Shown here: in pieces, positions 1 through 20,446 of the stretch
How positions within the stretch are numbered: the first letter of the stretch is position 1
Layout: the number at the start of each line of letters is the position of its first letter
Source of the DNA: a virus
Lineage: Duplodnaviria > Heunggongvirae > Uroviricota > Caudoviricetes
IMG/VR virus record: IMGVR_UViG_2529293217_000011
DNA: 20,446 nucleotides
Direction: 5' to 3' (one strand)
Position numbers and translations under genes: made by a program
The notes under the pieces: generated by a model
Database searches by the model: none
What the model saw: the letters and a program-made list of their open reading frames with translations, nothing else
What the model was told of the DNA's origin: nothing

Positions 1-359
1 ATTTCGCCGTCTGCCTCCGCAATGGCCACCGCCACATCCAGCACATCTTCCGCTTCACGCGTATCGTGTTTCACATCCTCAATCTCGCGTAACGCGGCAC
101 GACGACCAATTTTAAAATTGGTATCCAGCTGACCGATAATAGTTGCGCTAATCGCATTAATTTCCGAGGTAAACGCAGACAACGCAGGCTGATTACGTAA
201 GACCTGTTCGATCTTCGCTTTCTCGGATGCCTCGCATTCACCATCTGCATAGGCCACCAGGTATGCAGCGTTAATCACCGCCTGTGCCAGATCGCGTTTC
301 TCAAACTTTTTAATTTCCGCTGCCGCTCTGCGGGTTTTCTTTTTGAAGATTCCAAACAT
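1..359 (-). CDS. Hypothetical protein, 5' portion only (continues beyond window start); possibly TerB-like
   Basis: Open frame on - strand from ATG at 359 (AAGGA Shine-Dalgarno about 9 nt upstream) running off the window with no stop; N-terminus MFGIFKKKTRRAAAEIKKFEKRDLAQAVINAAYLVAYADGECE. Not in the ORF track because it is truncated by the window edge. TerB-like assignment is a weak impression only. Confidence 0.5.
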   Translation of the reverse strand, partial: MFGIFKKKTRRAAAEIKKFEKRDLAQAVINAAYLVAYADGECEASEKAKIEQVLRNQPALSAFTSEINAISATIIGQLDTNFKIGRRAALREIEDVKHDTREAEDVLDVAVAIAEADGE

Positions 360-490
360 CGTGACGTTCCTTTGGGTGGGTGAGCCAACGCCCGGGAGCG
401 ATCTGCCCACAGAGAAAGTCACACTGACCACTCCGTAAGCTCACCCCCGAAAGGCTCTGTGGTTGATATGCGCCGGGCGTGGCGCAGATA

Positions 491-515
491 CAAAAAAGGC
501 CCGCCGAAGCGAGCC
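491..515 (-). terminator. Rho-independent terminator downstream of the tRNA pair
   Basis: On the - strand a GC stem (GGCTCGC / GCGGGCC) with a UUCG loop is followed by TTTTTTG; lies immediately 3' of the tRNA at 529-605. Confidence 0.55.
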
Positions 516-528
516 TGGAAAATAAGTG

Positions 529-605
529 TGGCGCGTTGTAGTGGAGTCGAACCACTGACCGATTGCTTAGAAGGCAATTGCTCTGTCCGGCTGAGCTAAC
601 AACGC
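529..605 (-). tRNA. tRNA-Arg (anticodon TCT)
   Basis: 77-nt cloverleaf read by hand on the - strand: 7-bp acceptor stem GCGTTGT/ACAACGC, D-arm GCTC/GAGC, anticodon stem ATTGC/GCAAT with loop CTTCTAA (anticodon TCT), T-arm AGTGG-TTCGACT-CCACT, encoded CCA. Resembles the argN/argO-type tRNAs carried downstream of Q in lambdoid/Stx phages. Confidence 0.8.
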
Positions 606-705
606 AGAATACCGATAATGGACCGCCATCGGGGACCCGCCCCCGCACCAACAACCCTGTTATGGTGTCGTCTGCTCTTCCTGATAAGCTAATGGCGGTT
701 TGTGA

Positions 706-781
706 TGGTGGCCCTTGCTGGATTTGAACCAGCGACCTGGCGATTATGAGTCGCTCGCTCTCACCACTGAGCTAAAGGGCC
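706..781 (-). tRNA. tRNA with anticodon CAT, ileX/ileZ-like (tRNA-Ile2; Met cannot be excluded)
   Basis: 76-nt cloverleaf on - strand: acceptor GGCCCTT/AAGGGCC, anticodon loop CTCATAA, T-loop GGTTCAAATCC, encoded CCA. Close to the E. coli ileX sequence as I recall it. Confidence 0.8.
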
Positions 782-820
782 GGGAGCAGAATAATAACGG
801 TCCGTAATTAATTCCGCAAT

Positions 821-843
821 AAAAAACCCGCTCAATGGCGGGT
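821..843 (-). terminator. Rho-independent terminator between the Q-candidate gene and the tRNAs (tR'-like position)
   Basis: Stem ACCCGC/GCGGGT with 6-nt loop, followed on the - strand by TTTTTTATT; sits about 80 bp 3' of the gene ending at 921. Confidence 0.6.
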
Positions 844-920
844 TCTGGTAAAGTTCATGCGTTTGGTTCGCCTCGCGATACAGCTTTGCGAAGCTTACCG
901 GAATTGAAGCAGTTTTTACG

Positions 921-1475
921 TCAAAAAGCAATAACTTTTTTCTCTATACCAAAAGCCATAACCATTGGTTTGTACAAAATAAATTCTGCCACCTTTAGCC
1001 AATGCTCAATGCGTCTTTCACAGGTTCTTAAACTCCATTCCGGATGTGCATCATTCAGCAGTTCAGCCATTTTGCGCTTAGTCATCCCCCGCCCCACATA
1101 ACGCTGACTCAGAACATTGAGCAGCCCGGGATAACCTGCCAGTACTTCACCAATAACCCTGTCGATTATTAACGCCTCTGAATCGGTACAATGCACCAGC
1201 CAGCTTTTTTGCTTGCCGTTGATCATATCCCGCAAAAAAGCCTCAAGTTTAGGTTTGTCCAGACCTGCTTTTTTCATCCTCCGGAGCGCCTCGTTAATTG
1301 CCGTTTTTGTCAGCTTTTTAGAGGTCAGCAACTGGTTGAACATATTTCCCGTCTTACCGCCGCCAATATACGACCAGCGCCCCCACATACGTAGTTTCCC
1401 CTGAATCCAGACACTTTCCAGCGTGGTGAGACGAAGGTGCTCTCCGCTTTTTCCTGTGTTCGTTGGGTAAATCAT
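921..1475 (-). CDS. Hypothetical phage protein, 184 aa; positional candidate for late-gene antiterminator (Q-like)
   Basis: ORF-track frame 921..1595 trimmed to the ATG at 1475, which overlaps the upstream stop as ATGA (translational coupling). Last gene of the nin-type block before a terminator and tRNAs, the position Q occupies in lambdoid phages. No sequence motif I can tie to Q, so function is positional inference. Confidence 0.6.
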   Translation of the reverse strand: MIYPTNTGKSGEHLRLTTLESVWIQGKLRMWGRWSYIGGGKTGNMFNQLLTSKKLTKTAINEALRRMKKAGLDKPKLEAFLRDMINGKQKSWLVHCTDSEALIIDRVIGEVLAGYPGLLNVLSQRYVGRGMTKRKMAELLNDAHPEWSLRTCERRIEHWLKVAEFILYKPMVMAFGIEKKVIAF

Positions 1476-1762
1476 AAATAACCGTCCTTTCTCCAGATCT
1501 CTTGTGTGCGAAAAACACCTTCTGCATGCATCAGGCGCAATTCTTCTTTGGTGTAATCGCTGGTTTTTACTCTCCCGTCGATTAAATCGTGGCATGAGTT
1601 ACAGGCAATCGCTGCCTGCATATCGTGTGGCTTTATCGCTGTTCCGCACGTTCCCGCCAGCCTGTAATGCGCCAGCACAGAGGTTTCGGGATTGTGATTG
1701 CAGTAGCCAGGGATTCTGATCTGGCATATCTGGCCTTTAGCCGCTTTACGTAAATTCACCAT
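1472..1762 (-). CDS. YbcO-like DUF1364 protein (putative Cys-rich nin-region nuclease), 96 aa
   Basis: 96-aa ORF with cysteine cluster (CQIRIPGYC...ACNSCHDLIDGR) matching the pattern of E. coli DLP12 YbcO as I recall it; start overlaps the stop of the upstream gene (TAATG). Confidence 0.7.
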   Translation of the reverse strand: MVNLRKAAKGQICQIRIPGYCNHNPETSVLAHYRLAGTCGTAIKPHDMQAAIACNSCHDLIDGRVKTSDYTKEELRLMHAEGVFRTQEIWRKDGYL

Positions 1763-2361
1763 TACGCAAACTCCAGTAGTTGTGCGGCCACATTTTCAAC
1801 TTCCTCCTGAGAGGAGAATTTACGGAACAGAATCCAGTTCCACAGCACATTCAGTACAGATTTATAAACCTGCTGAAACTCGACTTCGTCCATATTCGCA
1901 AAAGCGATGGATTTTGCCCGACGCCCACGGCTACCGTCCGGATAAATATGCTCGGTGTAAAATCCGGCCTGAATGGTTACCCACTCGCGGAAAGCCTCAA
2001 ACGACTTTAGCAACGCCGTATCCCGGGTTCTACGAGTCGCAACGGTGTTAAGGTATTGCTCTGCGGCATCACTCAGGGCTGGCGTGTGTTCCCGACCAAC
2101 TGATTCGCACAGGTAATCAACGAAACCAGACAGCAGTTCTCGTTCGCGAGGCGTGATCGCCCCACCGACCGGAGTCCAGTAATCGAATCCCAGTTGCAGG
2201 AGTTTGAAAAAACGCTTGTGGAATGCGTAGTTACGCACACGCTTAAAATCTGCGTGTATCCACTCACCTATTTTGATTTGATGCAGAAAATCGCAACTCT
2301 CCGGCGTCGCCGGGAGAAGTAAACCAGAAGAAGTTTGTTTGACCAGTTGTATATGCGCCAT
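1762..2361 (-). CDS. Nin-region phage protein, DUF1367-like, 199 aa
   Basis: Complete 199-aa ORF directly upstream of and coupled to the YbcO-like gene; the family name is an impression from context, not a search result. Confidence 0.6.
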   Translation of the reverse strand: MAHIQLVKQTSSGLLLPATPESCDFLHQIKIGEWIHADFKRVRNYAFHKRFFKLLQLGFDYWTPVGGAITPRERELLSGFVDYLCESVGREHTPALSDAAEQYLNTVATRRTRDTALLKSFEAFREWVTIQAGFYTEHIYPDGSRGRRAKSIAFANMDEVEFQQVYKSVLNVLWNWILFRKFSSQEEVENVAAQLLEFA

Positions 2362-2780
2362 TTCTCAATCTCTCGATGGCGCAGTGCAGCAGATGCCAGT
2401 TGTTCAAGCTAGCACGCAAATTGTAAACCAGAATGCCAGGAAAAAACAAAACCCGCCGAAGCTGGTTGTGTGCGGTTGCGTTGAAGTCTCCTAGCCAAAG
2501 AGTAGCGGTGACCACTCCCCGCCGATAATCTTAGTTGTTTAATTTCGTAAGCTAACTAGGCTAAAAGCTCTCTGTTGTCTGCCTGTTGTACAATTAACAA
2601 AATGAACAACGAACTAGATATACCAACGCCAGAATGGTGCAACAAATCCCAAACAACACAGCAATGCAACAATAACATATGTTATTTTCCTCTCACGGGA
2701 TTCAGTCCTGAATTCTCATAAAGCTAATCTTTTTTTAAAAACATACTGTTAGATCACATGCACTTTCTTTCTTAACATCG

Positions 2781-2808
2781 TTGACTTCGCATGCGAAGCG
2801 TTTAAAAT
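2781..2808 (+). promoter_or_regulatory. Sigma70-type promoter for the GHKL ATPase operon with an embedded 14-bp perfect palindrome
   Basis: TTGACT (2781-2786), 16-bp spacer, TAAAAT (2803-2808), about 50 bp upstream of the ATG at 2861; the spacer contains the perfect palindrome CTTCGCATGCGAAG (2785-2798). Confidence 0.5.
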
Positions 2809-2860
2809 CAACAATTTGCACTTAAGGTATTTATTTTCCCAAACACATAGAGAGTAAATT

Positions 2861-4252
2861 ATGACTGAGAACACGACTCCAACAGCAGACTTTAGTCCTA
2901 GTAAAAGATTTTTTGTAAGTATGCTAACTCGAGATATCGACTTAAACGATGCCATACTTGATCTGCTTGATAACTGCGTCGATGGGGCTTTACGTACAAT
3001 AAAAGACACAAAAAAAACTTCAAAACCATATGAAGGATTTTATGCGAAACTTACGATTAATAAAGATGTCTTTATTATAGAAGACAATTGCGGAGGTATC
3101 CCTAAAAGCTTCCGAGAATATGCTTTTAAAATGGGACGACCCCATCAAAAAGAAGAAGAAAATGAAGGCACCGTTGGCGTCTATGGTATTGGTATGAAAA
3201 GAGCCATTTTTAAAATGGGTAGAGATTGCTCAATACAATCGAATAATCCCGATGGCGCATTCACTGTAGATATAACACCTGATTGGATCGATGGTGATGG
3301 TTGGAAAATACCGATGCACGAGAGTGACTATGATAACAAAAATCCAACAGGCACAACTATAGAGATAAAAAAACTCCATTCTAATGTGGCACAAAAATTT
3401 AATGAGAGCACATATCTTACTGATCTCTTTTTACAGATAAAACACTCATTGTCATTTATTATTCAAAAAGGATTTAAAATAGAATTAAATGGAGTTGTTG
3501 TTGAACATAATCCGATTAACATCATAACTGATCATTCTAAAATAGAACCATACATATATAAAGCTAAAATAGACGATGTTGATATCGATTTAGTTGTTGG
3601 CTTCTATAAAAATTTAGAAGATGACAATGATGATGTTTTAGAAAAAAGGAGTTCTGATGATGCTGGATGGACTGTCATTTGCAATGACCGCGTTGTTCTA
3701 TATTGTGATAAGACACATCTCACAGGTTGGGGCTTTGCTAATGTACCAAGGTTTCATACCCAATTTATAGCAATTTCTGGGGTTGTTCGCTTTACCAGTA
3801 AAAACCCAGAAAAATTACCAATAACAACAACGAAACGAGGTGTCGATCTTAGTTCTACATTGTACAATGATGTACGAAATAAAATGATTGAAGGGATGAT
3901 GCATTTTATTCGATTCACCAATCAGTGGAAAGGTGAGCATCTTGAAGAAGGGAAAAAATTACTTAAGTCAGCTCAGTCACATGAAGCTCAATCTTTATTT
4001 GAAATTACCCCACAATCAACTCCAGAAGATAAAAAAAATAACTGGTCCAACCCTAATAGAAACAAAAATGAGTGGCGATATACACCTAAGCTGCCTACCC
4101 CAGTAAAAAAAAGCTCTACTGTACGAATAATCTTCACCAGAGAGAAAGAAGATGTTAAAATTTTATCTAAATATTTCTTTGGACATGAAGATGCTAGCGC
4201 TTCTGATGTGGGGATGCAATGCTTTGATACGGTGATTGAAGAGGTGAAGTGA
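2861..4252 (+). CDS. GHKL-superfamily (Bergerat-fold) ATPase, MORC/MutL-like N-terminal domain, 463 aa
   Basis: N-terminal motifs read directly from the translation: motif I LDLLDNCVDGA (cf. MutL ELVENSLDA), motif II IEDNCGGIP (DNGxGI), motif III GVYGIGMKRAIF, motif IV NPTGTTIEI. About 290 C-terminal residues with no motif I recognise. Low-GC coding sequence. Confidence 0.8.
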   Translation: MTENTTPTADFSPSKRFFVSMLTRDIDLNDAILDLLDNCVDGALRTIKDTKKTSKPYEGFYAKLTINKDVFIIEDNCGGIPKSFREYAFKMGRPHQKEEENEGTVGVYGIGMKRAIFKMGRDCSIQSNNPDGAFTVDITPDWIDGDGWKIPMHESDYDNKNPTGTTIEIKKLHSNVAQKFNESTYLTDLFLQIKHSLSFIIQKGFKIELNGVVVEHNPINIITDHSKIEPYIYKAKIDDVDIDLVVGFYKNLEDDNDDVLEKRSSDDAGWTVICNDRVVLYCDKTHLTGWGFANVPRFHTQFIAISGVVRFTSKNPEKLPITTTKRGVDLSSTLYNDVRNKMIEGMMHFIRFTNQWKGEHLEEGKKLLKSAQSHEAQSLFEITPQSTPEDKKNNWSNPNRNKNEWRYTPKLPTPVKKSSTVRIIFTREKEDVKILSKYFFGHEDASASDVGMQCFDTVIEEVK

Positions 4253-5241
4253 TGTCTGGACAATACATTCCCTATCACTTAAGGCATAATAAGTCTATTG
4301 ATAGAGAGATTTTTCTCGAAAGCCTAAACCTCTTAAGCAAAAGACTAAATATTCAAGAATATACATATATAGGTTTTGGTGGTCCGATGCTTGAAGATTT
4401 TAGAATCATGCATAATCGTATCGCTCTTTCTGATATGATTTCTCTCGAAGAACAAGAGTCTACTCACATCAGACAAAAATATAATTTGCCTTATAATTGT
4501 ATTGATTGTAAGCTAATATCAGCTCATGACTTTATTCTTGATTATAGTTTTTCTAAACCATCAATAACATGGTTAGACTATGCCTCCCCGAAAAAAATAC
4601 AAACGGATCTAGATGATATACACTTACTAAGTACTAAAGTAAGCTCTTTTGATATTTTGAAGGTCACCTTCCCCATAAATCCTAGTTCTTATTACCAACG
4701 TAGAGTTGGAGAAAGTTTAGATATTTTTAAAGAAGCTTTTATTAATTCATTAAAATCATTGCTTGGGAAAAAGTATCTTGATTTTAATCTTCAGATATCA
4801 AATGCAGATCTTTCAGATCGTAAGATTAAAGCTCTTTTAATACGAATTATTACAAACGCTTTTAGATCAGCAATAGAACGTGGTCTTTCAGGACGTAAGG
4901 ATAAGATTCAGTATTACCCATTATCCTTAAATCAATATAATGATGGCAGTCATACCATGTTGACAATATCAGGTTTTTTCTCCTCAGAACAAGAATATAT
5001 AGAGTTATCTAAGGCATGCGACCTTTCTAACTGGCAATTTTATTCAACAAATTGGGAAGACGTGCAAGAAATAGCAATACCAACACTAACAATTAAAGAA
5101 AAGATAAATTTAGATAGTAAACTGCCTGATAAAGAAGCATATCAGGCAGCCGCTGAAGAGTTCTCTTTAAACGAAAATGAACGGGATAACTATTATAAAT
5201 ACTATAGGTTATACCCTAACTTCCAAAGAATTATGGTTTAA
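4252..5241 (+). CDS. Hypothetical protein, about 330 aa, translationally coupled partner of the GHKL ATPase
   Basis: ATG at 4252 overlaps the TGA stop of the ATPase gene (TGATG); the ORF track starts it at GTG 4249. AT-rich like its neighbour. No catalytic motif (PD-(D/E)xK, HNH, PLD) could be assigned by eye. Confidence 0.7.
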   Translation: MSGQYIPYHLRHNKSIDREIFLESLNLLSKRLNIQEYTYIGFGGPMLEDFRIMHNRIALSDMISLEEQESTHIRQKYNLPYNCIDCKLISAHDFILDYSFSKPSITWLDYASPKKIQTDLDDIHLLSTKVSSFDILKVTFPINPSSYYQRRVGESLDIFKEAFINSLKSLLGKKYLDFNLQISNADLSDRKIKALLIRIITNAFRSAIERGLSGRKDKIQYYPLSLNQYNDGSHTMLTISGFFSSEQEYIELSKACDLSNWQFYSTNWEDVQEIAIPTLTIKEKINLDSKLPDKEAYQAAAEEFSLNENERDNYYKYYRLYPNFQRIMV

Positions 5242-6360
5242 ATATTCGGGCTGTACTCTTTTATTTAATAAATTGTACAGCCCCTTTAATATATATTCAG
5301 CAACTATTGGTGACACGCTATTTCCTATTTGTCTGAAACTATGCCATTTAGTTACATGAAAGCGAAACCAATCAGGGAAGCCTTGTAATCTAGCAGCTTC
5401 TCTTGGTGTAATCACTCTTGGATGATAAGGGTGGATCGGCCTGACGGCTTGAAAGCTTCCTTTATCTCTAGCGGTTCCCGCCCTTAAAGTCGGGCAAAAA
5501 CCATTTGGATCTAATCTTGTAGATCTTGAAATTTTATCAGTTTCCCCAAAAGATAAGGAAGCATAACGCTCTTGGACGATTTTGCTATGTAATGTTCCGG
5601 TACATCCAGATATGATATTATTTTTTAACTTAGCGATCGATTCTGTATCACCAACATTCCGAGGGATCTGCCCCCATAATTTTTCATAAAATCCCCCTTT
5701 TCGATCTTTTTTAATTGTTCGCCAACTCTCAGAGTCTGATTGCCAATTGGCATCGATAATATCTGGTAATCCATACAAAGCATCTTTTACAGTAACCGGA
5801 TCAATCATTTTAGGCATAAATACTTCATCTGAAATATCAAGCTTCAATGATTTTTTTACACCGATAAAAAAATATCTAGTTCGAATAGTTGGAGCACCAT
5901 AATCAGATGCTTTTACCTTGATGGGATCAAGAATATCATAATCACCGCTAACCAAATTAAATGCTTTATTTCTAATGCCAGAATATTTCTCTTGCATAAT
6001 ACCTGGAACATTTTCTGCCAAAAAGAATAATGGCTGTAATTCTGATACTAAACGGTAGAAATGCATGTAAAGCTGATTCCTGCTATCATCAGGATTCCCC
6101 TTGCCTATTGAACTAAATCCTTGGCACGGAGGACCGCCAATAATACCATCTATGGGCATATCGTTTTTAAAAAAACCCTTAATTATTTCTGCATTTAGTA
6201 AAGAAACATCTTCTTGGACGTGCAAACTTCTTGGAAAATTAATTGCGTGAGTATTAATAGCATGTTGATCAATTTCAACTGCCATTTTAACATCAAATCC
6301 AGCACGTGCAGCACCAAGACTTAGACCTCCAACGCCAGAAAACAAATCTATTACATTCAT
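5209..6360 (-). CDS. DNA (cytosine-5)-methyltransferase, 383 aa
   Basis: Canonical C5-MTase motifs: motif I DLFSGVGG, motif IV GGPPCQGFS (catalytic PCQ), ENV, C-terminal motif X QIGNSVSP. The 3' end overlaps the convergent partner gene by 33 bp (5209-5241). Confidence 0.9.
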   Translation of the reverse strand: MNVIDLFSGVGGLSLGAARAGFDVKMAVEIDQHAINTHAINFPRSLHVQEDVSLLNAEIIKGFFKNDMPIDGIIGGPPCQGFSSIGKGNPDDSRNQLYMHFYRLVSELQPLFFLAENVPGIMQEKYSGIRNKAFNLVSGDYDILDPIKVKASDYGAPTIRTRYFFIGVKKSLKLDISDEVFMPKMIDPVTVKDALYGLPDIIDANWQSDSESWRTIKKDRKGGFYEKLWGQIPRNVGDTESIAKLKNNIISGCTGTLHSKIVQERYASLSFGETDKISRSTRLDPNGFCPTLRAGTARDKGSFQAVRPIHPYHPRVITPREAARLQGFPDWFRFHVTKWHSFRQIGNSVSPIVAEYILKGLYNLLNKRVQPEYLNHNSLEVRV

Positions 6361-6392
6361 ATAGTTGCAACGTCTCTTATTAGTTTCTATGT

Positions 6393-6401
6393 ATTATAAC
6401 A
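6393..6401 (-). promoter_or_regulatory. Extended -10 element (TGtTATAAT) upstream of the methyltransferase gene
   Basis: On the - strand TGTTATAAT lies about 33 nt upstream of the MTase ATG (6360) in an AT-rich leader. Confidence 0.4.
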
Positions 6402-6791
6402 CAACTGTTCTTGATGTTTTAACCCCATAAGATAACCTCATAAAGGCTATCCCTTGAAAATACCGGATCGCATAAATTTAATCTTTCAAAACTACTTGTC
6501 TATTAATCGAGCAATTTAAGGTTGTTTTAGTCATGTCGATACCGACATAGTTAACTAAACCCATTTCATCGTCCAACAAATGGGGGTAATACACTTTGAT
6601 TTATAGTCGGGTGGGTTTTTCTCTATCTGCCTTTGGTGTTCATGCCCAAGGCAGATAGCCTCAAGCACCCGCAGCAATTCTACTTAACTATCCTTTTCCC
6701 GCAAATCGTTTTTATCCCCAGCGGCAAATCGAATACACAACCAGCGCCACCGCCATCGCAATTCCTACCGTTGTGAATGCTTCAGGCCAGG

Positions 6792-14491: not shown

Positions 14492-17092
14492 ATGAGCACA
14501 AAACCACTCTTCCTGTTACGGAAAGCGAAAAAATCATCCGGTGAACCTGACGTCGTCCTGTGGGCAAGCAACGATTTTGAATCGACCTGTGCCACTCTGG
14601 ACTACCTGATCGTTAAGTCAGGTAAAAAACTGAGCAGCTATTTTAAAGCTGTTGCCACGAATTTTCCTGTCGTTAATGACCTGCCCGCTGAAGGTGAGAT
14701 CGATTTTACCTGGAGTGAACGCTATCAACTCAGCAAAGACTCCATGACATGGGAACTAAAACCGGGAGCAGCACCAGACAACGCTCACTATCAAGGCAAT
14801 ACCAACGTCAACGGCGAAGACATGACTGAGATTGAGGAGAATATGCTACTCCCAATTTCTGGCCAGGAACTGCCCATTCGTTGGCTTGCTCAACACGGCA
14901 GCGAAAAACCGGTAACGCACGTTTCACGCGACGGACTCCAGGCATTACACATTGCTCGGGCTGAAGAACTACCGGCTGTTACTGCCCTGGCTGTTTCCCA
15001 CAAAACCAGCCTGCTCGACCCGCTGGAAATTCGCGAACTCCACAAACTGGTTCGTGACACTGACAAAGTTTTCCCTAATCCTGGTAATTCAAACCTGGGA
15101 CTGATAACTGCTTTTTTCGAAGCATACCTGAACGCTGACTACACCGATCGAGGACTGCTGACAAAAGAGTGGATGAAGGGTAATCGTGTTTCACACATCA
15201 CTCGCACGGCTTCCGGTGCTAATGCTGGCGGCGGAAACCTCACCGATCGCGGCGAAGGTTTCGTACACGATCTGACGTCACTGGCGCGCGACGTAGCCAC
15301 TGGCGTACTGGCCCGTTCAATGGATCTGGACATCTATAACCTTCATCCGGCACACGCTAAACGCATTGAGGAAATTATCGCTGAAAATAAACCGCCCTTT
15401 TCTGTTTTCCGCGACAAATTCATCACCATGCCTGGCGGGCTGGATTATTCCCGCGCCATCGTGGTTGCGTCCGTAAAAGAAGCACCAATTGGGATCGAGG
15501 TCATCCCCGCGCACGTCACTGAATATCTGAACAAAGTACTGACTGAAACCGATCATGCCAACCCTGATCCGGAAATCGTGGATATTGCCTGCGGTCGCTC
15601 CTCTGCCCCGATGCCGCAGCGAGTAACAGAAGAAGGAAAACAGGATGATGAAGAAAAACCGCAACCATCTGGAACAACGGCAGTTGAACAGGGAGAGGCT
15701 GAAACAATGGAACCGGACGCAACTGAACATCATCAGGACACGCAGCCGCTGGATGCTCAGTCACAGGTAAATTCTGTTGATGCGAAATATCAGGAACTGC
15801 GGGCAGAACTCCATGAAGCCCGGAAAAACATTCCATCAAAAAATCCTGTCGATGCCGATAAATTGCTTGCTGCATCACGTGGTGAATTTGTTGACGGAAT
15901 TAGCGACCCGAACGATCCGAAATGGGTAAAGGGGATCCAGACTCGCGATTGTGTGTACCAGAACCAGCCAGAAACGGAAAAAACCAGCCCGGATATGAAT
16001 CAACCTGAGCCAGTAGTGCAACAGGAACCGGAAATAGCCTGCAATGCCTGCGGCCAGACTGGCGGGGATAACTGCCCTGACTGTGGTGCGGTGATGGGCG
16101 ACGCAACATACCAGGAAACATTCGATGAAGAGAGTCAGGTTGAAGCTAAGGAAAATGATCCGGAGGAAATGGAAGGCGCTGAACATCCGCACAATGAGAA
16201 TGCTGGCAGCGATCCGCATCGCGATTGCAGTGATGAAACTGGCGAAGTCGCAGATCCCGTAATCGTAGAAGACATAGAGCCAGGTATTTATTACGGAATT
16301 TCGAATGAGAATTACCACGCGGGTCCCGGTGTCAGTAAGTCTCAGCTCGATGACATTGCTGATACTCCGGCACTGTATTTGTGGCGTAAAAATGCCCCCG
16401 TGGACACCACAAAGACAAAAACGCTCGATTTAGGAACCGCTTTCCACTGCCGGGTACTTGAGCCGGAAGAATTCAGTAACCGCTTTATCGTAGCACCTGA
16501 ATTTAACCGCCGGACAAACTCCGGAAAAGAAGAAGAGAAAGCGTTTCTGAGGGAATGCGCAAGCACAGGAAAAACGGTTATCACTGCCGAAGAAGGCCGG
16601 AAAATTGAACTCATGTATCAGAGCGTTATGGCTTTGCCGCTGGGGCAATGGCTTGTTGAAAGCGCCGGACACGCTGAATCATCAATTTACTGGGAAGATC
16701 CTGAAACAGCAATTTTGTGTCGGTGCCGTCCGGACAAAATTATCCCTGAATTTCACTGGATCATGGACGTGAAAACTACGGCGGATATTCAACGATTCAA
16801 AACCGCTTATTACGACTACCGCTATCACGTTCAGGATGCATTCTACAGTGACGGTTATGAAGCACAGTTTGGAGTGCAGCCAACTTTCGTTTTTCTGGTT
16901 GCCAGCACAACTATTGAATGCGGACGTTATCCGGTTGAAATTTTCATGATGGGCGAAGAAGCAAAACTGGCAGGTCAGCTGGAATATCACCGCAATCTGC
17001 GAACCCTGGCTGACTGCCTCAATACCGATGAATGGCCAGCTATTAAGACGTTATCACTGCCCCGCTGGGCTAAGGAATATGCAAATGACTAA
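14492..17092 (+). CDS. recE: Exodeoxyribonuclease VIII (RecE), 866 aa, apparently intact
   Basis: Full-length 866-aa ORF recognised as RecE; the C-terminal nuclease region (...[27 protein letters not shown]...) is present. Confidence 0.95.
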
Positions 17093-17894
17093 GCAACCAC
17101 CAATCGCAAAAGCCGATCTGCAAAAAACTCAGGGAAACCGTGCACCAGCAGCAATTAAAAATAACGACGTGATTAGTTTTATTAACCAGCCATCAATGAA
17201 AGAGCAACTGGCAGCAGCTCTTCCACGCCATATGACGGCTGAACGTATGATCCGTATCGCCACCACAGAAATTCGTAAAGTTCCGGCGTTAGGAAACTGT
17301 GACACTATGAGTTTTGTCAGTGCAATCGTACAGTGTTCACAGCTCGGACTTGAGCCCGGTAGCGCCCTCGGTCATGCATATTTACTGCCTTTTGGTAATA
17401 AAAACGAAAAGAGCGGTAAAAAAAACGTTCAGCTAATCATTGGCTATCGAGGCATGATTGATCTGGCTCGCCGTTCAGGTCAAATCGCCAGCTTGTCAGC
17501 CCGTGTTGTCCGTGAAGGTGACGAGTTTAATTTCGAATTTGGCCTTGATGAAAAGTTAATACACCGCCCAGGAGAAAACGAAGATGCCCCTGTTACCCAC
17601 GTCTATGCTGTCGCAAGACTGAAAGACGGAGGTACTCAGTTTGAAGTTATGACGCGCAAACAGATTGAGCTGGTGCGCAGCCAGAGTAAAGCTGGTAATA
17701 ACGGGCCGTGGGTAACTCACTGGGAAGAAATGGCAAAGAAAACGGCTATTCGTCGCCTGTTCAAATATCTGCCCGTATCAATTGAGATCCAGCGTGCAGT
17801 ATCAATGGATGAAAAGGAACCACTGACAATCGATCCTGCAGATTCCTCTGTATTAACCGGGGAATACAGTGTAATCGATAATTCAGAGGAATAA
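17085..17894 (+). CDS. recT: Single-strand annealing recombinase RecT, 269 aa
   Basis: [50 protein letters not shown]...; the start overlaps the recE 3' end by 8 nt; the ORF-track start at 17028 is an upstream in-frame extension. Confidence 0.95.
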
Positions 17895-17949
17895 TTCAGC
17901 CTGGCGGTGTAATGCACCGCCAACTTGAAATATTTTTATGAGAAAAATT

Positions 17950-18099
17950 ATGAGATATGACAATGTTAAACCATGTCCATTTTGTGGTTGTCCATCAGTA
18001 ACGGTGAAAGCCATTTCAGGATATTACCGAGCGAAGTGTAACGGATGCGAATCCCGAACCGGTTATGGTGGAAGTGAAAAAGAAGCACTCGAACGATGA
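17950..18099 (+). pseudogene. ralR: ralR (lar, restriction alleviation), truncated at codon 50 by in-frame TGA; frame continues to 18144
   Basis: MRYDNVKPCPFCGCPSVTVKAISGYYRAKCNGCESRTGYGGSEKEALER then TGA (18097-18099), then in frame NKRTTGNNNGGVHV and TAA. The K-12 RalR I recall is 64 aa with TGG (Trp) at this position. Confidence 0.7.
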
Positions 18100-18136
18100 A
18101 ATAAACGAACCACTGGAAATAATAATGGAGGTGTTC

Positions 18137-18325
18137 ATGTATAAAATTACCGCCACTATTGAAAAGGAAGGTGGCACTCCTACTAACTGGACAAGATATT
18201 CAAAATCTAAACTAACGAAATCAGAATGCGAAAAAATGCTCTCAGGTAAAAAAGAAGCAGGCGTTTCCAGAGAGCAGAAAGTAAAACTGATAAATTTTAA
18301 TTGCGAGAAACTTCAGTCCTCGTGA
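18137..18325 (+). CDS. ydaC: YdaC-like protein, 62 aa as encoded (in-frame TGA, then 6 further sense codons)
   Basis: MYKITATIEKEGGTPTNWTRYSKSKLTKSECEKMLSGKKEAGVSREQKVKLINFNCEKLQSS then TGA (18323-18325), then in frame IALYSN and TAA (18344-18346). The K-12 YdaC I recall is 69 aa ending SSRIALYSN. Confidence 0.7.
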   Translation: MYKITATIEKEGGTPTNWTRYSKSKLTKSECEKMLSGKKEAGVSREQKVKLINFNCEKLQSS

Positions 18326-18424
18326 ATTGCATTGTATTCAAATTAAAACTTCATAGCTGATTATTAATAATCAACATCGGGCGTCAATTTAAGTCTAACA
18401 TTGGCGCCTGCCAGAGGTGATGCG

Positions 18425-18640
18425 ATGGCACAAGTAATCTTTAATGAAGAGTGGATGGTTGAATACGGCCTGATGCTTCGCACTGGTCTGGGGGCCAGAC
18501 AAATTGAAGCATACCGCCAGAACTGTTGGGTGGAAGGCTTCCACTTCAAACGAGTATCTCCTTTAGGGAAGCCAGACAGTAAGCGAGGGATTATCTGGTA
18601 TAACTATCCAAAGATAAATCAGTTTATCAAAGACTCATGA
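18425..18640 (+). CDS. xisR: Excisionase XisR (YdaQ), 71 aa
   Basis: ORF-track frame trimmed to [44 protein letters not shown]...; lies immediately upstream of the integrase. Confidence 0.85.
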
Positions 18641-18641
18641 T

Positions 18642-19877
18642 ATGTCTAAATTACCAACAGGTGTCGAGATTCGAGGTAAATACATTCGCATCTGGTTCAT
18701 GTTTCGAGGAAAACGATGTCGGGAAACATTGAAAGGCTGGGAGGTTACTAACAGTAACATTAAAAAAGCCGGGAATTTAAGAGCGTTGATAGTTCATGAA
18801 ATCAATTCCGGTGAGTTTGAGTATTTAAGACGTTTTCCCCAGTCCAGCACTGGGGCAAAAATGGTGACAACGAGGGTCATAAAAACGTTCGGGGAGCTTT
18901 GTGATATCTGGACAAAAATTAAAGAAACAGAGTTAACAACAAACACAATGAAGAAAACGAAATCACAATTAAAAACACTCAGGATAATAATTTGTGAGAG
19001 TACTCCGATATCGCATATTCGTTATAGCGATATCTTAAACTACCGGAATGAACTGCTGCATGGAGAAACGCTTTACCTGGATAATCCAAGATCCAACAAA
19101 AAAGGAAGAACCGTGCGCACAGTTGATAACTATATCGCCCTGCTCTGTTCGTTGTTACGTTTTGCGTATCAGTCGGGATTTATATCAACCAAACCATTTG
19201 AAGGAGTAAAGAAATTACAGAGAAACAGAATAAAGCCTGACCCGTTATCTAAAACAGAATTCAATGCATTAATGGAAAGTGAAAAAGGACAGAGCCAGAA
19301 CTTGTGGAAATTTGCCGTATACTCCGGGCTTCGTCACGGGGAACTGGCTGCTCTGGCGTGGGAGGATGTGGATTTCGAGAAGGGAGTTGTGAATGTCAGA
19401 AGAAACCTGACGATACTGGATATGTTCGGTCCCCCAAAAACAAATGCGGGGATCCGGACGGTAACACTACTGCAGCCTGCTCTTGAAGCACTGAAGGAGC
19501 AATACAAACTGACCGGGCATCATCGCAAAAGCGAAATCACCTTTTATCATCGGGAGTACGGCAGAACCGAAAAGCAAAAACTGCATTTTGTTTTCATGCC
19601 CAGGGTGTGTAACGGAAAACAAAAACCTTATTACTCGGTAAGCAGTTTGGGGGCAAGGTGGAATGCAGCAGTAAAACGTGCTGGTATTCGCCGCCGTAAT
19701 CCGTACCATACGCGGCATACTTTTGCCTGCTGGCTGTTGACGGCAGGAGCGAACCCGGCATTTATAGCCAGCCAAATGGGGCATGAAACTGCGCAGATGG
19801 TGTATGAAATTTACGGTATGTGGATTGATGACATGAACGACGAACAGGTAGCCATGTTGAATGCGCGGTTATCATAG
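18642..19877 (+). CDS. intR: Rac-type tyrosine integrase IntR, 411 aa
   Basis: Full 411-aa ORF (MSKLPTGVEIRGKYIRIWFMFRGKRCRETLKGW...) with C-terminal catalytic region (...HTRHTFACWLLTAGANPAFIASQMGHETAQMVYEIY). Confidence 0.95.
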   Translation: MSKLPTGVEIRGKYIRIWFMFRGKRCRETLKGWEVTNSNIKKAGNLRALIVHEINSGEFEYLRRFPQSSTGAKMVTTRVIKTFGELCDIWTKIKETELTTNTMKKTKSQLKTLRIIICESTPISHIRYSDILNYRNELLHGETLYLDNPRSNKKGRTVRTVDNYIALLCSLLRFAYQSGFISTKPFEGVKKLQRNRIKPDPLSKTEFNALMESEKGQSQNLWKFAVYSGLRHGELAALAWEDVDFEKGVVNVRRNLTILDMFGPPKTNAGIRTVTLLQPALEALKEQYKLTGHHRKSEITFYHREYGRTEKQKLHFVFMPRVCNGKQKPYYSVSSLGARWNAAVKRAGIRRRNPYHTRHTFACWLLTAGANPAFIASQMGHETAQMVYEIYGMWIDDMNDEQVAMLNARLS

Positions 19878-19884
19878 TTGCAAA

Positions 19885-19908
19885 GTTTGCCCCCAATTTG
19901 CCCCATTT
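19885..19908. repeat. Two tandem TTTGCCCC(C/A) units just 3' of intR; putative integrase arm-type sites
   Basis: GTTTGCCCCCAA and TTTGCCCCATTT read directly; same motif as the larger cluster at 20082-20131. Confidence 0.45.
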
Positions 19909-19928
19909 AGTACCAGAGAACTGAAATA

Positions 19929-19988
19929 ATGCAAGAAAATCAACAAATTACAAAGAAAGAACAATACAACCTGAACAAGTCAGAGTAA
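19929..19988 (+). pseudogene. ttcA-like 5' fragment (19 codons) at the prophage junction
   Basis: ATG CAA GAA AAT CAA CAA ATT ACA AAG AAA GAA CAA TAC AAC CTG AAC AAG (MQENQQITKKEQYNLNK) matches the TtcA N-terminus as I recall it, then diverges (SE-stop). Rac is known to integrate in ttcA. Confidence 0.4.
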
Positions 19989-20081
19989 AAACCGCAACTA
20001 TCTGACGAACAATAACTTTTATGTTTTTCAATATGTTAGGCAGGATTAACAACTACAATAAAGCACAATAATCTACACTTT

Positions 20082-20131
20082 TTTTGCCCCATTTTTGCCC
20101 CTTTTGCGGCCTTTTGTCCCATTTTTGCCAC
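20082..20131. repeat. Five tandem roughly 10-bp repeats, consensus TTTTGCCCCA; candidate Int arm-type binding sites or att-region repeats
   Basis: TTTTGCCCCA TTTTTGCCCC TTTTGCGGCC TTTTGTCCCA TTTTTGCCAC with about 10-bp periodicity. Confidence 0.5.
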
Positions 20132-20241
20132 AGTAAAAATCTATAACTAATCAATCTGGCGCCCATGATTTCTTTCCAATAGAATCAGTTCCGGCTGGAA
20201 ATCATTAGATACTCGCACTATCGAAAAGCTTACCAGCCAAC

Positions 20242-20276
20242 CGCGGCACGTTCTTGCATACGAGGTGCCGCGTTTT
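20242..20276 (+). terminator. Hairpin CGCGGCAC...GTGCCGCG followed by TTTTA; possible terminator
   Basis: 8-bp perfect stem, 15-nt loop, U-tract on the + strand; context unknown because the window ends soon after. Confidence 0.3.
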
Positions 20277-20446
20277 ACATGCCGTACCGAGAATTAATTT
20301 CATTTTACGAAAAGTTAACCCGCCATTGCTACCTTAATTTTTTAAAACGAAGTTACCTCTGTCAGGGTCAAAAGCACAATTATCTCTTCCTACAATCATT
20401 GAAACTGCGATTGATTCCCTGCTCAAAGGATGAGCCGCCCTTGTTT

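Follow-up and report, generated by a model that had tools for sequence, protein, structure and literature searches.

In the Stx phage 933W the late control region runs in the order Q, pR', terminators, pT, ileZ-argN-argO, terminator, stx2AB, esterase, S, R and Rz, and the ileZ-argN-argO genes of Sakai Sp5 form the same kind of cluster. For the Stx2a phage of Sakai a primary transcription start of the tRNAs has been mapped at the location of pT, between tR' and stx2AB (PMC7547250). The general layout is that of the lambda-type Q/pR'/tR' switch, and for Q21 a paradigm describing the promoter, the pause and the Q-binding element is available (bioRxiv 10.1101/651190). A tRNA gene beside accessory genes is also found in P1, where the non-essential tciABC genes adjoin a gene for tRNA-Ile (PMC10695390).

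The stretch of DNA analyzed here (the window) comprises 20,446 nucleotides of a Caudoviricetes record. It carries a Q-type gene followed by tRNA genes and by an accessory gene that is cut by the window edge, all on the minus strand (Table 1). The first-pass annotation had likened this order to the ileZ-argN-argO cluster downstream of Q in Stx-converting phages, and the comparison with 933W bears this out. The tRNAs are placed with respect to Q and the late genes as in 933W and Sakai Sp5; ileZ is identical and argO 95% identical to the 933W genes; a degenerate argN lies between them; and pT and the terminator that follows the tRNAs both have homologous counterparts in 933W, with a base-for-base alignment. 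A NanS-p-type esterase and lysis genes are found further downstream in both phages. The two loci differ in four respects. In the window argN is a pseudo-tRNA. Its Q belongs to another family (DUF1133, related to Q21), and homology to 933W was not found upstream of pT, which includes the leader from Q to tR' that yields StxS in 933W. After the terminator the window has tciA/tciB where 933W has stx2AB. Finally, the UCU tRNA carries A37 instead of the G37 of 933W argO. In view of the above, we suggest that the locus is the standard rare-codon tRNA cassette of EHEC lambdoid prophages, placed here in a Rac-type prophage without Shiga toxin and combining two modes of transcription with a supply of scarce decoders. 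We put the probability of this reading at roughly 80%.

Table 1. Features of the Q-tRNA-accessory gene region, in order of transcription (window coordinates)
Feature	Position	Strand	Basis
Q-type late-gene antiterminator, 184 aa	921..1475	-	Pfam, PHROG, structure match; PGAP start 1475
Candidate late promoter region pR'	867..931	-	Conservation across Q variants
tR'-like intrinsic terminator between Q and tRNAs	821..846	-	RNAfold
pT, promoter-like site for the tRNA cassette	790..818	-	Alignment to 933W pT
tRNA-Ile2, ileZ type, anticodon CAT/CAU	706..781	-	ARAGORN and Rfam; 76/76 vs 933W ileZ
Decayed argN homologue, pseudo-tRNA	619..698	-	Alignment to 933W argN
tRNA-Arg, argO type, anticodon TCT/UCU	529..605	-	ARAGORN and Rfam; 73/77 vs 933W argO
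Intrinsic terminator after tRNAs	491..516	-	Consensus scan and folding
Long imperfect hairpin, leader of TerB gene	382..457	-	RNAfold z-score -4.98
TerB-family (tciA-like) accessory gene, 5' part, cut by window edge	1..359	-	Pfam, PDB, PHROG

Exactly two tRNAs were called by ARAGORN in the whole window, both on the minus strand. With the Rfam tRNA model RF00005 (gathering score 29 bits) the CAT tRNA (709-781) scored 72.5 bits (E 2e-14) and the TCT tRNA (532-605) 67.3 bits (E 5.6e-13). Both members of the pair noted earlier are thus real tRNA genes, but they do not simply form a pair, since the spacer between them holds a decayed argN. An Rfam search of positions 340-960 at E<=10 gave nothing credible beyond the two tRNAs: a match to Plastid-ycf2 was rejected as the antisense of ileZ, and matches to Trp and Leu leaders were rejected because they cover only the terminator.

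The CAT anticodon is ambiguous by itself, and ARAGORN, which labels from the anticodon alone, calls this gene tRNA-Met; several phage records have it entered under the same name. It could then be an extra elongator tRNA-Met that reads AUG and not AUA. However, the acceptor pairs C4:G69 and C5:G68 are those of ileX and ileY, whereas metT and metU have U4:A69 and A5:U68, and the 4:69 and 5:68 pairs are the identity elements on which E. coli TilS mainly relies (PMC11947777). The similarity to the host Ile2 genes extends over the molecule, with 6 differences from K-12 ileY (92% identity) and 8 from K-12 ileX, and the anticodon loop and discriminator A73 are common to all three. The differences from metT and metU are spread over the acceptor, anticodon and T stems. 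The anticodon stem of ileZ has an A27·C43 mismatch where ileX has G27·U43. RefSeq/PGAP also names the gene tRNA-Ile. We therefore regard a tRNA-Met as extremely improbable. Because the 4:69 and 5:68 pairs match those of ileX and ileY and correspond to the E. coli TilS identity elements, the CAT tRNA is assigned to tRNA-Ile2, and judged from its determinants it should read AUA once lysidine has been formed.

The UCU tRNA differs from 933W argO at four positions: a compensatory T-stem pair accounts for two of them, and the A37 mentioned above is a third. It has the same anticodon as the host argU, but only 53 of 77 positions are identical to the K-12 gene; it therefore represents a separate lineage and is no copy of the host gene. 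The identity nucleotides for ArgRS are A20 and C35, and both are present. In their anticodon loops, both ileZ and the UCU tRNA equal the host isoacceptors. The proposal that the two tRNAs serve the rare codons AUA and AGA is in agreement with the tRNA-Ile2 determinants and the UCU anticodon, from which this decoding can be predicted.

The 100-nt spacer between the two genes (705-606) aligns with 933W argN. It has kept the acceptor stem, the D arm and the 3' flank, but has a different anticodon arm and no longer shows the T-loop consensus, with GGGGGCGGGTCCCC in place of GGGGTTCGAGTCCTC. ARAGORN gave no call for the remnant and Rfam no tRNA match even at E<=10 in the 340-960 region. By alignment the spacer argN is best described as a pseudogene, and the cassette as a former trio with a dead middle member.

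When IMG/VR was scanned for a conserved 16-mer of the tciA leader, 120 loci were obtained, at which the tRNA set before the same terminator varies. No tRNA is present at 49 loci, Ile-Arg(UCG)-Arg(UCU) at 31, the Ile-Arg(UCU) type of the window at 18, Thr-Gly at 7 and Ile-Lys(UUU)-Arg at 4, while a few have other sets. The middle tRNA is found intact, as a UUU (Lys-like) variant, or decayed, in one of two forms that differ in structure and measure 100 nt and 80 nt; its anticodon switches between UCG and UUU among loci, and its decay has been repeated among relatives. The ileZ sequence is unchanged in 40 of 46 copies and variation in argO is mainly confined to the compensatory T-stem pair. Given that ileZ is so constant, that the argO change is compensatory and that decay of the middle tRNA has taken at least two courses, it follows that selection keeps ileZ and argO but not argN.

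The gene upstream of the cassette had been proposed as a Q candidate, and the domain searches agree. Its product matches Pfam DUF1133 (E 1.7e-105), Phage_antitermQ (32.8 bits against a cutoff of 26) and PHROG 753 'anti-termination protein Q-like' (E 2.6e-80); the match to the Q21 structures 6JNX and 6P18 is weak but full-length (E 4e-4). An open reading frame of 224 aa starting at 1595 was rejected as an artefactual upstream extension that overlaps ybcO, because the Pfam match only starts at its residue 41.

A consensus scan of positions 300-1100 did not detect a promoter at the expected position of pR'. A candidate was found through conservation: a block overlapping the end of Q holds TTGCTT (931-926), a 17-nt spacer and TTCAAT (908-903), followed by a second -10-like hexamer, TAAGCT (897-892), and reaches down to 867 with an 8-bp direct repeat, TCGCAAAG/TCGCGAGG. 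Among loci with a Q that is 74-100% identical, the block AAACTGCTTCAAT-N5-TAnGCTTCGCAAAGCTGTATCGCGAGGCGAA is kept and its flanks are variable; the general form in these Q variants is TTGnnn-17-TTCAAT, TAnGCT 5-6 nt further on, and then GCTTCGCAAAGCTGTATCGCGAGGCGAA. Tandem -10-like hexamers and a direct repeat within a conserved block are what the Q21 paradigm leads one to expect, the elements in the window being candidates only. By this analogy the block resembles pR' together with a sigma-dependent pause element, for which TAAGCT could be the candidate, and a Q-binding element with two subsites.

As in the lambda-type switch, an intrinsic terminator follows Q within about 100 nt. RNAfold gives a 9-bp hairpin at 846-823 with the core CCCGC/GCGGG that leads into a U-run (826-821). 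The simple consensus scan of 300-1100 missed this terminator; in Rfam the hairpin weakly matches Trp_leader, aligned to the terminator of that family. A hairpin and U-run with a different stem sequence is found at the same place in all relatives with a related Q. At the other side of the tRNAs, the distal terminator (516-497) is a stem of 8 pairs (6 G-C) ahead of a T-run according to the consensus scan, with a fold energy of -15.6 kcal/mol, and it aligns with the 'terminator upstream of the stx genes' of 933W. The two structures confirm the earlier statement that terminators bracket the tRNAs.

Between tR' and ileZ lies a promoter-like site that the 933W record lists as 'pT; putative tRNA promoter'. 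In the window it consists of TTGCGG (818-813), 17 nt and TATTAT (795-790), 9 nt before position 1 of ileZ. With matches of 3/6 and 5/6 it remains below the threshold of the promoter scan of 300-1100, but the hexamers (TTGC..-17-TTAT.AT) are kept in 24 distinct upstream variants in which the neighbouring bases vary. With a conserved promoter-like site to themselves beyond tR', the tRNAs are probably expressed in the lysogen too, independently of Q, and are thus probably not strictly late.

The cassette is thus probably transcribed in two modes. In the lysogen the tRNAs would be produced from pT, beyond tR', and transcripts would end at the terminator at 516-491. Upon induction, RNA polymerase that initiates at pR' and is modified by Q would read through both terminators and transcribe, beyond the tRNAs, tciA and tciB, the esterase gene and the genes for lysis and morphogenesis. 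The ileZ transcript would have its CAU anticodon converted to a lysidine-containing form by host TilS, so that it is charged with isoleucine and reads AUA, and the argO-type tRNA-Arg(UCU) would read AGA and, by wobble, AGG. In this way the tRNAs would add decoders for three codons that are scarce in E. coli but used in excess by the prophage genes, namely AUA, AGA and AGG.

The gene after the tRNA terminator, visible earlier only as a truncated hypothetical, could be identified by going beyond the window edge. The full product has 143 aa and a TerB fold, with matches to Pfam TerB (E 2.9e-16), the TerB structure PDB 2JXU (E 4.4e-8) and PHROG 632, which has the category 'moron'. It is followed by a 55-aa DUF3927/TciB-like protein and then by the NanS-p-type (SASA) esterase. 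The first-pass annotation predicted a cargo gene at this position: an accessory gene indeed occupies the stx position, but it is TerB/TciA-like and not stxAB or another toxin, nor is it a lysis gene. In 933W this slot is taken by stx2AB, and in Rac-SA53, whose Q is of the same family as that of the window, by a pertussis-like toxin (eplAB). The position suggests that expression of the cargo gene would depend on Q.

The names tciA and tciB are used for the equivalent pair in phage JLK-2012. The window shares with P1 and JLK-2012 the succession of a TerB-family protein and a small DUF3927/TciB-like protein in tciA-tciB(-tciC), but identity to the P1-type Tci proteins is only about 42%, the names being given by homology. 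Homologues of TciA occur in 130 phage records that range from P1-like plasmid prophages to jumbo Erwinia phages. In the RefSeq annotation of O157:H7 PA20 the order on the transcribed strand is DUF1367, YbcO, DUF1133 (Q), tRNA-Ile, tRNA-Arg, TerB protein, DUF3927 protein, SASA esterase, holin, YdfR, lysozyme, antirepressor, Rz, terminase and capsid genes. The remainder of the window, an early region of Rac type, contains integrase, RalR and the RalA antitoxin RNA, RecT, RecE, kilR, sieB, repressor genes, ydaT and ydaV.

Downstream of the distal terminator, before the ribosome-binding site of tciA, the RNA can form a long imperfect hairpin. Over 35 distinct sequences, 90.8% of the alignment cells are paired, compared to 38-51% if the pairing partners are displaced by 1-3 columns. 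Both bases are changed in four pairs, and exchanges between G-C, G-U and A-U are numerous. In our reading of the alignment, a 1-nt insertion in one group of sequences moves the register of the hairpin but keeps the helix; column-based covariation is weak because of this shift. The consensus proposed by RNAalifold, which is different, poorly supported and has 0 compensatory pairs, was rejected, and the long single-sequence hairpin fits the alignment better when pairs are counted explicitly. Just upstream, ACAGAG could pair alternatively with CUCUGU in the 3' arm. The hairpin belongs to no Rfam family, both in the search of the window and in that of 340-960 at E<=10. It is possibly a processing site for RNase III, or an element that influences translation or stability.

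Codon usage gives an indication of what the tRNAs are for. Per 1000 codons, AUA, AGA and AGG occur 12.3, 9.8 and 6.2 times in 38 annotated prophage genes, 6.0, 8.0 and 5.7 times in the late genes downstream of the tRNAs, and 2.4, 1.2 and 0.7 times in 42 core K-12 genes. The odds ratios of all prophage genes against the K-12 sample are 5.1 for AUA, 8.1 for AGA and 9.2 for AGG (each p<=2e-13). Use of AUA is highest in an early-side cassette encoding a GHKL ATPase, an O-methyltransferase and a cytosine methylase, and its enrichment in the late genes downstream of the tRNAs is only mild. The tciA gene itself has 0 AUA and 1 AGA; being almost devoid of rare codons, it is therefore not the specific reason for the presence of the tRNAs. 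Judged by codon content, the tRNAs would fit a general supply of decoders for prophage genes and not a role tied to the cargo. Any one copy of the cassette may be redundant, because O157 strains contain about 8 of them in addition to the host genes ileX, ileY and argU.

Homology to other phages breaks off at the edges of the cassette: near 812/823, immediately before pT, and also at 782 and 516-553. Phage Evi matches the window from 1 to 812 and has a different Q. In turn, vB_EcoS-683R6 matches 823-2400 but has Thr and Gly tRNAs, one O157 strain matches only 490-782, up to the 5' end of ileZ, and JLK-2012 has Asn, Thr and Gly tRNAs before the same terminator and tciA. In relatives that lack tRNAs the tciA leader directly follows tR'. 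The unit of pT, tRNAs and terminator thus behaves as an insertable element between tR' and the first late accessory gene.

Such breakpoints would also be expected if the tRNA genes were mainly hitch-hiking linker DNA, short and highly conserved, that provides crossover points for the mosaic exchange of Q and cargo modules among lambdoid phages, with little or no benefit for translation in any single prophage. This explanation could account for the 49 loci that have the tciA leader without any tRNA and for the recurrent decay of argN, and it would be in line with the finding that codon adaptation is not different between lambdoid phages with and without such tRNAs (PMC4631060). However, the constancy of ileZ is not what mere linker DNA would show, and the argO cloverleaf is preserved by a compensatory T-stem change while argN decays, which points to selection on the function of the two tRNAs. 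In addition, pT is conserved, and active in Sakai (PMC7547250). Use as a linker and function as tRNAs can coexist, but as the main role of the cassette we consider the former unlikely.

The varying composition of the tRNA sets allows another interpretation. Among the targets of anticodon nucleases are Arg, Lys and Asn tRNAs, and tRNAs of phages can neutralise such nucleases. The phage tRNAs could thus replace host tRNAs cut by these enzymes or act as decoys, with colicin D (tRNA-Arg), PrrC/PARIS-type nucleases (tRNA-Lys) and contact-dependent toxins as possible opponents. The tRNA sets, tciA/tciB and the structured leader would then form a module that protects the prophage or its host from tRNA-cleaving toxins instead of simply supplying codon readers, and the turnover of the middle tRNA would reflect an arms race. 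The interchangeable sets (Ile-Arg-Arg, Ile-Lys-Arg, Thr-Gly and Asn-Thr-Gly) before the same terminator and tciA, the alternation of the middle anticodon between UCG and UUU, the tRNA-Ile gene beside tciABC in P1 (PMC10695390) and the name tciA/tciB itself, which stands for 'tellurite or colicin resistance', are compatible with this. Yet the tRNAs have the features of ordinary decoders, with anticodon loops like those of the host, and they correspond exactly to the rarest codons of E. coli, as predicted by the codon supply model. Neither TciA nor the ATPase and O-methyltransferase genes matched a PADLOC defence model. A protective module of this kind is very unlikely, and supply of decoders for rare codons is the preferred role.

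Over its first 2.4 kb the window matches many chromosomes of O157:H7, O111 and related strains with 100% identity. A 361-nt module, scored as present at >=80% coverage, was counted in 2288 of the 5426 complete genomes of E. coli, at up to 13 places per genome. The cassette is already known, being annotated by PGAP and described in the 933W record, which names ileZ, argN, argO, pT and the flanking terminators. The current understanding is thus unchanged; what is added is the dead middle tRNA, the conserved promoter-like site of the tRNAs themselves and the conserved hairpin before tciA. The cassette marks a Q-controlled late 'moron' slot where Shiga toxin and other toxins insert. Its recognition helps in reading the architecture of prophages and in predicting which accessory genes are switched on at induction.

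The leader of the TerB-family accessory gene tciA can be folded into a long imperfect hairpin, with a z-score of -4.98 in RNAfold. Over 35 distinct sequences, 90.8% of cells were paired, as compared with 38-51% in slid controls, and both-sided changes were found at four pairs. Within this region, ACAGAG/CUCUGU is a possible alternative pairing. A match of the hairpin to an Rfam family was not detected. At a few IMG/VR loci (L105, L097, L032 and L116) the leader hairpin lies upstream of sequence other than tciA.

Features of the window and their positions
Feature	Position	Strand	Remarks
Long imperfect hairpin, tciA leader	382-457	-	directly past the tRNA terminator; conserved
Small accompanying hairpin	~466-486	-	
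Middle tRNA	619-698	-	
Hairpin with U-run	821-846	-	5-9 pairs, 6-nt loop, run of 6 T
Conserved block at/after the Q stop codon	867-931	-	kept across Q variants 74-100% identical
AT-rich, AUA-rich three-gene cassette	2861-6360		between replication genes and Q region
86-aa ORF opposite RalA	18065-18325	+	presumed RalR
Full-length RalA antitoxin sRNA	18143-18321	-	Rfam RF02694, 225 bits

The leader is also the site of an insertion in the record of the Stx2a phage Stx2_14040 (L002, PPompW region), where tciA is replaced and the IS110-family element ISEc20 occupies positions 3546-5004. The insertion point corresponds approximately to window position 445, in the 5' arm of the hairpin and immediately after CTTTCGGGGGG. 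The conserved leader sequence may be a preferred target of ISEc20.

The same leader as in the window is present in PP818812 (L011), which was deposited as Actinobacillus phage vB_Apl-pPE4 with Actinobacillus pleuropneumoniae as the host. This record shares about 92% nucleotide identity with the E. coli prophage region of the window across DUF1367, YbcO and Q, and the assigned host looks doubtful.

The middle tRNA turns over fast among the 120 IMG/VR loci (L014-L133) that share a conserved 16-mer of the tciA leader, unlike ileZ, which is almost without variation over the same loci. The forms encountered are intact argN(UCG), a UUU (Lys-like) variant and two structurally distinct pseudogenes with spacers of 100 nt and 80 nt.

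The block near the end of Q contains two -10-like hexamers in tandem (TTCAAT and TAAGCT) as well as a direct repeat of 8 bp, TCGCAAAG/TCGCGAGG, and is a candidate for the pR', pause or Q-binding element of this uncharacterised Q family. The neighboring hairpin with a U-run was not listed by the simple terminator scan although, in our reading, it meets the stated criteria. Negative results of that scan should be treated with caution.

Farther from the tRNAs, the AT-rich cassette comprises genes for an ATPase of the GHKL type (HATPase_c_3), a putative O-methyltransferase (Methyltransf_35) and, in convergent orientation, a C5 cytosine DNA methylase. PADLOC models were matched by the methylase alone; for the ATPase and the Methyltransf_35 gene no PADLOC match was obtained. 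It is possible that the cassette is an unusual defence or restriction-modification-like island. The position of RalA opposite the ORF that is presumably RalR confirms that the early region is Rac-type.

Phage Rac-SA53, a relative that has a Q of the same family, carries the pertussis-like AB toxin genes eplA/eplB in the slot after Q (L010, 1118-2349). This shows that the Q type found in the window also drives toxin cargo.

What the first reader, a model, noticed from the sequence alone, without database searches (positions are those of the whole stretch)
2400..6600. Low-GC three-gene cassette (GHKL ATPase, unknown partner, C5 methyltransferase) inserted in the prophage nin region: candidate MORC-like restriction-modification or defence module
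Between the replication genes and the nin/Q genes sits a roughly 4-kb block that is clearly more AT-rich than the flanking prophage DNA. It encodes a GHKL ATPase (2861-4252), a translationally coupled 330-aa protein with no recognisable domain (4252-5241) and a convergent C5-cytosine methyltransferase (5209-6360). GHKL (paraMORC-type) ATPases linked to DNA methylases have been proposed as components of restriction-like systems, but this pairing with an unassignable partner does not match any defence system I can name. Its position is the classic moron/defence hotspot of lambdoid phages. The cassette may protect the lysogen or the phage's own DNA.
Basis: partly seen in the sequence, partly recalled or inferred. 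Interest (0 to 1): 0.9.

Follow-up and report, generated by a model that had tools for sequence, protein, structure and literature searches.

The report
MORC ATPase, two-methyltransferase prophage cassette
A 4.1-kb foreign block in an E. coli O157:H7 prophage carries a conserved but untested three-gene module (cytosine DNA methylase, MORC-type ATPase, second methyltransferase-fold protein) that sits at known anti-phage cargo sites of several phage families and is most likely a restriction-like defence system without a recognisable nuclease.

Summary
Window 2485-6612 is a 4.1-kb low-GC block (34.9% against 46.5%) in prophage Sp10 of E. coli O157:H7. It replaces hokD, which related prophages carry at that slot.

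It encodes a GHKL ATPase, a translationally coupled 330-aa protein and a convergent C5 DNA methyltransferase (identical to PDB 3G7U).

The 330-aa protein matches Pfam PF20553 (Methyltransf_35) at E 2e-89, and its model is a class-I SAM methyltransferase closest to tRNA methylase Trm1. The ATPase model is closest to MORC3, SMCHD1 and MORC2. I found no nuclease fold.

The module is conserved:
- The ATPase gene lies directly upstream of the PF20553 gene in all 37 bacterial genome loci.
- A C5 methylase is adjacent in 30 of 34 informative genome loci, in at least four arrangements, and in all 50 viral loci.
- Vsr is a frequent neighbour.
- The module also occupies the P2 old/tin hotspot and a Pf filamentous phage.

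It is absent from PADLOC, and I found no functional study.

Best reading (about 0.5): a methylation-keyed, restriction-like defence in which a methyltransferase-fold protein takes the nuclease's place. This is a new variant of the predicted paraMORC R-M class. Function is inferred, not shown.

The parts
2448..2484 (-). 37-bp remnant of the 3' end of a hok-type locus. It marks the left junction of the inserted block.
   Evidence: blastn against a hokD-bearing relative (L094 2534-2570, 89% identity). The hokD CDS and its upstream region (L094 2571-2888) are replaced in the window.
2485..6612 (.). The whole 4128-bp low-GC cassette.
   Evidence: GC 0.349 against 0.465 for the rest. No other window of equal size falls below 0.43. 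Homology to the empty-site relative stops at 2484 and resumes at 6613. Present intact, in single copy, in 172 of 5426 complete E. coli genomes.
2781..2808 (+). Sigma-70-like promoter candidate (TTGACT-16-TAAAAT), about 50 bp upstream of the ATPase gene.
   Evidence: Consensus scan, 10 of 12 matches. The number of such sites in the region is not above shuffled expectation, so this is only a candidate. Expression in the lysogen is supported by a microarray study (PMC2241611) and by proteomics (PMC3210124).
2861..4252 (+). [not shown]
4252..5241 (+). [not shown]
5209..6360 (-). [not shown]
   Evidence: Pfam DNA_methylase at 2.6e-61. PADLOC MTase_II at 2e-98. Essentially identical to PDB 3G7U, E 1e-254. 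The translation shows the FSGVGG, PPCQ and ENV motifs.
5209..5241 (.). 33-bp overlap of the convergent 3' ends of the PF20553 gene and the MTase gene.
   Evidence: Coordinates and sequence. The same convergent overlap recurs in enterobacterial, Pseudomonas, Dyella and alphaproteobacterial loci.
6393..6422 (-). Promoter candidate with an extended -10 (TTAAAA-18-TG-TATAAT) upstream of the MTase gene.
   Evidence: Consensus scan, 10 of 12 matches with TG. Candidate only.

Best explanation
The block is a horizontally acquired, self-contained three-gene module. I read it as a restriction-modification-like defence system keyed on cytosine-5 methylation.

Shown:
- The Dcm-family MTase, the MORC-type GHKL ATPase and the PF20553 methyltransferase-fold protein form a conserved unit across many bacterial phyla and at least three phage families.
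- The ATPase and PF20553 genes are always adjacent and translationally coupled.
- Motif residues for ATP binding (ATPase) and for SAM binding and catalysis (PF20553 protein) are invariant.
- Neither protein has a detectable nuclease fold.
- The module rides in known anti-phage cargo slots.
- ATPase and PF20553 transcripts, and the ATPase protein, have been detected in the lysogen.

Inferred:
- The C5 MTase marks resident DNA (host and prophage) as self.
- The ATPase, as an ATP-driven dimeric DNA clamp like MORC or MutL, works in a complex with the PF20553 protein to examine DNA.
- On DNA that lacks the mark, the complex blocks the invader.
- The PF20553 protein takes the place that a nuclease, HEPN RNase or TIR domain holds in sister paraMORC systems.
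- It would act either by methylating a nucleic-acid base (an effector) or as a SAM-dependent, base-flipping sensor of unmodified sites, as proposed for PglX in BREX.
For: - **Linkage in genomes.** The ATPase gene is directly upstream of the PF20553 gene in 37 of 37 genome loci. A C5 MTase is adjacent in 30 of 34 informative loci, in at least four arrangements: convergent, co-directional upstream, co-directional downstream and divergent.
- **Linkage in viral contigs.** All 50 viral loci carry the MTase next to the pair.
- **Reverse check.** 4 of 4 ATPase-clade proteins have a PF20553 gene downstream, and 3 of 4 have the MTase upstream.
- **Different MTase lineages.** In L018, L030 and L033 the adjacent MTases match the window MTase only weakly (E 1e-15 to 1e-38), which suggests other lineages. 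The link would then be to C5 methylation rather than to one MTase lineage.
- **Vsr.** It is adjacent in 17 distinct loci, which argues that real 5mC is made.
- **Sister modules.** The same MTase clade is also flanked by larger paraMORC paralogues in 7 loci. HEPN-type C-terminal domains were detected in two of them (L020, L024). One locus has two ATPase-PF20553 pairs around one MTase. Published predictions cover paraMORC with DCM, Vsr and nuclease, and paraMORC-HEPN (PMC2292703; PMC3710099). A paraMORC3-nuclease protein (VcSduA) is a proven defence (PMC12137116).
- **Location.** Here it sits in the lambdoid hokD slot. It also occupies the P2 old/tin hotspot between portal and gene A, where Rousset et al. 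list it as an uncharacterised cargo locus. It is in Pf phage PfAC20 and in islands with HsdR, AAA_15/21, Fic, integrases and an HNH gene.
- **Enzyme integrity.** GHKL motifs and SAM-binding motifs are invariant.
Against: - No phage-resistance, toxicity or methylation experiment exists for any member that I could find.
- No nuclease or other classical effector is detectable, so how DNA lacking the mark would be stopped is unknown.
- Four or five loci carry the ATPase-PF20553 pair with no adjacent MTase: two cyanobacteria plus Scytonema, and two Parabeggiatoa. In two of the cyanobacterial loci (L008, L095) the pair is flanked by ndh-type genes. That is awkward for a module that is toxic without its MTase, unless an unlinked MTase serves.
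- The ATPase is unusually conserved (about 45% identity across phyla). This is unlike fast-evolving restriction enzymes.
- The MTase recognition domains are all alignable, so the usual diversification of specificity is not evident.
- In the window the MTase points with the phage early operon and the pair points against it. That is also compatible with separate roles.
Confidence: 0.5

Rival explanations
1. A modification-only (epigenetic or anti-restriction) module. Both methyltransferases modify nucleic acid, and the MORC-type ATPase is a loader or processivity clamp. The module would protect or mark the mobile element's and the host's DNA, or act downstream of 5mC as a reader-writer. There would be no restriction of foreign DNA.
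For: Two methyltransferase folds and no nuclease. The MTase is co-oriented with the phage early operon, as phage anti-restriction MTases are. Pairs without an MTase sit in stable chromosomal contexts in cyanobacteria. The ATPase is highly conserved. Eukaryotic MORC and SMCHD1, the closest folds, act with DNA methylation (background knowledge).
Against: The module lies in defence islands and in the P2 old/tin and lambdoid cargo slots. Sister paraMORC modules on the same MTase clade include HEPN-type effector fusions. The PF20553 protein shows no sequence similarity to known DNA MTases and has no evident variable recognition domain. The pair is transcribed against the phage lytic operon and is expressed in the lysogen.
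Confidence: 0.2
2. Two independent cargoes that happen to be neighbours: an orphan phage C5 MTase used against host restriction, and a separate two-gene ATPase-PF20553 system with an unrelated function.
For: The orientations in the window are opposite, and each unit has its own promoter-like site. Pairs without an MTase exist. Orphan MTases are common in phages (background; PMC8936443).
Against: Adjacency holds in 30 of 34 informative genome loci and 50 of 50 viral loci despite rearranged gene order. It holds across at least seven phyla and in lambdoid, P2-like and Pf phages. In 172 E. coli genomes the three genes are always together.
Confidence: 0.1
3. A guard-type abortive-infection module in the manner of PrrC or RloC. 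The ATPase-PF20553 pair is held inactive by, or monitors, the C5 MTase or another R-M system. It fires on host RNA (for example by methylating tRNA or rRNA) when a phage interferes.
For: Anantharaman et al. proposed exactly this logic for paraMORC-HEPN fusions in R-M neighbourhoods. Such paralogues sit beside the same MTase clade. The nearest solved folds to the PF20553 protein are tRNA and rRNA methyltransferases.
Against: Fold similarity is modest (TM 0.3-0.44), and generic class-I MTases score nearly as well. No methyltransferase toxin of this kind is known to me. There is no evidence of any trigger.
Confidence: 0.12
4. An ordinary Type II R-M system whose endonuclease is simply too divergent to recognise.
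For: Convergent, overlapping gene layout with a Dcm-type MTase and frequent Vsr, as in many Type II systems.
Confidence: 0.05

Closest known systems
paraMORC / prokaryotic MORC R-M-like systems predicted by Iyer, Abhiman and Aravind 2008 (PMC2292703)
   Same: A GHKL-plus-S5 ATPase is encoded next to a DNA cytosine methylase, often with Vsr, on mobile islands. The ATPase fold is closest to MORC3, SMCHD1 and MORC2.
   Different: Those systems pair the ATPase with SF-II helicases and nucleases, or fuse it to a REase, TIR or other C-terminal domain. Here the obligate partner is a stand-alone SAM-methyltransferase-fold protein (PF20553). My term searches of that paper returned no passage describing such a partner. 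I could not assign this ATPase to paraMORC1-5.
Shedu type I-D / paraMORC3 (for example VcSduA, PMC12137116)
   Same: An N-terminal GHKL ATPase controls an anti-phage output. This is the only experimentally validated defence I found that is built on a paraMORC-type ATPase.
   Different: VcSduA is a single protein with a C-terminal DUF4263 PD-(D/E)xK nuclease and no linked MTase. The window's ATPase has no nuclease domain and is tied to two methyltransferase-fold proteins.
paraMORC-HEPN (Ymh / DUF4145) fusions in R-M neighbourhoods (Anantharaman et al. 2013, PMC3710099)
   Same: They sit beside the same clade of C5 MTase, sometimes in the same locus as the ATPase-PF20553 pair. This suggests a common design of sensor or motor plus a swappable effector.
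   Different: The effector there is a predicted RNase fused to the ATPase. Here it is a separate methyltransferase-fold protein.
C5 MTase + HATPase_c_3-HEF_HK-HATPase_c + Response_reg_2 modules (Bellieny-Rabelo et al. 2021, PMC8011034)
   Same: A C5 MTase is linked upstream of a paraMORC-derived GHKL protein and a small partner protein. These modules are also uncharacterised.
   Different: The partner there is a receiver-like domain, and the GHKL protein carries histidine-kinase-like additions. There is no PF20553 protein.
Methylation-keyed defences without a classical Type II nuclease: BREX (PglX), DISARM class 2 (DrmMII) and Druantia II (DruM)
   Same: They discriminate self from non-self by a methyltransferase and add ATP-dependent machinery. 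The window MTase scores against the DruM and DrmMII profiles (4.9e-57 and 4.2e-47). In BREX the SAM-bound MTase itself senses unmodified sites (PMC11842806 abstract).
   Different: None of the signature BREX, DISARM or Druantia proteins is present, and PADLOC finds nothing for the two partner proteins. The motor here is a GHKL ATPase rather than a helicase or Lon-like protein.
Trm1 / RsmD / RlmI / RlmJ-type nucleic-acid methyltransferases
   Different: There is no detectable sequence similarity, and TM-scores are low. The PF20553 protein has its own invariant N-terminal Y-x-x-R-x-x-K-x-x-x-R motif, a helical insert and a C-terminal extension. Its substrate is unknown, and the database label 'O-methyltransferase' is unsupported.

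Membership tests
GHKL ATPase, MORC/paraMORC type | Bergerat-fold ATP-binding motifs I-IV | tested here: met
   Pfam HATPase_c_3 above the gathering score. Invariant D34xxxN38xxD41G, D75xG78G79, G106xxG109xG111-K113 and G164-T165 across 74 homologues. The general-base position holds an invariant Asp, not the usual Glu.
GHKL ATPase, MORC/paraMORC type | S5-fold transducer domain after the GHKL domain, with a conserved Lys reaching the nucleotide | tested here: met
   [not shown]
GHKL ATPase, MORC/paraMORC type | Family-specific signature that separates MORC proper from paraMORC1-5 | not tested
   No reference sequences or profiles of the Iyer et al. families were available, so the assignment to a numbered paraMORC family is open.
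Type II restriction-modification system | Active DNA methyltransferase with the conserved C5 motifs | tested here: met
   Pfam DNA_methylase at 2.6e-61 and TIGR00675 at 9.6e-46. FSGVGG, PPCQ and ENV are in the translation. Solved structure 3G7U. Activity and target sequence are not testable here.
Type II restriction-modification system | A cognate endonuclease with a recognisable nuclease fold | tested here: not met
   No nuclease domain by Pfam, NCBIfam or PADLOC. The confident AF2 models match only GHKL/MORC and class-I MTase folds.
Pfam PF20553 (Methyltransf_35), class-I SAM-dependent methyltransferase | Full-length match above the curated threshold | tested here: met
   E 2e-89, 300 bits against a cutoff of 27, residues 2-329 on profile positions 1-308 of 309.
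Pfam PF20553 (Methyltransf_35), class-I SAM-dependent methyltransferase | Seven-stranded Rossmann-like MTase fold with a Gly-rich loop after strand 1, an acidic residue at the end of strand 2 and a catalytic motif at the end of strand 4 | tested here: met
   [not shown]
O-methyltransferase (the database name) | Evidence that oxygen is the methyl acceptor | tested here: inconclusive
   The top structural neighbours are N- and C-methylating tRNA/rRNA enzymes (Trm1, RsmD-like, RlmI, RlmJ). O-MTases appear only lower in the lists. The substrate cannot be read from the fold.
Shedu (type I-D, paraMORC3) | DUF4263 PD-(D/E)xK nuclease domain | tested here: not met
   No DUF4263 or any Pfam hit beyond residue 134 of the ATPase. 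No PADLOC hit.
BREX / DISARM / Druantia | Signature partners (PglZ/BrxC, DrmA/DrmB, DruE) next to the MTase | tested here: not met
   PADLOC matches only the MTase and gives nothing for the two neighbours. The surrounding genes are ordinary lambdoid prophage genes.
Anti-phage defence system (generic) | Measured protection against phage | not testable with these tools
   Only contextual evidence is available: defence islands and the P2, lambdoid and Pf cargo slots. Rousset et al. list the locus, but its protein ids occur only in the P2-locus table (file 6) among the held supplementary files, some of which were cut when stored.

The most novel reading that the evidence does not exclude
The PF20553 protein is the immune effector or sensor of a nuclease-free restriction system. 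A MORC-type clamp reads the C5-methylation state of DNA. It then directs a SAM-dependent methyltransferase to disable unmarked invaders by methylating a nucleic-acid base, or to halt translation by methylating RNA. That would be a defence in which methylation is both the self-mark and the weapon. It would also be a bacterial MORC functionally coupled to 5mC, the arrangement later seen in eukaryotic MORC and SMCHD1 silencing.
Probability: 0.2. Interest if true: 0.9.

Novelty: new variant of a known kind. Interest (0 to 1): 0.66.

Why it matters
The module is not rare.
- The PF20553 family has about 2,400 clusters at 50% identity.
- It is present in 172 of 5,426 complete E. coli genomes, all EHEC O157:H7 or O111 in the rows examined, including the reference strains Sakai and EDL933.
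- It occupies the cargo slots that have yielded most recently discovered phage-borne defences.

Despite this I found no functional study, and it is missing from PADLOC.

If it is a defence system, it would widen the known range of effectors beyond nucleases, NADases, pores and RNases to a methyltransferase fold. It would also give the first experimental handle on what MORC-type ATPases do next to cytosine methylases in bacteria. That question has been open since 2008 and bears on the origin of eukaryotic MORC and DNA-methylation silencing.

If instead it is a modification-only module, it would be an ATP-dependent, two-enzyme marking system carried by prophages of a major pathogen. Either result is reachable with one cloned 4.1-kb fragment and three point mutants.

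Tried and rejected
- **Sequence search against solved structures.** The ATPase alone, the PF20553 protein alone and the PF20553 profile gave nothing useful. Only the MTase hit, to 3G7U.
- **PADLOC and NCBIfam.** No meaningful hit for the two partner proteins. A MzaB match at E 0.037 is noise.
- **AFDB fold search.** It was unavailable.
- **Informative fusions.** Longer PF20553 family members carry no extra Pfam domain.
- **Literature.** Searches for PF20553 or Methyltransf_35, the locus tags, bacterial MORC defence, GHKL plus methyltransferase, the P2 hotspot papers and EHEC methylomes found no functional description. The finds were expression data, a proteomics detection, and an unnamed entry in Rousset et al. 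Table S5A.
- **O111 SMRT methylome paper.** It neither lists this MTase nor detects 5mC, so it says nothing about the targets.
- **Partial cassettes in E. coli.** I looked for MTase-only or pair-only versions as a test of toxicity. None exist; all 172 copies are near-identical, so the test has no power.
- **Promoter and terminator scans.** Counts were not above shuffled expectation.
- **Chance juxtaposition.** Considered and rejected as the main reading, for the linkage reasons given above.

Full report
**1. What is in the window**

The window is identical to prophage Sp10 of E. coli O157:H7 Sakai (the same DNA is in EDL933), read in reverse orientation. The phage early-right operon (cro, O/P-like replication genes, small nin-type genes, Q) runs on the minus strand. 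Replication genes lie at 9343-10884 and Q at 921-1475.

- ATPase, 2861-4252 (+).
- 330-aa protein, 4252-5241 (+). Its ATG overlaps the ATPase stop codon in TGATG.
- C5 methyltransferase, 5209-6360 (-). Its 3' end overlaps that of the 330-aa gene by 33 bp.

**2. The compositional anomaly and the boundaries**

The sliding GC profile drops from about 0.50 to 0.31-0.39 between about 2500 and 6700.

With boundaries derived independently (below), the block 2485-6612 is 34.9% GC against 46.5% for the rest of the window. GC3 of the three genes is 0.25-0.27 against 0.47-0.62 in flanking phage genes. None of 194 other 4128-bp windows is below 43%.

I searched E. coli genomes with the two flanks joined. 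Related prophages carry hokD at this position, beside the same DUF1367 gene. A direct comparison gave the following:
- Homology ends at window 2361 (the end of the DUF1367 gene).
- It reappears as a 37-bp hok 3' remnant at 2448-2484.
- It resumes at 6613.

So a 4.13-kb foreign block has replaced the hokD coding region in a variable cargo slot.

**3. The three proteins**

*C5 MTase.* It is an ordinary Dcm-family enzyme with all signature motifs. It is essentially identical to the structural-genomics entry 3G7U.

*ATPase.* By sequence it matches only HATPase_c_3, over residues 28-132.
- GHKL motifs I-IV and a transducer lysine (K325) are invariant. The general-base position carries an invariant Asp (D34) rather than Glu.
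- The last 130 residues are helical and match nothing.

*The 330-aa protein.* It is not unassignable.
- It matches Pfam PF20553 (Methyltransf_35, 'putative O-methyltransferase') end to end at E 2e-89. RefSeq now names it accordingly.
- Its model is very confident (pLDDT 92.9, pTM 0.91). It is a seven-stranded class-I SAM methyltransferase with a helical insert and a helical C-terminal extension.
- TM-scores are modest (0.3-0.44), and many small-molecule MTases score nearly as well.
- The Gly-rich loop (G42, G44), the acidic residue after strand 2 (E67) and a D110-Y111 pair after strand 4 are invariant or nearly so in 85 sequences. So is an N-terminal Y9-R12-K15-R19 motif.
- I conclude it is probably an active SAM-dependent enzyme, possibly acting on a nucleic-acid base. 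The 'O-' in its name has no support, and the substrate is unknown.

Neither partner protein shows a nuclease fold.

**4. Is it one module?**

Yes.

*Protein-level context.* A Leptospira locus at 36% identity has ATPase, PF20553 protein, a convergent C5 MTase and Vsr. Another contig has the MTase upstream and co-directional.

*Species-representative genomes.* The scan gave 37 loci. They come from alpha-, beta- and gammaproteobacteria, cyanobacteria, Desulfobacterales, Verrucomicrobia, Bryobacterales and Bacteriovoracaceae.
- In all of them the ATPase gene lies directly upstream of the PF20553 gene, usually with overlapping stop and start.
- A C5 MTase is adjacent in 30 loci. Three of the remaining seven are truncated contigs.
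- The arrangements are convergent, co-directional upstream, co-directional downstream and divergent.
- Three of the adjacent MTases match the window MTase only weakly, which suggests other lineages.
- The other 27 form one clade whose recognition domains align over their full length (mean identity 39%, core 54%).
- Vsr is adjacent in 17 distinct loci.

*Pairs with no MTase.* Four loci with good flanks lack any MTase: two cyanobacteria and two Parabeggiatoa. Their neighbours are housekeeping genes. A third cyanobacterial locus (L007) is flanked by Tn7-like transposition genes, but its upstream flank is truncated.

*Reverse check.* Starting from four ATPase homologues, I found the PF20553 gene downstream in all four and the MTase upstream in three. 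The fourth (Scytonema) is again an MTase-less pair among ndh genes.

*Viral contigs.* All 50 loci carry the MTase next to the pair.

*Family size.* The PF20553 family has 2,434 clusters at 50% identity (1,421 at E of 1e-30 or better). Nearly all are stand-alone proteins of about 320 aa.

**5. Where it lives**

- **P2-like phages.** A large group of viral loci are P2-like. There the triad sits between the terminase/portal genes and replication gene A, which is the old/tin cargo hotspot.
- **Rousset et al. [quoted passage not shown] Those protein ids occur only in that supplementary table, and their main text does not mention the locus. I did not compare those proteins with the window's, so the identification rests on domain composition and position.
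- **Pf phage.** The triad is also the leftmost cargo of Pseudomonas filamentous phage PfAC20.
- **Plasmids.** The PF20553 gene is on a Microvirga plasmid and an S. meliloti megaplasmid.
- **Chromosomal islands.** Neighbours include integrases, an HNH/SBD protein, HsdR, AAA_15/21 ATPases, Fic and ParB-like genes.
- **E. coli.** The cassette is in 172 of 5,426 complete genomes, always intact, single-copy and at least 99.8% identical. In the rows examined the serotyped strains are O157:H7 and O111.

**6. Relation to known systems**

- Iyer, Abhiman and Aravind (2008) showed that MORC and paraMORC ATPases sit with cytosine methylases, Vsr, helicases and nucleases. They predicted novel R-M systems.
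- Anantharaman et al. (2013) added paraMORC-HEPN fusions and compared them to PrrC and RloC.
- I see larger paraMORC paralogues beside the same MTase clade in seven loci. HEPN-type C-terminal domains (Hypoth_Ymh, DUF4145) were detected in two of them. One locus has two ATPase-PF20553 pairs around a single MTase.
- A paraMORC3-nuclease protein, now classed as Shedu type I-D, is a proven defence.
- A parallel set of modules (C5 MTase, GHKL-HEF_HK protein, receiver-like protein) is also uncharacterised.

The pattern is a C5 MTase hub with GHKL modules whose output domain varies. In the present module the output position is held by a methyltransferase fold.

PADLOC v2 has no model for either partner. 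No paper in the searchable library mentions PF20553.

**7. Most likely mechanism**

I favour a methylation-keyed, restriction-like defence (confidence about 0.5).
- The MTase marks resident DNA.
- The MORC-type ATPase dimer and the PF20553 protein form the surveillance and output complex.
- DNA lacking the mark is neutralised.

What is shown: the conserved linkage, the intact catalytic motifs, the absence of a nuclease fold, the cargo-slot locations and the expression in lysogens. What is inferred: self-marking, sensing of unmethylated DNA, complex formation and any output.

The weakest link is the output step. The PF20553 protein might methylate a base in the invader's DNA. It might methylate RNA. 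Or it might act as a SAM-dependent sensor, as proposed for PglX in BREX (abstract seen).

Facts that do not fit comfortably:
- MTase-less pairs sit in stable cyanobacterial contexts.
- The ATPase is highly conserved (about 45% identity across phyla).
- The MTase recognition domains do not show the usual diversification.

These keep alive a modification-only or 5mC-dependent reading (0.2), a guard-type abortive reading (0.12), independent neighbours (0.1) and a cryptic ordinary R-M system (0.05).

**8. Verdict**

It is a new variant of a predicted but experimentally unexplored class. It is widespread, sits in a reference pathogen genome and can be tested with one clone. I cannot exclude a description in a subscription journal outside the searchable library, or a model in a newer DefenseFinder release.

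Noticed in passing
window 18143-18321 (-), with ORF 18065-18325 (+): A full-length Rfam match to RalA, the antitoxin sRNA of the RalR/RalA type I toxin-antitoxin pair of Rac-type prophages (225 bits, E 3.5e-54). It overlaps an antisense ORF that would be the ralR toxin gene.
   Followed up: partly
window 2448-2484 and 6613-6932: The cassette replaced a hokD toxin locus. Only a 37-bp 3' remnant and the region upstream of hokD survive. Related prophages in many E. coli genomes keep hokD at this slot.
   Followed up: yes
window 529-605 (-) and 706-781 (-): Two phage-borne tRNA genes lie just downstream of Q: tRNA-Arg (TCT) and a CAT-anticodon tRNA. ARAGORN calls the second Met, and the Sakai record annotates it as ileZ.
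   Followed up: partly
window about 7250-8000, 12750-13250 and 13750-14500: Further, smaller low-GC patches (0.36-0.40) occur in the same prophage. One covers the sieB superinfection-exclusion gene. They may be other acquired cargo.
   Followed up: no
window 2861-4252, residue D34 of the ATPase: The GHKL general-base position (ExxxN in MutL, GyrB, Hsp90 and MORC) holds an invariant Asp (DxxxN) across 74 homologues. This could mean slow or regulated ATP hydrolysis.
   Followed up: partly
L010 5616-12709: A Rhodoferax locus carries two divergent ATPase-PF20553 pairs, one on each side of a single C5 MTase. The second pair is a distant paralogue (E 6e-51 and 9e-13 to the window proteins).
   Followed up: partly
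L012, L013, L016, L020, L021, L024, L025: A second, larger paraMORC ATPase (546-610 aa) sits directly beside the same C5 MTase. It carries Hypoth_Ymh in L020 and DUF4145 in L024, both HEPN-type domains. Two GHKL modules therefore appear to share one MTase.
   Followed up: partly
L008 3333-7993 and L095 2727-10576: In filamentous cyanobacteria (Kastovskya, Scytonema) the ATPase-PF20553 pair has no adjacent MTase. It lies next to or between NADH-dehydrogenase/antiporter (Proton_antipo) genes, which suggests a stable chromosomal copy with a possibly different dependence.
   Followed up: partly
L043 (Pseudomonas phage PfAC20) 280-3711 and 5438-6082: A 13.6-kb filamentous Pf phage devotes a quarter of its genome to the triad. 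It is also annotated with a second, short 'DNA cytosine methyltransferase' (ORF9), which gave no Pfam hit.
   Followed up: partly
L091 7001-7994 and L040 259-1394: There are occasional decayed copies. The PF20553 gene is split by a frameshift in one P2-like prophage. The ATPase gene is split in a Verrucomicrobiota contig.
   Followed up: no

Follow-up and report, generated by a model that had tools for sequence, protein, structure and literature searches.

A predicted sigma-70 promoter with a lineage-specific, probably incidental palindrome upstream of a methylase-linked ATPase operon in prophage Sp10

Described systems and the three-gene module

Prophage morons, such as bor and lom of lambda and those of HK97 and HK022, are inserted cassettes that carry their own sigma-70 promoter, are oriented independently of the phage and are transcribed in the lysogen. 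The locus analysed here appears alike in each of these respects, and also in that its cassette occurs in more than one prophage backbone as well as outside prophages. It differs in its cargo: instead of a single gene with a terminator, it holds three methylase-linked genes with two predicted promoters that face each other.

A second basis for comparison is provided by the C-box operators of restriction-modification (R-M) systems, e.g., those of C.PvuII, C.AhdI and C.Esp1396I. These are dyads in the core promoter that serves the genes other than the methylase, and the palindrome described below occupies the corresponding place in an R-M-like module. A C-box is, however, a double box of roughly 35 bp built on GACT-N3-AGTC, and such tandem boxes are absent here: the locus has one 14-bp palindrome, which the relatives do not conserve, and no C gene lies in or next to the cassette. 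Specifically, a small helix-turn-helix (HTH) C gene located 5' of a restriction-type gene, or overlapping it, was found neither in the cassette, as judged from its open reading frames and from Pfam, nor as a conserved feature of the relatives.

In a third group the C5 methyltransferase of the R-M module itself acts as the repressor (M.SsoII, M.Ecl18kI, M.EcoRII and M.MspI), and here too the likeness consists of a C5 methyltransferase in an R-M-type module combined with a palindrome in the promoter region. The methylases of this group carry an N-terminal HTH extension, and they bind a 15-bp repeat between divergent genes, whereas the genes of the present module are convergent and no related repeat is found upstream of its methylase gene. 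The methylase domain PF00145 spans residues 1-361 of the 383 residues of the module's methylase, ECs1953, which aligns from residue 1 with PDB 3g7u. Because the domain starts at residue 1, there is no N-terminal HTH extension of the SsoII/EcoRII type. Control of the controller-protein type, to which an earlier sequence-only reading of this DNA had likened the locus, is therefore not what we find: the dyad is unlike a C-box, and the methylase has no N-terminal DNA-binding extension.

The gene content itself recalls prokaryotic GHKL ATPases of the MORC/paraMORC type, which Iyer, Abhiman and Aravind reportedly linked to DNA methylases in 2008. The likeness lies in an ATPase with GHKL and transducer domains, as in Hsp90, MORC and SMCHD1, that is tightly linked to a DNA methyltransferase. 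The difference lies in the partner, which is here a protein of the SAM-methyltransferase fold (PF20553), with no recognisable nuclease or helicase.

The window, by which we mean the whole 20,446-nt stretch of DNA analysed, is prophage Sp10 of E. coli O157:H7 Sakai, i.e., CP-933R of EDL933, with 100% identity over positions 1-19978. The first gene of the module (ECs1955/Z2386), a 463-amino-acid open reading frame at 2861-4252 on the + strand, encodes a GHKL ATPase (HATPase_c_3 in Pfam) with an Hsp90/MORC-like transducer domain, and its structure model (pLDDT 83) matches Hsp90, TRAP1, MORC2/3 and SMCHD1 with E about 1e-13. It is followed at 4252-5241 (+) by ECs1954/Z2387, a Methyltransf_35 protein with a class I SAM-methyltransferase fold; the start at 4252 is that of RefSeq, and the frame is also open from a GTG at 4249. 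The model of this protein (pLDDT 88.8) matches Trm1, BamL and other SAM-methyltransferases with TM about 0.35-0.43, and no nuclease domain is evident in the models of either protein. The third gene, at 5209-6360 on the - strand (ECs1953/Z2389), encodes the C5 DNA cytosine methyltransferase of PDB 3g7u. It is convergent with the other two, and the coding regions overlap by 33 bp at their 3' ends (5209-5241). A strong promoter-like site of its own, TTAAAA-18-TATAAT with an extended -10 TG, lies at 6393-6422 (-), and the module therefore has two convergent promoters, one upstream of the ATPase operon and the other, this promoter-like site, for the methylase. An inverted repeat, GGGCTGTAC-N18-GTACAGCCC, was also observed at 5248-5283, where it begins 7 nt past the Methyltransf_35 stop codon and lies inside the 3' coding end of the methylase gene; it may be a terminator or a site that controls convergent transcription.

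In nearly all of the approximately 150 loci checked, which come from many phyla, the Methyltransf_35 gene comes after that of the ATPase, and the C5 methylase gene adjoins the pair. The methylase gene lies upstream and in the same direction in most of the distant loci, and convergent and downstream in two enterobacterial prophage clades. Scans of genome contigs and metagenomes gave mostly distant relatives (approximately 45% identity), which were used for the linkage and not for the promoter. The linkage bears out the R-M-like context that had been proposed from the window alone. Neither the ATPase nor the Methyltransf_35 protein has a match in PADLOC v2, and their PHROG families are without assigned function; in the papers searched nothing was found on the module or on the specificity of its methylase, and Z2389 and CP-933R appear only in gene lists. 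The module is not a described system, the comparison with R-M systems is reasonable, and we regard it as a candidate for an uncharacterised R-M-like or DNA-modification system in Sp10/CP-933R. It is present in approximately 170 complete E. coli genomes (O157:H7, O111 and others), in P2-like as well as lambdoid prophages and in many bacterial phyla, it is more interesting than the palindrome, and it deserves separate attention.

The promoter region of the ATPase operon

Within the prophage the module is flanked by minus-strand phage genes, with DUF1367, YbcO and a Q-like antiterminator on one side and the replication genes on the other. Homology to other lambdoid prophages ends at about window position 2484. 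When window 2362-2860 was used as the query, more than 3000 E. coli genomes matched only query positions 25-123, i.e., window 2386-2484, which is the last stretch common to other lambdoid prophages and places the left cassette junction between there and the promoter. Because the homology stops at this point, the promoter belongs to the inserted cassette. That cassette is not tied to one location: the same three genes are found in other prophage backbones and at chromosomal sites outside prophages. The ATPase operon runs opposite to the early-right transcription of the phage and converges on the C5 methyltransferase gene, and since its orientation opposes both early-right transcription and its neighbours, it needs a promoter of its own. 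Among the other features of the prophage are tRNA genes at 532-605 (-) and 709-781 (-), annotated as Arg and Ile in RefSeq and located downstream of the Q-like antiterminator gene, and the RalA antitoxin sRNA of a Rac-type ralR/ralA pair at 18143-18321 (-).

The 345-bp gap 5' of the ATPase gene contains one promoter-like site on the + strand, at 2781-2808, and on inspection this region reads gTTGACTTCGCATGCGAAGCGTTTAAAATc. The -35 hexamer TTGACT (2781-2786, +) matches TTGACA at 5/6 positions, the -10 hexamer TAAAAT (2803-2808, +), located 52 nt 5' of the ATPase ATG, likewise scores 5/6, and the two are separated by a 16-bp spacer, which gives 10/12 matches in a consensus scan. From sigma-70 geometry the start of transcription is predicted at 2814-2816 (+), 6-8 nt past the -10. 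A Shine-Dalgarno-like AGAGAG follows at 2849-2854 (+), 6 nt before the ATG, and the block CACATAG(A/C)GAGA is kept in the nearest relatives.

We compared 12 distinct promoter variants; the ATPases of the relatives are 59-90% identical to that of the window, and the upstream regions otherwise barely align. While the flanks diverge, TTGAC, the 16-bp spacer and TAnnAT are retained in every one of the 12 variants, and in the ten variants printed in full the ATG follows at a distance of about 50 nt. Over the 12 variants the -35 has a mean majority fraction of 0.93 and the -10 one of 0.85. A near-consensus promoter had been proposed earlier from the hexamers in the window, and with hexamers and spacing kept in such diverged variants, the reading of 2781-2808 as a genuine sigma-70 promoter is now well supported by sequence comparison.

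In a microarray study of Sakai, ECs1955 and ECs1954 changed by log2 -3.22 and log2 -2.61 respectively at the transition to stationary phase, i.e., a 6-9-fold drop for the two genes at entry to stationary phase (PMC2241611). Since they fall together, the two genes appear to be co-transcribed and active in growing lysogens. The earlier suggestion that the operon is held off is contradicted for growing lysogens by the same data, in which both genes are transcribed in exponential phase (PMC2241611). The methylase gene Z2389 is negatively RpoS-dependent, by -9-fold, in stationary-phase EDL933 (PMC2907692), and the module may be under growth-phase control.

By RNA-seq of EDL933 under 11 conditions, Z2386, Z2387 and Z2389 are on a list of 'silent genes' (PMC4048457, Table S3). 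However, nearly every gene from Z2385 to Z2415 (about window 2264-19978) has zero reads in all conditions in that study, including cro, the repressor and integrase (PMC4048457). The stock used has probably lost this part of CP-933R, rather than the genes being silent, and for that reason we set the silent status of the module genes aside.

The palindrome in the window and across relatives

The palindrome, CTTCGCATGCGAAG, is a perfect 7+7 dyad of 14 bp at 2785-2798, with GCATGC at its centre. Its existence, first noted in the sequence-only reading, is confirmed. It had been placed inside the spacer, and it does cover spacer positions 1-12 of 16, but it also overlaps the final 2 nt of the -35 TTGACT. 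A dyad in this position lies where a bound dimer would block RNA polymerase.

A 14-bp palindrome as such is nothing unusual within the window: there are 4 perfect palindromes of at least 14 bp, where first-order Markov simulations give an expectation of 1.56 ± 1.25, and at least one occurs in 78% of the simulated windows. A perfect 7+7 dyad within the promoter core is uncommon, with p about 0.006-0.017 relative to shuffles of the same bases. The consensus scan finds 36 promoter-like sites in the window and 35.5 in shuffles, and the probability that a palindrome lies entirely within one of the 36 is roughly 0.04-0.10, estimated by hand from the expected or the observed number of palindromes. 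The placement of the palindrome in the promoter is mildly unusual and not compelling. Two of the window's four large palindromes are in the 345-bp intergenic region, which has 35% GC; the second of them is AATAACATATGTTATT, 16 bp, at 2671-2686. The same region holds a third dyad, GGATTCAG-TC-CTGAATTC, with 7/8 pairs at 2699-2716, and the stretch with the dyads at 2671-2686 and 2699-2716 does not align to the upstream regions of the relatives.

The palindrome is the same in 173 E. coli genomes and 11 IMG/VR contigs with the cassette, which therefore add nothing on its conservation. The diverged variants are more informative. In the window the -35 TTGACT is followed by the spacer TCGCATGCGAAGCGTT. 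In the closest relative, L157, the -35 is the same and the spacer is TCGCATAAGAAGCGCT, and at the position of the palindrome this relative reads CTTCGCATAAGAAG. The -35 is also TTGACT in L158 (spacer TCCCTAGAGAAGCGAT), L083 (TCACATTGCAAGTGCA), L088 (TCATCCTTCAAGTGCA) and L090 (TAGCTGGTGAAGCATT), and it is TTGACA in L082 (TCCCTATCGAAGCGCT), L087 (ATCAATCAGAAGTGCT), L091 (TACTTTTATCAATATC) and L085 (TGTATTTTGCAATCAT). Perfect symmetry is found only in the E. coli allele and in none of the diverged relatives. Pairing about the same centre is 7/7 in the window, 5/7 in L157 and 6/7 in L158, the latter two read by hand from the alignment, and the seven scored variants form 2-5 of the 9 pairs tested at the window's centre, corresponding to 1-4 of the 7 pairs of the palindrome. 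Spacer positions 3-8, i.e., the inner 6 bp of the palindrome, have a majority fraction of 0.46 over the 12 variants, which is the lowest of the whole promoter.

In 7/8 variants the best dyad is no better than in shuffles. The 12 variants together show no enrichment of inverted repeats (Fisher p 0.30 for gaps of at most 4 and 0.08 for gaps of at most 12), and there is none when the window is left out (Fisher p 0.72 and 0.25 for the same gaps). Symmetry is upheld in the orthologous promoters neither by conservation nor by compensatory change, with the outer arms partly kept: CTTC/GAAG is retained in the window, L157 and L158, and CTT/AAG in L083, L088 and L090. In L158 there is a two-sided swap from A:T to T:A at the palindrome centre, and L163 and L165 have unrelated 7-bp dyads of their own in the promoter. 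Conservation of the right arm declines with phylogenetic distance, as does that of neighbouring non-symmetric positions, and conservation of the left arm needs no operator, because this arm is mostly the -35 hexamer. Perfection confined to the E. coli allele, a core that is the least conserved part and the lack of inverted-repeat enrichment all count against the operator that the palindrome had first been taken for.

Explanations for the palindrome

The explanation we favour, and consider probable, is that this is a sigma-70 moron promoter of the ordinary kind, whose palindrome is lineage-specific and incidental. The promoter at 2781-2808 would drive a two-gene operon, made up of the GHKL/MORC-like ATPase and the methyltransferase-fold protein, and the three-gene methylase-linked module to which this operon belongs sits as a moron insertion within the early-right region of Sp10/CP-933R. 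The spacer would be free to drift because its sequence is not closely read by RNA polymerase, and in the E. coli lineage it would have become symmetric by accident. Quasi-palindrome correction by template switching, a described mutational mechanism of E. coli, could have created the symmetry in a single event: two adjacent bases differ between the window and L157 (GC vs AA), and they are exactly the two that complete the symmetry, which makes such an origin possible. The likeness to the described mechanism is this two-base difference that perfects the repeat; what differs is that here template switching would be a presumed origin, and the available outgroups do not polarise the change. A neutral origin of the palindrome is the most likely. 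Judging from gene order, any coupling to the state of the prophage would more plausibly arise from collision with early-right transcription and with the convergent transcription of the methylase gene. The palindrome itself would then be of little importance, and the promoter would be useful as a marker of the module's transcription unit.

The strongest competitor, which we nevertheless consider unlikely, is a lineage-specific operator: a dimeric protein, with its gene in the host, in another prophage or in the module, would bind the dyad, perhaps through its outer CTTC/GAAG arms, and occlude RNA polymerase. A perfect dyad over the -35 and spacer is locally uncommon (p about 0.01), and the retention of the CTTC/GAAG arms in the nearest relatives, together with the 6/7 pairs of L158 and its two-sided centre change, is the trace expected from a dimer that touches two 4-bp half-sites 6 bp apart. 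The unrelated 7-bp dyads in L163 and L165, and the fact that two of the four large palindromes are in the intergenic region, point the same way. The operons of restriction-like modules are also often tightly controlled, and in Sakai expression of the ATPase operon depends on growth phase. Against this, the symmetry is gone in most of the relatives that retain the promoter, the left arm is largely the -35 hexamer, and growing lysogens do transcribe the operon. If an operator is assumed, its working form would be CTTC-N6-GAAG, through which a dimer supplied by the host or the module would control the effector pair of a widespread C5-methylase-linked immunity module, with the E. coli allele as a tightened version; this more specific proposal is a little less likely still. 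A dyad proved to be an operator would offer a handle on how the module is kept in check.

Searches for further sites in the prophage and in viral contigs also count against an operator. Scanning the window and the remaining 31 kb of the 51-kb Sp10 with at most 3 mismatches gave no further copy of the palindrome, so the search for the same palindrome proposed earlier yields no second site in the prophage; half-sites occur at chance frequency only, and CTTC-N6-GAAG has a single occurrence in the searched sequence. In 2362-2900 there is no repeat family around the palindrome and a single CTTCGCATGCGAAG. The exact 14-mer is found in 72 of 2.9 million viral contigs, 11 of which are this cassette. 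We rejected a shared phage operator on the basis of the other 61/72, which have unrelated, mostly GC-rich flanks; the full -35/-10 promoter context is confined to the 11 cassette copies. A site for the prophage repressor was rejected likewise, as the cI/cro intergenic region (11640-11715) is unlike the palindrome.

As for the protein itself, the open reading frame list and Pfam gave no HTH regulator gene in the cassette and none consistently beside it in the relatives, which agrees with the earlier observation that the cassette lacks a regulator gene, and no regulator gene is linked in any context seen. Small regulator genes in 2485-2860 were considered and rejected: the only open reading frames there are of 20-48 amino acids, in DNA that does not align among relatives. 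The over-long 19-20-bp spacer of MerR-type promoters is not found here, the spacer being 16 bp.

A methylation-sensitive switch of the CfrBI type is improbable. The C5 methyltransferase of the module would have its site within the palindrome, e.g., CGCATGCG, and the promoter would behave differently on unmethylated, newly arrived DNA and on methylated DNA. R-M modules need timing control, the module does have a C5 methylase with its own promoter-like site, and the palindrome is a GC-rich island in AT-rich surroundings with four CpG/GpC-type cytosines per strand. The relatives speak against it: the target-recognition region can be aligned gap-free across the methylases of all variants, with its DNA-contact-like motifs conserved, so that the specificity is probably common to them, yet the -35 is the one cytosine-containing motif that the spacers have in common.

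Even less probable is a structural or RNA element, i.e., a hairpin or cruciform acting as a - strand terminator or pause site for early-right transcription, or tuning the promoter in a supercoiling-sensitive manner. On its way to DUF1367, YbcO and Q, early-right transcription has to pass through this region in the antisense direction, and the palindrome can fold into a hairpin with 5 bp in the stem and 4 nt in the loop. However, the terminator scan lists no intrinsic terminator there, neither strand has a T-run, Rfam gives no match at the palindrome, and the palindrome is not conserved in relatives. A loop-less palindrome of 14 bp is also short for cruciform extrusion. Finally, that 2781-2808 is not the operon's promoter, with transcription starting elsewhere and the hexamers being chance matches, is equally hard to sustain: promoter-like sites are indeed as many in the window as in shuffles, but amid diverged flanks the 12 variants keep TTGAC and TAnnAT, the 16 bp between them and their distance from the ATG, and the orientation of the operon demands a promoter of its own.

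Other dyads and motifs were seen in the upstream regions of the relatives. The P2-like clade has a second GCATGC motif, TTTTGCATGCATTTTGATGCAAAA, approximately 110 bp upstream of the ATPase gene, which we rejected as a counterpart of the palindrome: it lies at the conserved backbone edge, and its position is unrelated. In L107-L149, which are P2-like viral contigs, the block TTTTTTTTGCATGCATTTTGATGCAAAATCA is conserved 100-125 bp upstream of the ATPase ATG; the dyad TTTTGCAT-N8-ATGCAAAA lies within it, and the block is apparently a marker of the border of the conserved phage backbone. The same clade has variable hairpin-like dyads just 5' of the ribosome-binding site, e.g., TGCCCAA-CAC-TTGGGCA. 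LexA-box-like sequences, CTGTATATATAAACAG and CTGTATAAATAAACAG, lie approximately 270 bp upstream of the ATPase ATG in L082, L083, L084 and L157-L160, the last four of which have a divergent DinI-family gene upstream; the counterpart in the window, CTGTTGTACAATTAAC at about 2583-2598, is degenerate.

Follow-up and report, generated by a model that had tools for sequence, protein, structure and literature searches.

The open reading frame at positions 2,861 to 4,252 of the window, a stretch of 20,446 nucleotides of viral (Caudoviricetes) DNA, very probably encodes a prokaryotic MORC-type ATPase in which a GHKL domain is followed first by an S5 transducer and then by a basic helical tail. Together with a methyltransferase-fold partner (PF20553) and a Dcm-type methylase it forms a three-gene cassette, best read as a widespread, hitherto uncharacterised methylation-linked system built on a prokaryotic MORC. 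The function that we favour, at a probability of about 0.5, is defence or superinfection exclusion on restriction-modification-like lines, by a system in which no nuclease is recognisable, and the module most likely separates its own DNA from invading DNA. The features of the cassette are as follows.

2410..6600 (approximate limits), no strand: insert of low GC content (0.30-0.41; flanks 0.45-0.55)
2781..2808, + strand: candidate promoter of sigma-70 type, TTGACT-16-TAAAAT (10 of 12 matches); the GHKL start lies about 50 nt downstream
2861..3430, + strand: GHKL (Bergerat-fold) nucleotide-binding domain, residues 1-190, with motifs I-IV and a conserved N-terminal segment
3431..3856, + strand: predicted S5-fold transducer domain, residues ~191-332, with the MORC signature and the LPITTTKRG loop
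3857..4252, + strand: C-terminal tail, residues 333-463, and stop codon; family-specific, basic, mostly helical
4252..5241, + strand: PF20553 (Methyltransf_35) gene, 329 aa, class I SAM-methyltransferase fold (Pfam); its ATG overlaps the GHKL stop
5209..6360, - strand: Dcm-type C5-cytosine DNA methyltransferase, 383 aa (Pfam DNA_methylase E 2.6e-61; PADLOC MTase_II)
6393..6422, - strand: promoter-like site ahead of the Dcm start, TTAAAA-18-TATAAT (extended -10 TG); a consensus match only

Domains and family of the GHKL protein

The reading frame (2861..4252, + strand, ATG start, 463 aa) is exactly as the sequence-only reading had given it and has the same coordinates in RefSeq, where the E. 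coli O157:H7 product is named 'ATP-binding protein' (WP_000138556.1). The protein database contains more than 5,430 homologues, full length throughout the best 120 of them, and 454 genome stretches encode relatives, which puts the reading frame far beyond chance. The four strings first quoted as Bergerat-fold motifs were all recovered (LDLLDNCVDGA at residues 33-43, IEDNCGGIP at 73-81, GVYGIGMKRAIF at 106-117 and NPTGTTIEI at 161-169), and motifs I-IV stand in order and in register as acid-xxx-N-xx-D, DxGxG, GxxGxG and GT. In the family profile, motifs II-IV also fall into register with those of MORC3 and MORC4, and Pfam HATPase_c_3 matches residues 28-132 (E 2.9e-9; 37.5 bits, cut-off 25). 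In an alignment of 40 family members from many phyla, D34, N38, D41, G42, D75, G78, G79, G106, G109, G111 and G164 are invariant and T165 is kept in at least 90%; the N-terminal segment of the domain is conserved at P13, K15, F17-V19, M21 and T23-I26.

The protein had been called very likely an active ATPase. The GHKL motifs bear this out, but the canonical catalytic glutamate does not, as its position (Asn minus 4) is occupied by Asp34 in 40/40 members; ATPase activity is thus plausible without being canonical. Asp34 is still acidic at the general-base position, with a side chain shorter than that of Glu, and the GyrB variant E42D retains ATPase activity at a reduced level. ATP turnover by the prophage protein may be slow or regulatory.

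The 290 residues beyond the GHKL domain had been described as rich in lysine and asparagine and devoid of assignable motifs. The enrichment is real but mild (K 9.7%, N 6.6%), whereas the most conserved motifs of the whole family in the 40-member alignment are found precisely there: AGWTxxCNDRxV, TGWG, HxQF, LPxTTTKRG and WK. It had also been argued that an S5-like transducer in this region would place the protein in the MORC lineage, and both structure comparison and the signature motif support such a domain. The predicted structure (pLDDT 82.5) retrieves with Foldseek the two-domain GHKL proteins Hsp90, SMCHD1, TRAP1 and MORC2 at E ~1e-13, with Hsp90/TRAP1 ranking level with SMCHD1/MORC2. The S5 motif GhXhhpXXRhl has a single match, GWTVICNDRVV (residues 269-279, nt 3665-3697), which is present in 40/40 members, arises in 37 of 20,000 shuffles and appears to correspond to the S5 motif of MORC proteins. 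The GHKL domain is followed by an S5-fold transducer that contains a conserved basic residue; the LPITTTKRG loop, in which K325 is invariant, lies at nt 3815-3841. The basis of the transducer assignment is structure comparison together with the signature motif, because searches of PDB sequences with the whole protein, the family profile and an S5-only profile were empty or weak: the S5-only profile had no match, and the family profile found MORC3/4 as its sole matches, weakly (E 0.04-0.1) and over motifs II-III. Residues 333-463 match no Pfam family and no PDB sequence; the invariant positions of this tail are G345, F349, T353, W356, K357, L411, P412 and F455.

The distance to known relatives is considerable. 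MORC3 (5IX1), MORC2 (5OF9) and SMCHD1 (6MW7) share just 14-15% sequence identity with the prophage protein, which, unlike the eukaryotic MORC and SMCHD1 proteins, lacks the CW zinc finger, the coiled-coil insertion and the hinge, carries Asp for the catalytic Glu and a family-specific basic helical tail, and has an obligatory methyltransferase-fold partner with no eukaryotic counterpart. The C-terminal dimerisation/endonuclease domain of MutL is absent from it. MzaB of the Mza system matches at 12 bits against a cut-off of 850, and the other Mza genes are absent. The two-component-like HEF_HK/paraMORC family (PMC8011034) was rejected as a match on account of its different architecture. A sensor histidine kinase or other signalling GHKL protein, to which weak sub-threshold matches point (HATPase_c, E 0.0042; DpiB, E 0.0033, 16 bits where the cut-off is 656), is effectively refuted, as the protein has no detectable DHp/HisKA phosphoacceptor domain or kinase-type catalytic domain, the cassette has no response-regulator gene, and a match to a histidine kinase with a phosphoacceptor domain, named at the outset as evidence against a MORC-like ATPase, was looked for and not found.

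The partner genes and the prophage slot

The TGA stop of the GHKL gene overlaps the ATG of the PF20553 gene (TGATG), and the two genes are, as read from this junction, translationally coupled. The partner is a full-length match to its Pfam family and has a class I fold in which the Gly-rich loop is present and beta2 and beta4 end in acidic residues. Its closest resemblance is to RNA methyltransferases (Trm1, RsmD-like, RlmI/RlmO and RlmJ; also RlmM, TlyA and fibrillarin); its profile found no match among PDB sequences. Searched exhaustively with the profile, 1.84 billion representatives yielded 2,242 members; each of the best 150 is stand-alone, so that no fusion among them hints at function. 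Alignment and secondary structure would place the conserved K14, D109 and K137 at the K-D-K positions of RrmJ-type 2'-O-methyltransferases.

The Dcm gene is convergent with the PF20553 gene, with a 33-nt overlap of their 3' ends, and its product is near-identical in sequence to PDB 3G7U (E 1.3e-254). PADLOC recognised it only through the generic MTase_II, DruM and DrmMII models. For the GHKL and PF20553 proteins, PADLOC-DB 2.0 returned 0 families at E <= 0.1, and PADLOC, NCBIfam and PHROGs supplied no functional name; each protein belongs to a PHROG family of unknown function. Reading frames, Pfam and RefSeq annotation revealed no nuclease-family protein in the three-gene cassette. Compared with classical restriction-modification, the DNA methyltransferase is thus present and a cognate restriction endonuclease was not found in the cassette, and the core cassette holds no known toxic effector or nuclease. 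Vsr, a frequent neighbour elsewhere (see below), is a repair nickase.

The cassette is a low-GC insert that fills a variable cargo slot in a prophage of the E. coli O157 type, which is Rac-like (CP-933R/Sp10-type). The insert lies between a DUF1367 (ninB-like) gene and a hok/sok-like element; homology to other Rac-like prophages stops at ~2410, and on the right the flanking sequence matches 933W around sokW. Other strains carry different cargo in the same slot, and in a Yersinia prophage the slot is occupied by the same cassette. It was found in 172 of 5,426 complete E. coli genomes (~3%), O157:H7 included. Transcription of the GHKL and PF20553 genes runs counter to that of the phage early genes and probably starts from a promoter of their own; Dcm points the same way as the early genes. 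Positions 2850-2854 hold a Shine-Dalgarno-like run, GAGAG. The promoter candidate at 2781..2808 is weak evidence, since the regional count of such sites is not above that in shuffles.

Conservation and genomic contexts

The GHKL-PF20553 pair is kept in 78 of 80 loci from many phyla, and the PF20553 gene lies -16 to +30 nt from the GHKL stop in 79/79 loci measured. Dcm is adjacent in 67-69 of the 80 (~85%). Distances between GHKL proteins track those between PF20553 proteins (r = 0.92, Mantel p = 0.001) far more closely than those between Dcm proteins (r = 0.29): GHKL and PF20553 co-evolve tightly, and Dcm is exchangeable. The loci without an adjacent Dcm (~11/80) are all cyanobacterial, and sequence inspection shows some of these pairs at one constant chromosomal position, flanked by ndhF-like and ndhD-like genes. 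Such a fixed site without Dcm fits a housekeeping role better than defence. Vsr adjoins 34 of the 80 loci and an EndoIII/Mig-like glycosylase (sequence inspection) 7; these neighbours are explained by Dcm alone, which also counts against the defence reading.

Most of the 80 loci are chromosomal islands of non-phage type, and the loci sampled through annotated look-ups include contexts of a defence-like kind. In a Microvirga DISARM system the pair is embedded between an MmeI-like methylase gene and drmA, with drmD just upstream; one sampled cassette adjoins Vsr and an integrase, another a ScoMcrA-like HNH gene and Abi_2, and in the Pf phage PfAC20 the cassette sits at the accessory end. Type I HsdR-like genes, again by sequence inspection, occur in the flanks of 4 loci.

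The Vsr and glycosylase neighbours, along with the cyanobacterial pairs that hold a conserved chromosomal position without Dcm, are the grounds for regarding the module as a DNA-repair or epigenetic accessory of Dcm. T:G mismatches arise from 5-methylcytosine deamination, MutL recruits or activates Vsr, and eukaryotic MORCs organise or silence methylated DNA; the ATPase and PF20553 could similarly aid T:G mismatch processing through Vsr recruitment or activation, or organise or silence methylated DNA. We consider this unlikely. The cassette in the window has no Vsr, as is the case for 46 of the 80 loci, and Dcm-Vsr pairs are common without a GHKL partner. Further, the pair also occurs in DISARM beside an adenine-methylase-type gene and in phage accessory regions, the cassette is patchy in distribution and mobile, and the strictly co-evolving PF20553 would be left without a role.

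Proposed function and alternatives

For the favoured defence or exclusion system we infer a scheme in which the GHKL protein would be the ATP-driven subunit of a conserved mobile module. Dcm would mark resident DNA, and the MORC-like protein would dimerise upon ATP binding and clamp DNA as eukaryotic MORCs do, its basic tail probably serving the clamping. On meeting unmarked DNA it would license PF20553 as an effector or co-sensor, which would either methylate a nucleic-acid target or take SAM as a cofactor. Sister GHKL+S5 families carry fused effectors, namely a nuclease in paraMORC3, the validated GHKL-Shedu (PMC12137116), and TIR or HEPN domains in others (PMC2292703, PMC3710099), and a coupled PF20553 at the effector position fits this pattern. 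A more specific version, nuclease-free epigenetic immunity, is tentative and not probable: Dcm would mark self, the MORC clamp would compact or block unmarked DNA, and PF20553, as its obligate partner, would perform a new effector chemistry, methylating a nucleic-acid target (such as a ribose 2'-OH or a base) and disabling replication or expression of the invader. Such a system would be a bacterial precursor of the connection that eukaryotes make between MORC proteins and DNA methylation.

Known systems provide partial parallels. Iyer, Abhiman and Aravind described MORC and paraMORC1-5 in restriction-modification operons in 2008 (PMC2292703), and their prokaryotic MORCs resemble ours in the GHKL+S5 architecture, the Dcm and Vsr neighbours and a patchy, laterally mobile spread. 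Although the present cassette, compared with those operons by family description, has no SF2 helicase or restriction-endonuclease-fold protein, a minority of the published neighbourhoods have methylases and no helicase (PMC2292703), and these fit the three-gene cassette. The conserved methyltransferase-fold partner is absent from that account. In GHKL-Shedu (paraMORC3, VcSduA of Vibrio cholerae), whose ATPase-dependent anti-phage activity was shown experimentally (PMC12137116), an N-terminal GHKL ATPase and a clamp-like middle domain similarly control an effector. That effector is a fused DUF4263 PD-(D/E)xK nuclease, whereas neither Pfam nor PADLOC finds a nuclease domain in the GHKL protein, and the putative effector of the cassette is a separate methyltransferase-fold protein. 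BREX and DISARM also combine a self-marking DNA methylase with ATPases and dispense with a classical restriction endonuclease; their core proteins are absent from the window, and the cassette has a small Dcm-type methylase and three genes in total.

Two further alternatives have been weighed, and both appear quite unlikely. The first is a module serving the phage, in which nucleic acids of phage or host would be modified by Dcm and PF20553 against host restriction or defence (anti-restriction or hypermodification), with the GHKL protein as a helper; orphan methylases of phages and the GHKL-containing T4 rIIA would be comparable cases. The prophage location, the orientation of Dcm with the early genes and the presence in lambdoid and Pf prophages and in PHROG families are consistent with it, as is the GHKL domain of phage rIIA proteins (PMC7824862). 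However, the predominance of non-phage islands, a single occurrence among 50,697 phage records and the transcription of GHKL-PF20553 against the phage early operon argue otherwise, and in the window and the profiled loci the only base-modifying enzymes beside the cassette are methyltransferases, with no oxidase, glycosyltransferase or kinase for hypermodification in evidence. The second is abortive infection, whereby the GHKL protein would sense infection and PF20553 would be the toxin, stopping translation through methylation of host RNA (for instance ribose 2'-O on tRNA or rRNA), Dcm having no role in self-marking. The resemblance of PF20553 to RNA methyltransferases, the candidate K-D-K residues and the loci where the pair lacks Dcm speak for it. 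Nonetheless, PF20553 offers no assignable fourth residue for the K-D-K-E tetrad, and the adjacency of Dcm in most loci would be unexplained if Dcm were irrelevant.

The literature searched contains no paper on the GHKL-PF20553-Dcm cassette and no biochemically characterised prokaryotic MORC proper; GHKL and MORC are unmentioned in the Hma preprint and in a BREX survey. The role of MORCs in restriction-modification-like systems and the ancestry of eukaryotic MORCs are the proposal of the 2008 comparative-genomics paper, and the cassette, with three genes and neither helicase nor nuclease, is the smallest such system found. It bears on the function of bacterial MORCs, on the methyltransferase-fold protein as partner or effector and on methylation-guided, nuclease-free DNA exclusion, and it may affect phage susceptibility and gene flow in Shiga-toxin-producing E. 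coli. A tractable host, the share of complete E. coli genomes that carry the cassette and the 3G7U structure therefore offer a direct experimental route. Finally, a longer second GHKL paralogue adjoins some cassettes (loci L023, L031 and L087), with an HNH gene nearby in L087, recalling the MORC, paraMORC1 and HNH pattern (PMC2292703).

A methylase-linked cassette in a Rac-like prophage

The window is a lambdoid, Rac-like prophage from Shiga-toxin-producing E. coli and encodes an integrase, RecE/RecT-like proteins, cI/Cro-like regulators, replication genes, a DUF1367 (ninB-like) protein and a Q-like antiterminator (DUF1133), and the Rac-like identity is confirmed by the presence of full-length RalA sRNA. 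In the Rac prophage, RalA acts as antitoxin to RalR, the two forming a type I toxin–antitoxin pair, and the ralR/lar region is linked to restriction alleviation. Stx-type and lambdoid prophages typically show such an arrangement of two tRNAs by the Q-like antiterminator; the CAU-anticodon tRNA of the window is called Met by ARAGORN and Ile by RefSeq. The 4.4 kb tested (2400-6800) is 100% identical to many genomes, including O157:H7 and O111. The features concerned are as follows.

529-605 and 706-781, minus strand: tRNA-Arg (UCU) and a tRNA with a CAU anticodon, lying downstream of the gene for the Q-like antiterminator
2861-4252, plus strand: GHKL gene, product of 463 residues
4252-5241, plus strand: PF20553 gene
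5209-6360, minus strand: Dcm-type C5-cytosine DNA methylase gene, converging on the PF20553 gene with a 33-nt overlap
about 6613-6795: hok/sok-like region where the low-GC insert ends on the right, 92-96% identical to its counterpart in Stx phages
18143-18321, minus strand: full-length RalA sRNA (225 bits), overlapping an ORF at 18065-18325, plus strand

The GHKL reading frame is real, with an ATG start and a RefSeq 'ATP-binding protein' at identical coordinates. It is translationally coupled to the PF20553 gene, with stop and start codons overlapping as TGATG, and the PF20553 product matches Pfam PF20553 'Methyltransf_35, putative O-methyltransferase' from end to end (E 2e-89). The methylase is essentially identical to a solved structure, PDB 3G7U (E 1.3e-254, residues 1-367). 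Bounded by the DUF1367 gene and the hok/sok-like element, the three genes together make a block of low GC content (0.30-0.39, with flanks at about 0.5). GHKL-PF20553 transcription opposes the prophage early genes, and a weakly supported promoter-like site lies upstream of the pair. The counterpart of the hok/sok-like region in phage 933W is annotated as the sokW antisense RNA and L0139. Rfam gave no family at the gathering threshold in this interval. Just past the DUF1367 gene, ~99 bp (2386-2484) match, at 87-90% identity, sites that are single-copy and unannotated in many genomes of E. coli, and they do so separately from the remainder of the query; they may represent a small conserved element at the insert junction.

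A MORC-type ATPase module

The sequence-only reading had quoted four GHKL motif strings, and all of them are found within the first 170 residues. Pfam HATPase_c_3 scores above its cut-off at residues 28-132. The family is large and uniform: more than 5,430 database proteins match, the best-scoring 120 are all 441-495 residues long, and an identity of ~45% is maintained across phyla such as Cyanobacteria, Nitrospirota and Gemmatimonadota, with genome loci extending it to Chloroflexota, Planctomycetota, Firmicutes and one methanogen. In an alignment of 40 sequences the motif residues are invariant. A profile built from it matched, among solved structures, only MORC3 and MORC4, and these weak matches place motifs II, III and IV in register (DNCGGI/DNGNGM, VGVYGIGMKRA/VGLYGNGFKSG and GTTIEI/GTRIII).

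GHKL ATPases carry a catalytic Glu four residues before the Mg-binding Asn. Here, every member of the alignment has Asp34, not Glu, four positions before Asn38. ATP binding is very likely and the rate of turnover uncertain; the proposed ATPase activity is plausible, though not canonical.

The remaining 290 residues had been described as a lysine- and asparagine-rich extension with no assignable motif. The enrichment is only mild, which fits the low GC of the insert, and the family's best-conserved motifs lie here. Comparison of structures ranked MORC3, SMCHD1 and MORC2 first.

Structure comparison of the GHKL protein (matched structure, score, aligned residues)
MORC3, 20.9, 278
SMCHD1 ATPase module, 19.8, 292
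MORC2, 18.7, 307
TRAP1, topoisomerase II/IV, GRP94 and MutL, 14-16, 262-318
Histidine kinases, 5-6, about 100

Since alignments of about 280-300 residues take in both the GHKL domain and the domain after it, residues about 191-332 are the S5-fold transducer, which belongs to the ATPase module as one of its two halves and is no appendage. Foldseek likewise matched two-domain GHKL proteins, leaving MORC/SMCHD1 and Hsp90/TRAP1 undistinguished (all E about 1e-13). The MORC family was defined by Iyer et al. through the motif GhXhhpXXRhl in the S5 domain (PMC2292703). This motif has one match in the protein, GWTVICNDRVV at residues 269-279, which falls on family-invariant residues and recurs in 40 of 40 members, compared with 37 of 20,000 shuffles of the protein's sequence. 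The earlier suggestion that an S5-like transducer would place the protein in the MORC lineage is supported. For the transducer lysine that touches the gamma-phosphate in MutL and GyrB, the obvious candidate here is the invariant K325 of LPxTTTKRG.

Residues 333-463 form a mostly helical tail with invariant W356, K357, L411, P412 and F455, and no Pfam family matches them. While the protein is otherwise acidic, the tail alone is basic (median pI 8.95 vs 4.8 for the GHKL domain), and it may plausibly bind nucleic acid or a partner.

In the tests run, the motifs, S5 domain, signature and closest folds all agree with the MORC family as defined in 2008, and we hold the structural assignment to a MORC-type GHKL+S5 ATPase with high confidence. 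The protein is not a MutL, Hsp90, topoisomerase subunit, histidine kinase or GHKL-Shedu, from which it is set apart by the Asp where the catalytic base normally sits, by the basic tail and by having a PF20553 protein as obligatory partner. The initial observation is confirmed and its interpretation supported; what is of real interest is the module of three genes, not the extension.

A two-gene core with an exchangeable methylase

A scan of one genome per species yielded 454 stretches encoding GHKL relatives, and the arrangement was read from the best 80. The PF20553 gene lies directly downstream of GHKL in 78 of these 80 loci, and the inferred gap is -16 to +30 nt in all 79 loci measured (E. 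coli reference included). A Dcm gene is adjacent in 67 (ORF clustering) or 69 (tblastn) of the 80. On the same strand as the pair it lies upstream in 54 loci and downstream in 7, and it is convergent in 9 (E. coli reference included). Pairwise distances correlate strongly between GHKL and PF20553 (r = 0.92), but only at r = 0.29 between either and Dcm. From these counts and correlations, GHKL-PF20553 is an obligate, co-evolving two-gene core, to which the methylase is a frequent, exchangeable third part.

The partner itself is predicted very confidently (pLDDT 91.7, pTM 0.90), and the model has a class I SAM-methyltransferase fold. Positions expected for SAM binding and catalysis are conserved: GFGG follows beta1, and beta2 and beta4 end in S-I-E and W-L-D-Y, respectively. 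An invariant basic N-terminal helix reads YHLRxNKxxDR. The family comprises 2,242 representatives at 50% identity, of which the best-scoring 150 are all stand-alone proteins of about 300-380 residues, mostly 310-345. No sequence relative was found in the PDB, and confidence in any particular chemistry is low.

The cassette is mobile. It is present whole in 172 of 5,426 complete E. coli genomes, and the slot that separates DUF1367 from the replication genes is a hotspot of variable cargo: three other E. coli Rac-like prophages (L090, L091 and L092) carry different cargo there, with a 689-residue Sll1717-family P-loop ATPase, KilA-N, DUF1971, Hok/Gef and HTH proteins. A Yersinia lambdoid prophage has the cassette in the same slot, and in Enterobacter it lies at a prophage edge. 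The Pseudomonas filamentous phage PfAC20 (L085, 280-3711) bears at its accessory end a divergent set (32% identity) of three genes, for a GHKL protein, a hypothetical protein and a cytosine methylase, beside repressor and excisionase genes.

A possible defence role and its rivals

In our view the module has about an even chance of being a system for defence or exclusion that is linked to methylation and resembles restriction-modification. On this reading self DNA would carry the mark of Dcm, a dimer of the MORC-like protein would serve as sensor and as ATP-gated DNA clamp, and PF20553 would function as effector or co-sensor. No recognisable nuclease is present in the module. Support comes from sister GHKL+S5 families with fused effectors, since the coupled PF20553 protein holds the equivalent position here: paraMORC3 (GHKL-Shedu) has a fused nuclease effector and is experimentally validated (PMC12137116), and others carry fused TIR or HEPN domains (PMC2292703, PMC3710099). 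The cassette also resembles the minority MORC neighbourhoods 'with methylases but lacking helicases' (PMC2292703). In outline it is predicted by comparative genomics. Neither the GHKL nor the PF20553 protein matched a PADLOC 2.0 model, both belong to PHROG families of unknown function, and a full-text literature search found no paper on the cassette or PF20553.

The defence reading has four rivals. The module could be a repair or epigenetic accessory of Dcm. Vsr accompanies 34 of the 80 loci, and an EndoIII/Mig-like glycosylase, read by sequence inspection, occurs in 7 of 80 beside an alternative Dcm lineage. In about 11 of the 80 loci, every one of them cyanobacterial, no Dcm adjoins the pair. 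The pair of three Nostocales loci (L003, L004 and L010; Scytonema and Nostoc; about 5900-8400) lies between genes that on sequence inspection look ndhF-like and ndhD-like, a conserved chromosomal position that does not look like a defence island. The module could alternatively be a phage-side modification function, a rival to be read beside its repeated residence in prophages. Thirdly, it could be an RNA-methylating abortive-infection toxin: K14, D109 and K137 of the PF20553 protein, as we read the sequence, lie at the places expected for the K-D-K of RrmJ-type ribose 2'-O-methyltransferases, which may be the origin of the Pfam O-methyltransferase name. A histidine kinase is the only rival effectively excluded.

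Among the contexts sampled, the neighbourhoods are those where defence systems usually occur. The cassette adjoins Vsr and an integrase in Leptospira, and a ScoMcrA-like HNH gene and Abi_2 in a metagenomic island. On the Microvirga terrae plasmid pR24_2 (L086, 5001-7415), GHKL-PF20553 without Dcm sits inside a DISARM system, between an MmeI-like methylase gene and drmA, with drmD just upstream. Genes judged HsdR-like (type I) by inspection lie within the fetched flanks of 4 loci.

The alternative Dcm lineage is ~37% identical to the Dcm of the window and has the glycosylase gene directly upstream (L016, L034, L035, L060, L064 and other loci). The glycosylase, which resembles EndoIII/HhH-GPD (Mig-like) proteins on inspection, takes the place of Vsr, apparently as an alternative partner for T:G repair.

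Some cassettes adjoin a second, longer GHKL paralogue of 563-608 residues (L087, 11672-13498, minus strand; L023, 9752-11443; L031, 8499-10316), with an HNH_2 gene nearby in the Serratia locus L087. It has the CNDR and W..K transducer motifs in common with the cassette protein, an Asp at the catalytic-base position and an extra C-terminal domain; one copy gave a sub-threshold DUF4145 match. It may correspond to paraMORC1 of Iyer et al.

Follow-up and report, generated by a model that had tools for sequence, protein, structure and literature searches.

Located directly downstream of an ATPase gene in the window (the whole stretch of 20,446 nucleotides of Caudoviricetes DNA that was analysed), the gene at positions 4252-5241 raises the question of what its product contributes to the pair. 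The original prediction, drawn from the letters and their translations by eye, held that this second protein has no recognisable motifs, probably carries a toxic or nuclease activity and is a likely place for a new effector fold. The features on which the present answer is built are listed in Table 1.

Table 1. Features of the module and its surroundings, in positions of the window
Feature	Positions	Strand	Basis or remark
Low-GC cargo island with the three-gene module, in a variable slot of a Rac-like prophage	2400-6600		GC
Promoter-like site 5' of the MORC gene, TTGACT-16-TAAAAT	2781-2808	+	Consensus scan, 10/12 matches; weak
Prokaryotic MORC-type GHKL+S5 ATPase gene	2861-4252	+	463 aa
GHKL motif I, D34-LLDNCVD-G42, with invariant Asp34	2960-2986	+	Alignment
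MORC signature GWTVICNDRVV, residues 269-279, S5 domain	3665-3697	+	Fits GhXhhpXXRhl
S5 lysine K325 (TTTKRG), expected phosphate-contacting basic residue	3833-3835	+	Role inferred from GHKL+S5 enzymes
Shine-Dalgarno GAGGTG of the target gene, within the MORC gene 3' end	4241-4246	+	Sequence
TGATG stop/start overlap, translational coupling	4250-4254	+	Sequence
Target gene, PF20553 (Methyltransf_35), class I SAM-methyltransferase fold	4252-5241	+	329 aa
N-terminal motif Y8-H-L-R-x-N-K-x3-R18, invariant	4273-4305	+	100% or 99% conserved, 84 unique sequences
Motif I glycine loop G41-F-G-G-P45, right after β1	4372-4386	+	G43 96%, G44 88% (G or S)
E66, acidic residue ending β2	4447-4449	+	99% conserved
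Motif IV region W107-L-D109-Y110, end of β4	4570-4581	+	W107 and D109 100%; 110 is Y or F
33-nt overlap between the target and methylase genes at their convergent 3' ends	5209-5241		Sequence
C5 DNA cytosine methyltransferase gene, module-dedicated clade	5209-6360	-	383 aa; Pfam DNA_methylase, E 3e-61
Promoter-like site 5' of the methylase gene, TTAAAA-18-TATAAT, upstream TG	6393-6422	-	Consensus scan; weak

Identity and fold of the PF20553 protein

The open reading frame is a real gene and not a chance one, since it has a full-length Pfam match to PF20553 (residues 1-328 on model positions 1-308 of 309; 300.4 bits, E 2e-89, against a curated gathering threshold of 27 bits), encodes a protein found at 100% identity in 173 of the 5426 complete E. 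coli genomes, and has homologues from many phyla that form about 2100 clusters at 50% identity. The mechanical start of the frame is an in-frame GTG at 4249, and the ATG at 4252-4254, which shares one base with the TGA stop of the ATPase gene (4250-4252) and lies 5 nt from the Shine-Dalgarno sequence, is the start used by RefSeq/PGAP and supported by the N-terminal alignment of homologues. Both this stop/start overlap and the 33-bp overlap with the convergent methylase gene had been read correctly from the sequence, and the length of 330 residues given with them counts the stop codon of a 329-residue protein. Evidence from the promoter-like sites is weak because shuffled versions of the region contain no fewer of them in total.

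All 36 aligned homologues match PF20553 as well. Pfam describes the family as 'Putative O-methyltransferase' and PGAP/RefSeq names an identical protein, WP_000016656.1, 'O-methyltransferase'; the PHROG match of the target, PHROG 19983, is listed as function unknown, and NCBIfam gave no match. Weak secondary Pfam matches to other methyltransferase families recur in none of the 36 family members and were set aside. Searches of solved structures (PDB) with the single sequence and with the family profile returned chance matches only, and literature searches by family name, accession and WP accessions found no characterised member. Among the best 150 of 2126 representative matches no domain fusion was seen, all being stand-alone proteins of about 320-345 residues.

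The AlphaFold model of the target is confident (pLDDT 89) and displays a class I SAM-methyltransferase fold, with an N-terminal helix preceding a seven-stranded Rossmann-like α/β core that ends in a β6-β7 hairpin. Strands β1 (38-42), β2 (61-66) and β4 (104-109) present the glycine loop, E66 and D109, respectively. An acidic residue at the end of β2 is the canonical contact to the ribose of SAM. Besides G43, E66 and D109, twelve positions show at least 98% identity among 84 unique and diverse sequences from many phyla, on which the conservation figures for residues of the target are based. Judged from this conservation and the model, the cofactor site is intact across phyla and the protein is predicted to bind SAM. 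Residues 1-9, which reach into the conserved N-terminal motif, have low pLDDT, as would fit a tail that becomes ordered only upon binding of a ligand or partner.

The nearest neighbours in the fold search are RNA- and DNA-base methyltransferases (such as RsmD-like Rv2966c/HI0767, Trm1, RlmI/RlmO and RlmJ), with which the target has in common the core, the glycine loop after β1, the acidic residue ending β2, the Asp ending β4 and the N-terminal helix. Identity to these enzymes is only 8-13%, about 130-170 residues of the target have no match in them (a helical insert, 144-212, and a C-terminal helical domain, 245-329), and the target, unlike them, is the obligate partner of an ATPase. Because the resemblance does not go beyond generic methyltransferase cores (TM 0.3-0.45), it does not show whether the substrate would be DNA, RNA, a protein or a small molecule. 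The (D/N/S)-P-P-(Y/F/W) motif IV of amino-methyltransferases (m6A, m4C, m2G) is absent, the target bearing W-L-D109-Y/F-A/V-x-P instead. A suspected resemblance of YHLRxNK to the N-terminal motif of RlmJ went unsupported by hhalign, which found no profile-level similarity of the PF20553 family to E. coli RsmD and RlmJ (probability 0.2%).

The label 'O-methyltransferase' is a matter of annotation only and is unsupported. The sequences were compared with catalytic signatures of O-methylating classes, such as the K-D-K-E tetrad of 2'-O-ribose methyltransferases and the metal-binding D-D-N of catechol-type enzymes. Both K14 and D109 are invariant, Arg replaces K137 in 21 of the 84 sequences and the expected β6 position holds no invariant Glu; a K-D-K-E 2'-O-methyltransferase tetrad was dropped on account of the K137 replacement. 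In the fold searches, O-methyltransferases rank no higher than N- or C-methyltransferases.

The absence of recognisable motifs thus stands for the plain sequence read by eye, as the missing RsmD and RlmJ profile similarity bears out, and does not stand where profile HMMs and structure are used, since these place the protein in PF20553 and among the class I SAM-methyltransferases. The model has an ordinary fold of this class in the place of a new effector fold, and the toxic or nuclease activity foreseen for the second gene found no corresponding signature in Pfam, PADLOC, NCBIfam, PDB or fold searches, whether of a PD-(D/E)xK, HNH, PLD, GIY-YIG or other nuclease domain.

The MORC partner, the methylase and their genomic setting

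The gene directly upstream encodes a prokaryotic ATPase of the MORC type (GHKL+S5). This protein carries all four GHKL motifs, an S5 domain with the basic finger residue, and the GhXhhpXXRhl motif, and in structure it is matched best by MORC3, SMCHD1 and MORC2. GHKL motif I has the canonical form ExxxNxxD, and a Glu is usual at the position of Asp34. This Asp takes the place of the catalytic Glu, so that ATP turnover may be slow. Within the signature, G269, W270, T271, C274, N275, D276, R277 and V279 are invariant in the alignment, as are T323, T324, K325 and G327 around the S5 lysine. Iyer et al. (2008; PMC2292703) describe GhXhhpXXRhl as specific to MORC proteins. A paper on Vibrio WonAB/VcSduA also mentions paraMORC, and concerns different proteins.

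Gene neighbourhoods were counted over 80 species-level PF20553 loci. The MORC gene lies directly 5' of the PF20553 gene in 79 of them, the exception being frameshifted, and the stop/start overlap recurs in 71 of 83 scorable members (-4 nt in 58, -8 nt in 7 and -1 nt in 6), which upholds the earlier description of the target as a translationally coupled partner of the ATPase. The two proteins have also diverged in a correlated way (r about 0.7-0.76). The PF20553 protein is an obligate, translationally coupled MORC partner.

A C5-methylase gene is present in 67 of the 80 loci, in three gene orders (co-directional and upstream in 32 loci, convergent in 22, co-directional and downstream in 7). Its 3' end overlaps that of the PF20553 gene in 16 of 24 convergent pairs; the convergent 33-nt overlap seen here, which the original prediction suggested could couple expression of the two genes, is not a defining feature of the module. 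The methylase in the window has nearly the same sequence as PDB 3g7u (E 1e-254), and 60 of 69 module-linked methylases share one type of target-recognition domain of 155-156 residues. Six cyanobacterial loci have no adjacent methylase. A Vsr gene accompanies 28 of the 80 loci, a linkage typical of m5C restriction-modification systems. A second GHKL gene occurs in 9 loci and an HNH (HNH_5) gene in 6, and no other recurrent gene, above all no nuclease, was found in more than 6 of the 80. No co-variation was seen between the variable insert of PF20553 and the target-recognition domain of the methylase (r 0.18), which lends no support to a matched sequence specificity in the insert; the test is a weak one, given that the one domain type is shared by most module methylases. 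In PADLOC-DB 2.0 the MORC and PF20553 proteins have zero matches at E<=1, and the methylase matches only generic methyltransferase models.

In the window a Rac-like prophage of E. coli O157 carries the module as an island of 32-39% GC between flanks of about 50%. The slot, between DUF1367 and DUF977 genes, is filled differently in related prophages, by a DUF262/GmrSD-like gene or by hokD and further cargo, and is occupied by the module again in a Yersinia prophage. The module is found in prophages of both E. coli O157 and O111, as cargo of the Pseudomonas filamentous phage PfAC20, and in islands with integrases, Mrr_cat or ScoMcrA_N/NOV_C genes. The MORC-PF20553 pair, accompanied by a DNA methylase, thus occurs in mobile surroundings of a defence-like kind.

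Possible functions of the module

The best explanation, which we put forward tentatively and at somewhat less than even confidence, is a MORC-based restriction-modification-like module of three genes in which the PF20553 protein is a SAM-binding, DNA-engaging subunit. The methylase would mark resident DNA with m5C, and the MORC-PF20553 complex would act on DNA lacking the mark. Engagement of DNA by PF20553 would depend on SAM, through either probing of the target base or methyl transfer, and the MORC dimer would use ATP for clamping or looping, possibly with nicking. Either the complex would itself interfere, or host or accessory nucleases would be recruited to do so, with no dedicated restriction endonuclease. 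This reading builds on the family membership and fold, the intact cofactor site, the pairing with a MORC-like ATPase, the links to one methylase clade and to Vsr, the scarcity of other recurrent neighbours and the mobile, defence-like setting. Nicking and a topoisomerase II-like activity have been reported in vitro for plant MORC1 (PMC5651269), so DNA could be broken by the ATPase itself. A computational study has predicted prokaryotic MORCs with Dcm and Vsr to be restriction-modification systems and bacterial MORC ATPases to be the source of the eukaryotic ones (Iyer et al. 2008; PMC2292703). Beyond this prediction, literature searches (PF20553, 3G7U, bacterial MORC) returned nothing relevant, neither an experimental study of any bacterial MORC nor experimental work on the module. 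The locus differs from a classical Type II system: the methylase is present, no recurrent endonuclease is found in the 80 loci, and no nuclease domain is found in MORC or PF20553. That neither protein has a nuclease domain detectable by profile or fold search also weighs against the restriction-modification-like reading, as does the absent amino-methyltransferase motif IV. The merely generic structural matches, the six methylase-less cyanobacterial loci, the missing PADLOC match, Asp34 of the MORC protein and the r of 0.18 count against it as well.

An unlikely reading is a nuclease-free epigenetic immunity, in which SAM-loaded PF20553 would read the status of the methylase sites and load a MORC clamp that compacts, entraps or silences unmethylated invader DNA. 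If true, it would constitute a prokaryotic forerunner of the methylation-linked silencing by MORC proteins in eukaryotes.

Also unlikely is a cassette for double modification, with an anti-restriction or epigenetic role and no interference, in which PF20553 would be an active second nucleic-acid methyltransferase and MORC an ATP-dependent helper that presents the DNA. The intact, invariant cofactor site, the RsmD-like, Trm1, RlmI/RlmO and RlmJ neighbours, the lack of a nuclease in the module and its carriage by temperate phages, which often encode protective methylases, are consistent with such a cassette, whereas the canonical motif IV of amino-methyltransferases is absent, the linkage to Vsr and the chromosomal islands resemble restriction-modification systems, and the dependence of a modification enzyme on an obligate, stoichiometric MORC clamp is left unexplained. 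To our knowledge, a double-modification cassette with a MORC helper has no precedent.

It is decidedly improbable that the module is a true restriction endonuclease of a new type, with a cryptic nuclease site either in the S5 region of MORC (the invariant CNDR...D283...H299) or in PF20553. In its favour, plant MORC1 has been reported to nick and relax DNA in vitro (PMC5651269), and the S5 domain holds many invariant acidic, basic and His residues. Appended HNH_5 genes occur in only 6 of the 80 loci, and the core of the module must therefore act without them. Against a cryptic site, neither structural nor profile searches matched the MORC protein or PF20553 to any nuclease fold, and the invariant S5 residues include the MORC signature, such that ATPase function alone could explain them.

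The ATPase-plus-effector architecture, the translational coupling, the location among prophage cargo and the rRNA and tRNA methyltransferases among the best structural neighbours would each suit a pair of the abortive-infection type. MORC would then sense invading or unmethylated DNA, and PF20553 would arrest growth as a toxic methyltransferase acting on host rRNA, tRNA or protein. Such a pair is about as improbable, as it leaves unexplained the near-constant link to one clade of C5 methylases and to Vsr, and PADLOC gives no match. Least probable is a repair or maintenance accessory of Dcm-Vsr with no role in defence, whether a MutL-like helper in very-short-patch repair or a regulator of the methylase, a very improbable reading despite the inclusion of MutL among GHKL+S5 proteins, the frequency of Vsr genes and the parallel that Iyer et al. 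(PMC2292703) draw to MutL in mismatch and very-short-patch repair.

Relation to known systems and significance

Whichever function applies, the locus represents a widespread mobile module in which MORC and PF20553 are always paired, usually beside a dedicated C5 methylase, and in which no nuclease is recognisable. The gene labelled 'O-methyltransferase' is better read as part of this MORC-methylase module. Because the module is compact and widespread, resides in a host that is readily studied (as prophages of E. coli O157 and O111) and has one component crystallised (3g7u), it offers a direct way to test the function of a prokaryotic MORC and its tie to cytosine methylation, and to ask whether self can be discriminated from non-self without a dedicated nuclease.

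Among the known systems close to it are the MORC and paraMORC restriction-modification systems predicted by Iyer, Abhiman and Aravind (2008; PMC2292703), with the same signature-bearing prokaryotic MORC, link to Dcm and Vsr, and sporadic lateral spread; the optional second GHKL and HNH genes found here match the paraMORC1 neighbourhoods described there. In contrast, that paper emphasises SF-II helicases and nucleases, which accompany MORC in about 70% of its neighbourhoods, and the present module has neither. The constant methyltransferase-fold partner is a feature of this module that the available text of the paper does not mention.

Type III (Mod/Res) and BREX systems are similar in working principle only: there, as proposed for the module, methylation marks self, DNA is engaged through a subunit with a methyltransferase fold, and unmarked DNA is the target of an ATPase. 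BREX, like the module, is also without a known nuclease. Neither a helicase-nuclease Res subunit nor PglZ, BrxC or BrxL belongs to the module, its presumed protective methylase is a separate C5 enzyme, its ATPase is of the GHKL and not the P-loop type, and PADLOC matches it to neither system.

The silencing proteins of eukaryotes, MORC and SMCHD1, are likewise comparable in view of the ATPase matches and the genetic tie to a C5 methylase, although the MORC protein of the module is without the CW, coiled-coil and hinge domains of its eukaryotic counterparts. The logic is probably reversed, since eukaryotes silence methylated DNA, whereas methylated DNA in the module is presumably self.

The PF20553 protein

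The ORF behind the GHKL- and S5-domain protein MORC encodes 329 residues (WP_000016656.1) and has homologues throughout bacteria. Of 5426 complete E. coli genomes, 173 carry it at 100% identity, most of them O157:H7 or O111; it is a true gene and no chance ORF. The coordinates of the original prediction were correct on all three points, namely the position of the ORF, the overlap of its start with the stop codon of the ATPase gene (TGATG, 4250-4254) and its 33-nt 3′ overlap with the convergent C5 methylase gene (5209-5241 region). Because the MORC stop codon ends where the ATG (4252-4254) begins, the two genes share one base, and a ribosome-binding site, GAGGTG, lies 5 nt before the ATG.

The protein had also been taken for one without recognisable motifs, for the likely seat of a new effector fold and, as second gene of its pair, for a candidate effector with toxic or nuclease activity, none of which was upheld. 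Pfam family PF20553 (Methyltransf_35, "Putative O-methyltransferase") matches the full-length protein (300 bits, E 2e-89), from which the RefSeq name "O-methyltransferase" derives; PADLOC and NCBIfam give no match, and PHROGs gives one family of unknown function and nothing else. Sequence methods provide no link to solved structures or to other methyltransferase families, which is why no motif was seen at first. With 36 homologues as input, AlphaFold2 gave a confident model (pLDDT 89, pTM 0.87) whose strands are ordered as in class I SAM-dependent methyltransferases, with a helical insert and a helical C-terminal domain in addition. A Foldseek search with this model agreed on methyltransferases and so placed the fold, with Trm1 at the top (E 2e-6), but gave no close solved relative (TM-scores just 0.3-0.45), by which the predicted core is ordinary, yet the family is distant from all solved proteins. 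No nuclease, helicase or membrane features were detected in the protein.

Conservation was assessed over 84 unique sequences that share 25-36% identity with the protein of E. coli and come from Proteobacteria, Cyanobacteria, Firmicutes, Chloroflexi, Verrucomicrobia, Latescibacteria and other phyla. The cofactor-site positions, comprising a glycine loop, E66 and D109, are essentially invariant, as are an N-terminal motif (Y8-H-L-R-x-N-K-x3-R18) and residues D49, R74, W107, Y229, D231 and E283. From this conservation and the model, we conclude that the protein would bind SAM or a close analogue in a conserved active site of predicted polar and basic character. The amino-methyltransferase tetrapeptide (D/N/S)PP(Y/F/W) is absent, and the K-D-K-E tetrad of 2′-O-methyltransferases is present inconsistently in the family; the substrate class cannot be deduced from sequence or fold, and no support was found for the "O-" of the annotation. 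The protein is a typical member of PF20553, a known, curated Pfam family that is unstudied: no characterised member was found, and a literature search turned up no experiments on the family or on bacterial MORCs of any kind.

Features of the window, of the encoded proteins and of related loci
Feature	Position	Strand	Remark
PF20553 ORF	4252-5241	+	330 codons counting stop
Glycine loop	G41-F-G43-G44-P45		after β1
E66	residue 66		end of β2
D109	residue 109		end of β4
Helical insert	residues 144-212		AlphaFold2 model
Helical C-terminal domain	residues 245-329		AlphaFold2 model
MORC ORF	2861-4252	+	TGA at 4250-4252
GHKL motif I, D-L-L-D-N-C-V-D-G	2960-2986		MORC residues 34-42, from alignment
C5 methylase gene	5209-6360	-	33-nt overlap with PF20553 ORF 3′ end
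Cargo slot	about 2361-8121		between DUF1367 and DUF977 genes; holds module island
Longer GHKL protein	L026 8064-9851; L037 9219-10961		homologous loci; seven others also
tRNA-Arg(tct)	529-605	-	
CAT-anticodon tRNA	706-781	-	
Mechanical ORF	310-654	-	probably spurious
DUF4014 pseudogene	7553-7770	-	frameshifted
RalR	18065-18325	+	
RalA	18143-18321	-	

MORC and the module across bacteria

The 463-residue upstream protein matches HATPase_c_3, and its alignment reveals four GHKL motifs and the S5-domain lysine (TTTK325RG). In GHKL motif I, the position of the catalytic Glu of MutL, GyrB, Hsp90 and MORC is here taken by an invariant Asp34, which suggests that ATP hydrolysis may be slow or regulated. 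The segment G269-WTVICNDRVV-279 fits the signature GhXhhpXXRhl, as given for MORC in the motif description of Iyer et al. (2008; PMC2292703).

Eighty loci, one per species, were fetched with the most conserved peptides of the PF20553 family and annotated with HMMs built for this analysis. The MORC gene lies directly 5′ of the PF20553 gene in 79, the remaining copy being frameshifted, and of 83 cases that could be scored, 71 have MORC stop and PF20553 start overlapping, 58 of them as ATGA; the translational coupling proposed for this ORF thus characterises the family as a whole. Divergence of MORC and PF20553 proteins is tightly correlated (r about 0.7-0.76), and methylase divergence correlates weakly with either (r 0.2-0.4).

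Sixty-seven of the 80 loci contain a C5 cytosine methylase, which is directly adjacent in 62 (32 upstream on the same strand, 22 convergent downstream, 7 downstream on the same strand and 1 upstream on the opposite strand); the convergent layout, whose 3′ overlap was suggested as a possible means of coupling expression of the two genes, is not universal. Since 60 of 69 module methylases share a single type of target-recognition domain, of constant length (155-156 aa), the methylase is a dedicated lineage and no random neighbour. That of the window and the 3g7u protein in the PDB are essentially identical (E 1e-254), which gives the module one component of known crystal structure; no paper on it was found in the literature. 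Loci lacking a methylase are mostly contigs that end early or a Nostocales group with the pair at a conserved chromosomal site. In Nostocales loci L015, L017, L020 and L021 (Scytonema, Nostoc, Kastovskya), the pair has ndh/antiporter-type genes for neighbours, and the 7 kb around it contain no methylase; the enzyme may be encoded elsewhere, or the pair may be able to function without one.

Vsr occurs in 28 of the 80 loci, and beyond MORC, methylase and Vsr no gene recurs in more than 6, leaving aside minor extras. These are an HNH_5 endonuclease (6 of 80) and a second, longer GHKL protein (about 550-610 aa, HATPase_c_3; 9 of 80), whose gene adjoins and often overlaps that of the methylase and which may be the "paraMORC1" outlined by Iyer et al. 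(2008). A Rhodoferax locus (L023, 5607-12751) contains two MORC-PF20553 pairs around a single methylase, with an HNH_5 gene overlapping the end of the second PF20553 gene.

Mobility and proposed mode of action

The window is a Rac-like lambdoid prophage with integrase, RecE/RecT, KilR, SieB, cI/Cro-like regulators, YdaT, YdaV and a Q-like antiterminator region, in which the three module genes form an island of 33-37% GC against a background of about 50%. The DUF1367 flank is present in 1329 E. coli genomes and the module in just 173; the same slot holds a TPR protein, a DUF262 (GmrSD-like) protein and an IS3 element in SE11, two hypothetical genes in C8, and hokD with "beta family" and "sce7726 family" proteins in APEC-O117H42. 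This slot of Rac-like prophages looks like a defence hotspot. The equivalent slot of a Yersinia prophage carries a module whose PF20553 protein is just 32% identical to that of E. coli, and another (29% identical) is cargo of the Pseudomonas filamentous phage PfAC20. In this phage (Inoviridae, PP058144.1; L095, 280-3711) the whole module constitutes ORF1-3, in the order MORC, PF20553, C5 methylase, and ORF9 is a second, short "DNA cytosine methyltransferase". In Ralstonia, Pseudomonas and Methylomonas the module is chromosomal, in islands that also carry Vsr, integrases or genes resembling type IV restriction; plasmid-borne copies are rare.

The module is best explained, if tentatively, as restriction-modification-like: MORC and PF20553 are tightly coupled, the C5 methylase belongs to a dedicated lineage, Vsr is frequent, the whole is mobile and occupies a cargo slot, and no dedicated nuclease is present. 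Of the effector originally envisaged, the part that survives is that the ORF is the obligate partner of the ATPase in a probable defence or addiction module; it is neither motif-less nor a new fold, and no evidence points to a nuclease. In the scheme that we infer, the C5 methylase would mark resident DNA and the MORC-PF20553 complex would act on unmarked DNA, the PF20553 protein being the SAM-dependent, DNA-engaging part. This part would either probe the target base, in the manner of the methyltransferase subunits of Type I and Type III enzymes, or carry out methyl transfer. MORC would be an ATP-driven clamp or looping part, a role put forward for it by Iyer et al. (PMC2292703). Three routes to interference are conceivable: the DNA could be entrapped or compacted, MORC itself could nick it (nicking and relaxation of DNA in vitro are reported for plant MORC1 proteins; PMC5651269), or nucleases could be recruited, which fits the occasional appended HNH gene.

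The PF20553 protein could instead be a second modification enzyme, which we consider unlikely. A cryptic nuclease is improbable; the C-terminal 130 residues of MORC, consisting of helices and a small terminal domain, have no nuclease match. An abortive-infection toxin methyltransferase is, if anything, more doubtful, and a repair accessory function of the pair very unlikely.

Prokaryotic MORCs with Dcm and Vsr in restriction-modification systems were a comparative-genomics proposal of 2008 (PMC2292703), whose account of MORC systems stresses helicase and nuclease partners and there does not mention this methyltransferase-fold partner. The module is new in two respects, the absence of a nuclease and the constant methyltransferase-fold partner, its kind having already been predicted. 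The MORC-methylase system is widespread and unstudied, occurs in a host that is easy to work with, and is relevant to how eukaryotic MORC silencing tied to DNA methylation arose.

Other features of the prophage

The window also encodes the RalR/RalA type I toxin-antitoxin pair of the Rac prophage, the RalA sRNA (Rfam, 225 bits) being antisense to a DUF1187 ORF that represents the RalR-type toxin. The DUF4014 pseudogene is annotated as such by RefSeq in an identical O157:H7 prophage (L001, 13854-14071). Two phage tRNA genes lie beside the Q-like antiterminator region; the tRNA-Arg gene is overlapped by a mechanical ORF, and the CAT-anticodon tRNA is assigned to Met by ARAGORN and to Ile by RefSeq.

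What the first reader, a model, noticed from the sequence alone, without database searches (positions are those of the whole stretch)
5209..6360. Prophage-borne C5-cytosine methyltransferase convergent with the ATPase operon
The MTase is encoded opposite to the two-gene operon and overlaps its 3' end. It has its own putative extended -10 promoter (TGTTATAAT, 6393-6401) and a long structured leader region. It could be the modification half of an R-M-like system with the ATPase and partner as a two-subunit restriction component. Alternatively it is an orphan anti-restriction methylase of the phage and the neighbours are unrelated.
Basis: partly seen in the sequence, partly recalled or inferred. 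Interest (0 to 1): 0.55.

Follow-up and report, generated by a model that had tools for sequence, protein, structure and literature searches.

The report
Prophage methylase tied to bacterial MORC
The prophage cytosine methylase is real and is not a stand-alone gene: it is one part of a widely spread, uncharacterised three-gene cassette that also holds a bacterial MORC-type ATPase and a methyltransferase-like partner, probably a restriction-modification-like immunity module with no recognisable nuclease.

Summary
The ORF at 5209-6360 (-) is an intact C5-cytosine DNA methyltransferase. It is the CP-933R prophage protein of E. coli O157:H7, already crystallised as PDB 3G7U. It converges on a two-gene operon and overlaps it by 33 nt. 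A TGTTATAAT extended -10 lies at 6401-6393. The "long structured leader" is not supported.

The neighbours are not unrelated. The "ATPase" (2861-4252) is a bacterial MORC: it carries the MORC signature motif, and its best structural matches are MORC3, SMCHD1 and MORC2. The "partner" (4252-5241) is Pfam PF20553, a class-I SAM-methyltransferase fold, not a nuclease.

- In 80 loci from many phyla, MORC sits directly upstream of the partner in 79; the remaining locus is cut at a contig end. A Dcm lies within about 3 kb in 67.
- In viral contigs, 50 of 50 partner-seeded loci carry the Dcm. All 47 Dcm relatives at 59% identity or more carry the pair.
- In 5,426 E. coli genomes, the one strain lacking the methylase also has a truncated partner.

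So the orphan reading is rejected and functional linkage is strongly supported. What the MORC-partner pair does to unmarked DNA is inferred, not shown. The module is missed by PADLOC, and I found no experimental study of it.

The parts
5209..6360 (-). C5-cytosine DNA methyltransferase (383 aa). It is identical to the CP-933R protein crystallised as PDB 3G7U. It runs in the same direction as the prophage early-right (PR-type) operon.
   Evidence: PF00145 at 2.6e-61; MTase_II at 2e-98. (3G7U, E 1.3e-254). (RefSeq WP_001100703.1, 'DNA cytosine methyltransferase').
2861..4252 (+). Bacterial MORC-family GHKL ATPase (463 aa). GHKL motifs: D34-x3-N38, DNCGG, GVYGIGMK. S5/transducer domain carries the MORC signature G269-WTVICND-R277-VV and the QTK-like TTTK325. 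A roughly 130-aa helical C-terminal region has no known relative.
4252..5241 (+). Partner protein (329 aa from ATG 4252; an in-frame GTG lies at 4249). Pfam PF20553 Methyltransf_35. Class-I SAM-methyltransferase fold with invariant GFGGPxLEDF (motif I-like), S64-L-E66 (motif II-like), W107-L-D109-Y110 (motif IV position) and N-terminal PYHLRxNK. Its start overlaps the ATPase stop (TGATG), and a GAGG Shine-Dalgarno lies 7-8 nt upstream.
5209..5241 (.). 33-nt overlap of the convergent 3' ends of the partner and the methylase. There is no terminator between them. This arrangement is kept in enterobacterial and phage-borne versions.
   Evidence: Convergent with 3' overlap in 48 of 50 viral contigs and in many genomic loci, with overlaps of 6-50 nt. 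No terminator-like site between the genes.
6393..6422 (-). Candidate promoter of the methylase: -35 TTAAAA, 18-nt spacer, extended -10 TGTTATAAT. It is about 32 nt upstream of the ATG at 6360.
   Evidence: 10 of 12 matches plus TG. Partly conserved in relative L095. A motif match only; function not shown.
2781..2808 (+). Candidate promoter of the MORC-partner operon: TTGACT, 16-nt spacer, TAAAAT. It is 53 nt upstream of the ATG at 2861.
   Evidence: 10 of 12 matches. A motif match only.
2414..6612 (.). Low-GC (about 34%) cargo island of about 4.2 kb that holds only these three genes, inserted in the nin region of the prophage. The right edge abuts sequence that in phage 933W flanks the hokW/sokW cassette.
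   Evidence: GC 0.33-0.36 against about 0.45-0.53 in the flanks. (homology to Rac-like phages ends at about 2410-2413). (homology to 933W starts at 6613). (no flanking repeats).

Best explanation
The methylase is the self-marking arm of a compact, horizontally mobile three-gene module: C5-cytosine methyltransferase, MORC-family GHKL ATPase and a PF20553 SAM-methyltransferase-fold partner. It works like a restriction-modification system but has no canonical nuclease.

Shown here: the three gene identities and folds; the near-obligate linkage; tighter co-variation of MORC with the partner than of either with the Dcm; translational coupling of MORC and partner; and carriage in cargo slots of temperate phages.

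Inferred: the methylase puts 5mC on resident DNA at a still unknown motif. MORC and the partner form a complex in which the MORC dimer is an ATP-gated DNA clamp and the SAM-binding partner supplies DNA or base recognition. The complex acts on DNA that lacks the mark, meaning incoming phage or plasmid DNA, or the host chromosome after the cassette is lost. It would do so either by recruiting a nuclease (HNH genes lie next to the module in about 12% of loci) or by non-nucleolytic entrapment or blocking of the DNA.

In this prophage the methylase points the same way as the PR early operon. It would therefore be boosted on induction and mark progeny DNA. The MORC-partner operon is antisense to PR and converges on the methylase, so it would be expressed mainly in the lysogen from its own promoter.
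For: - Linkage in genomes: the MORC ATPase lies immediately upstream of the partner in 79 of 80 loci spanning Proteobacteria, Cyanobacteria, Acidobacteria, Verrucomicrobia, Chloroflexi, Latescibacteria, Poribacteria, Firmicutes and one archaeon. A Dcm homologue lies within about 3 kb in 67 of 80.
- Linkage in viral contigs, both directions: 50 of 50 partner-seeded contigs carry the Dcm. All 47 contigs whose Dcm is at least 59% identical carry MORC and partner. None of the 12 with a Dcm at 46% identity or less do.
- E. coli: the pair is in 173 and the methylase in 172 of 5,426 complete genomes. The single discordant strain, F6294, has one deletion that removes the methylase and the C-terminal two-thirds of the partner.
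- Co-variation of identity matrices over 64 triplets: MORC-partner r = 0.78, MORC-Dcm 0.40, partner-Dcm 0.31.
- Coupling: stop/start overlap TGATG with a GAGG Shine-Dalgarno.
- Folds: MORC and SAM-methyltransferase.
- The only recurrent extra genes are Vsr (22 of 80 loci), the usual companion of an active Dcm, and HNH endonucleases (10 of 80).
- Cargo context: the island fills the slot where 933W carries hok/sok. In the filamentous Pseudomonas phage PfAC20 the same three genes sit in the accessory region where sibling Pf phages carry TA, IetAS, Avs, Kiwa, ShosTA or retron systems (PMC11878078).
- Iyer et al. 2008 predicted that MORC plus DNA-methylase neighbourhoods without helicases are R-M systems (PMC2292703).
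Against: - In 7-8 informative loci (Nostoc/Scytonema-type cyanobacteria, a Beggiatoa relative, a myxobacterium) the pair has no methylase within 7 kb. An orphan restriction arm is the opposite of what classical R-M systems show.
- Partner and Dcm co-vary only weakly.
- The GHKL general base is Asp, not Glu, throughout the clade, so ATP turnover may be slow.
- PADLOC does not recognise the pair.
- I found no experiment, and the methylation motif is unknown.
Confidence: 0.55

Rival explanations
1. Orphan phage methylase. The Dcm only protects phage DNA from host restriction or serves as an epigenetic regulator, and the ATPase operon next door is unrelated cargo.
For: Phage-borne orphan methylases are common. 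PADLOC calls only the methylase, and a published Pf-phage survey scored the same cassette as an 'incomplete' R-M with the methylase alone. The gene runs with the PR operon, so it would be expressed on induction.
Against: The methylase is strictly found with the MORC-partner pair: 47 of 47 and 50 of 50 viral contigs, 67 of 80 genomic loci and 172 of 173 E. coli genomes. The convergent 3' overlap is conserved. Ordinary Dcm relatives at 46% identity or less lack the pair.
Confidence: 0.04
2. A repair or epigenetic-maintenance module rather than immunity. The MORC, a MutL relative, and its partner would read or process 5mC sites made by the Dcm. Examples would be helping very-short-patch repair of T:G mismatches with Vsr, or compacting or silencing methylated DNA as eukaryotic MORCs do.
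For: Vsr is the commonest extra neighbour, in 22 of 80 loci. The ATPase is closest to MORC3, MORC2 and SMCHD1 and related to MutL. There is no nuclease. The pair is stably placed between ndhD-like genes in several cyanobacteria without a linked methylase. From my own memory, E. coli MutL stimulates Vsr.
Against: All 50 phage-borne copies lack Vsr. The patchy cross-phylum distribution, with a Dcm 50-64% identical between phyla and even in an archaeon, points to a selfish or defensive mobile cassette. It sits in cargo slots otherwise used by toxin-antitoxin and defence systems. No repair role is known for a SAM-methyltransferase-fold subunit.
Confidence: 0.15
3. The partner is a catalytically active second methyltransferase acting on DNA or RNA, and it is the effector. 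The MORC-partner complex would methylate a harmful position on unmarked DNA, or on rRNA or tRNA, in an abortive-infection-like way. Alternatively the cassette is a two-methylase modification-only device used by phages as counter-defence.
For: The SAM-binding motif residues are invariant: GFGGP, E66 and D109. The best structural matches are nucleic-acid methyltransferases: RsmD-like, Trm1, RlmI/RlmO and RlmJ. No nuclease is present. The partner is the fastest-evolving of the three proteins (mean pairwise identity 35%, against 46% for MORC and 47% for the Dcm).
Against: The motif IV position reads W-L-D-Y-A rather than the (D/N/S)PP(Y/F/W) of amino-methyltransferases. There is no sequence-level match to any characterised methyltransferase. 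A modification-only device would not need an ATP-driven MORC clamp.
Confidence: 0.15

Closest known systems
MORC- and paraMORC-associated restriction-modification systems predicted by Iyer, Abhiman and Aravind 2008 (PMC2292703)
   Same: A prokaryotic MORC with the GhXhhpXXRhl signature lies next to a cytosine methylase, often with Vsr, sometimes with an HNH endonuclease or a second paraMORC1-like GHKL. Distribution is patchy and horizontally mobile. That paper notes a minority of neighbourhoods that combine MORC with methylases or restriction enzymes but lack a helicase, which fits this cassette.
   Different: The text I could read does not describe the PF20553 partner, which is the most tightly linked gene here. 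Most MORC systems in that paper carry an SF2 helicase and a nuclease, and this cassette has neither. That work was purely computational.
Classical Type II m5C restriction-modification systems (for example HaeIII-type)
   Same: A C5-methyltransferase with all catalytic motifs (M.HaeIII is the nearest solved relative apart from the protein itself) is tightly linked to a second activity. The gene arrangement is convergent. The cassette is compact and mobile, and Vsr is an occasional companion.
   Different: There is no recognisable endonuclease. The second arm is a MORC ATPase plus a methyltransferase-fold protein. The second arm can occur without a linked methylase.
C5-MTase, GHKL (HEF_HK paraMORC), RR-like (Response_reg_2) and Vsr modules (Genome Biol Evol 2021, PMC8011034)
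   Same: The gene order and logic match: a Dcm upstream of a GHKL ATPase and a small partner, with Vsr often next. This is the order seen in most non-proteobacterial loci here.
   Different: The families differ. The window proteins do not match PF19191 or PF19192. The ATPase is a true MORC, and the partner has a SAM-methyltransferase fold rather than a receiver-like domain.
BREX and DISARM (methylation-based exclusion systems)
   Same: Self is marked by a methyltransferase (DISARM uses the C5-methylase DrmMII, to which this methylase scores 4e-47), ATPase components are present, and for BREX the exclusion has no demonstrated DNA cleavage (the last point is from my own knowledge).
   Different: None of the BREX or DISARM marker proteins is present, and PADLOC gives no hit for the ATPase or the partner. 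This cassette has three genes rather than four to eight.
Eukaryotic MORC and SMCHD1 silencing ATPases that act with DNA methylation
   Different: There is no CW zinc finger or coiled coil. The general base is Asp instead of Glu. The cassette is encoded with its own methylase and a methyltransferase-fold partner on a mobile element. Whether it reads methylated or unmethylated DNA is unknown.

Membership tests
C5-cytosine DNA methyltransferase (Pfam PF00145 / TIGR00675) | Full-length profile match above the curated cut-off | tested here: met
   PF00145 at 208 bits (cut-off 22), profile positions 1-322 of 324. TIGR00675 at 156.9 bits (cut-off 100.65).
C5-cytosine DNA methyltransferase (Pfam PF00145 / TIGR00675) | Catalytic motifs: motif I FxGxG, motif IV PCQ with the nucleophilic Cys, motif VI ENV, motifs IX and X | tested here: met
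   DLFSGVGG, GGPPC79QGFS, E116NV and RVITPREAARLQGFPD...QIGNSVSP, read from the translation. The protein is identical to solved structure 3G7U.
C5-cytosine DNA methyltransferase (Pfam PF00145 / TIGR00675) | Demonstrated 5mC formation at a defined motif | not testable with these tools
   No methylome data were available, and no paper in the library assigns a motif.
MORC family of GHKL ATPases (Iyer et al. 2008) | Four GHKL nucleotide-binding motifs | tested here: met
   D34-x3-N38, D75-N-C-G-G, G106-x-Y-G-I-G-M-K and G164-T are invariant in 23 sequences. HATPase_c_3 at 2.9e-9. Caveat: the general base is Asp, not Glu.
MORC family of GHKL ATPases (Iyer et al. 2008) | S5-fold transducer domain with a conserved basic residue | tested here: met
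MORC family of GHKL ATPases (Iyer et al. 2008) | MORC-specific GhXhhpXXRhl motif in the S5 domain | tested here: met
   G269-W-T-V-I-C-N-D-R277-V-V fits the pattern. G269, W270, T271, C274, N275, D276 and R277 are invariant. The pattern is quoted from PMC2292703.
MORC family of GHKL ATPases (Iyer et al. 2008) | Closer to MORCs than to other GHKL families | tested here: met
PF20553 (Methyltransf_35, 'putative O-methyltransferase') | Profile match above the gathering score | tested here: met
   300.4 bits (cut-off 27), profile positions 1-308 of 309.
PF20553 (Methyltransf_35, 'putative O-methyltransferase') | Class-I SAM-dependent methyltransferase fold with SAM-binding motifs | tested here: met
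PF20553 (Methyltransf_35, 'putative O-methyltransferase') | Methyl-transfer activity and an O-atom acceptor | not testable with these tools
   The name is a database label. No characterised member was found.
Type II restriction-modification system | Cognate methyltransferase tightly linked to the second component | tested here: met
Type II restriction-modification system | A restriction endonuclease with a recognisable nuclease fold (PD-(D/E)xK, HNH, GIY-YIG, PLD or half-pipe) | tested here: not met
   No nuclease family or fold is found in the ATPase or the partner. The island has no other gene. HNH genes are adjacent in only 10 of 80 related loci.
Type II restriction-modification system | Restriction of unmodified DNA and protection by the methylase | not testable with these tools
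   This needs experiments. The only hint is strain F6294, which lost the methylase together with most of the partner.
Orphan (solitary) phage methyltransferase | Occurs without conserved partner genes | tested here: not met
   47 of 47 viral contigs with a Dcm at 59% identity or more carry MORC and partner. The Dcm is never found alone among 5,426 E. coli genomes.
Known anti-phage systems in PADLOC-DB v2 (BREX, DISARM, Druantia, Hma and others) | Marker proteins of the system are present | tested here: not met
   The ATPase and the partner give 0 hits. The methylase hits generic MTase_II best, and DruM and DrmMII more weakly.
paraMORC / HEF_HK with Response_reg_2 modules (PMC8011034) | PF19191 and PF19192 domains | tested here: not met
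   Pfam reports only HATPase_c_3 and HATPase_c for the ATPase, and Methyltransf_35 for the partner.

The most novel reading that the evidence does not exclude
A nuclease-free, MORC-based epigenetic immunity system in bacteria and archaea. 5mC written by the cassette's own Dcm would mark self. A MORC clamp, guided by a SAM-binding methyltransferase-fold reader, would topologically trap, compact or chemically mark unmethylated incoming DNA without cutting it. This would be a living prokaryotic counterpart, and possibly the ancestor, of the eukaryotic partnership between cytosine methylation and MORC/SMCHD1 silencing. It sits in a genetically tractable E. coli O157:H7 prophage.
Probability: 0.22. 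Interest if true: 0.85.

Novelty: new variant of a known kind. Interest (0 to 1): 0.62.

Why it matters
The methylase gene on its own is ordinary: it is annotated and has even been crystallised. The cassette it belongs to is not.

- It is a minimal pairing of cytosine-5 methylation with a true MORC ATPase. It is spread across at least nine bacterial phyla and one archaeon, and across lambdoid and filamentous prophages.
- Current defence-system finders miss it. A published survey scored the same cassette as an "incomplete R-M" (PMC11878078).
- If it excludes foreign DNA, it would add a defence type whose effector is not an obvious nuclease.
- It would also make the 2008 hypothesis directly testable in E. 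coli. That hypothesis holds that eukaryotic MORC silencing descends from bacterial methylation-linked conflict systems.
- It may affect phage susceptibility, prophage stability and the 5mC methylome of EHEC O157:H7 and O111 lineages, about 3% of complete E. coli genomes.

Tried and rejected
- Structured leader or riboswitch upstream of the methylase: folding z-scores of -1.2 and -0.06 and no Rfam family. Rejected.
- A hok/sok toxin-antitoxin upstream: the match to 933W covers only the backbone next to hokW/sokW (window 6613-6795). No hok or mok ORF is present. Rejected as part of the feature, though it defines the island's right edge.
- Membership in a known defence system: PADLOC gives no hits for the pair.
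- HEF_HK / Response_reg_2 module: those domains are absent.
- Flanking repeats or att-like sites around the island: none found.
- An alternative methylase beside the Dcm-less loci: the neighbours are housekeeping genes, transposition genes or helicases.
- Defence-island enrichment around the module: the flanks are mostly unrelated genes, and only Vsr, HNH and mobile-element genes recur.
- Literature on PF20553, 3G7U, bacterial MORC or an O157 5mC motif: nothing experimental was found.
- Foldseek against AFDB: the library was not available.
- The methylation motif could not be inferred. The target-recognition region is only moderately conserved, at 0.33-0.51 per 20-residue block.
Full report
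**What is in the window**

The window is 100% identical to the Rac-like lambdoid prophage CP-933R of E. coli O157:H7 EDL933. Its early-right operon runs on the minus strand: Cro-like regulator, ydaT, replication genes, nin-type DUF1367 and DUF1364 genes, and a Q-like gene. A block of about 34% GC interrupts it, in flanks of 45-53% GC. Homology to other Rac-like phages stops at about 2410-2413. On the right, homology to phage 933W starts at 6613. The island, about 2414-6612, holds exactly three genes.

**Checking the observation**

The ORF at 5209-6360 (-) is an intact C5-cytosine methyltransferase.
- It matches PF00145 at 2.6e-61 over the whole profile, TIGR00675 at 9.6e-46 and PADLOC MTase_II at 2e-98.
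- Motifs I, IV (PCQ, Cys79), VI (ENV), IX and X are readable in the translation.
- It is the protein crystallised as PDB 3G7U (E 1.3e-254).

It converges on the + strand operon and overlaps it by 33 nt, 5209-5241. TGTTATAAT is on the minus strand at 6401-6393, with a TTAAAA -35 element 18 nt upstream.

Promoter-like matches are no more frequent here than in shuffled sequence (19 against 17.0 +/- 4.5). The element is kept as TGATAGAAT in an 85%-identical relative but not in more distant ones. It is therefore a reasonable candidate only.

The "long structured leader" fails. The leader implied by that promoter is about 25-30 nt and unstructured (z = -0.06). The 273-nt upstream stretch gives z = -1.2. 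Rfam finds nothing. Beyond 6613 the sequence is phage backbone shared with 933W, where it borders hokW/sokW.

**The neighbours**

Neither protein shows a nuclease domain by any method. PADLOC does not recognise either. PHROGs lists both as function unknown.

The partner's start overlaps the ATPase stop (TGATG) behind a GAGG Shine-Dalgarno. This implies coupled translation.

**Linkage**

I seeded a scan of one genome per species with the partner alignment and obtained 80 loci. They come from Proteobacteria, Cyanobacteria, Acidobacteria, Verrucomicrobia, Chloroflexi, Latescibacteria, Poribacteria, Firmicutes and a Methanoregulaceae archaeon.
- The MORC gene lies directly upstream on the same strand in 79. 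The exception is cut by a contig end.
- A Dcm homologue lies within about 3 kb in 67.
- Two layouts dominate. In about 33 loci, mostly non-proteobacterial, the order is Dcm-MORC-partner in one direction. In about 17 loci, enterics and xanthomonads, the Dcm is downstream and convergent, as in the window.
- Of the 13 loci without a Dcm, five or six are truncated contigs. The rest are Nostoc/Scytonema-type cyanobacteria (the pair sits between ndhD-like genes), a Beggiatoa relative, and a myxobacterium where SNF2-type helicases flank the pair.

In IMG/VR, 50 of 50 partner-seeded viral contigs have the Dcm, and 48 show the convergent overlapping layout. Seeding with the Dcm instead gives the same answer. 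All 47 contigs whose Dcm is at least 59% identical carry MORC and partner. The 12 with a Dcm at 46% identity or less carry neither, and about half of those carry Vsr.

In 5,426 complete E. coli genomes the pair is present in 173 and the methylase in 172, all at 99% identity or more and all chromosomal. The one discordant strain, O157:H7 F6294, has a single deletion that removes the methylase and the C-terminal two-thirds of the partner. This is one case only. It is what one expects if the methylase cannot be lost while the pair is intact.

Over 64 complete triplets, pairwise-identity matrices correlate at r = 0.78 for MORC and partner. The values are 0.40 for MORC and Dcm and 0.31 for partner and Dcm. 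MORC and partner form the co-evolving core, and the Dcm is swapped more freely. Two Dcm classes are seen: 46 loci at 47% identity or more to the window's Dcm, and 18 at 36-45%. The partner evolves fastest (mean identity 35%, against 46% for MORC and 47% for the Dcm).

The partner family has about 1,750 clusters at 50% identity with E of 1e-10 or better, and the 150 best-scoring members are single-domain proteins of 280-381 aa.

**Other neighbours**

Clustering the flanking ORFs and scanning 150 of them against Pfam shows few recurrent extras:
- Vsr, in 22 of 80 loci;
- HNH endonucleases, as HNH_2 in 6 loci and HNH_5 in 4;
- a second, longer MORC-like GHKL next to the Dcm in 8 loci, which fits the paraMORC1 of Iyer et al.

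The remaining flanks are housekeeping or mobile-element genes such as terminase, integrase, TniQ/TniB and TrwB. Vsr is the standard companion of an active Dcm, so it argues that these methylases really modify the resident genome.

**Cargo context**

In 933W the equivalent position holds the hok/sok post-segregational killing cassette.

The only sequenced phage isolate in GenBank with a partner homologue is the filamentous Pseudomonas phage PfAC20. There the ATP-binding protein, the hypothetical protein and the cytosine methyltransferase occupy the accessory end of the genome. The paper describing it lists TA, IetAS, Avs, Kiwa, ShosTA and retron systems in sibling Pf phages. It scores PfAC20 as carrying only an incomplete R-M system, the methylase alone (PMC11878078). 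This supports a defence or addiction role by location. It also shows that present tools do not see the cassette. The module is rare on plasmids (2 of 72,556).

**Mechanism: what is shown and what is inferred**

Shown: the identities and folds, the linkage, the co-variation, the translational coupling, the conserved convergent overlap and the cargo position.

Inferred:
- The Dcm marks resident DNA with 5mC.
- MORC and partner form a complex, with an ATP-gated MORC dimer as a DNA clamp and the SAM-binding partner as a DNA or base reader.
- The complex acts on DNA that lacks the mark.
- The outcome is either cleavage by a recruited nuclease or non-nucleolytic trapping.

The methylase runs with the PR operon and the MORC operon runs against it. 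I therefore expect methylase expression to rise and MORC-partner expression to fall on prophage induction.

I give this R-M-like reading 0.55. My confidence that the three genes form one functional unit is much higher, about 0.9.

The main evidence against the R-M-like reading is the absence of any nuclease and the existence of pairs without a nearby methylase.

The rivals are:
- a repair or epigenetic-maintenance module built around a MutL-like MORC and Vsr (0.15);
- an active second methyltransferase as effector, or a modification-only device (0.15);
- an orphan methylase with unrelated neighbours (0.04, contradicted by the linkage data).

**Comparison with what is known**

The closest description is the class of MORC-associated R-M systems predicted by Iyer, Abhiman and Aravind in 2008. 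That work notes a minority of neighbourhoods that combine MORC with methylases or restriction enzymes and lack a helicase, sometimes with paraMORC1, HNH or Vsr. The ATPase passes all the MORC membership features I could test.

The cassette fails one defining feature of a Type II R-M system, the nuclease, so I do not file it there.

It parallels the C5-MTase, GHKL (HEF_HK), RR-like and Vsr modules of PMC8011034 in layout but not in families. It shares with BREX and DISARM the idea of methylation-marked self without an obvious cutter, but none of their marker proteins.

I found no experimental study of PF20553, of 3G7U or of any bacterial MORC in the searchable library.

**Verdict**

The methylase itself is already known and ordinary. 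Its context is an uncharacterised variant of an R-M-like system: Dcm, a true MORC and a methyltransferase-fold partner, with no nuclease. It is widely distributed and sits in a tractable E. coli prophage.

- Novelty: new variant of a known kind.
- Interest: 0.62.
- Most novel reading not excluded: a nuclease-free, MORC-based epigenetic immunity system ancestral to eukaryotic methylation-MORC silencing. Probability about 0.22; interest if true 0.85.

Noticed in passing
window 18143-18321 (-) and 18065-18325 (+): RalA antitoxin sRNA (Rfam RF02694, 225 bits) lies antisense to a ralR-like ORF. This is the type I toxin-antitoxin pair of Rac-type prophages.
   Followed up: no
window 529-605 (-) and 706-781 (-): Two prophage-borne tRNA genes lie downstream of the Q-like gene. 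One is tRNA-Arg (TCT). The other has a CAT anticodon, which ARAGORN calls Met and RefSeq annotates as Ile.
   Followed up: no
window 6613-6795: This stretch is 92% identical to the 933W segment that borders mokW/hokW and touches the annotated end of sokW, but no hok or mok gene follows. The three-gene island occupies the slot where 933W carries hok/sok. An unannotated 27-aa hydrophobic ORF (6712-6795, minus strand, MTWPEAFTTVGIAMAVALVVYSICRWG) starts in an ATGA overlap with the stop of the upstream gene.
   Followed up: partly
window 2386-2484: A 99-bp stretch at the left edge of the island is about 90% identical to sequence annotated 'mobile element protein' in phages Evi and vB_EcoS-640R1. 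It may be an IS remnant marking the insertion point.
   Followed up: no
L013, L014, L017, L018, L022, L024, L030, L035 (for example L013:8061-9824 -): A second, longer MORC-like GHKL ATPase (546-610 aa, with the FxCNDRVIV motif and an extra C-terminal domain) sits next to the Dcm in these loci. It fits the paraMORC1 of Iyer et al. 2008. In seven of these eight loci the Dcm belongs to the class that is 36-45% identical to the window's.
   Followed up: partly
L002, L004, L008 (pair at about 5550-7990); L048:1746-11504: In Nostoc/Scytonema-type cyanobacteria the MORC-partner pair sits between ndhD-like genes with no methylase within 7 kb. In a myxobacterial locus the pair is flanked by an SNF2-type helicase and a 1,198-aa helicase instead of a Dcm.
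   Followed up: partly
L083 (E. coli O157:H7 F6294, NZ_CP038372.1 2823915-2824283): A natural deletion removes the methylase together with the C-terminal two-thirds of the partner and leaves the MORC gene intact. It is the only one of 173 cassette-bearing complete genomes without the methylase.
   Followed up: yes
L193 (Pseudomonas phage PfAC20, PP058144.1 280-3711): The same three-gene cassette, all on one strand, lies in the accessory region of a filamentous Pf prophage. The describing paper scored it as an incomplete R-M system with the methylase alone.
   Followed up: yes
L010 and L012; L178:6103-7096: L010 carries two complete MORC-partner pairs and L012 carries two tandem MORC genes. In viral contig L178 the partner is split into two ORFs, which could be a frameshift or a sequencing error.
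   Followed up: no
window 2960-2974 (ATPase residues 34-38) and alignment A2: The GHKL general-base position is an invariant Asp (D34) rather than the Glu of MutL, GyrB and eukaryotic MORCs. This suggests slow ATP turnover, which would suit a clamp or switch.
   Followed up: no

Follow-up and report, generated by a model that had tools for sequence, protein, structure and literature searches.

The gene ralR is reportedly identical to lar, the restriction-alleviation gene of King and Murray (1995). In the Rac prophage of Escherichia coli K-12 it encodes the toxin of the RalR/RalA type I toxin-antitoxin system (PMC4041452), which lies in the order recE-recT-ralR-ydaC/RalA-xis-int at ttcA. The antitoxin, RalA, is an antisense small RNA (sRNA) through which DNA of the ydaC region acts; mutations of the ydaC start or stop codon leave antitoxin function unaffected, and the YdaC protein was undetectable (Guo et al. 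2014, PMC4041452). A screen of RalR mutants generated by error-prone PCR linked lower toxicity to residues 14, 37, 39, 49, 51, and 52, and purified RalR K52Q showed no DNA cleavage (Guo et al. 2014, PMC4041452). The chromosomal hok homologues of K-12 are mostly inactive (PMC4041452).

Here, we analyzed a 20,446-nucleotide stretch of DNA (the window) from a virus of the Caudoviricetes (IMG/VR record IMGVR_UViG_2529293217_000011). The window shares the gene order of the Rac module, with about 99% DNA identity in that region, but departs from K-12 within ralR and in the length of ydaC. Its closest counterparts are prophages Sp10 of O157:H7 Sakai and CP-933R of EDL933: positions 1 to 19978 are 100% identical to both, as well as to many more O157:H7 genomes, with no difference within ralR and the same 49-aa product.

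The ralR gene carries an opal codon in place of Trp50

Translation of positions 17950 to 18144 (plus strand) gives MRYDNVKPCPFCGCPSVTVKAISGYYRAKCNGCESRTGYGGSEKEALER, a stop, NKRTTGNNNGGVHV, and a second stop, the in-frame stop codons being TGA at 18097 to 18099 and TAA at 18142 to 18144. The truncated ralR (lar) open reading frame (17950 to 18099, plus strand) comprises 49 codons and the opal stop. We compared this region with ralR (b1348) of the K-12 MG1655 Rac prophage over 506 aligned nucleotides and found five differences, only two of which fall inside the ralR frame. At position 18094 the window has C where K-12 has A, a synonymous change (Arg49, CGA rather than AGA), and at position 18099 it has A where K-12 has G, which converts the TGG of the invariant Trp50 to TGA. 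The first-pass annotation of the window had named the gene ralR, read it through 49 codons to this TGA, attributed the stop to a single G-to-A change, and given the residues after it as the C terminus of K-12 RalR; the translation and the alignment confirm each of these points, with an exact match of that C terminus to NKRTTGNNNGGVHV. As was also proposed there, the truncation removes the last 15 residues (50 to 64).

The base following the opal codon is A, giving the stop context UGA-A. The in-frame 3' remnant of ralR (18100 to 18144, plus strand), consisting of NKRTTGNNNGGVHV and TAA, is the same as in K-12 and, lying past the stop, probably goes untranslated in this frame. The remaining differences from K-12 are a 1-nt change of length in a T-run upstream of ralR, T rather than A at 18323, and A rather than C at 18391. 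The T-run (17933 to 17937), 12 nt 5' of the ralR ATG, is T5 here and T6 in K-12, and it lies in the ralR leader between a GC-rich hairpin (GGCGGTG...CACCGCC, 17903 to 17921) and the start codon.

The opal allele is common in E. coli and has a single haplotype

The first-pass annotation had taken the stop to be either a lesion that might be private to this DNA or a base-call error. We counted alleles in 5,426 complete E. coli genomes using 41-nt queries centered on the variant base, such that each 28-nt megablast seed had to contain the variant. CGA-TGA was present in 310 genomes, CGA-TGG in 127, and the K-12 type, AGA-TGG, in 1,517, while the AGA-TGA haplotype was found in none of the 5,426. 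The 551-nt ralR region occurs in 1,923 of the genomes, and about 16% of ralR carriers have the opal allele. These carriers include the reference genomes of O157:H7 Sakai and EDL933, O55:H7, O111, and O26, together with unrelated human, bovine, and avian isolates. The same 551 nt are found, identical, in three phage records, and the exact 49-aa protein is encoded on at least 1,000 contigs, where NCBI and UniRef name it RalR or Lar. Occurrence of an identical allele in 310 independently assembled complete genomes and three phage records, and its perfect linkage to a second nearby substitution (C18094), make a sequencing or assembly error in the window vanishingly improbable; a base-call error is ruled out by the same 41-mer around the TGA in those 310 genomes. 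The stop is instead a common, stably inherited allele. Only 167 genomes contain 80% or more of the 20-kb window, compared with the 310 that carry the opal allele, and therefore the allele must also reside in other mosaic prophage backbones.

The first-pass annotation had further held that its interpretation would fail if reference RalR proteins also ended at this position. This is true of part of the references, among them the 49-aa EDL933 protein WP_001443846.1, but not of K-12. RefSeq/PGAP names WP_001443846.1 [quoted passage not shown] and gives it no pseudogene flag, and the older Sakai annotation omits ralR. The allele is already deposited and annotated in enterohemorrhagic E. coli (EHEC) reference genomes.

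A more divergent ralR lineage, represented by O145 RM9873 and O157 strain 7.1_Anguil and associated with a different recET module, has CGA-TGG, and the orthologues in Salmonella and Citrobacter read RWN[KR]R. These comparisons make TGG the ancestral and TGA the derived state; C18094 is probably also ancestral, which would make the AGA of K-12 derived. The opal codon occurs solely together with C18094, a pattern that fits a single origin on one haplotype. Recurrent mutation was considered and rejected, as the AGA-TGA haplotype is absent. The two positions, 18094 and 18099, are 5 nt apart and perfectly linked.

CGA-TGG is seemingly absent on the ralR backbone of the window and was observed only on the more divergent one. 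A search for a TGG progenitor on the window's backbone (T18063-C18094-G18099) gave no full-length exact 41-mer among the best matches listed, a result that is suggestive only, because the variant lies close to one end of the query and bands of identity are smeared when BLAST trims its alignments. Sampling may have missed the CGA-TGG intermediates; alternatively, the two changes may have come about together, in a single event or a short conversion tract.

The stop removes a motif conserved throughout the Lar family

The 49-aa product retains the four zinc-ribbon cysteines, C9, C12, C30, and C33, in the arrangement CxxC...CxxC. It matches the RalR equivalog NCBIfam NF007260 at 126.9 bits (cutoff, 113) over profile positions 1 to 49 of 64, Pfam PF14354 at 39 bits (cutoff, 28.6) over positions 2 to 52 of 58, and TIGR03655 at 40.3 bits (cutoff, 39.6). 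Full-length RalR scores 53.5 bits against the 58-position Pfam Lar_restr_allev profile, over positions 2 to 58, and the truncation thus costs the Pfam Lar match 14.5 bits and profile positions 53 to 58. The translated product ends at R49 and lacks the invariant W-N-x-R motif carried by the C-terminal helix.

A word-indexed search of proteins yielded no more than 19 close relatives, and family-wide conservation required an exhaustive search of representatives; phmmer against 1.84 billion of these gave 1,690 relatives. We scored conservation in 211 distant Lar-domain copies, all sharing less than 60% identity with RalR. W50 is kept in every one of the 211, N51 in 202 of the 211, and R53 in 180 of 197, a level equal to that of the four zinc-ribbon cysteines, whose columns are nearly or fully invariant. 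In an AlphaFold model (58-sequence alignment; pLDDT, 77.7), RalR has a beta-hairpin at residues 17 to 30 and one helix at residues 43 to 54, and the stop falls in the middle of this only predicted helix. By descent the gene is a member of the RalR/Lar family, and its predicted product lacks the WNxR feature.

No solved structure of a relative was found: the PDB sequence matches were spurious hits to CbpD (E = 0.002 to 0.016), and Foldseek against the PDB produced no hit below E = 0.1, its matches being generic zinc ribbons (for example, ELOF1/Elf1 and RPC11). Many distant relatives are proteins of 100 to 430 aa with 2 to 5 tandem Lar domains, each keeping CxxC...CxxC...WNxR, and single-domain RalR is just one architecture within the Lar family.

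RalA and its pairing site are intact

The RalA antitoxin sRNA (179 nt; 18143 to 18321, minus strand) lies downstream of ralR in the opposite orientation. It matches Rfam RF02694 at 225.1 bits (gathering score, 170) over model positions 1 to 179 of 179 and has no differences from K-12 RalA. The 16-nt RalA pairing site within ralR, AAGTGAAAAAGAAGCA (18072 to 18087, plus strand), is intact, identical to that of K-12, and located 10 nt upstream of the opal codon. RalA contains the partner, a 16-nt repeat (TGCTTCTTTTTTACCT) at 18244 to 18259 on the minus strand. The complementarity between RalA and ralR is therefore present, and both copies match the K-12 sequences used in the published work (PMC4041452). 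These data suggest that the locus is probably a dead toxin accompanied by a live antitoxin RNA.

Some E. coli records contain RalR-YdaC fusion proteins (P0012 and P0015), joined at GSEKEA/GVSREQ. The fusion junction corresponds to the two 16-nt RalA pairing repeats, which suggests that the fusions arose by deletion or rearrangement through recombination between these repeats.

Immediately downstream, ydaC (18137 to 18325, plus strand) encodes a 62-aa DUF1187 protein that matches Pfam PF06688 at 132 bits over positions 1 to 61 of 61. The first-pass annotation had claimed that the truncation uncouples ydaC from ralR. The geometry agrees with this, as the ydaC ATG (18137 to 18139), which in K-12 belongs to an 8-nt overlap with the end of ralR, is here 37 nt past the new stop. 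However, a strong Shine-Dalgarno sequence of its own, GGAGGT (18127 to 18132), precedes the ydaC ATG by 4 nt, and YdaC has never been detected, so that the claim does not extend beyond the geometry and any effect of the ralR stop on ydaC translation is speculative. The ydaC stop, TGA at 18323 to 18325, is found here and in the divergent O145/Anguil lineage, whereas K-12 has AGA and its rcbA extends to 69 aa. The 61-position DUF1187 profile fits the 62-aa form end to end, and the 69-aa rcbA of K-12 looks like a derived stop-loss variant.

The truncated toxin is likely inactive

The published activity of RalR requires residues beyond the new stop, since toxicity falls with changes at residues 51 and 52, and K52Q has no DNase activity left. 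The 49-aa product would on these grounds have lost DNase and toxin activity, and its Lar activity is probably lost as well. We consider it likely that W50opal is a genuine, vertically and horizontally inherited loss-of-function allele of ralR in Sp10/CP-933R, a Rac-like lambdoid prophage of EHEC. The module would then consist of a dead toxin and a still-intact antitoxin sRNA, and RalA may persist simply through its overlap with ydaC and the shortness of the elapsed time. As it removes a self-toxic DNase, the allele probably has either no effect on fitness or a slight benefit, and it probably spread along with successful EHEC prophage lineages. A literature search on the truncated O157 ralR allele returned no paper on the truncation and no experiment on the 49-aa form.

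Several observations count against loss of function. PGAP raises no pseudogene flag, the truncated protein still scores above the RalR equivalog cutoff, and both RalA and the in-frame 3' remnant are undecayed relative to K-12. Such lack of decay would also fit a still-functional module, but with so little divergence it carries no information. One way in which function could persist is that the 49-aa zinc-ribbon fragment has a function of its own, which the truncation separates from DNase toxicity; this could be restriction alleviation through binding of an EcoKI-type enzyme, or a nontoxic regulatory or decoy role. Consistent with this, all four cysteines and the beta-hairpin core are kept, the allele has been maintained, free of any further lesion, in at least 310 genomes and on several prophage backbones, and PGAP treats the 49-aa frame as a normal coding sequence. 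However, the missing W50-N51-x-R53 is invariant family-wide, even in Lar members with no known toxin role, which argues that the fold, or an activity common to the family, depends on WNxR, and the helix of the AlphaFold model is cut in the middle. We therefore regard a retained function as very unlikely.

A different way for the allele to be attenuated rather than null is offered by the stop codon itself. UGA is the leakiest stop codon of E. coli, and readthrough would restore Trp, the original residue. If Trp-tRNATrp inserted the lost Trp, a few percent of 64-aa RalR could be made as a down-tuned toxin. Readthrough of UGA by Trp-tRNATrp in K-12 reporters amounts to roughly 2% at 37°C and 4% at 25°C (PMC10570021), the 14 codons and TAA downstream of the stop are intact and the same as in K-12, and RalA is kept intact, all of which would suit a leaky opal codon. 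Against it stands the non-K-12 RF2 variant RF2-B, with which UGAA terminates fast and readthrough products are undetectable (PMC5373646). The fold of positions 18060 to 18160 was no stabler than that of shuffled sequences (z = 0.23), so that no stimulatory RNA structure was found around the stop, and it contained no hairpin, SECIS-like or other, 3' of the UGA. O157 strains presumably carry the efficient RF2 type, and the lack of decay downstream is uninformative, as that region overlaps the start of ydaC and the divergence is tiny. A leaky opal codon is, in our estimation, unlikely. Programmed UGA recoding, by selenocysteine or structured readthrough, was rejected because the fold has no stimulatory structure.

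We also assign little probability to the broader proposal that W50opal is something other than a simple null, either because trace RalR is made via tRNATrp or because an orphan RalA is kept as protection for EHEC lysogens. Were trace readthrough to occur, RalR would be a condition-dependent, strongly attenuated toxin, made in greater amounts at low temperature or high tRNATrp. Were the orphan antitoxin under selection, EHEC lysogens would be shielded from the RalR of incoming Rac-like phages, as a form of anti-addiction or immunity.

Taken as a loss-of-function allele, W50opal resembles the inactivated hok homologues of K-12, in that a point lesion knocks out the toxin reading frame and spares the region of the antisense or antitoxin RNA. 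It differs from them in that a single nonsense codon disables a soluble DNase-type toxin, whereas hok loci encode a membrane peptide and have suffered IS insertions or rearrangements; inactivity in the present case is deduced from sequence. The phenotypes described for full-length K-12 RalR, namely DNase toxicity, fosfomycin tolerance, and restriction alleviation, may not carry over to Sp10/CP-933R lysogens, and the product that automated annotation by PGAP labels an ordinary RalR toxin is truncated and probably inactive. The allele is an ordinary one that opens no new biological question and has modest practical consequences. It can serve as a handy natural marker for a single lineage of the prophage module.

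The window spans attP of an Sp10-like phage

Identity of the window to the O157 chromosome ends at position 19978, which is the prophage end. The last 511 nt of the window (19936 to 20446) match, at 99.4%, the opposite end of Sp10 (Sakai 1972152 to 1972662), beside nleG5-1 and not at ttcA. Unlike integrated Sp10/CP-933R, the window therefore runs not into ttcA but across attP of an excised, circular Sp10-like phage to the other prophage end. The 43-nt overlap, at about 19936 to 19978, is likely the att core. Spontaneous excision and low-level transfer have been reported for Sp10 (PMC2669165), and a window that spans attP fits this behavior.

The prophage has tRNA genes at 532 to 605 and 709 to 781 (minus strand), annotated as Arg and Ile in EDL933, and a frameshifted DUF4014 gene at about 7553 to 7770, which carries a pseudogene flag in the identical EDL933 sequence; the two tRNA genes and the DUF4014 pseudogene are ordinary features of an Sp10-like prophage. 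The ralR-ydaC region also matches, with 90.6% DNA identity, PP818812.1, phage vB_Apl-pPE4, which is assigned to Actinobacillus pleuropneumoniae, an unexpected host for a Rac-like module.

What the first reader, a model, noticed from the sequence alone, without database searches (positions are those of the whole stretch)
19878..20135. att-type region: TTTTGCCCC repeat arrays flanking a 19-codon ttcA-like start
Immediately after intR there are two TTTGCCCC units, then a short ORF whose first 17 codons match the TtcA N-terminus I recall (MQENQQITKKEQYNLNK) before diverging into a stop, then five more tandem units of about 10 bp at 20082-20131. Repeats on both sides of a gene-start fragment are what an attP-like arrangement looks like, with arm-type Int sites flanking a core inside ttcA. 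The sequence after the fragment is not ttcA coding sequence, so either this is the truncated duplicate at the junction or the element is in an excised or unintegrated configuration.
Basis: partly seen in the sequence, partly recalled or inferred. Interest (0 to 1): 0.55.

Follow-up and report, generated by a model that had tools for sequence, protein, structure and literature searches.

The report
attP site of excised prophage Sp10
This stretch is the phage attachment site (attP) of the Rac-like E. coli O157 prophage Sp10 in its excised, circular arrangement, and the short TTTGCCCC repeats on both sides of the crossover point are most likely the docking sites for the phage integrase; the site itself is already known, so the finding is correct but ordinary.

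Summary
Window 1-19978 is 100% identical to the integrase end of prophage Sp10 of E. coli O157:H7 Sakai (next to ttcA). Window 19953-20446 is 100% identical to the opposite end of Sp10 (next to uspF). The two share a 26-bp core, 19953-19978. The window therefore carries the attP junction of circularised Sp10. It matches the attP sequenced by Asadulghani et al. 2009, and their attP PCR primers map convergently in the window.

The 19-codon ORF (19929-19988) is the phage-borne replacement 5' end of ttcA. The repeats are not chance: the dimer TGCCCC-N5-TGCCCC occurs twice against 0.00 expected. They survive in diverged Rac-type arms (K-12 Rac, phage PHB10). Eight further phages, whose integrases are only 35-44% identical but share the PF12167 arm-binding domain, show the same layout: a pair, an IHF-like site in most of them, then further pair(s) about 207 bp downstream. 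Where the core is known (Sp10/Rac, the Stx1 phage) it lies between the pairs.

Published XisR gel shifts, remapped here, argue against the array being excisionase sites. Integrase binding itself is untested. The att site is known; the arm-site motif was not found in the literature I could search.

The parts
18425..18640 (+). xisR (ydaQ), excisionase / recombination directionality factor, 71 aa
   Evidence: Pfam DUF1233 putative excisionase, E 6e-21. Annotated as xisR in K-12 and F6294. Shown to promote Rac excision (PMC4632033).
18642..19877 (+). intR-type tyrosine integrase (Sp10 ECs_1929), 411 aa, with an N-terminal arm-DNA-binding domain
   Evidence: Pfam PF12167 Arm-DNA-bind_2 at residues 5-69 (E 2e-26) plus PF00589 at 205-391. 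100% identical DNA in Sakai Sp10.
19886..19904 (+). Int-proximal pair of putative arm-type sites (TTTGCCCC at 19886-19893 and 19897-19904, 11 bp apart)
   Evidence: Conserved in PHB10 while the surrounding sequence has diverged. The same pair lies at or just before the int stop in 8 more phage genomes. It is also found in 61 of 80 viral-contig loci, with none elsewhere on either strand in 250 kb.
19929..19988 (+). ttcA' : phage-borne replacement 5' end of ttcA (17 TtcA codons, then SE-stop read from the other phage arm)
   Evidence: In the lysogen these 17 codons are fused to host ttcA. The displaced host start, MSQNQEISKKEQYNLNK, remains at attR as ttcC. Four amino-acid changes are described in PMC4632033.
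19938..19950 (+). IHF-consensus site (AATCAACAAATTA = WATCAANNNNTTR) between the proximal arm pair and the core
   Evidence: Perfect match, one of only 3 in the window. An IHF-like site with at most 1 mismatch sits at the same offset (+48/+49 from the proximal unit) in 7 of 10 phage attP regions. Binding was not tested.
19953..19978 (.). 26-bp common core AAGAAAGAACAATACAACCTGAACAA (the identity block shared by attP, attL and attR); strand exchange must occur inside it
   Evidence: Ungapped comparison with both Sp10 ends in Sakai. Same 26 bp annotated as attP in phage Rac-SA53. Core shown in Fig S5 of PMC2669165.
20026..20038 (+). second IHF-like site (TTTCAATATGTTA, 1 mismatch) between the core and the distal array
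   Evidence: The homologous position in PHB10 is a perfect consensus (AATCAATTAGTTA). The block is conserved in K-12 Rac and APEC O1 arms. Similar sites occur at +139/+140 in the Providencia and Stx1 phages. Weaker evidence than the first site.
20080..20131 (+). Int-distal array of putative arm-type sites: pair A (20080-20101), degenerate filler (20102-20111), pair B (20112-20131)
   Evidence: Nearly invariant in the K-12 Rac attR arm, which is only 80% identical overall. Retained in PHB10. The 'pair, 19-20 bp, pair' spacing is shared with K-12 Rac, PHB10 and the Stx1 phage NC_004913.
20334..20446 (-). 3' end of nleG5-1 (T3SS effector, DUF1076), the last gene at the tail-fibre/effector end of Sp10; marks the right-hand DNA as the other prophage end

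Best explanation
The region is the complete attP site (about 250 bp, 19883-20131) of the Rac-like lambdoid prophage Sp10 / CP-933R of E. coli O157:H7, in the arrangement produced when the prophage excises and circularises.

Proposed mechanism, modelled on lambda. IntR is a heterobivalent tyrosine integrase. Its catalytic and core-binding domains act on the 26-bp core (19953-19978) inside the first codons of ttcA. Its N-terminal PF12167 domain docks on TGCCCC(A) arm-type sites. These form one pair on the int side (19886-19904) and two pairs on the far side (20080-20131). IHF-type bends at 19938-19950 and about 20026-20038 fold the arms back onto the core.

Integration into host ttcA splits attP. 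The int-proximal pair, the IHF site and the phage copy of the ttcA start go to attL, where they rebuild an intact ttcA with four altered residues. The distal array goes to attR, next to the displaced host start (ttcC).

What is shown: the junction identity, the core, the ttcA replacement, and the conservation and geometry of the repeats. What is inferred: that Int binds the repeats and that IHF binds the two consensus sites.
For: Junction:
- Window 1-19978 is 100% identical to Sakai Sp10 up to attL.
- Window 19953-20446 is 100% identical to the far end of Sp10. The only shared block is 26 bp.
- No complete E. coli genome among 5,426 carries the junction contiguously over at least 80% of the query.
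- The junction equals the sequenced attP of circular Sp10. The authors' attP primers map convergently at 19409-19431 (+) and 20141-20164 (-).

Repeats:
- The array is nearly invariant in the K-12 Rac arm, which is otherwise 80% identical.
- It is retained in the true phage PHB10, whose arms are otherwise strongly diverged.
- Eight other complete phages with Int 35-44% identical show a TGCCCCA pair 11 bp apart at the int 3' end. Seven of them show further exact pair(s) 207-211 bp (250 in CharmingMan) downstream on the same strand; mEp460 shows only a single exact distal unit at the matching position.
- Where the core is known, it lies between the pairs: the 26-bp core in Sp10/Rac and the 7-bp attachment site annotated in the Stx1 phage NC_004913.
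- 61 of 80 viral-contig loci have the proximal pair. There were zero such pairs anywhere else on either strand in 250 kb.

Int rather than Xis:
- Int carries the PF12167 arm-binding domain.
- The motif sits on both arms.
- Aeromonas phage pAEv1818 keeps the architecture although its Xis has no DUF1233 hit and no BLASTP similarity to XisR.
- In K-12, XisR shifted fragment AttR but not AttM (PMC4632033). Remapping the primers shows AttM contains the whole array.

IHF: a consensus site at a conserved offset in 7 of 10 phages.
Against: - There is no direct binding or mutational evidence for IntR at these repeats, neither here nor in the literature I could search.
- Int and DUF1233 Xis co-occur in 9 of the 10 motif-bearing phages. 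The Int-versus-Xis separation therefore rests on one Aeromonas phage and one remapped EMSA.
- Three more distant PF12167 integrases (phiCTX, phiES15, Kp4866-6; 29-32% identity) lack the motif. So do most members of one environmental clade. The motif is therefore not universal for the domain.
- Many of the compared phages are related, so part of the shared geometry could be inherited rather than independently constrained.
- A single-site PWM is too weak to single out the units.
- Two of the five distal units in Sp10 are imperfect.
Confidence: 0.8

Rival explanations
1. The junction is not a free circle. It is a chromosomal hybrid att site between two prophages integrated in tandem at ttcA (Sp10-Sp10 or Sp10 plus a relative). 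Locally this looks exactly like attP.
For: Tandem junctions of this kind exist. In O157:H7 F6294, int is followed directly by the nleC/tail-fibre end of a second prophage (97.7% identity over 19600-20276). APEC O1 and relatives have an int remnant, the core and the arm of a cdt prophage. Sp10 integrates in tandem with Rac in K-12 (PMC2669165). The window ends 468 nt after the core, so it cannot show what lies beyond.
Against: Both halves are 100% identical to the two ends of one and the same Sp10. None of 5,426 complete E. coli genomes carries this exact junction contiguously. Circular Sp10 with this junction has been detected experimentally, even without induction. The anatomy and mechanism of the site would be the same in either case.
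Confidence: 0.15
2. The five-unit distal array is the binding array of the excisionase XisR (as with lambda Xis X1-X2, L5 Xis or P2 Cox boxes) rather than of Int.
For: RDFs typically bind tandem direct repeats at about one helical turn on one arm. XisR binds a 294-bp K-12 AttR fragment that includes the array (PMC4632033). Int and DUF1233 Xis co-occur in 9 of 10 motif-bearing phages.
Against: The same motif pair also sits on the other arm, next to int. XisR did not shift fragment AttM, which starts right after the core and contains the entire array. Phage pAEv1818 keeps the motif architecture with an unrelated Xis.
Confidence: 0.06
3. The repeats are non-functional simple sequence (slippage in a T/C-rich stretch) or an unrelated signal, such as a promoter or terminator for neighbouring genes.
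For: Short T-rich units. Units 3-5 are imperfect. The loose 9-mer search is not significant.
Against: The units are conserved while the flanks diverge. The same motif, 11-bp pairing, strand and roughly 207-bp separation recur in phages of Escherichia, Klebsiella, Enterobacter, Providencia and Aeromonas. No promoter-like or terminator-like site was found in the att region. The array lies downstream of nleG5-1, not upstream.
Confidence: 0.03

Closest known systems
attP of prophage Sp10 / CP-933R (E. coli O157:H7) and of Rac (E. coli K-12), integrating into the 5' end of ttcA
   Same: It is this site. The left half is 100% identical to Sp10 attL and the right half to Sp10 attR. It has the same 26-bp core as the attP annotated in phage Rac-SA53 and as in Fig S5 of Asadulghani et al. 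2009. It has the same ttcA N-terminal replacement described by Liu et al. 2015.
   Different: Nothing differs at the sequence level. The papers I could read define only the core and the TtcA change. They do not name arm-type or IHF sites.
Bacteriophage lambda attP (P1-H1-P2-X-F-H2-core-H'-P'1P'2P'3) with heterobivalent Int, IHF and Xis
   Same: Size of about 250 bp. The int and xis genes are adjacent. The short int-proximal arm holds tandem arm sites separated from the core by an IHF consensus site. The long int-distal arm carries further arm sites. The integrase has a separate N-terminal arm-binding domain.
   Different: The arm motif differs (TGCCCCA here; the lambda consensus, from memory, is C/AAGTCACTAT). 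The arm-binding domain family differs: PF12167 here, in the 'IntBPP-1' subgroup of Smyshlyaev et al. 2021. There are six candidate sites in three pairs rather than five sites. The core lies inside a protein-coding gene, and the phage carries a replacement gene start. Xis is of the DUF1233 type, and according to the remapped EMSA it needs the core/host side of attR.
Prophages that carry a replacement end of their target gene (e14 and phage 21 in icd; many tRNA-gene integrators)
   Same: attP contains a copy of the target gene's end, so the gene stays intact after integration and a short pseudogene duplicate (here ttcC) is left at the other junction.
   Different: Here the 5' end is replaced, including the start codon and everything upstream. 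In the lysogen, ttcA expression must therefore be driven from phage DNA (inference, not tested).

Membership tests
Lambda-type attP of a heterobivalent tyrosine integrase | Adjacent tyrosine integrase gene with a separate N-terminal arm-DNA-binding domain | tested here: met
   PF12167 at residues 5-69 plus PF00589 at 205-391. The int stop is 8 nt before the first repeat unit.
Lambda-type attP of a heterobivalent tyrosine integrase | Common core shared by attP, attL and attR, with flanks exchanged between them | tested here: met
   26-bp identity block at 19953-19978. The left flank equals attL and the right flank equals attR of Sakai Sp10. Matches published L/P/R sequences.
Lambda-type attP of a heterobivalent tyrosine integrase | Repeated arm-type motif, unrelated to the core, on both arms | tested here: met
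   TGCCCC units at 19886-19904 and 20080-20131. Conserved across diverged phages.
Lambda-type attP of a heterobivalent tyrosine integrase | Int N-domain physically binds the arm-type sites, and they are required for recombination | not testable with these tools
   Needs EMSA or footprinting and mutant att sites. No such data were found in the searchable literature.
Lambda-type attP of a heterobivalent tyrosine integrase | Accessory bending-protein (IHF) sites between the core and the arm sites | tested here: inconclusive
   Perfect consensus at 19938-19950 and a 1-mismatch site at 20026-20038. The first sits at a conserved offset in 7 of 10 phages. This is consensus only; binding is not shown.
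Lambda-type attP of a heterobivalent tyrosine integrase | Adjacent excisionase (RDF) controlling directionality | tested here: met
   xisR at 18425-18640, DUF1233. Its function is shown in K-12 (PMC4632033).
Sp10 / Rac ttcA-specific attP | Sequence identity to both ends of Sp10, the published core, and the phage-type TtcA N-terminus MQENQQITKKEQYNLNK | tested here: met
Sp10 / Rac ttcA-specific attP | The junction exists as a real circular excision product | not testable with these tools
   Shown experimentally for Sakai by attP PCR and sequencing (PMC2669165). Whether this particular window came from a circle or a tandem array cannot be told from 20 kb.
RDF (Xis) binding array | The excisionase binds the repeat array | tested here: not met
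   Indirect. The published EMSA fragment AttM, which XisR does not shift, was remapped and contains the whole array.

The most novel reading that the evidence does not exclude
The TGCCCCA units define a previously undescribed, family-wide 'arm code' for the PF12167 (IntBPP-1 subgroup) integrases. This subgroup includes the integrases of many Stx-converting and effector-carrying EHEC prophages. The fixed attP geometry would be: pair, then an IHF site at +49, then the core at about +65 to +90, then a distal pair or pairs at about +207. If true, attP cores, integration sites and exact prophage ends could be predicted from sequence for this whole group. The proximal pair, lying inside or just after int, would also mark the int end of the prophage.
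Probability: 0.35. Interest if true: 0.4.

Novelty: already known. Interest (0 to 1): 0.2.

Why it matters
The finding correctly recognises a phage attachment site from raw sequence. It also shows that the window represents the excised (or tandem) form of an O157 effector-carrying prophage that is known to circularise spontaneously and to transfer to K-12.

The practical value is modest. The analysis gives a base-level map of the Sp10/Rac attP: arm sites, IHF-like sites, core and the replacement ttcA start. The papers I could read stop at the core. It also suggests a simple sequence signature, TGCCCC-N5-TGCCCC at the int 3' end and again about 207 bp on. That signature could help delimit prophages of this integrase subgroup, including Stx phages. 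None of this changes what is understood about site-specific recombination.

Tried and rejected
- A looser motif search (TTTTGCCCC with 1 mismatch) was not significant.
- A 15-nt PWM trained on the other phages ranked chance hits as high as the real units. Only the paired, phased arrangement is discriminating.
- A close-relative scan of IMG/VR with IntR returned 80 near-identical prophages. They were either cut at the int stop or integrated in ttcA, so none gave an independent attP.
- The promoter/terminator scan found nothing in the att region. I could not assign the promoter that drives ttcA in lysogens.
- The hairpin plus T-run at 20242-20279 folds at -18 kcal/mol, but with z = -0.9 it is not distinguishable from shuffles.
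- Int-versus-Xis separation by co-occurrence failed for nine phages, because all of them carry DUF1233 excisionases.
- phiCTX, phiES15 and Kp4866-6 (PF12167 integrases, 29-32% identity) have no TGCCCC pairs. One environmental clade mostly lacks them next to int.
- Literature searches for arm-type sites of IntR, Stx-phage or DUF3596 integrases, and for the motif itself, found no description. Subscription-only papers were not searchable.

Full report
**1. What is in the sequence**

- intR ends at 19877.
- Nine nucleotides later there are two exact TTTGCCCC units, at 19886-19893 and 19897-19904, 11 bp apart.
- A short ORF at 19929-19988 encodes MQENQQITKKEQYNLNKSE*. Its first 17 residues equal the N-terminus of K-12 TtcA.
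- Tandem Repeats Finder reports an array at 20081-20129 (period 11, 4.8 copies, score 45).
- Read by eye, the array is TTTTTTGCCCC / ATTTTTGCCCC / TTTTGCGGCC / TTTTGTCCC / ATTTTTGCCAC. That is two pairs of good units separated by one degenerate unit.
- Exact TTTGCCCC occurs 5 times in the window against 0.87 expected.
- The phased dimer TGCCCC-N5-TGCCCC occurs twice, both on the + strand and both in this region, against 0.00 expected.
- A looser search is not significant.

**2. What the junction is**

The whole window was compared with 5,426 complete E. coli genomes.

- Positions 1-19978 are 100% identical to prophage Sp10 of O157:H7 Sakai, and to the same prophage in EDL933 and many other O157 strains. 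In every case the match stops at 19978, where ttcA continues in those genomes.
- The remaining DNA, from 19936 on, matches the opposite end of Sp10. That end lies next to uspF and carries nleG5-1, nleG6-1, nleG2-2 and the tail-fibre genes.
- An ungapped three-way comparison shows the window equals attL through 19978 and equals attR from 19953. The two share exactly 26 bp: AAGAAAGAACAATACAACCTGAACAA, 19953-19978.
- This 26-mer is annotated as attP in phage Rac-SA53.

The window therefore carries attP, the product of recombination between attL and attR of one Sp10.

No complete genome carries this junction contiguously over at least 80% of the query.

Asadulghani et al. 2009 (PMC2669165) detected circular Sp10 in Sakai by PCR across attP, even without induction, and sequenced the junction.
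- Their L/P/R alignment in Fig S5 matches the reverse complement of window 19933-19984, allowing for OCR noise.
- Their attP primers map convergently at 19409-19431 (+) and 20141-20164 (-).
- Their qPCR primers map at 19859-19880 (+) and 19986-20009 (-).

**3. The tandem-junction caveat**

A chromosomal junction between two prophages integrated in tandem at ttcA looks locally the same, and such junctions exist.
- O157:H7 F6294 has int followed directly by the nleC/tail-fibre end of a second prophage.
- APEC O1 and relatives have an int remnant, the core and the arm of a cdt-carrying prophage.
- Sp10 integrates in tandem with Rac in K-12, using Rac attR as attB.

Both halves here are 100% identical to the two ends of the same Sp10, so I favour the circle. 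Twenty kilobases cannot exclude an Sp10-Sp10 tandem. The anatomy of the site is identical either way.

**4. The ttcA fragment**

- The phage copy encodes MQENQQITKKEQYNLNK.
- The host copy left at attR (ttcC) encodes MSQNQEISKKEQYNLNK.
- Integration fuses the phage-borne start to host ttcA. This gives the four-residue change in TtcA described by Liu et al. 2015 (PMC4632033).
- The 19-codon ORF in attP is thus a replacement gene start, not a degraded gene. Its last two codons and stop are simply read from the other phage arm.

**5. Are the repeats functional? Close relatives**

- The K-12 Rac attR arm is only 80.6% identical to the window over 19936-20139. The array is nevertheless almost invariant, and unit 4 is perfect there.
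- Phage PHB10 is a genuine phage genome with int in the middle of the record, so its attP is intact. Its int matched the window at about 80% nucleotide identity over the aligned 3' end.
- PHB10's arms are otherwise strongly diverged. It still keeps two proximal units 11 bp apart and a five-unit distal array with the same degenerate third unit.

**6. Are the repeats functional? Distant relatives**

I then took complete phage genomes whose integrases are only 35-44% identical to IntR: mEp460, Fraca, CharmingMan, Providencia PSTRCR_117lys, Enterobacter CobraSix, Klebsiella Mulock, Stx1-converting phage NC_004913 and Aeromonas pAEv1818.

- A de novo k-mer count found TGCCCCA-type words as the most repeated 8-mers downstream of int in Fraca, CharmingMan, CobraSix and the Stx1 phage. 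They ranked among the top few in the Providencia phage and Mulock.
- Mapping the words showed one architecture. There is a pair of TGCCCC(A) exactly 11 bp apart at or just before the int stop.
- In seven of the eight phages there is a second exact pair, or two pairs, 207-211 bp downstream on the same strand (250 bp in CharmingMan). mEp460 has only a single exact distal unit at the matching position.
- The distal 'pair, 19-20 bp, pair' spacing of Rac-type phages recurs in the Stx1 phage.
- In the Stx1 phage the annotated 7-bp attachment site lies between the pairs. Its offset corresponds to the right half of the Sp10 26-bp core.

In a wider sample of 80 viral-contig loci found with an integrase alignment:
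- 61 have the exact proximal pair, representing 45 distinct int 3' ends.
- No such pair occurs anywhere else on either strand in 250 kb.
- None of the 30 loci with at least 300 nt downstream shows a distal pair. That is what is expected if these are integrated prophages whose distal arm is at the other end. I did not verify this locus by locus.

**7. IHF-like sites**

- A perfect IHF consensus (AATCAACAAATTA) lies at 19938-19950. It is inside ttcA' codons 4-8 and abuts the core. It is one of only three matches in the window.
- An IHF-like site with at most 1 mismatch sits at the same offset (+48/+49 from the proximal unit) in 7 of the 10 phage attP regions.
- A second site at 20026-20038 (1 mismatch) is a perfect consensus in PHB10 and has counterparts in the Stx1 and Providencia phages.
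- The int-proximal arm therefore reads 'arm pair, IHF, core'. This is the design of the lambda P' arm (established knowledge). Binding is not shown.

**8. Int or Xis?**

- IntR and all the compared integrases carry the PF12167 arm-DNA-binding domain. This places them in the 'IntBPP-1' subgroup of Smyshlyaev et al. 2021, whose members are called putative.
- Nine of the ten motif-bearing phages also carry a DUF1233 excisionase. Co-occurrence therefore cannot separate the two proteins.

Three points favour Int:
- (a) The same pair occurs on both arms.
- (b) Aeromonas phage pAEv1818 keeps the architecture, although its Xis has no DUF1233 hit and no BLASTP similarity to XisR.
- (c) Liu et al. found that XisR shifts the 294-bp fragment AttR but not the 291-bp fragment AttM. 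Mapping their primers on K-12 shows AttM begins immediately after the core and contains the IHF-like site and the entire array. AttR additionally holds the core, ttcC and host DNA. The array is therefore not sufficient for XisR binding.

**9. Limits**

- No Int-DNA binding or att mutagenesis exists for this family in the literature I could search.
- More distant PF12167 integrases (phiCTX, phiES15, Kp4866-6) lack the motif. So does most of one environmental clade.
- Many of the compared phages are related, so shared geometry is partly inherited.

**10. Verdict**

The finding is correct and well read.
- The att site, its core, the circular form and the TtcA change are published.
- What I add is a base-level map of candidate arm-type and IHF sites, and the observation that the TGCCCCA pair architecture is shared across this integrase subgroup.
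- Confidence that this is Sp10 attP (circle or tandem) is about 0.97. Confidence that the repeats are Int arm-type sites is about 0.8.
- Interest is low, because this is a textbook kind of element in a well-studied prophage.

Noticed in passing
window 20242-20279 (+): Hairpin GCGGCAC(N15)GTGCCGC followed by TTTT, 260 nt into the int-distal arm. The K-12 Rac copy keeps it with an apparently compensatory change. It could stop transcription entering the prophage from the displaced host ttcA promoter at attR. However, the fold is not better than shuffles (z -0.9), and the terminator scan did not call it.
   Followed up: partly
L093, L094, L096, L097, L098 (about 100-135 nt downstream of the int-proximal TGCCCCA pair): A block of about 30 nt (TTTTAAAAATCGAYAAAGATCGTCCAAGAGCGC-like) is conserved in the int-distal arm of the phages Fraca, CharmingMan, CobraSix, Mulock and the Stx1 phage. 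It is a candidate accessory (Xis?) site. It is not evident in Sp10/Rac.
   Followed up: no
window 19674-19724 versus host DNA between uspF and ttcC (L007 6751-6801, L005 3591-3641, L003 4863-4913): A 51-nt piece of the intR 3' region is 76% identical to host DNA just upstream of the ttcC start. It may be a relic of an older integrase at the ttcA hotspot. The match is weak (E 7e-5 against a tiny database).
   Followed up: no
window 19774-19788 (-) and the same place in PHB10 and the Stx1 phage: A further TGCCCCAT lies on the opposite strand inside int. It encodes the conserved Q-M-G-H of the integrase, so it is probably a coding coincidence rather than an arm site. Another lies at 18852-18860 (-), in the 5' part of int.
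   Followed up: partly
L002 (O157:H7 F6294), L008/L009 (APEC O1, L1PEag1), L011 ('Salmonella phage SPF_0923'): ttcA is a hotspot with tandem or decayed elements. F6294 has a Rac-like prophage abutting a second prophage with nleC. APEC O1-type strains have sit-gene and int remnants, then a cdt-carrying prophage. The record SPF_0923 includes host genes (nifJ/pfo, ompN, uspF) and sitABCD next to a Rac-type arm, so it looks like a mis-delimited chromosomal region.
   Followed up: partly
host ttcC / attB copy of ttcA codons 4-8 (L005, L007): The host version AATCAAGAAATTA also fits the IHF consensus, like the phage copy at window 19938-19950. Similarity between the phage-borne and host ttcA starts extends 17 nt beyond the 26-bp core (14 of 17 identical).
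   Followed up: no
PMC4632033 EMSA fragments mapped on K-12 (L005 3290-3583 and 3169-3459): XisR binding requires DNA present in AttR but absent from AttM. That DNA is the core, the ttcC start or the host upstream region, not the phage arm. This is unusual compared with lambda Xis, which binds the phage arm.
   Followed up: partly
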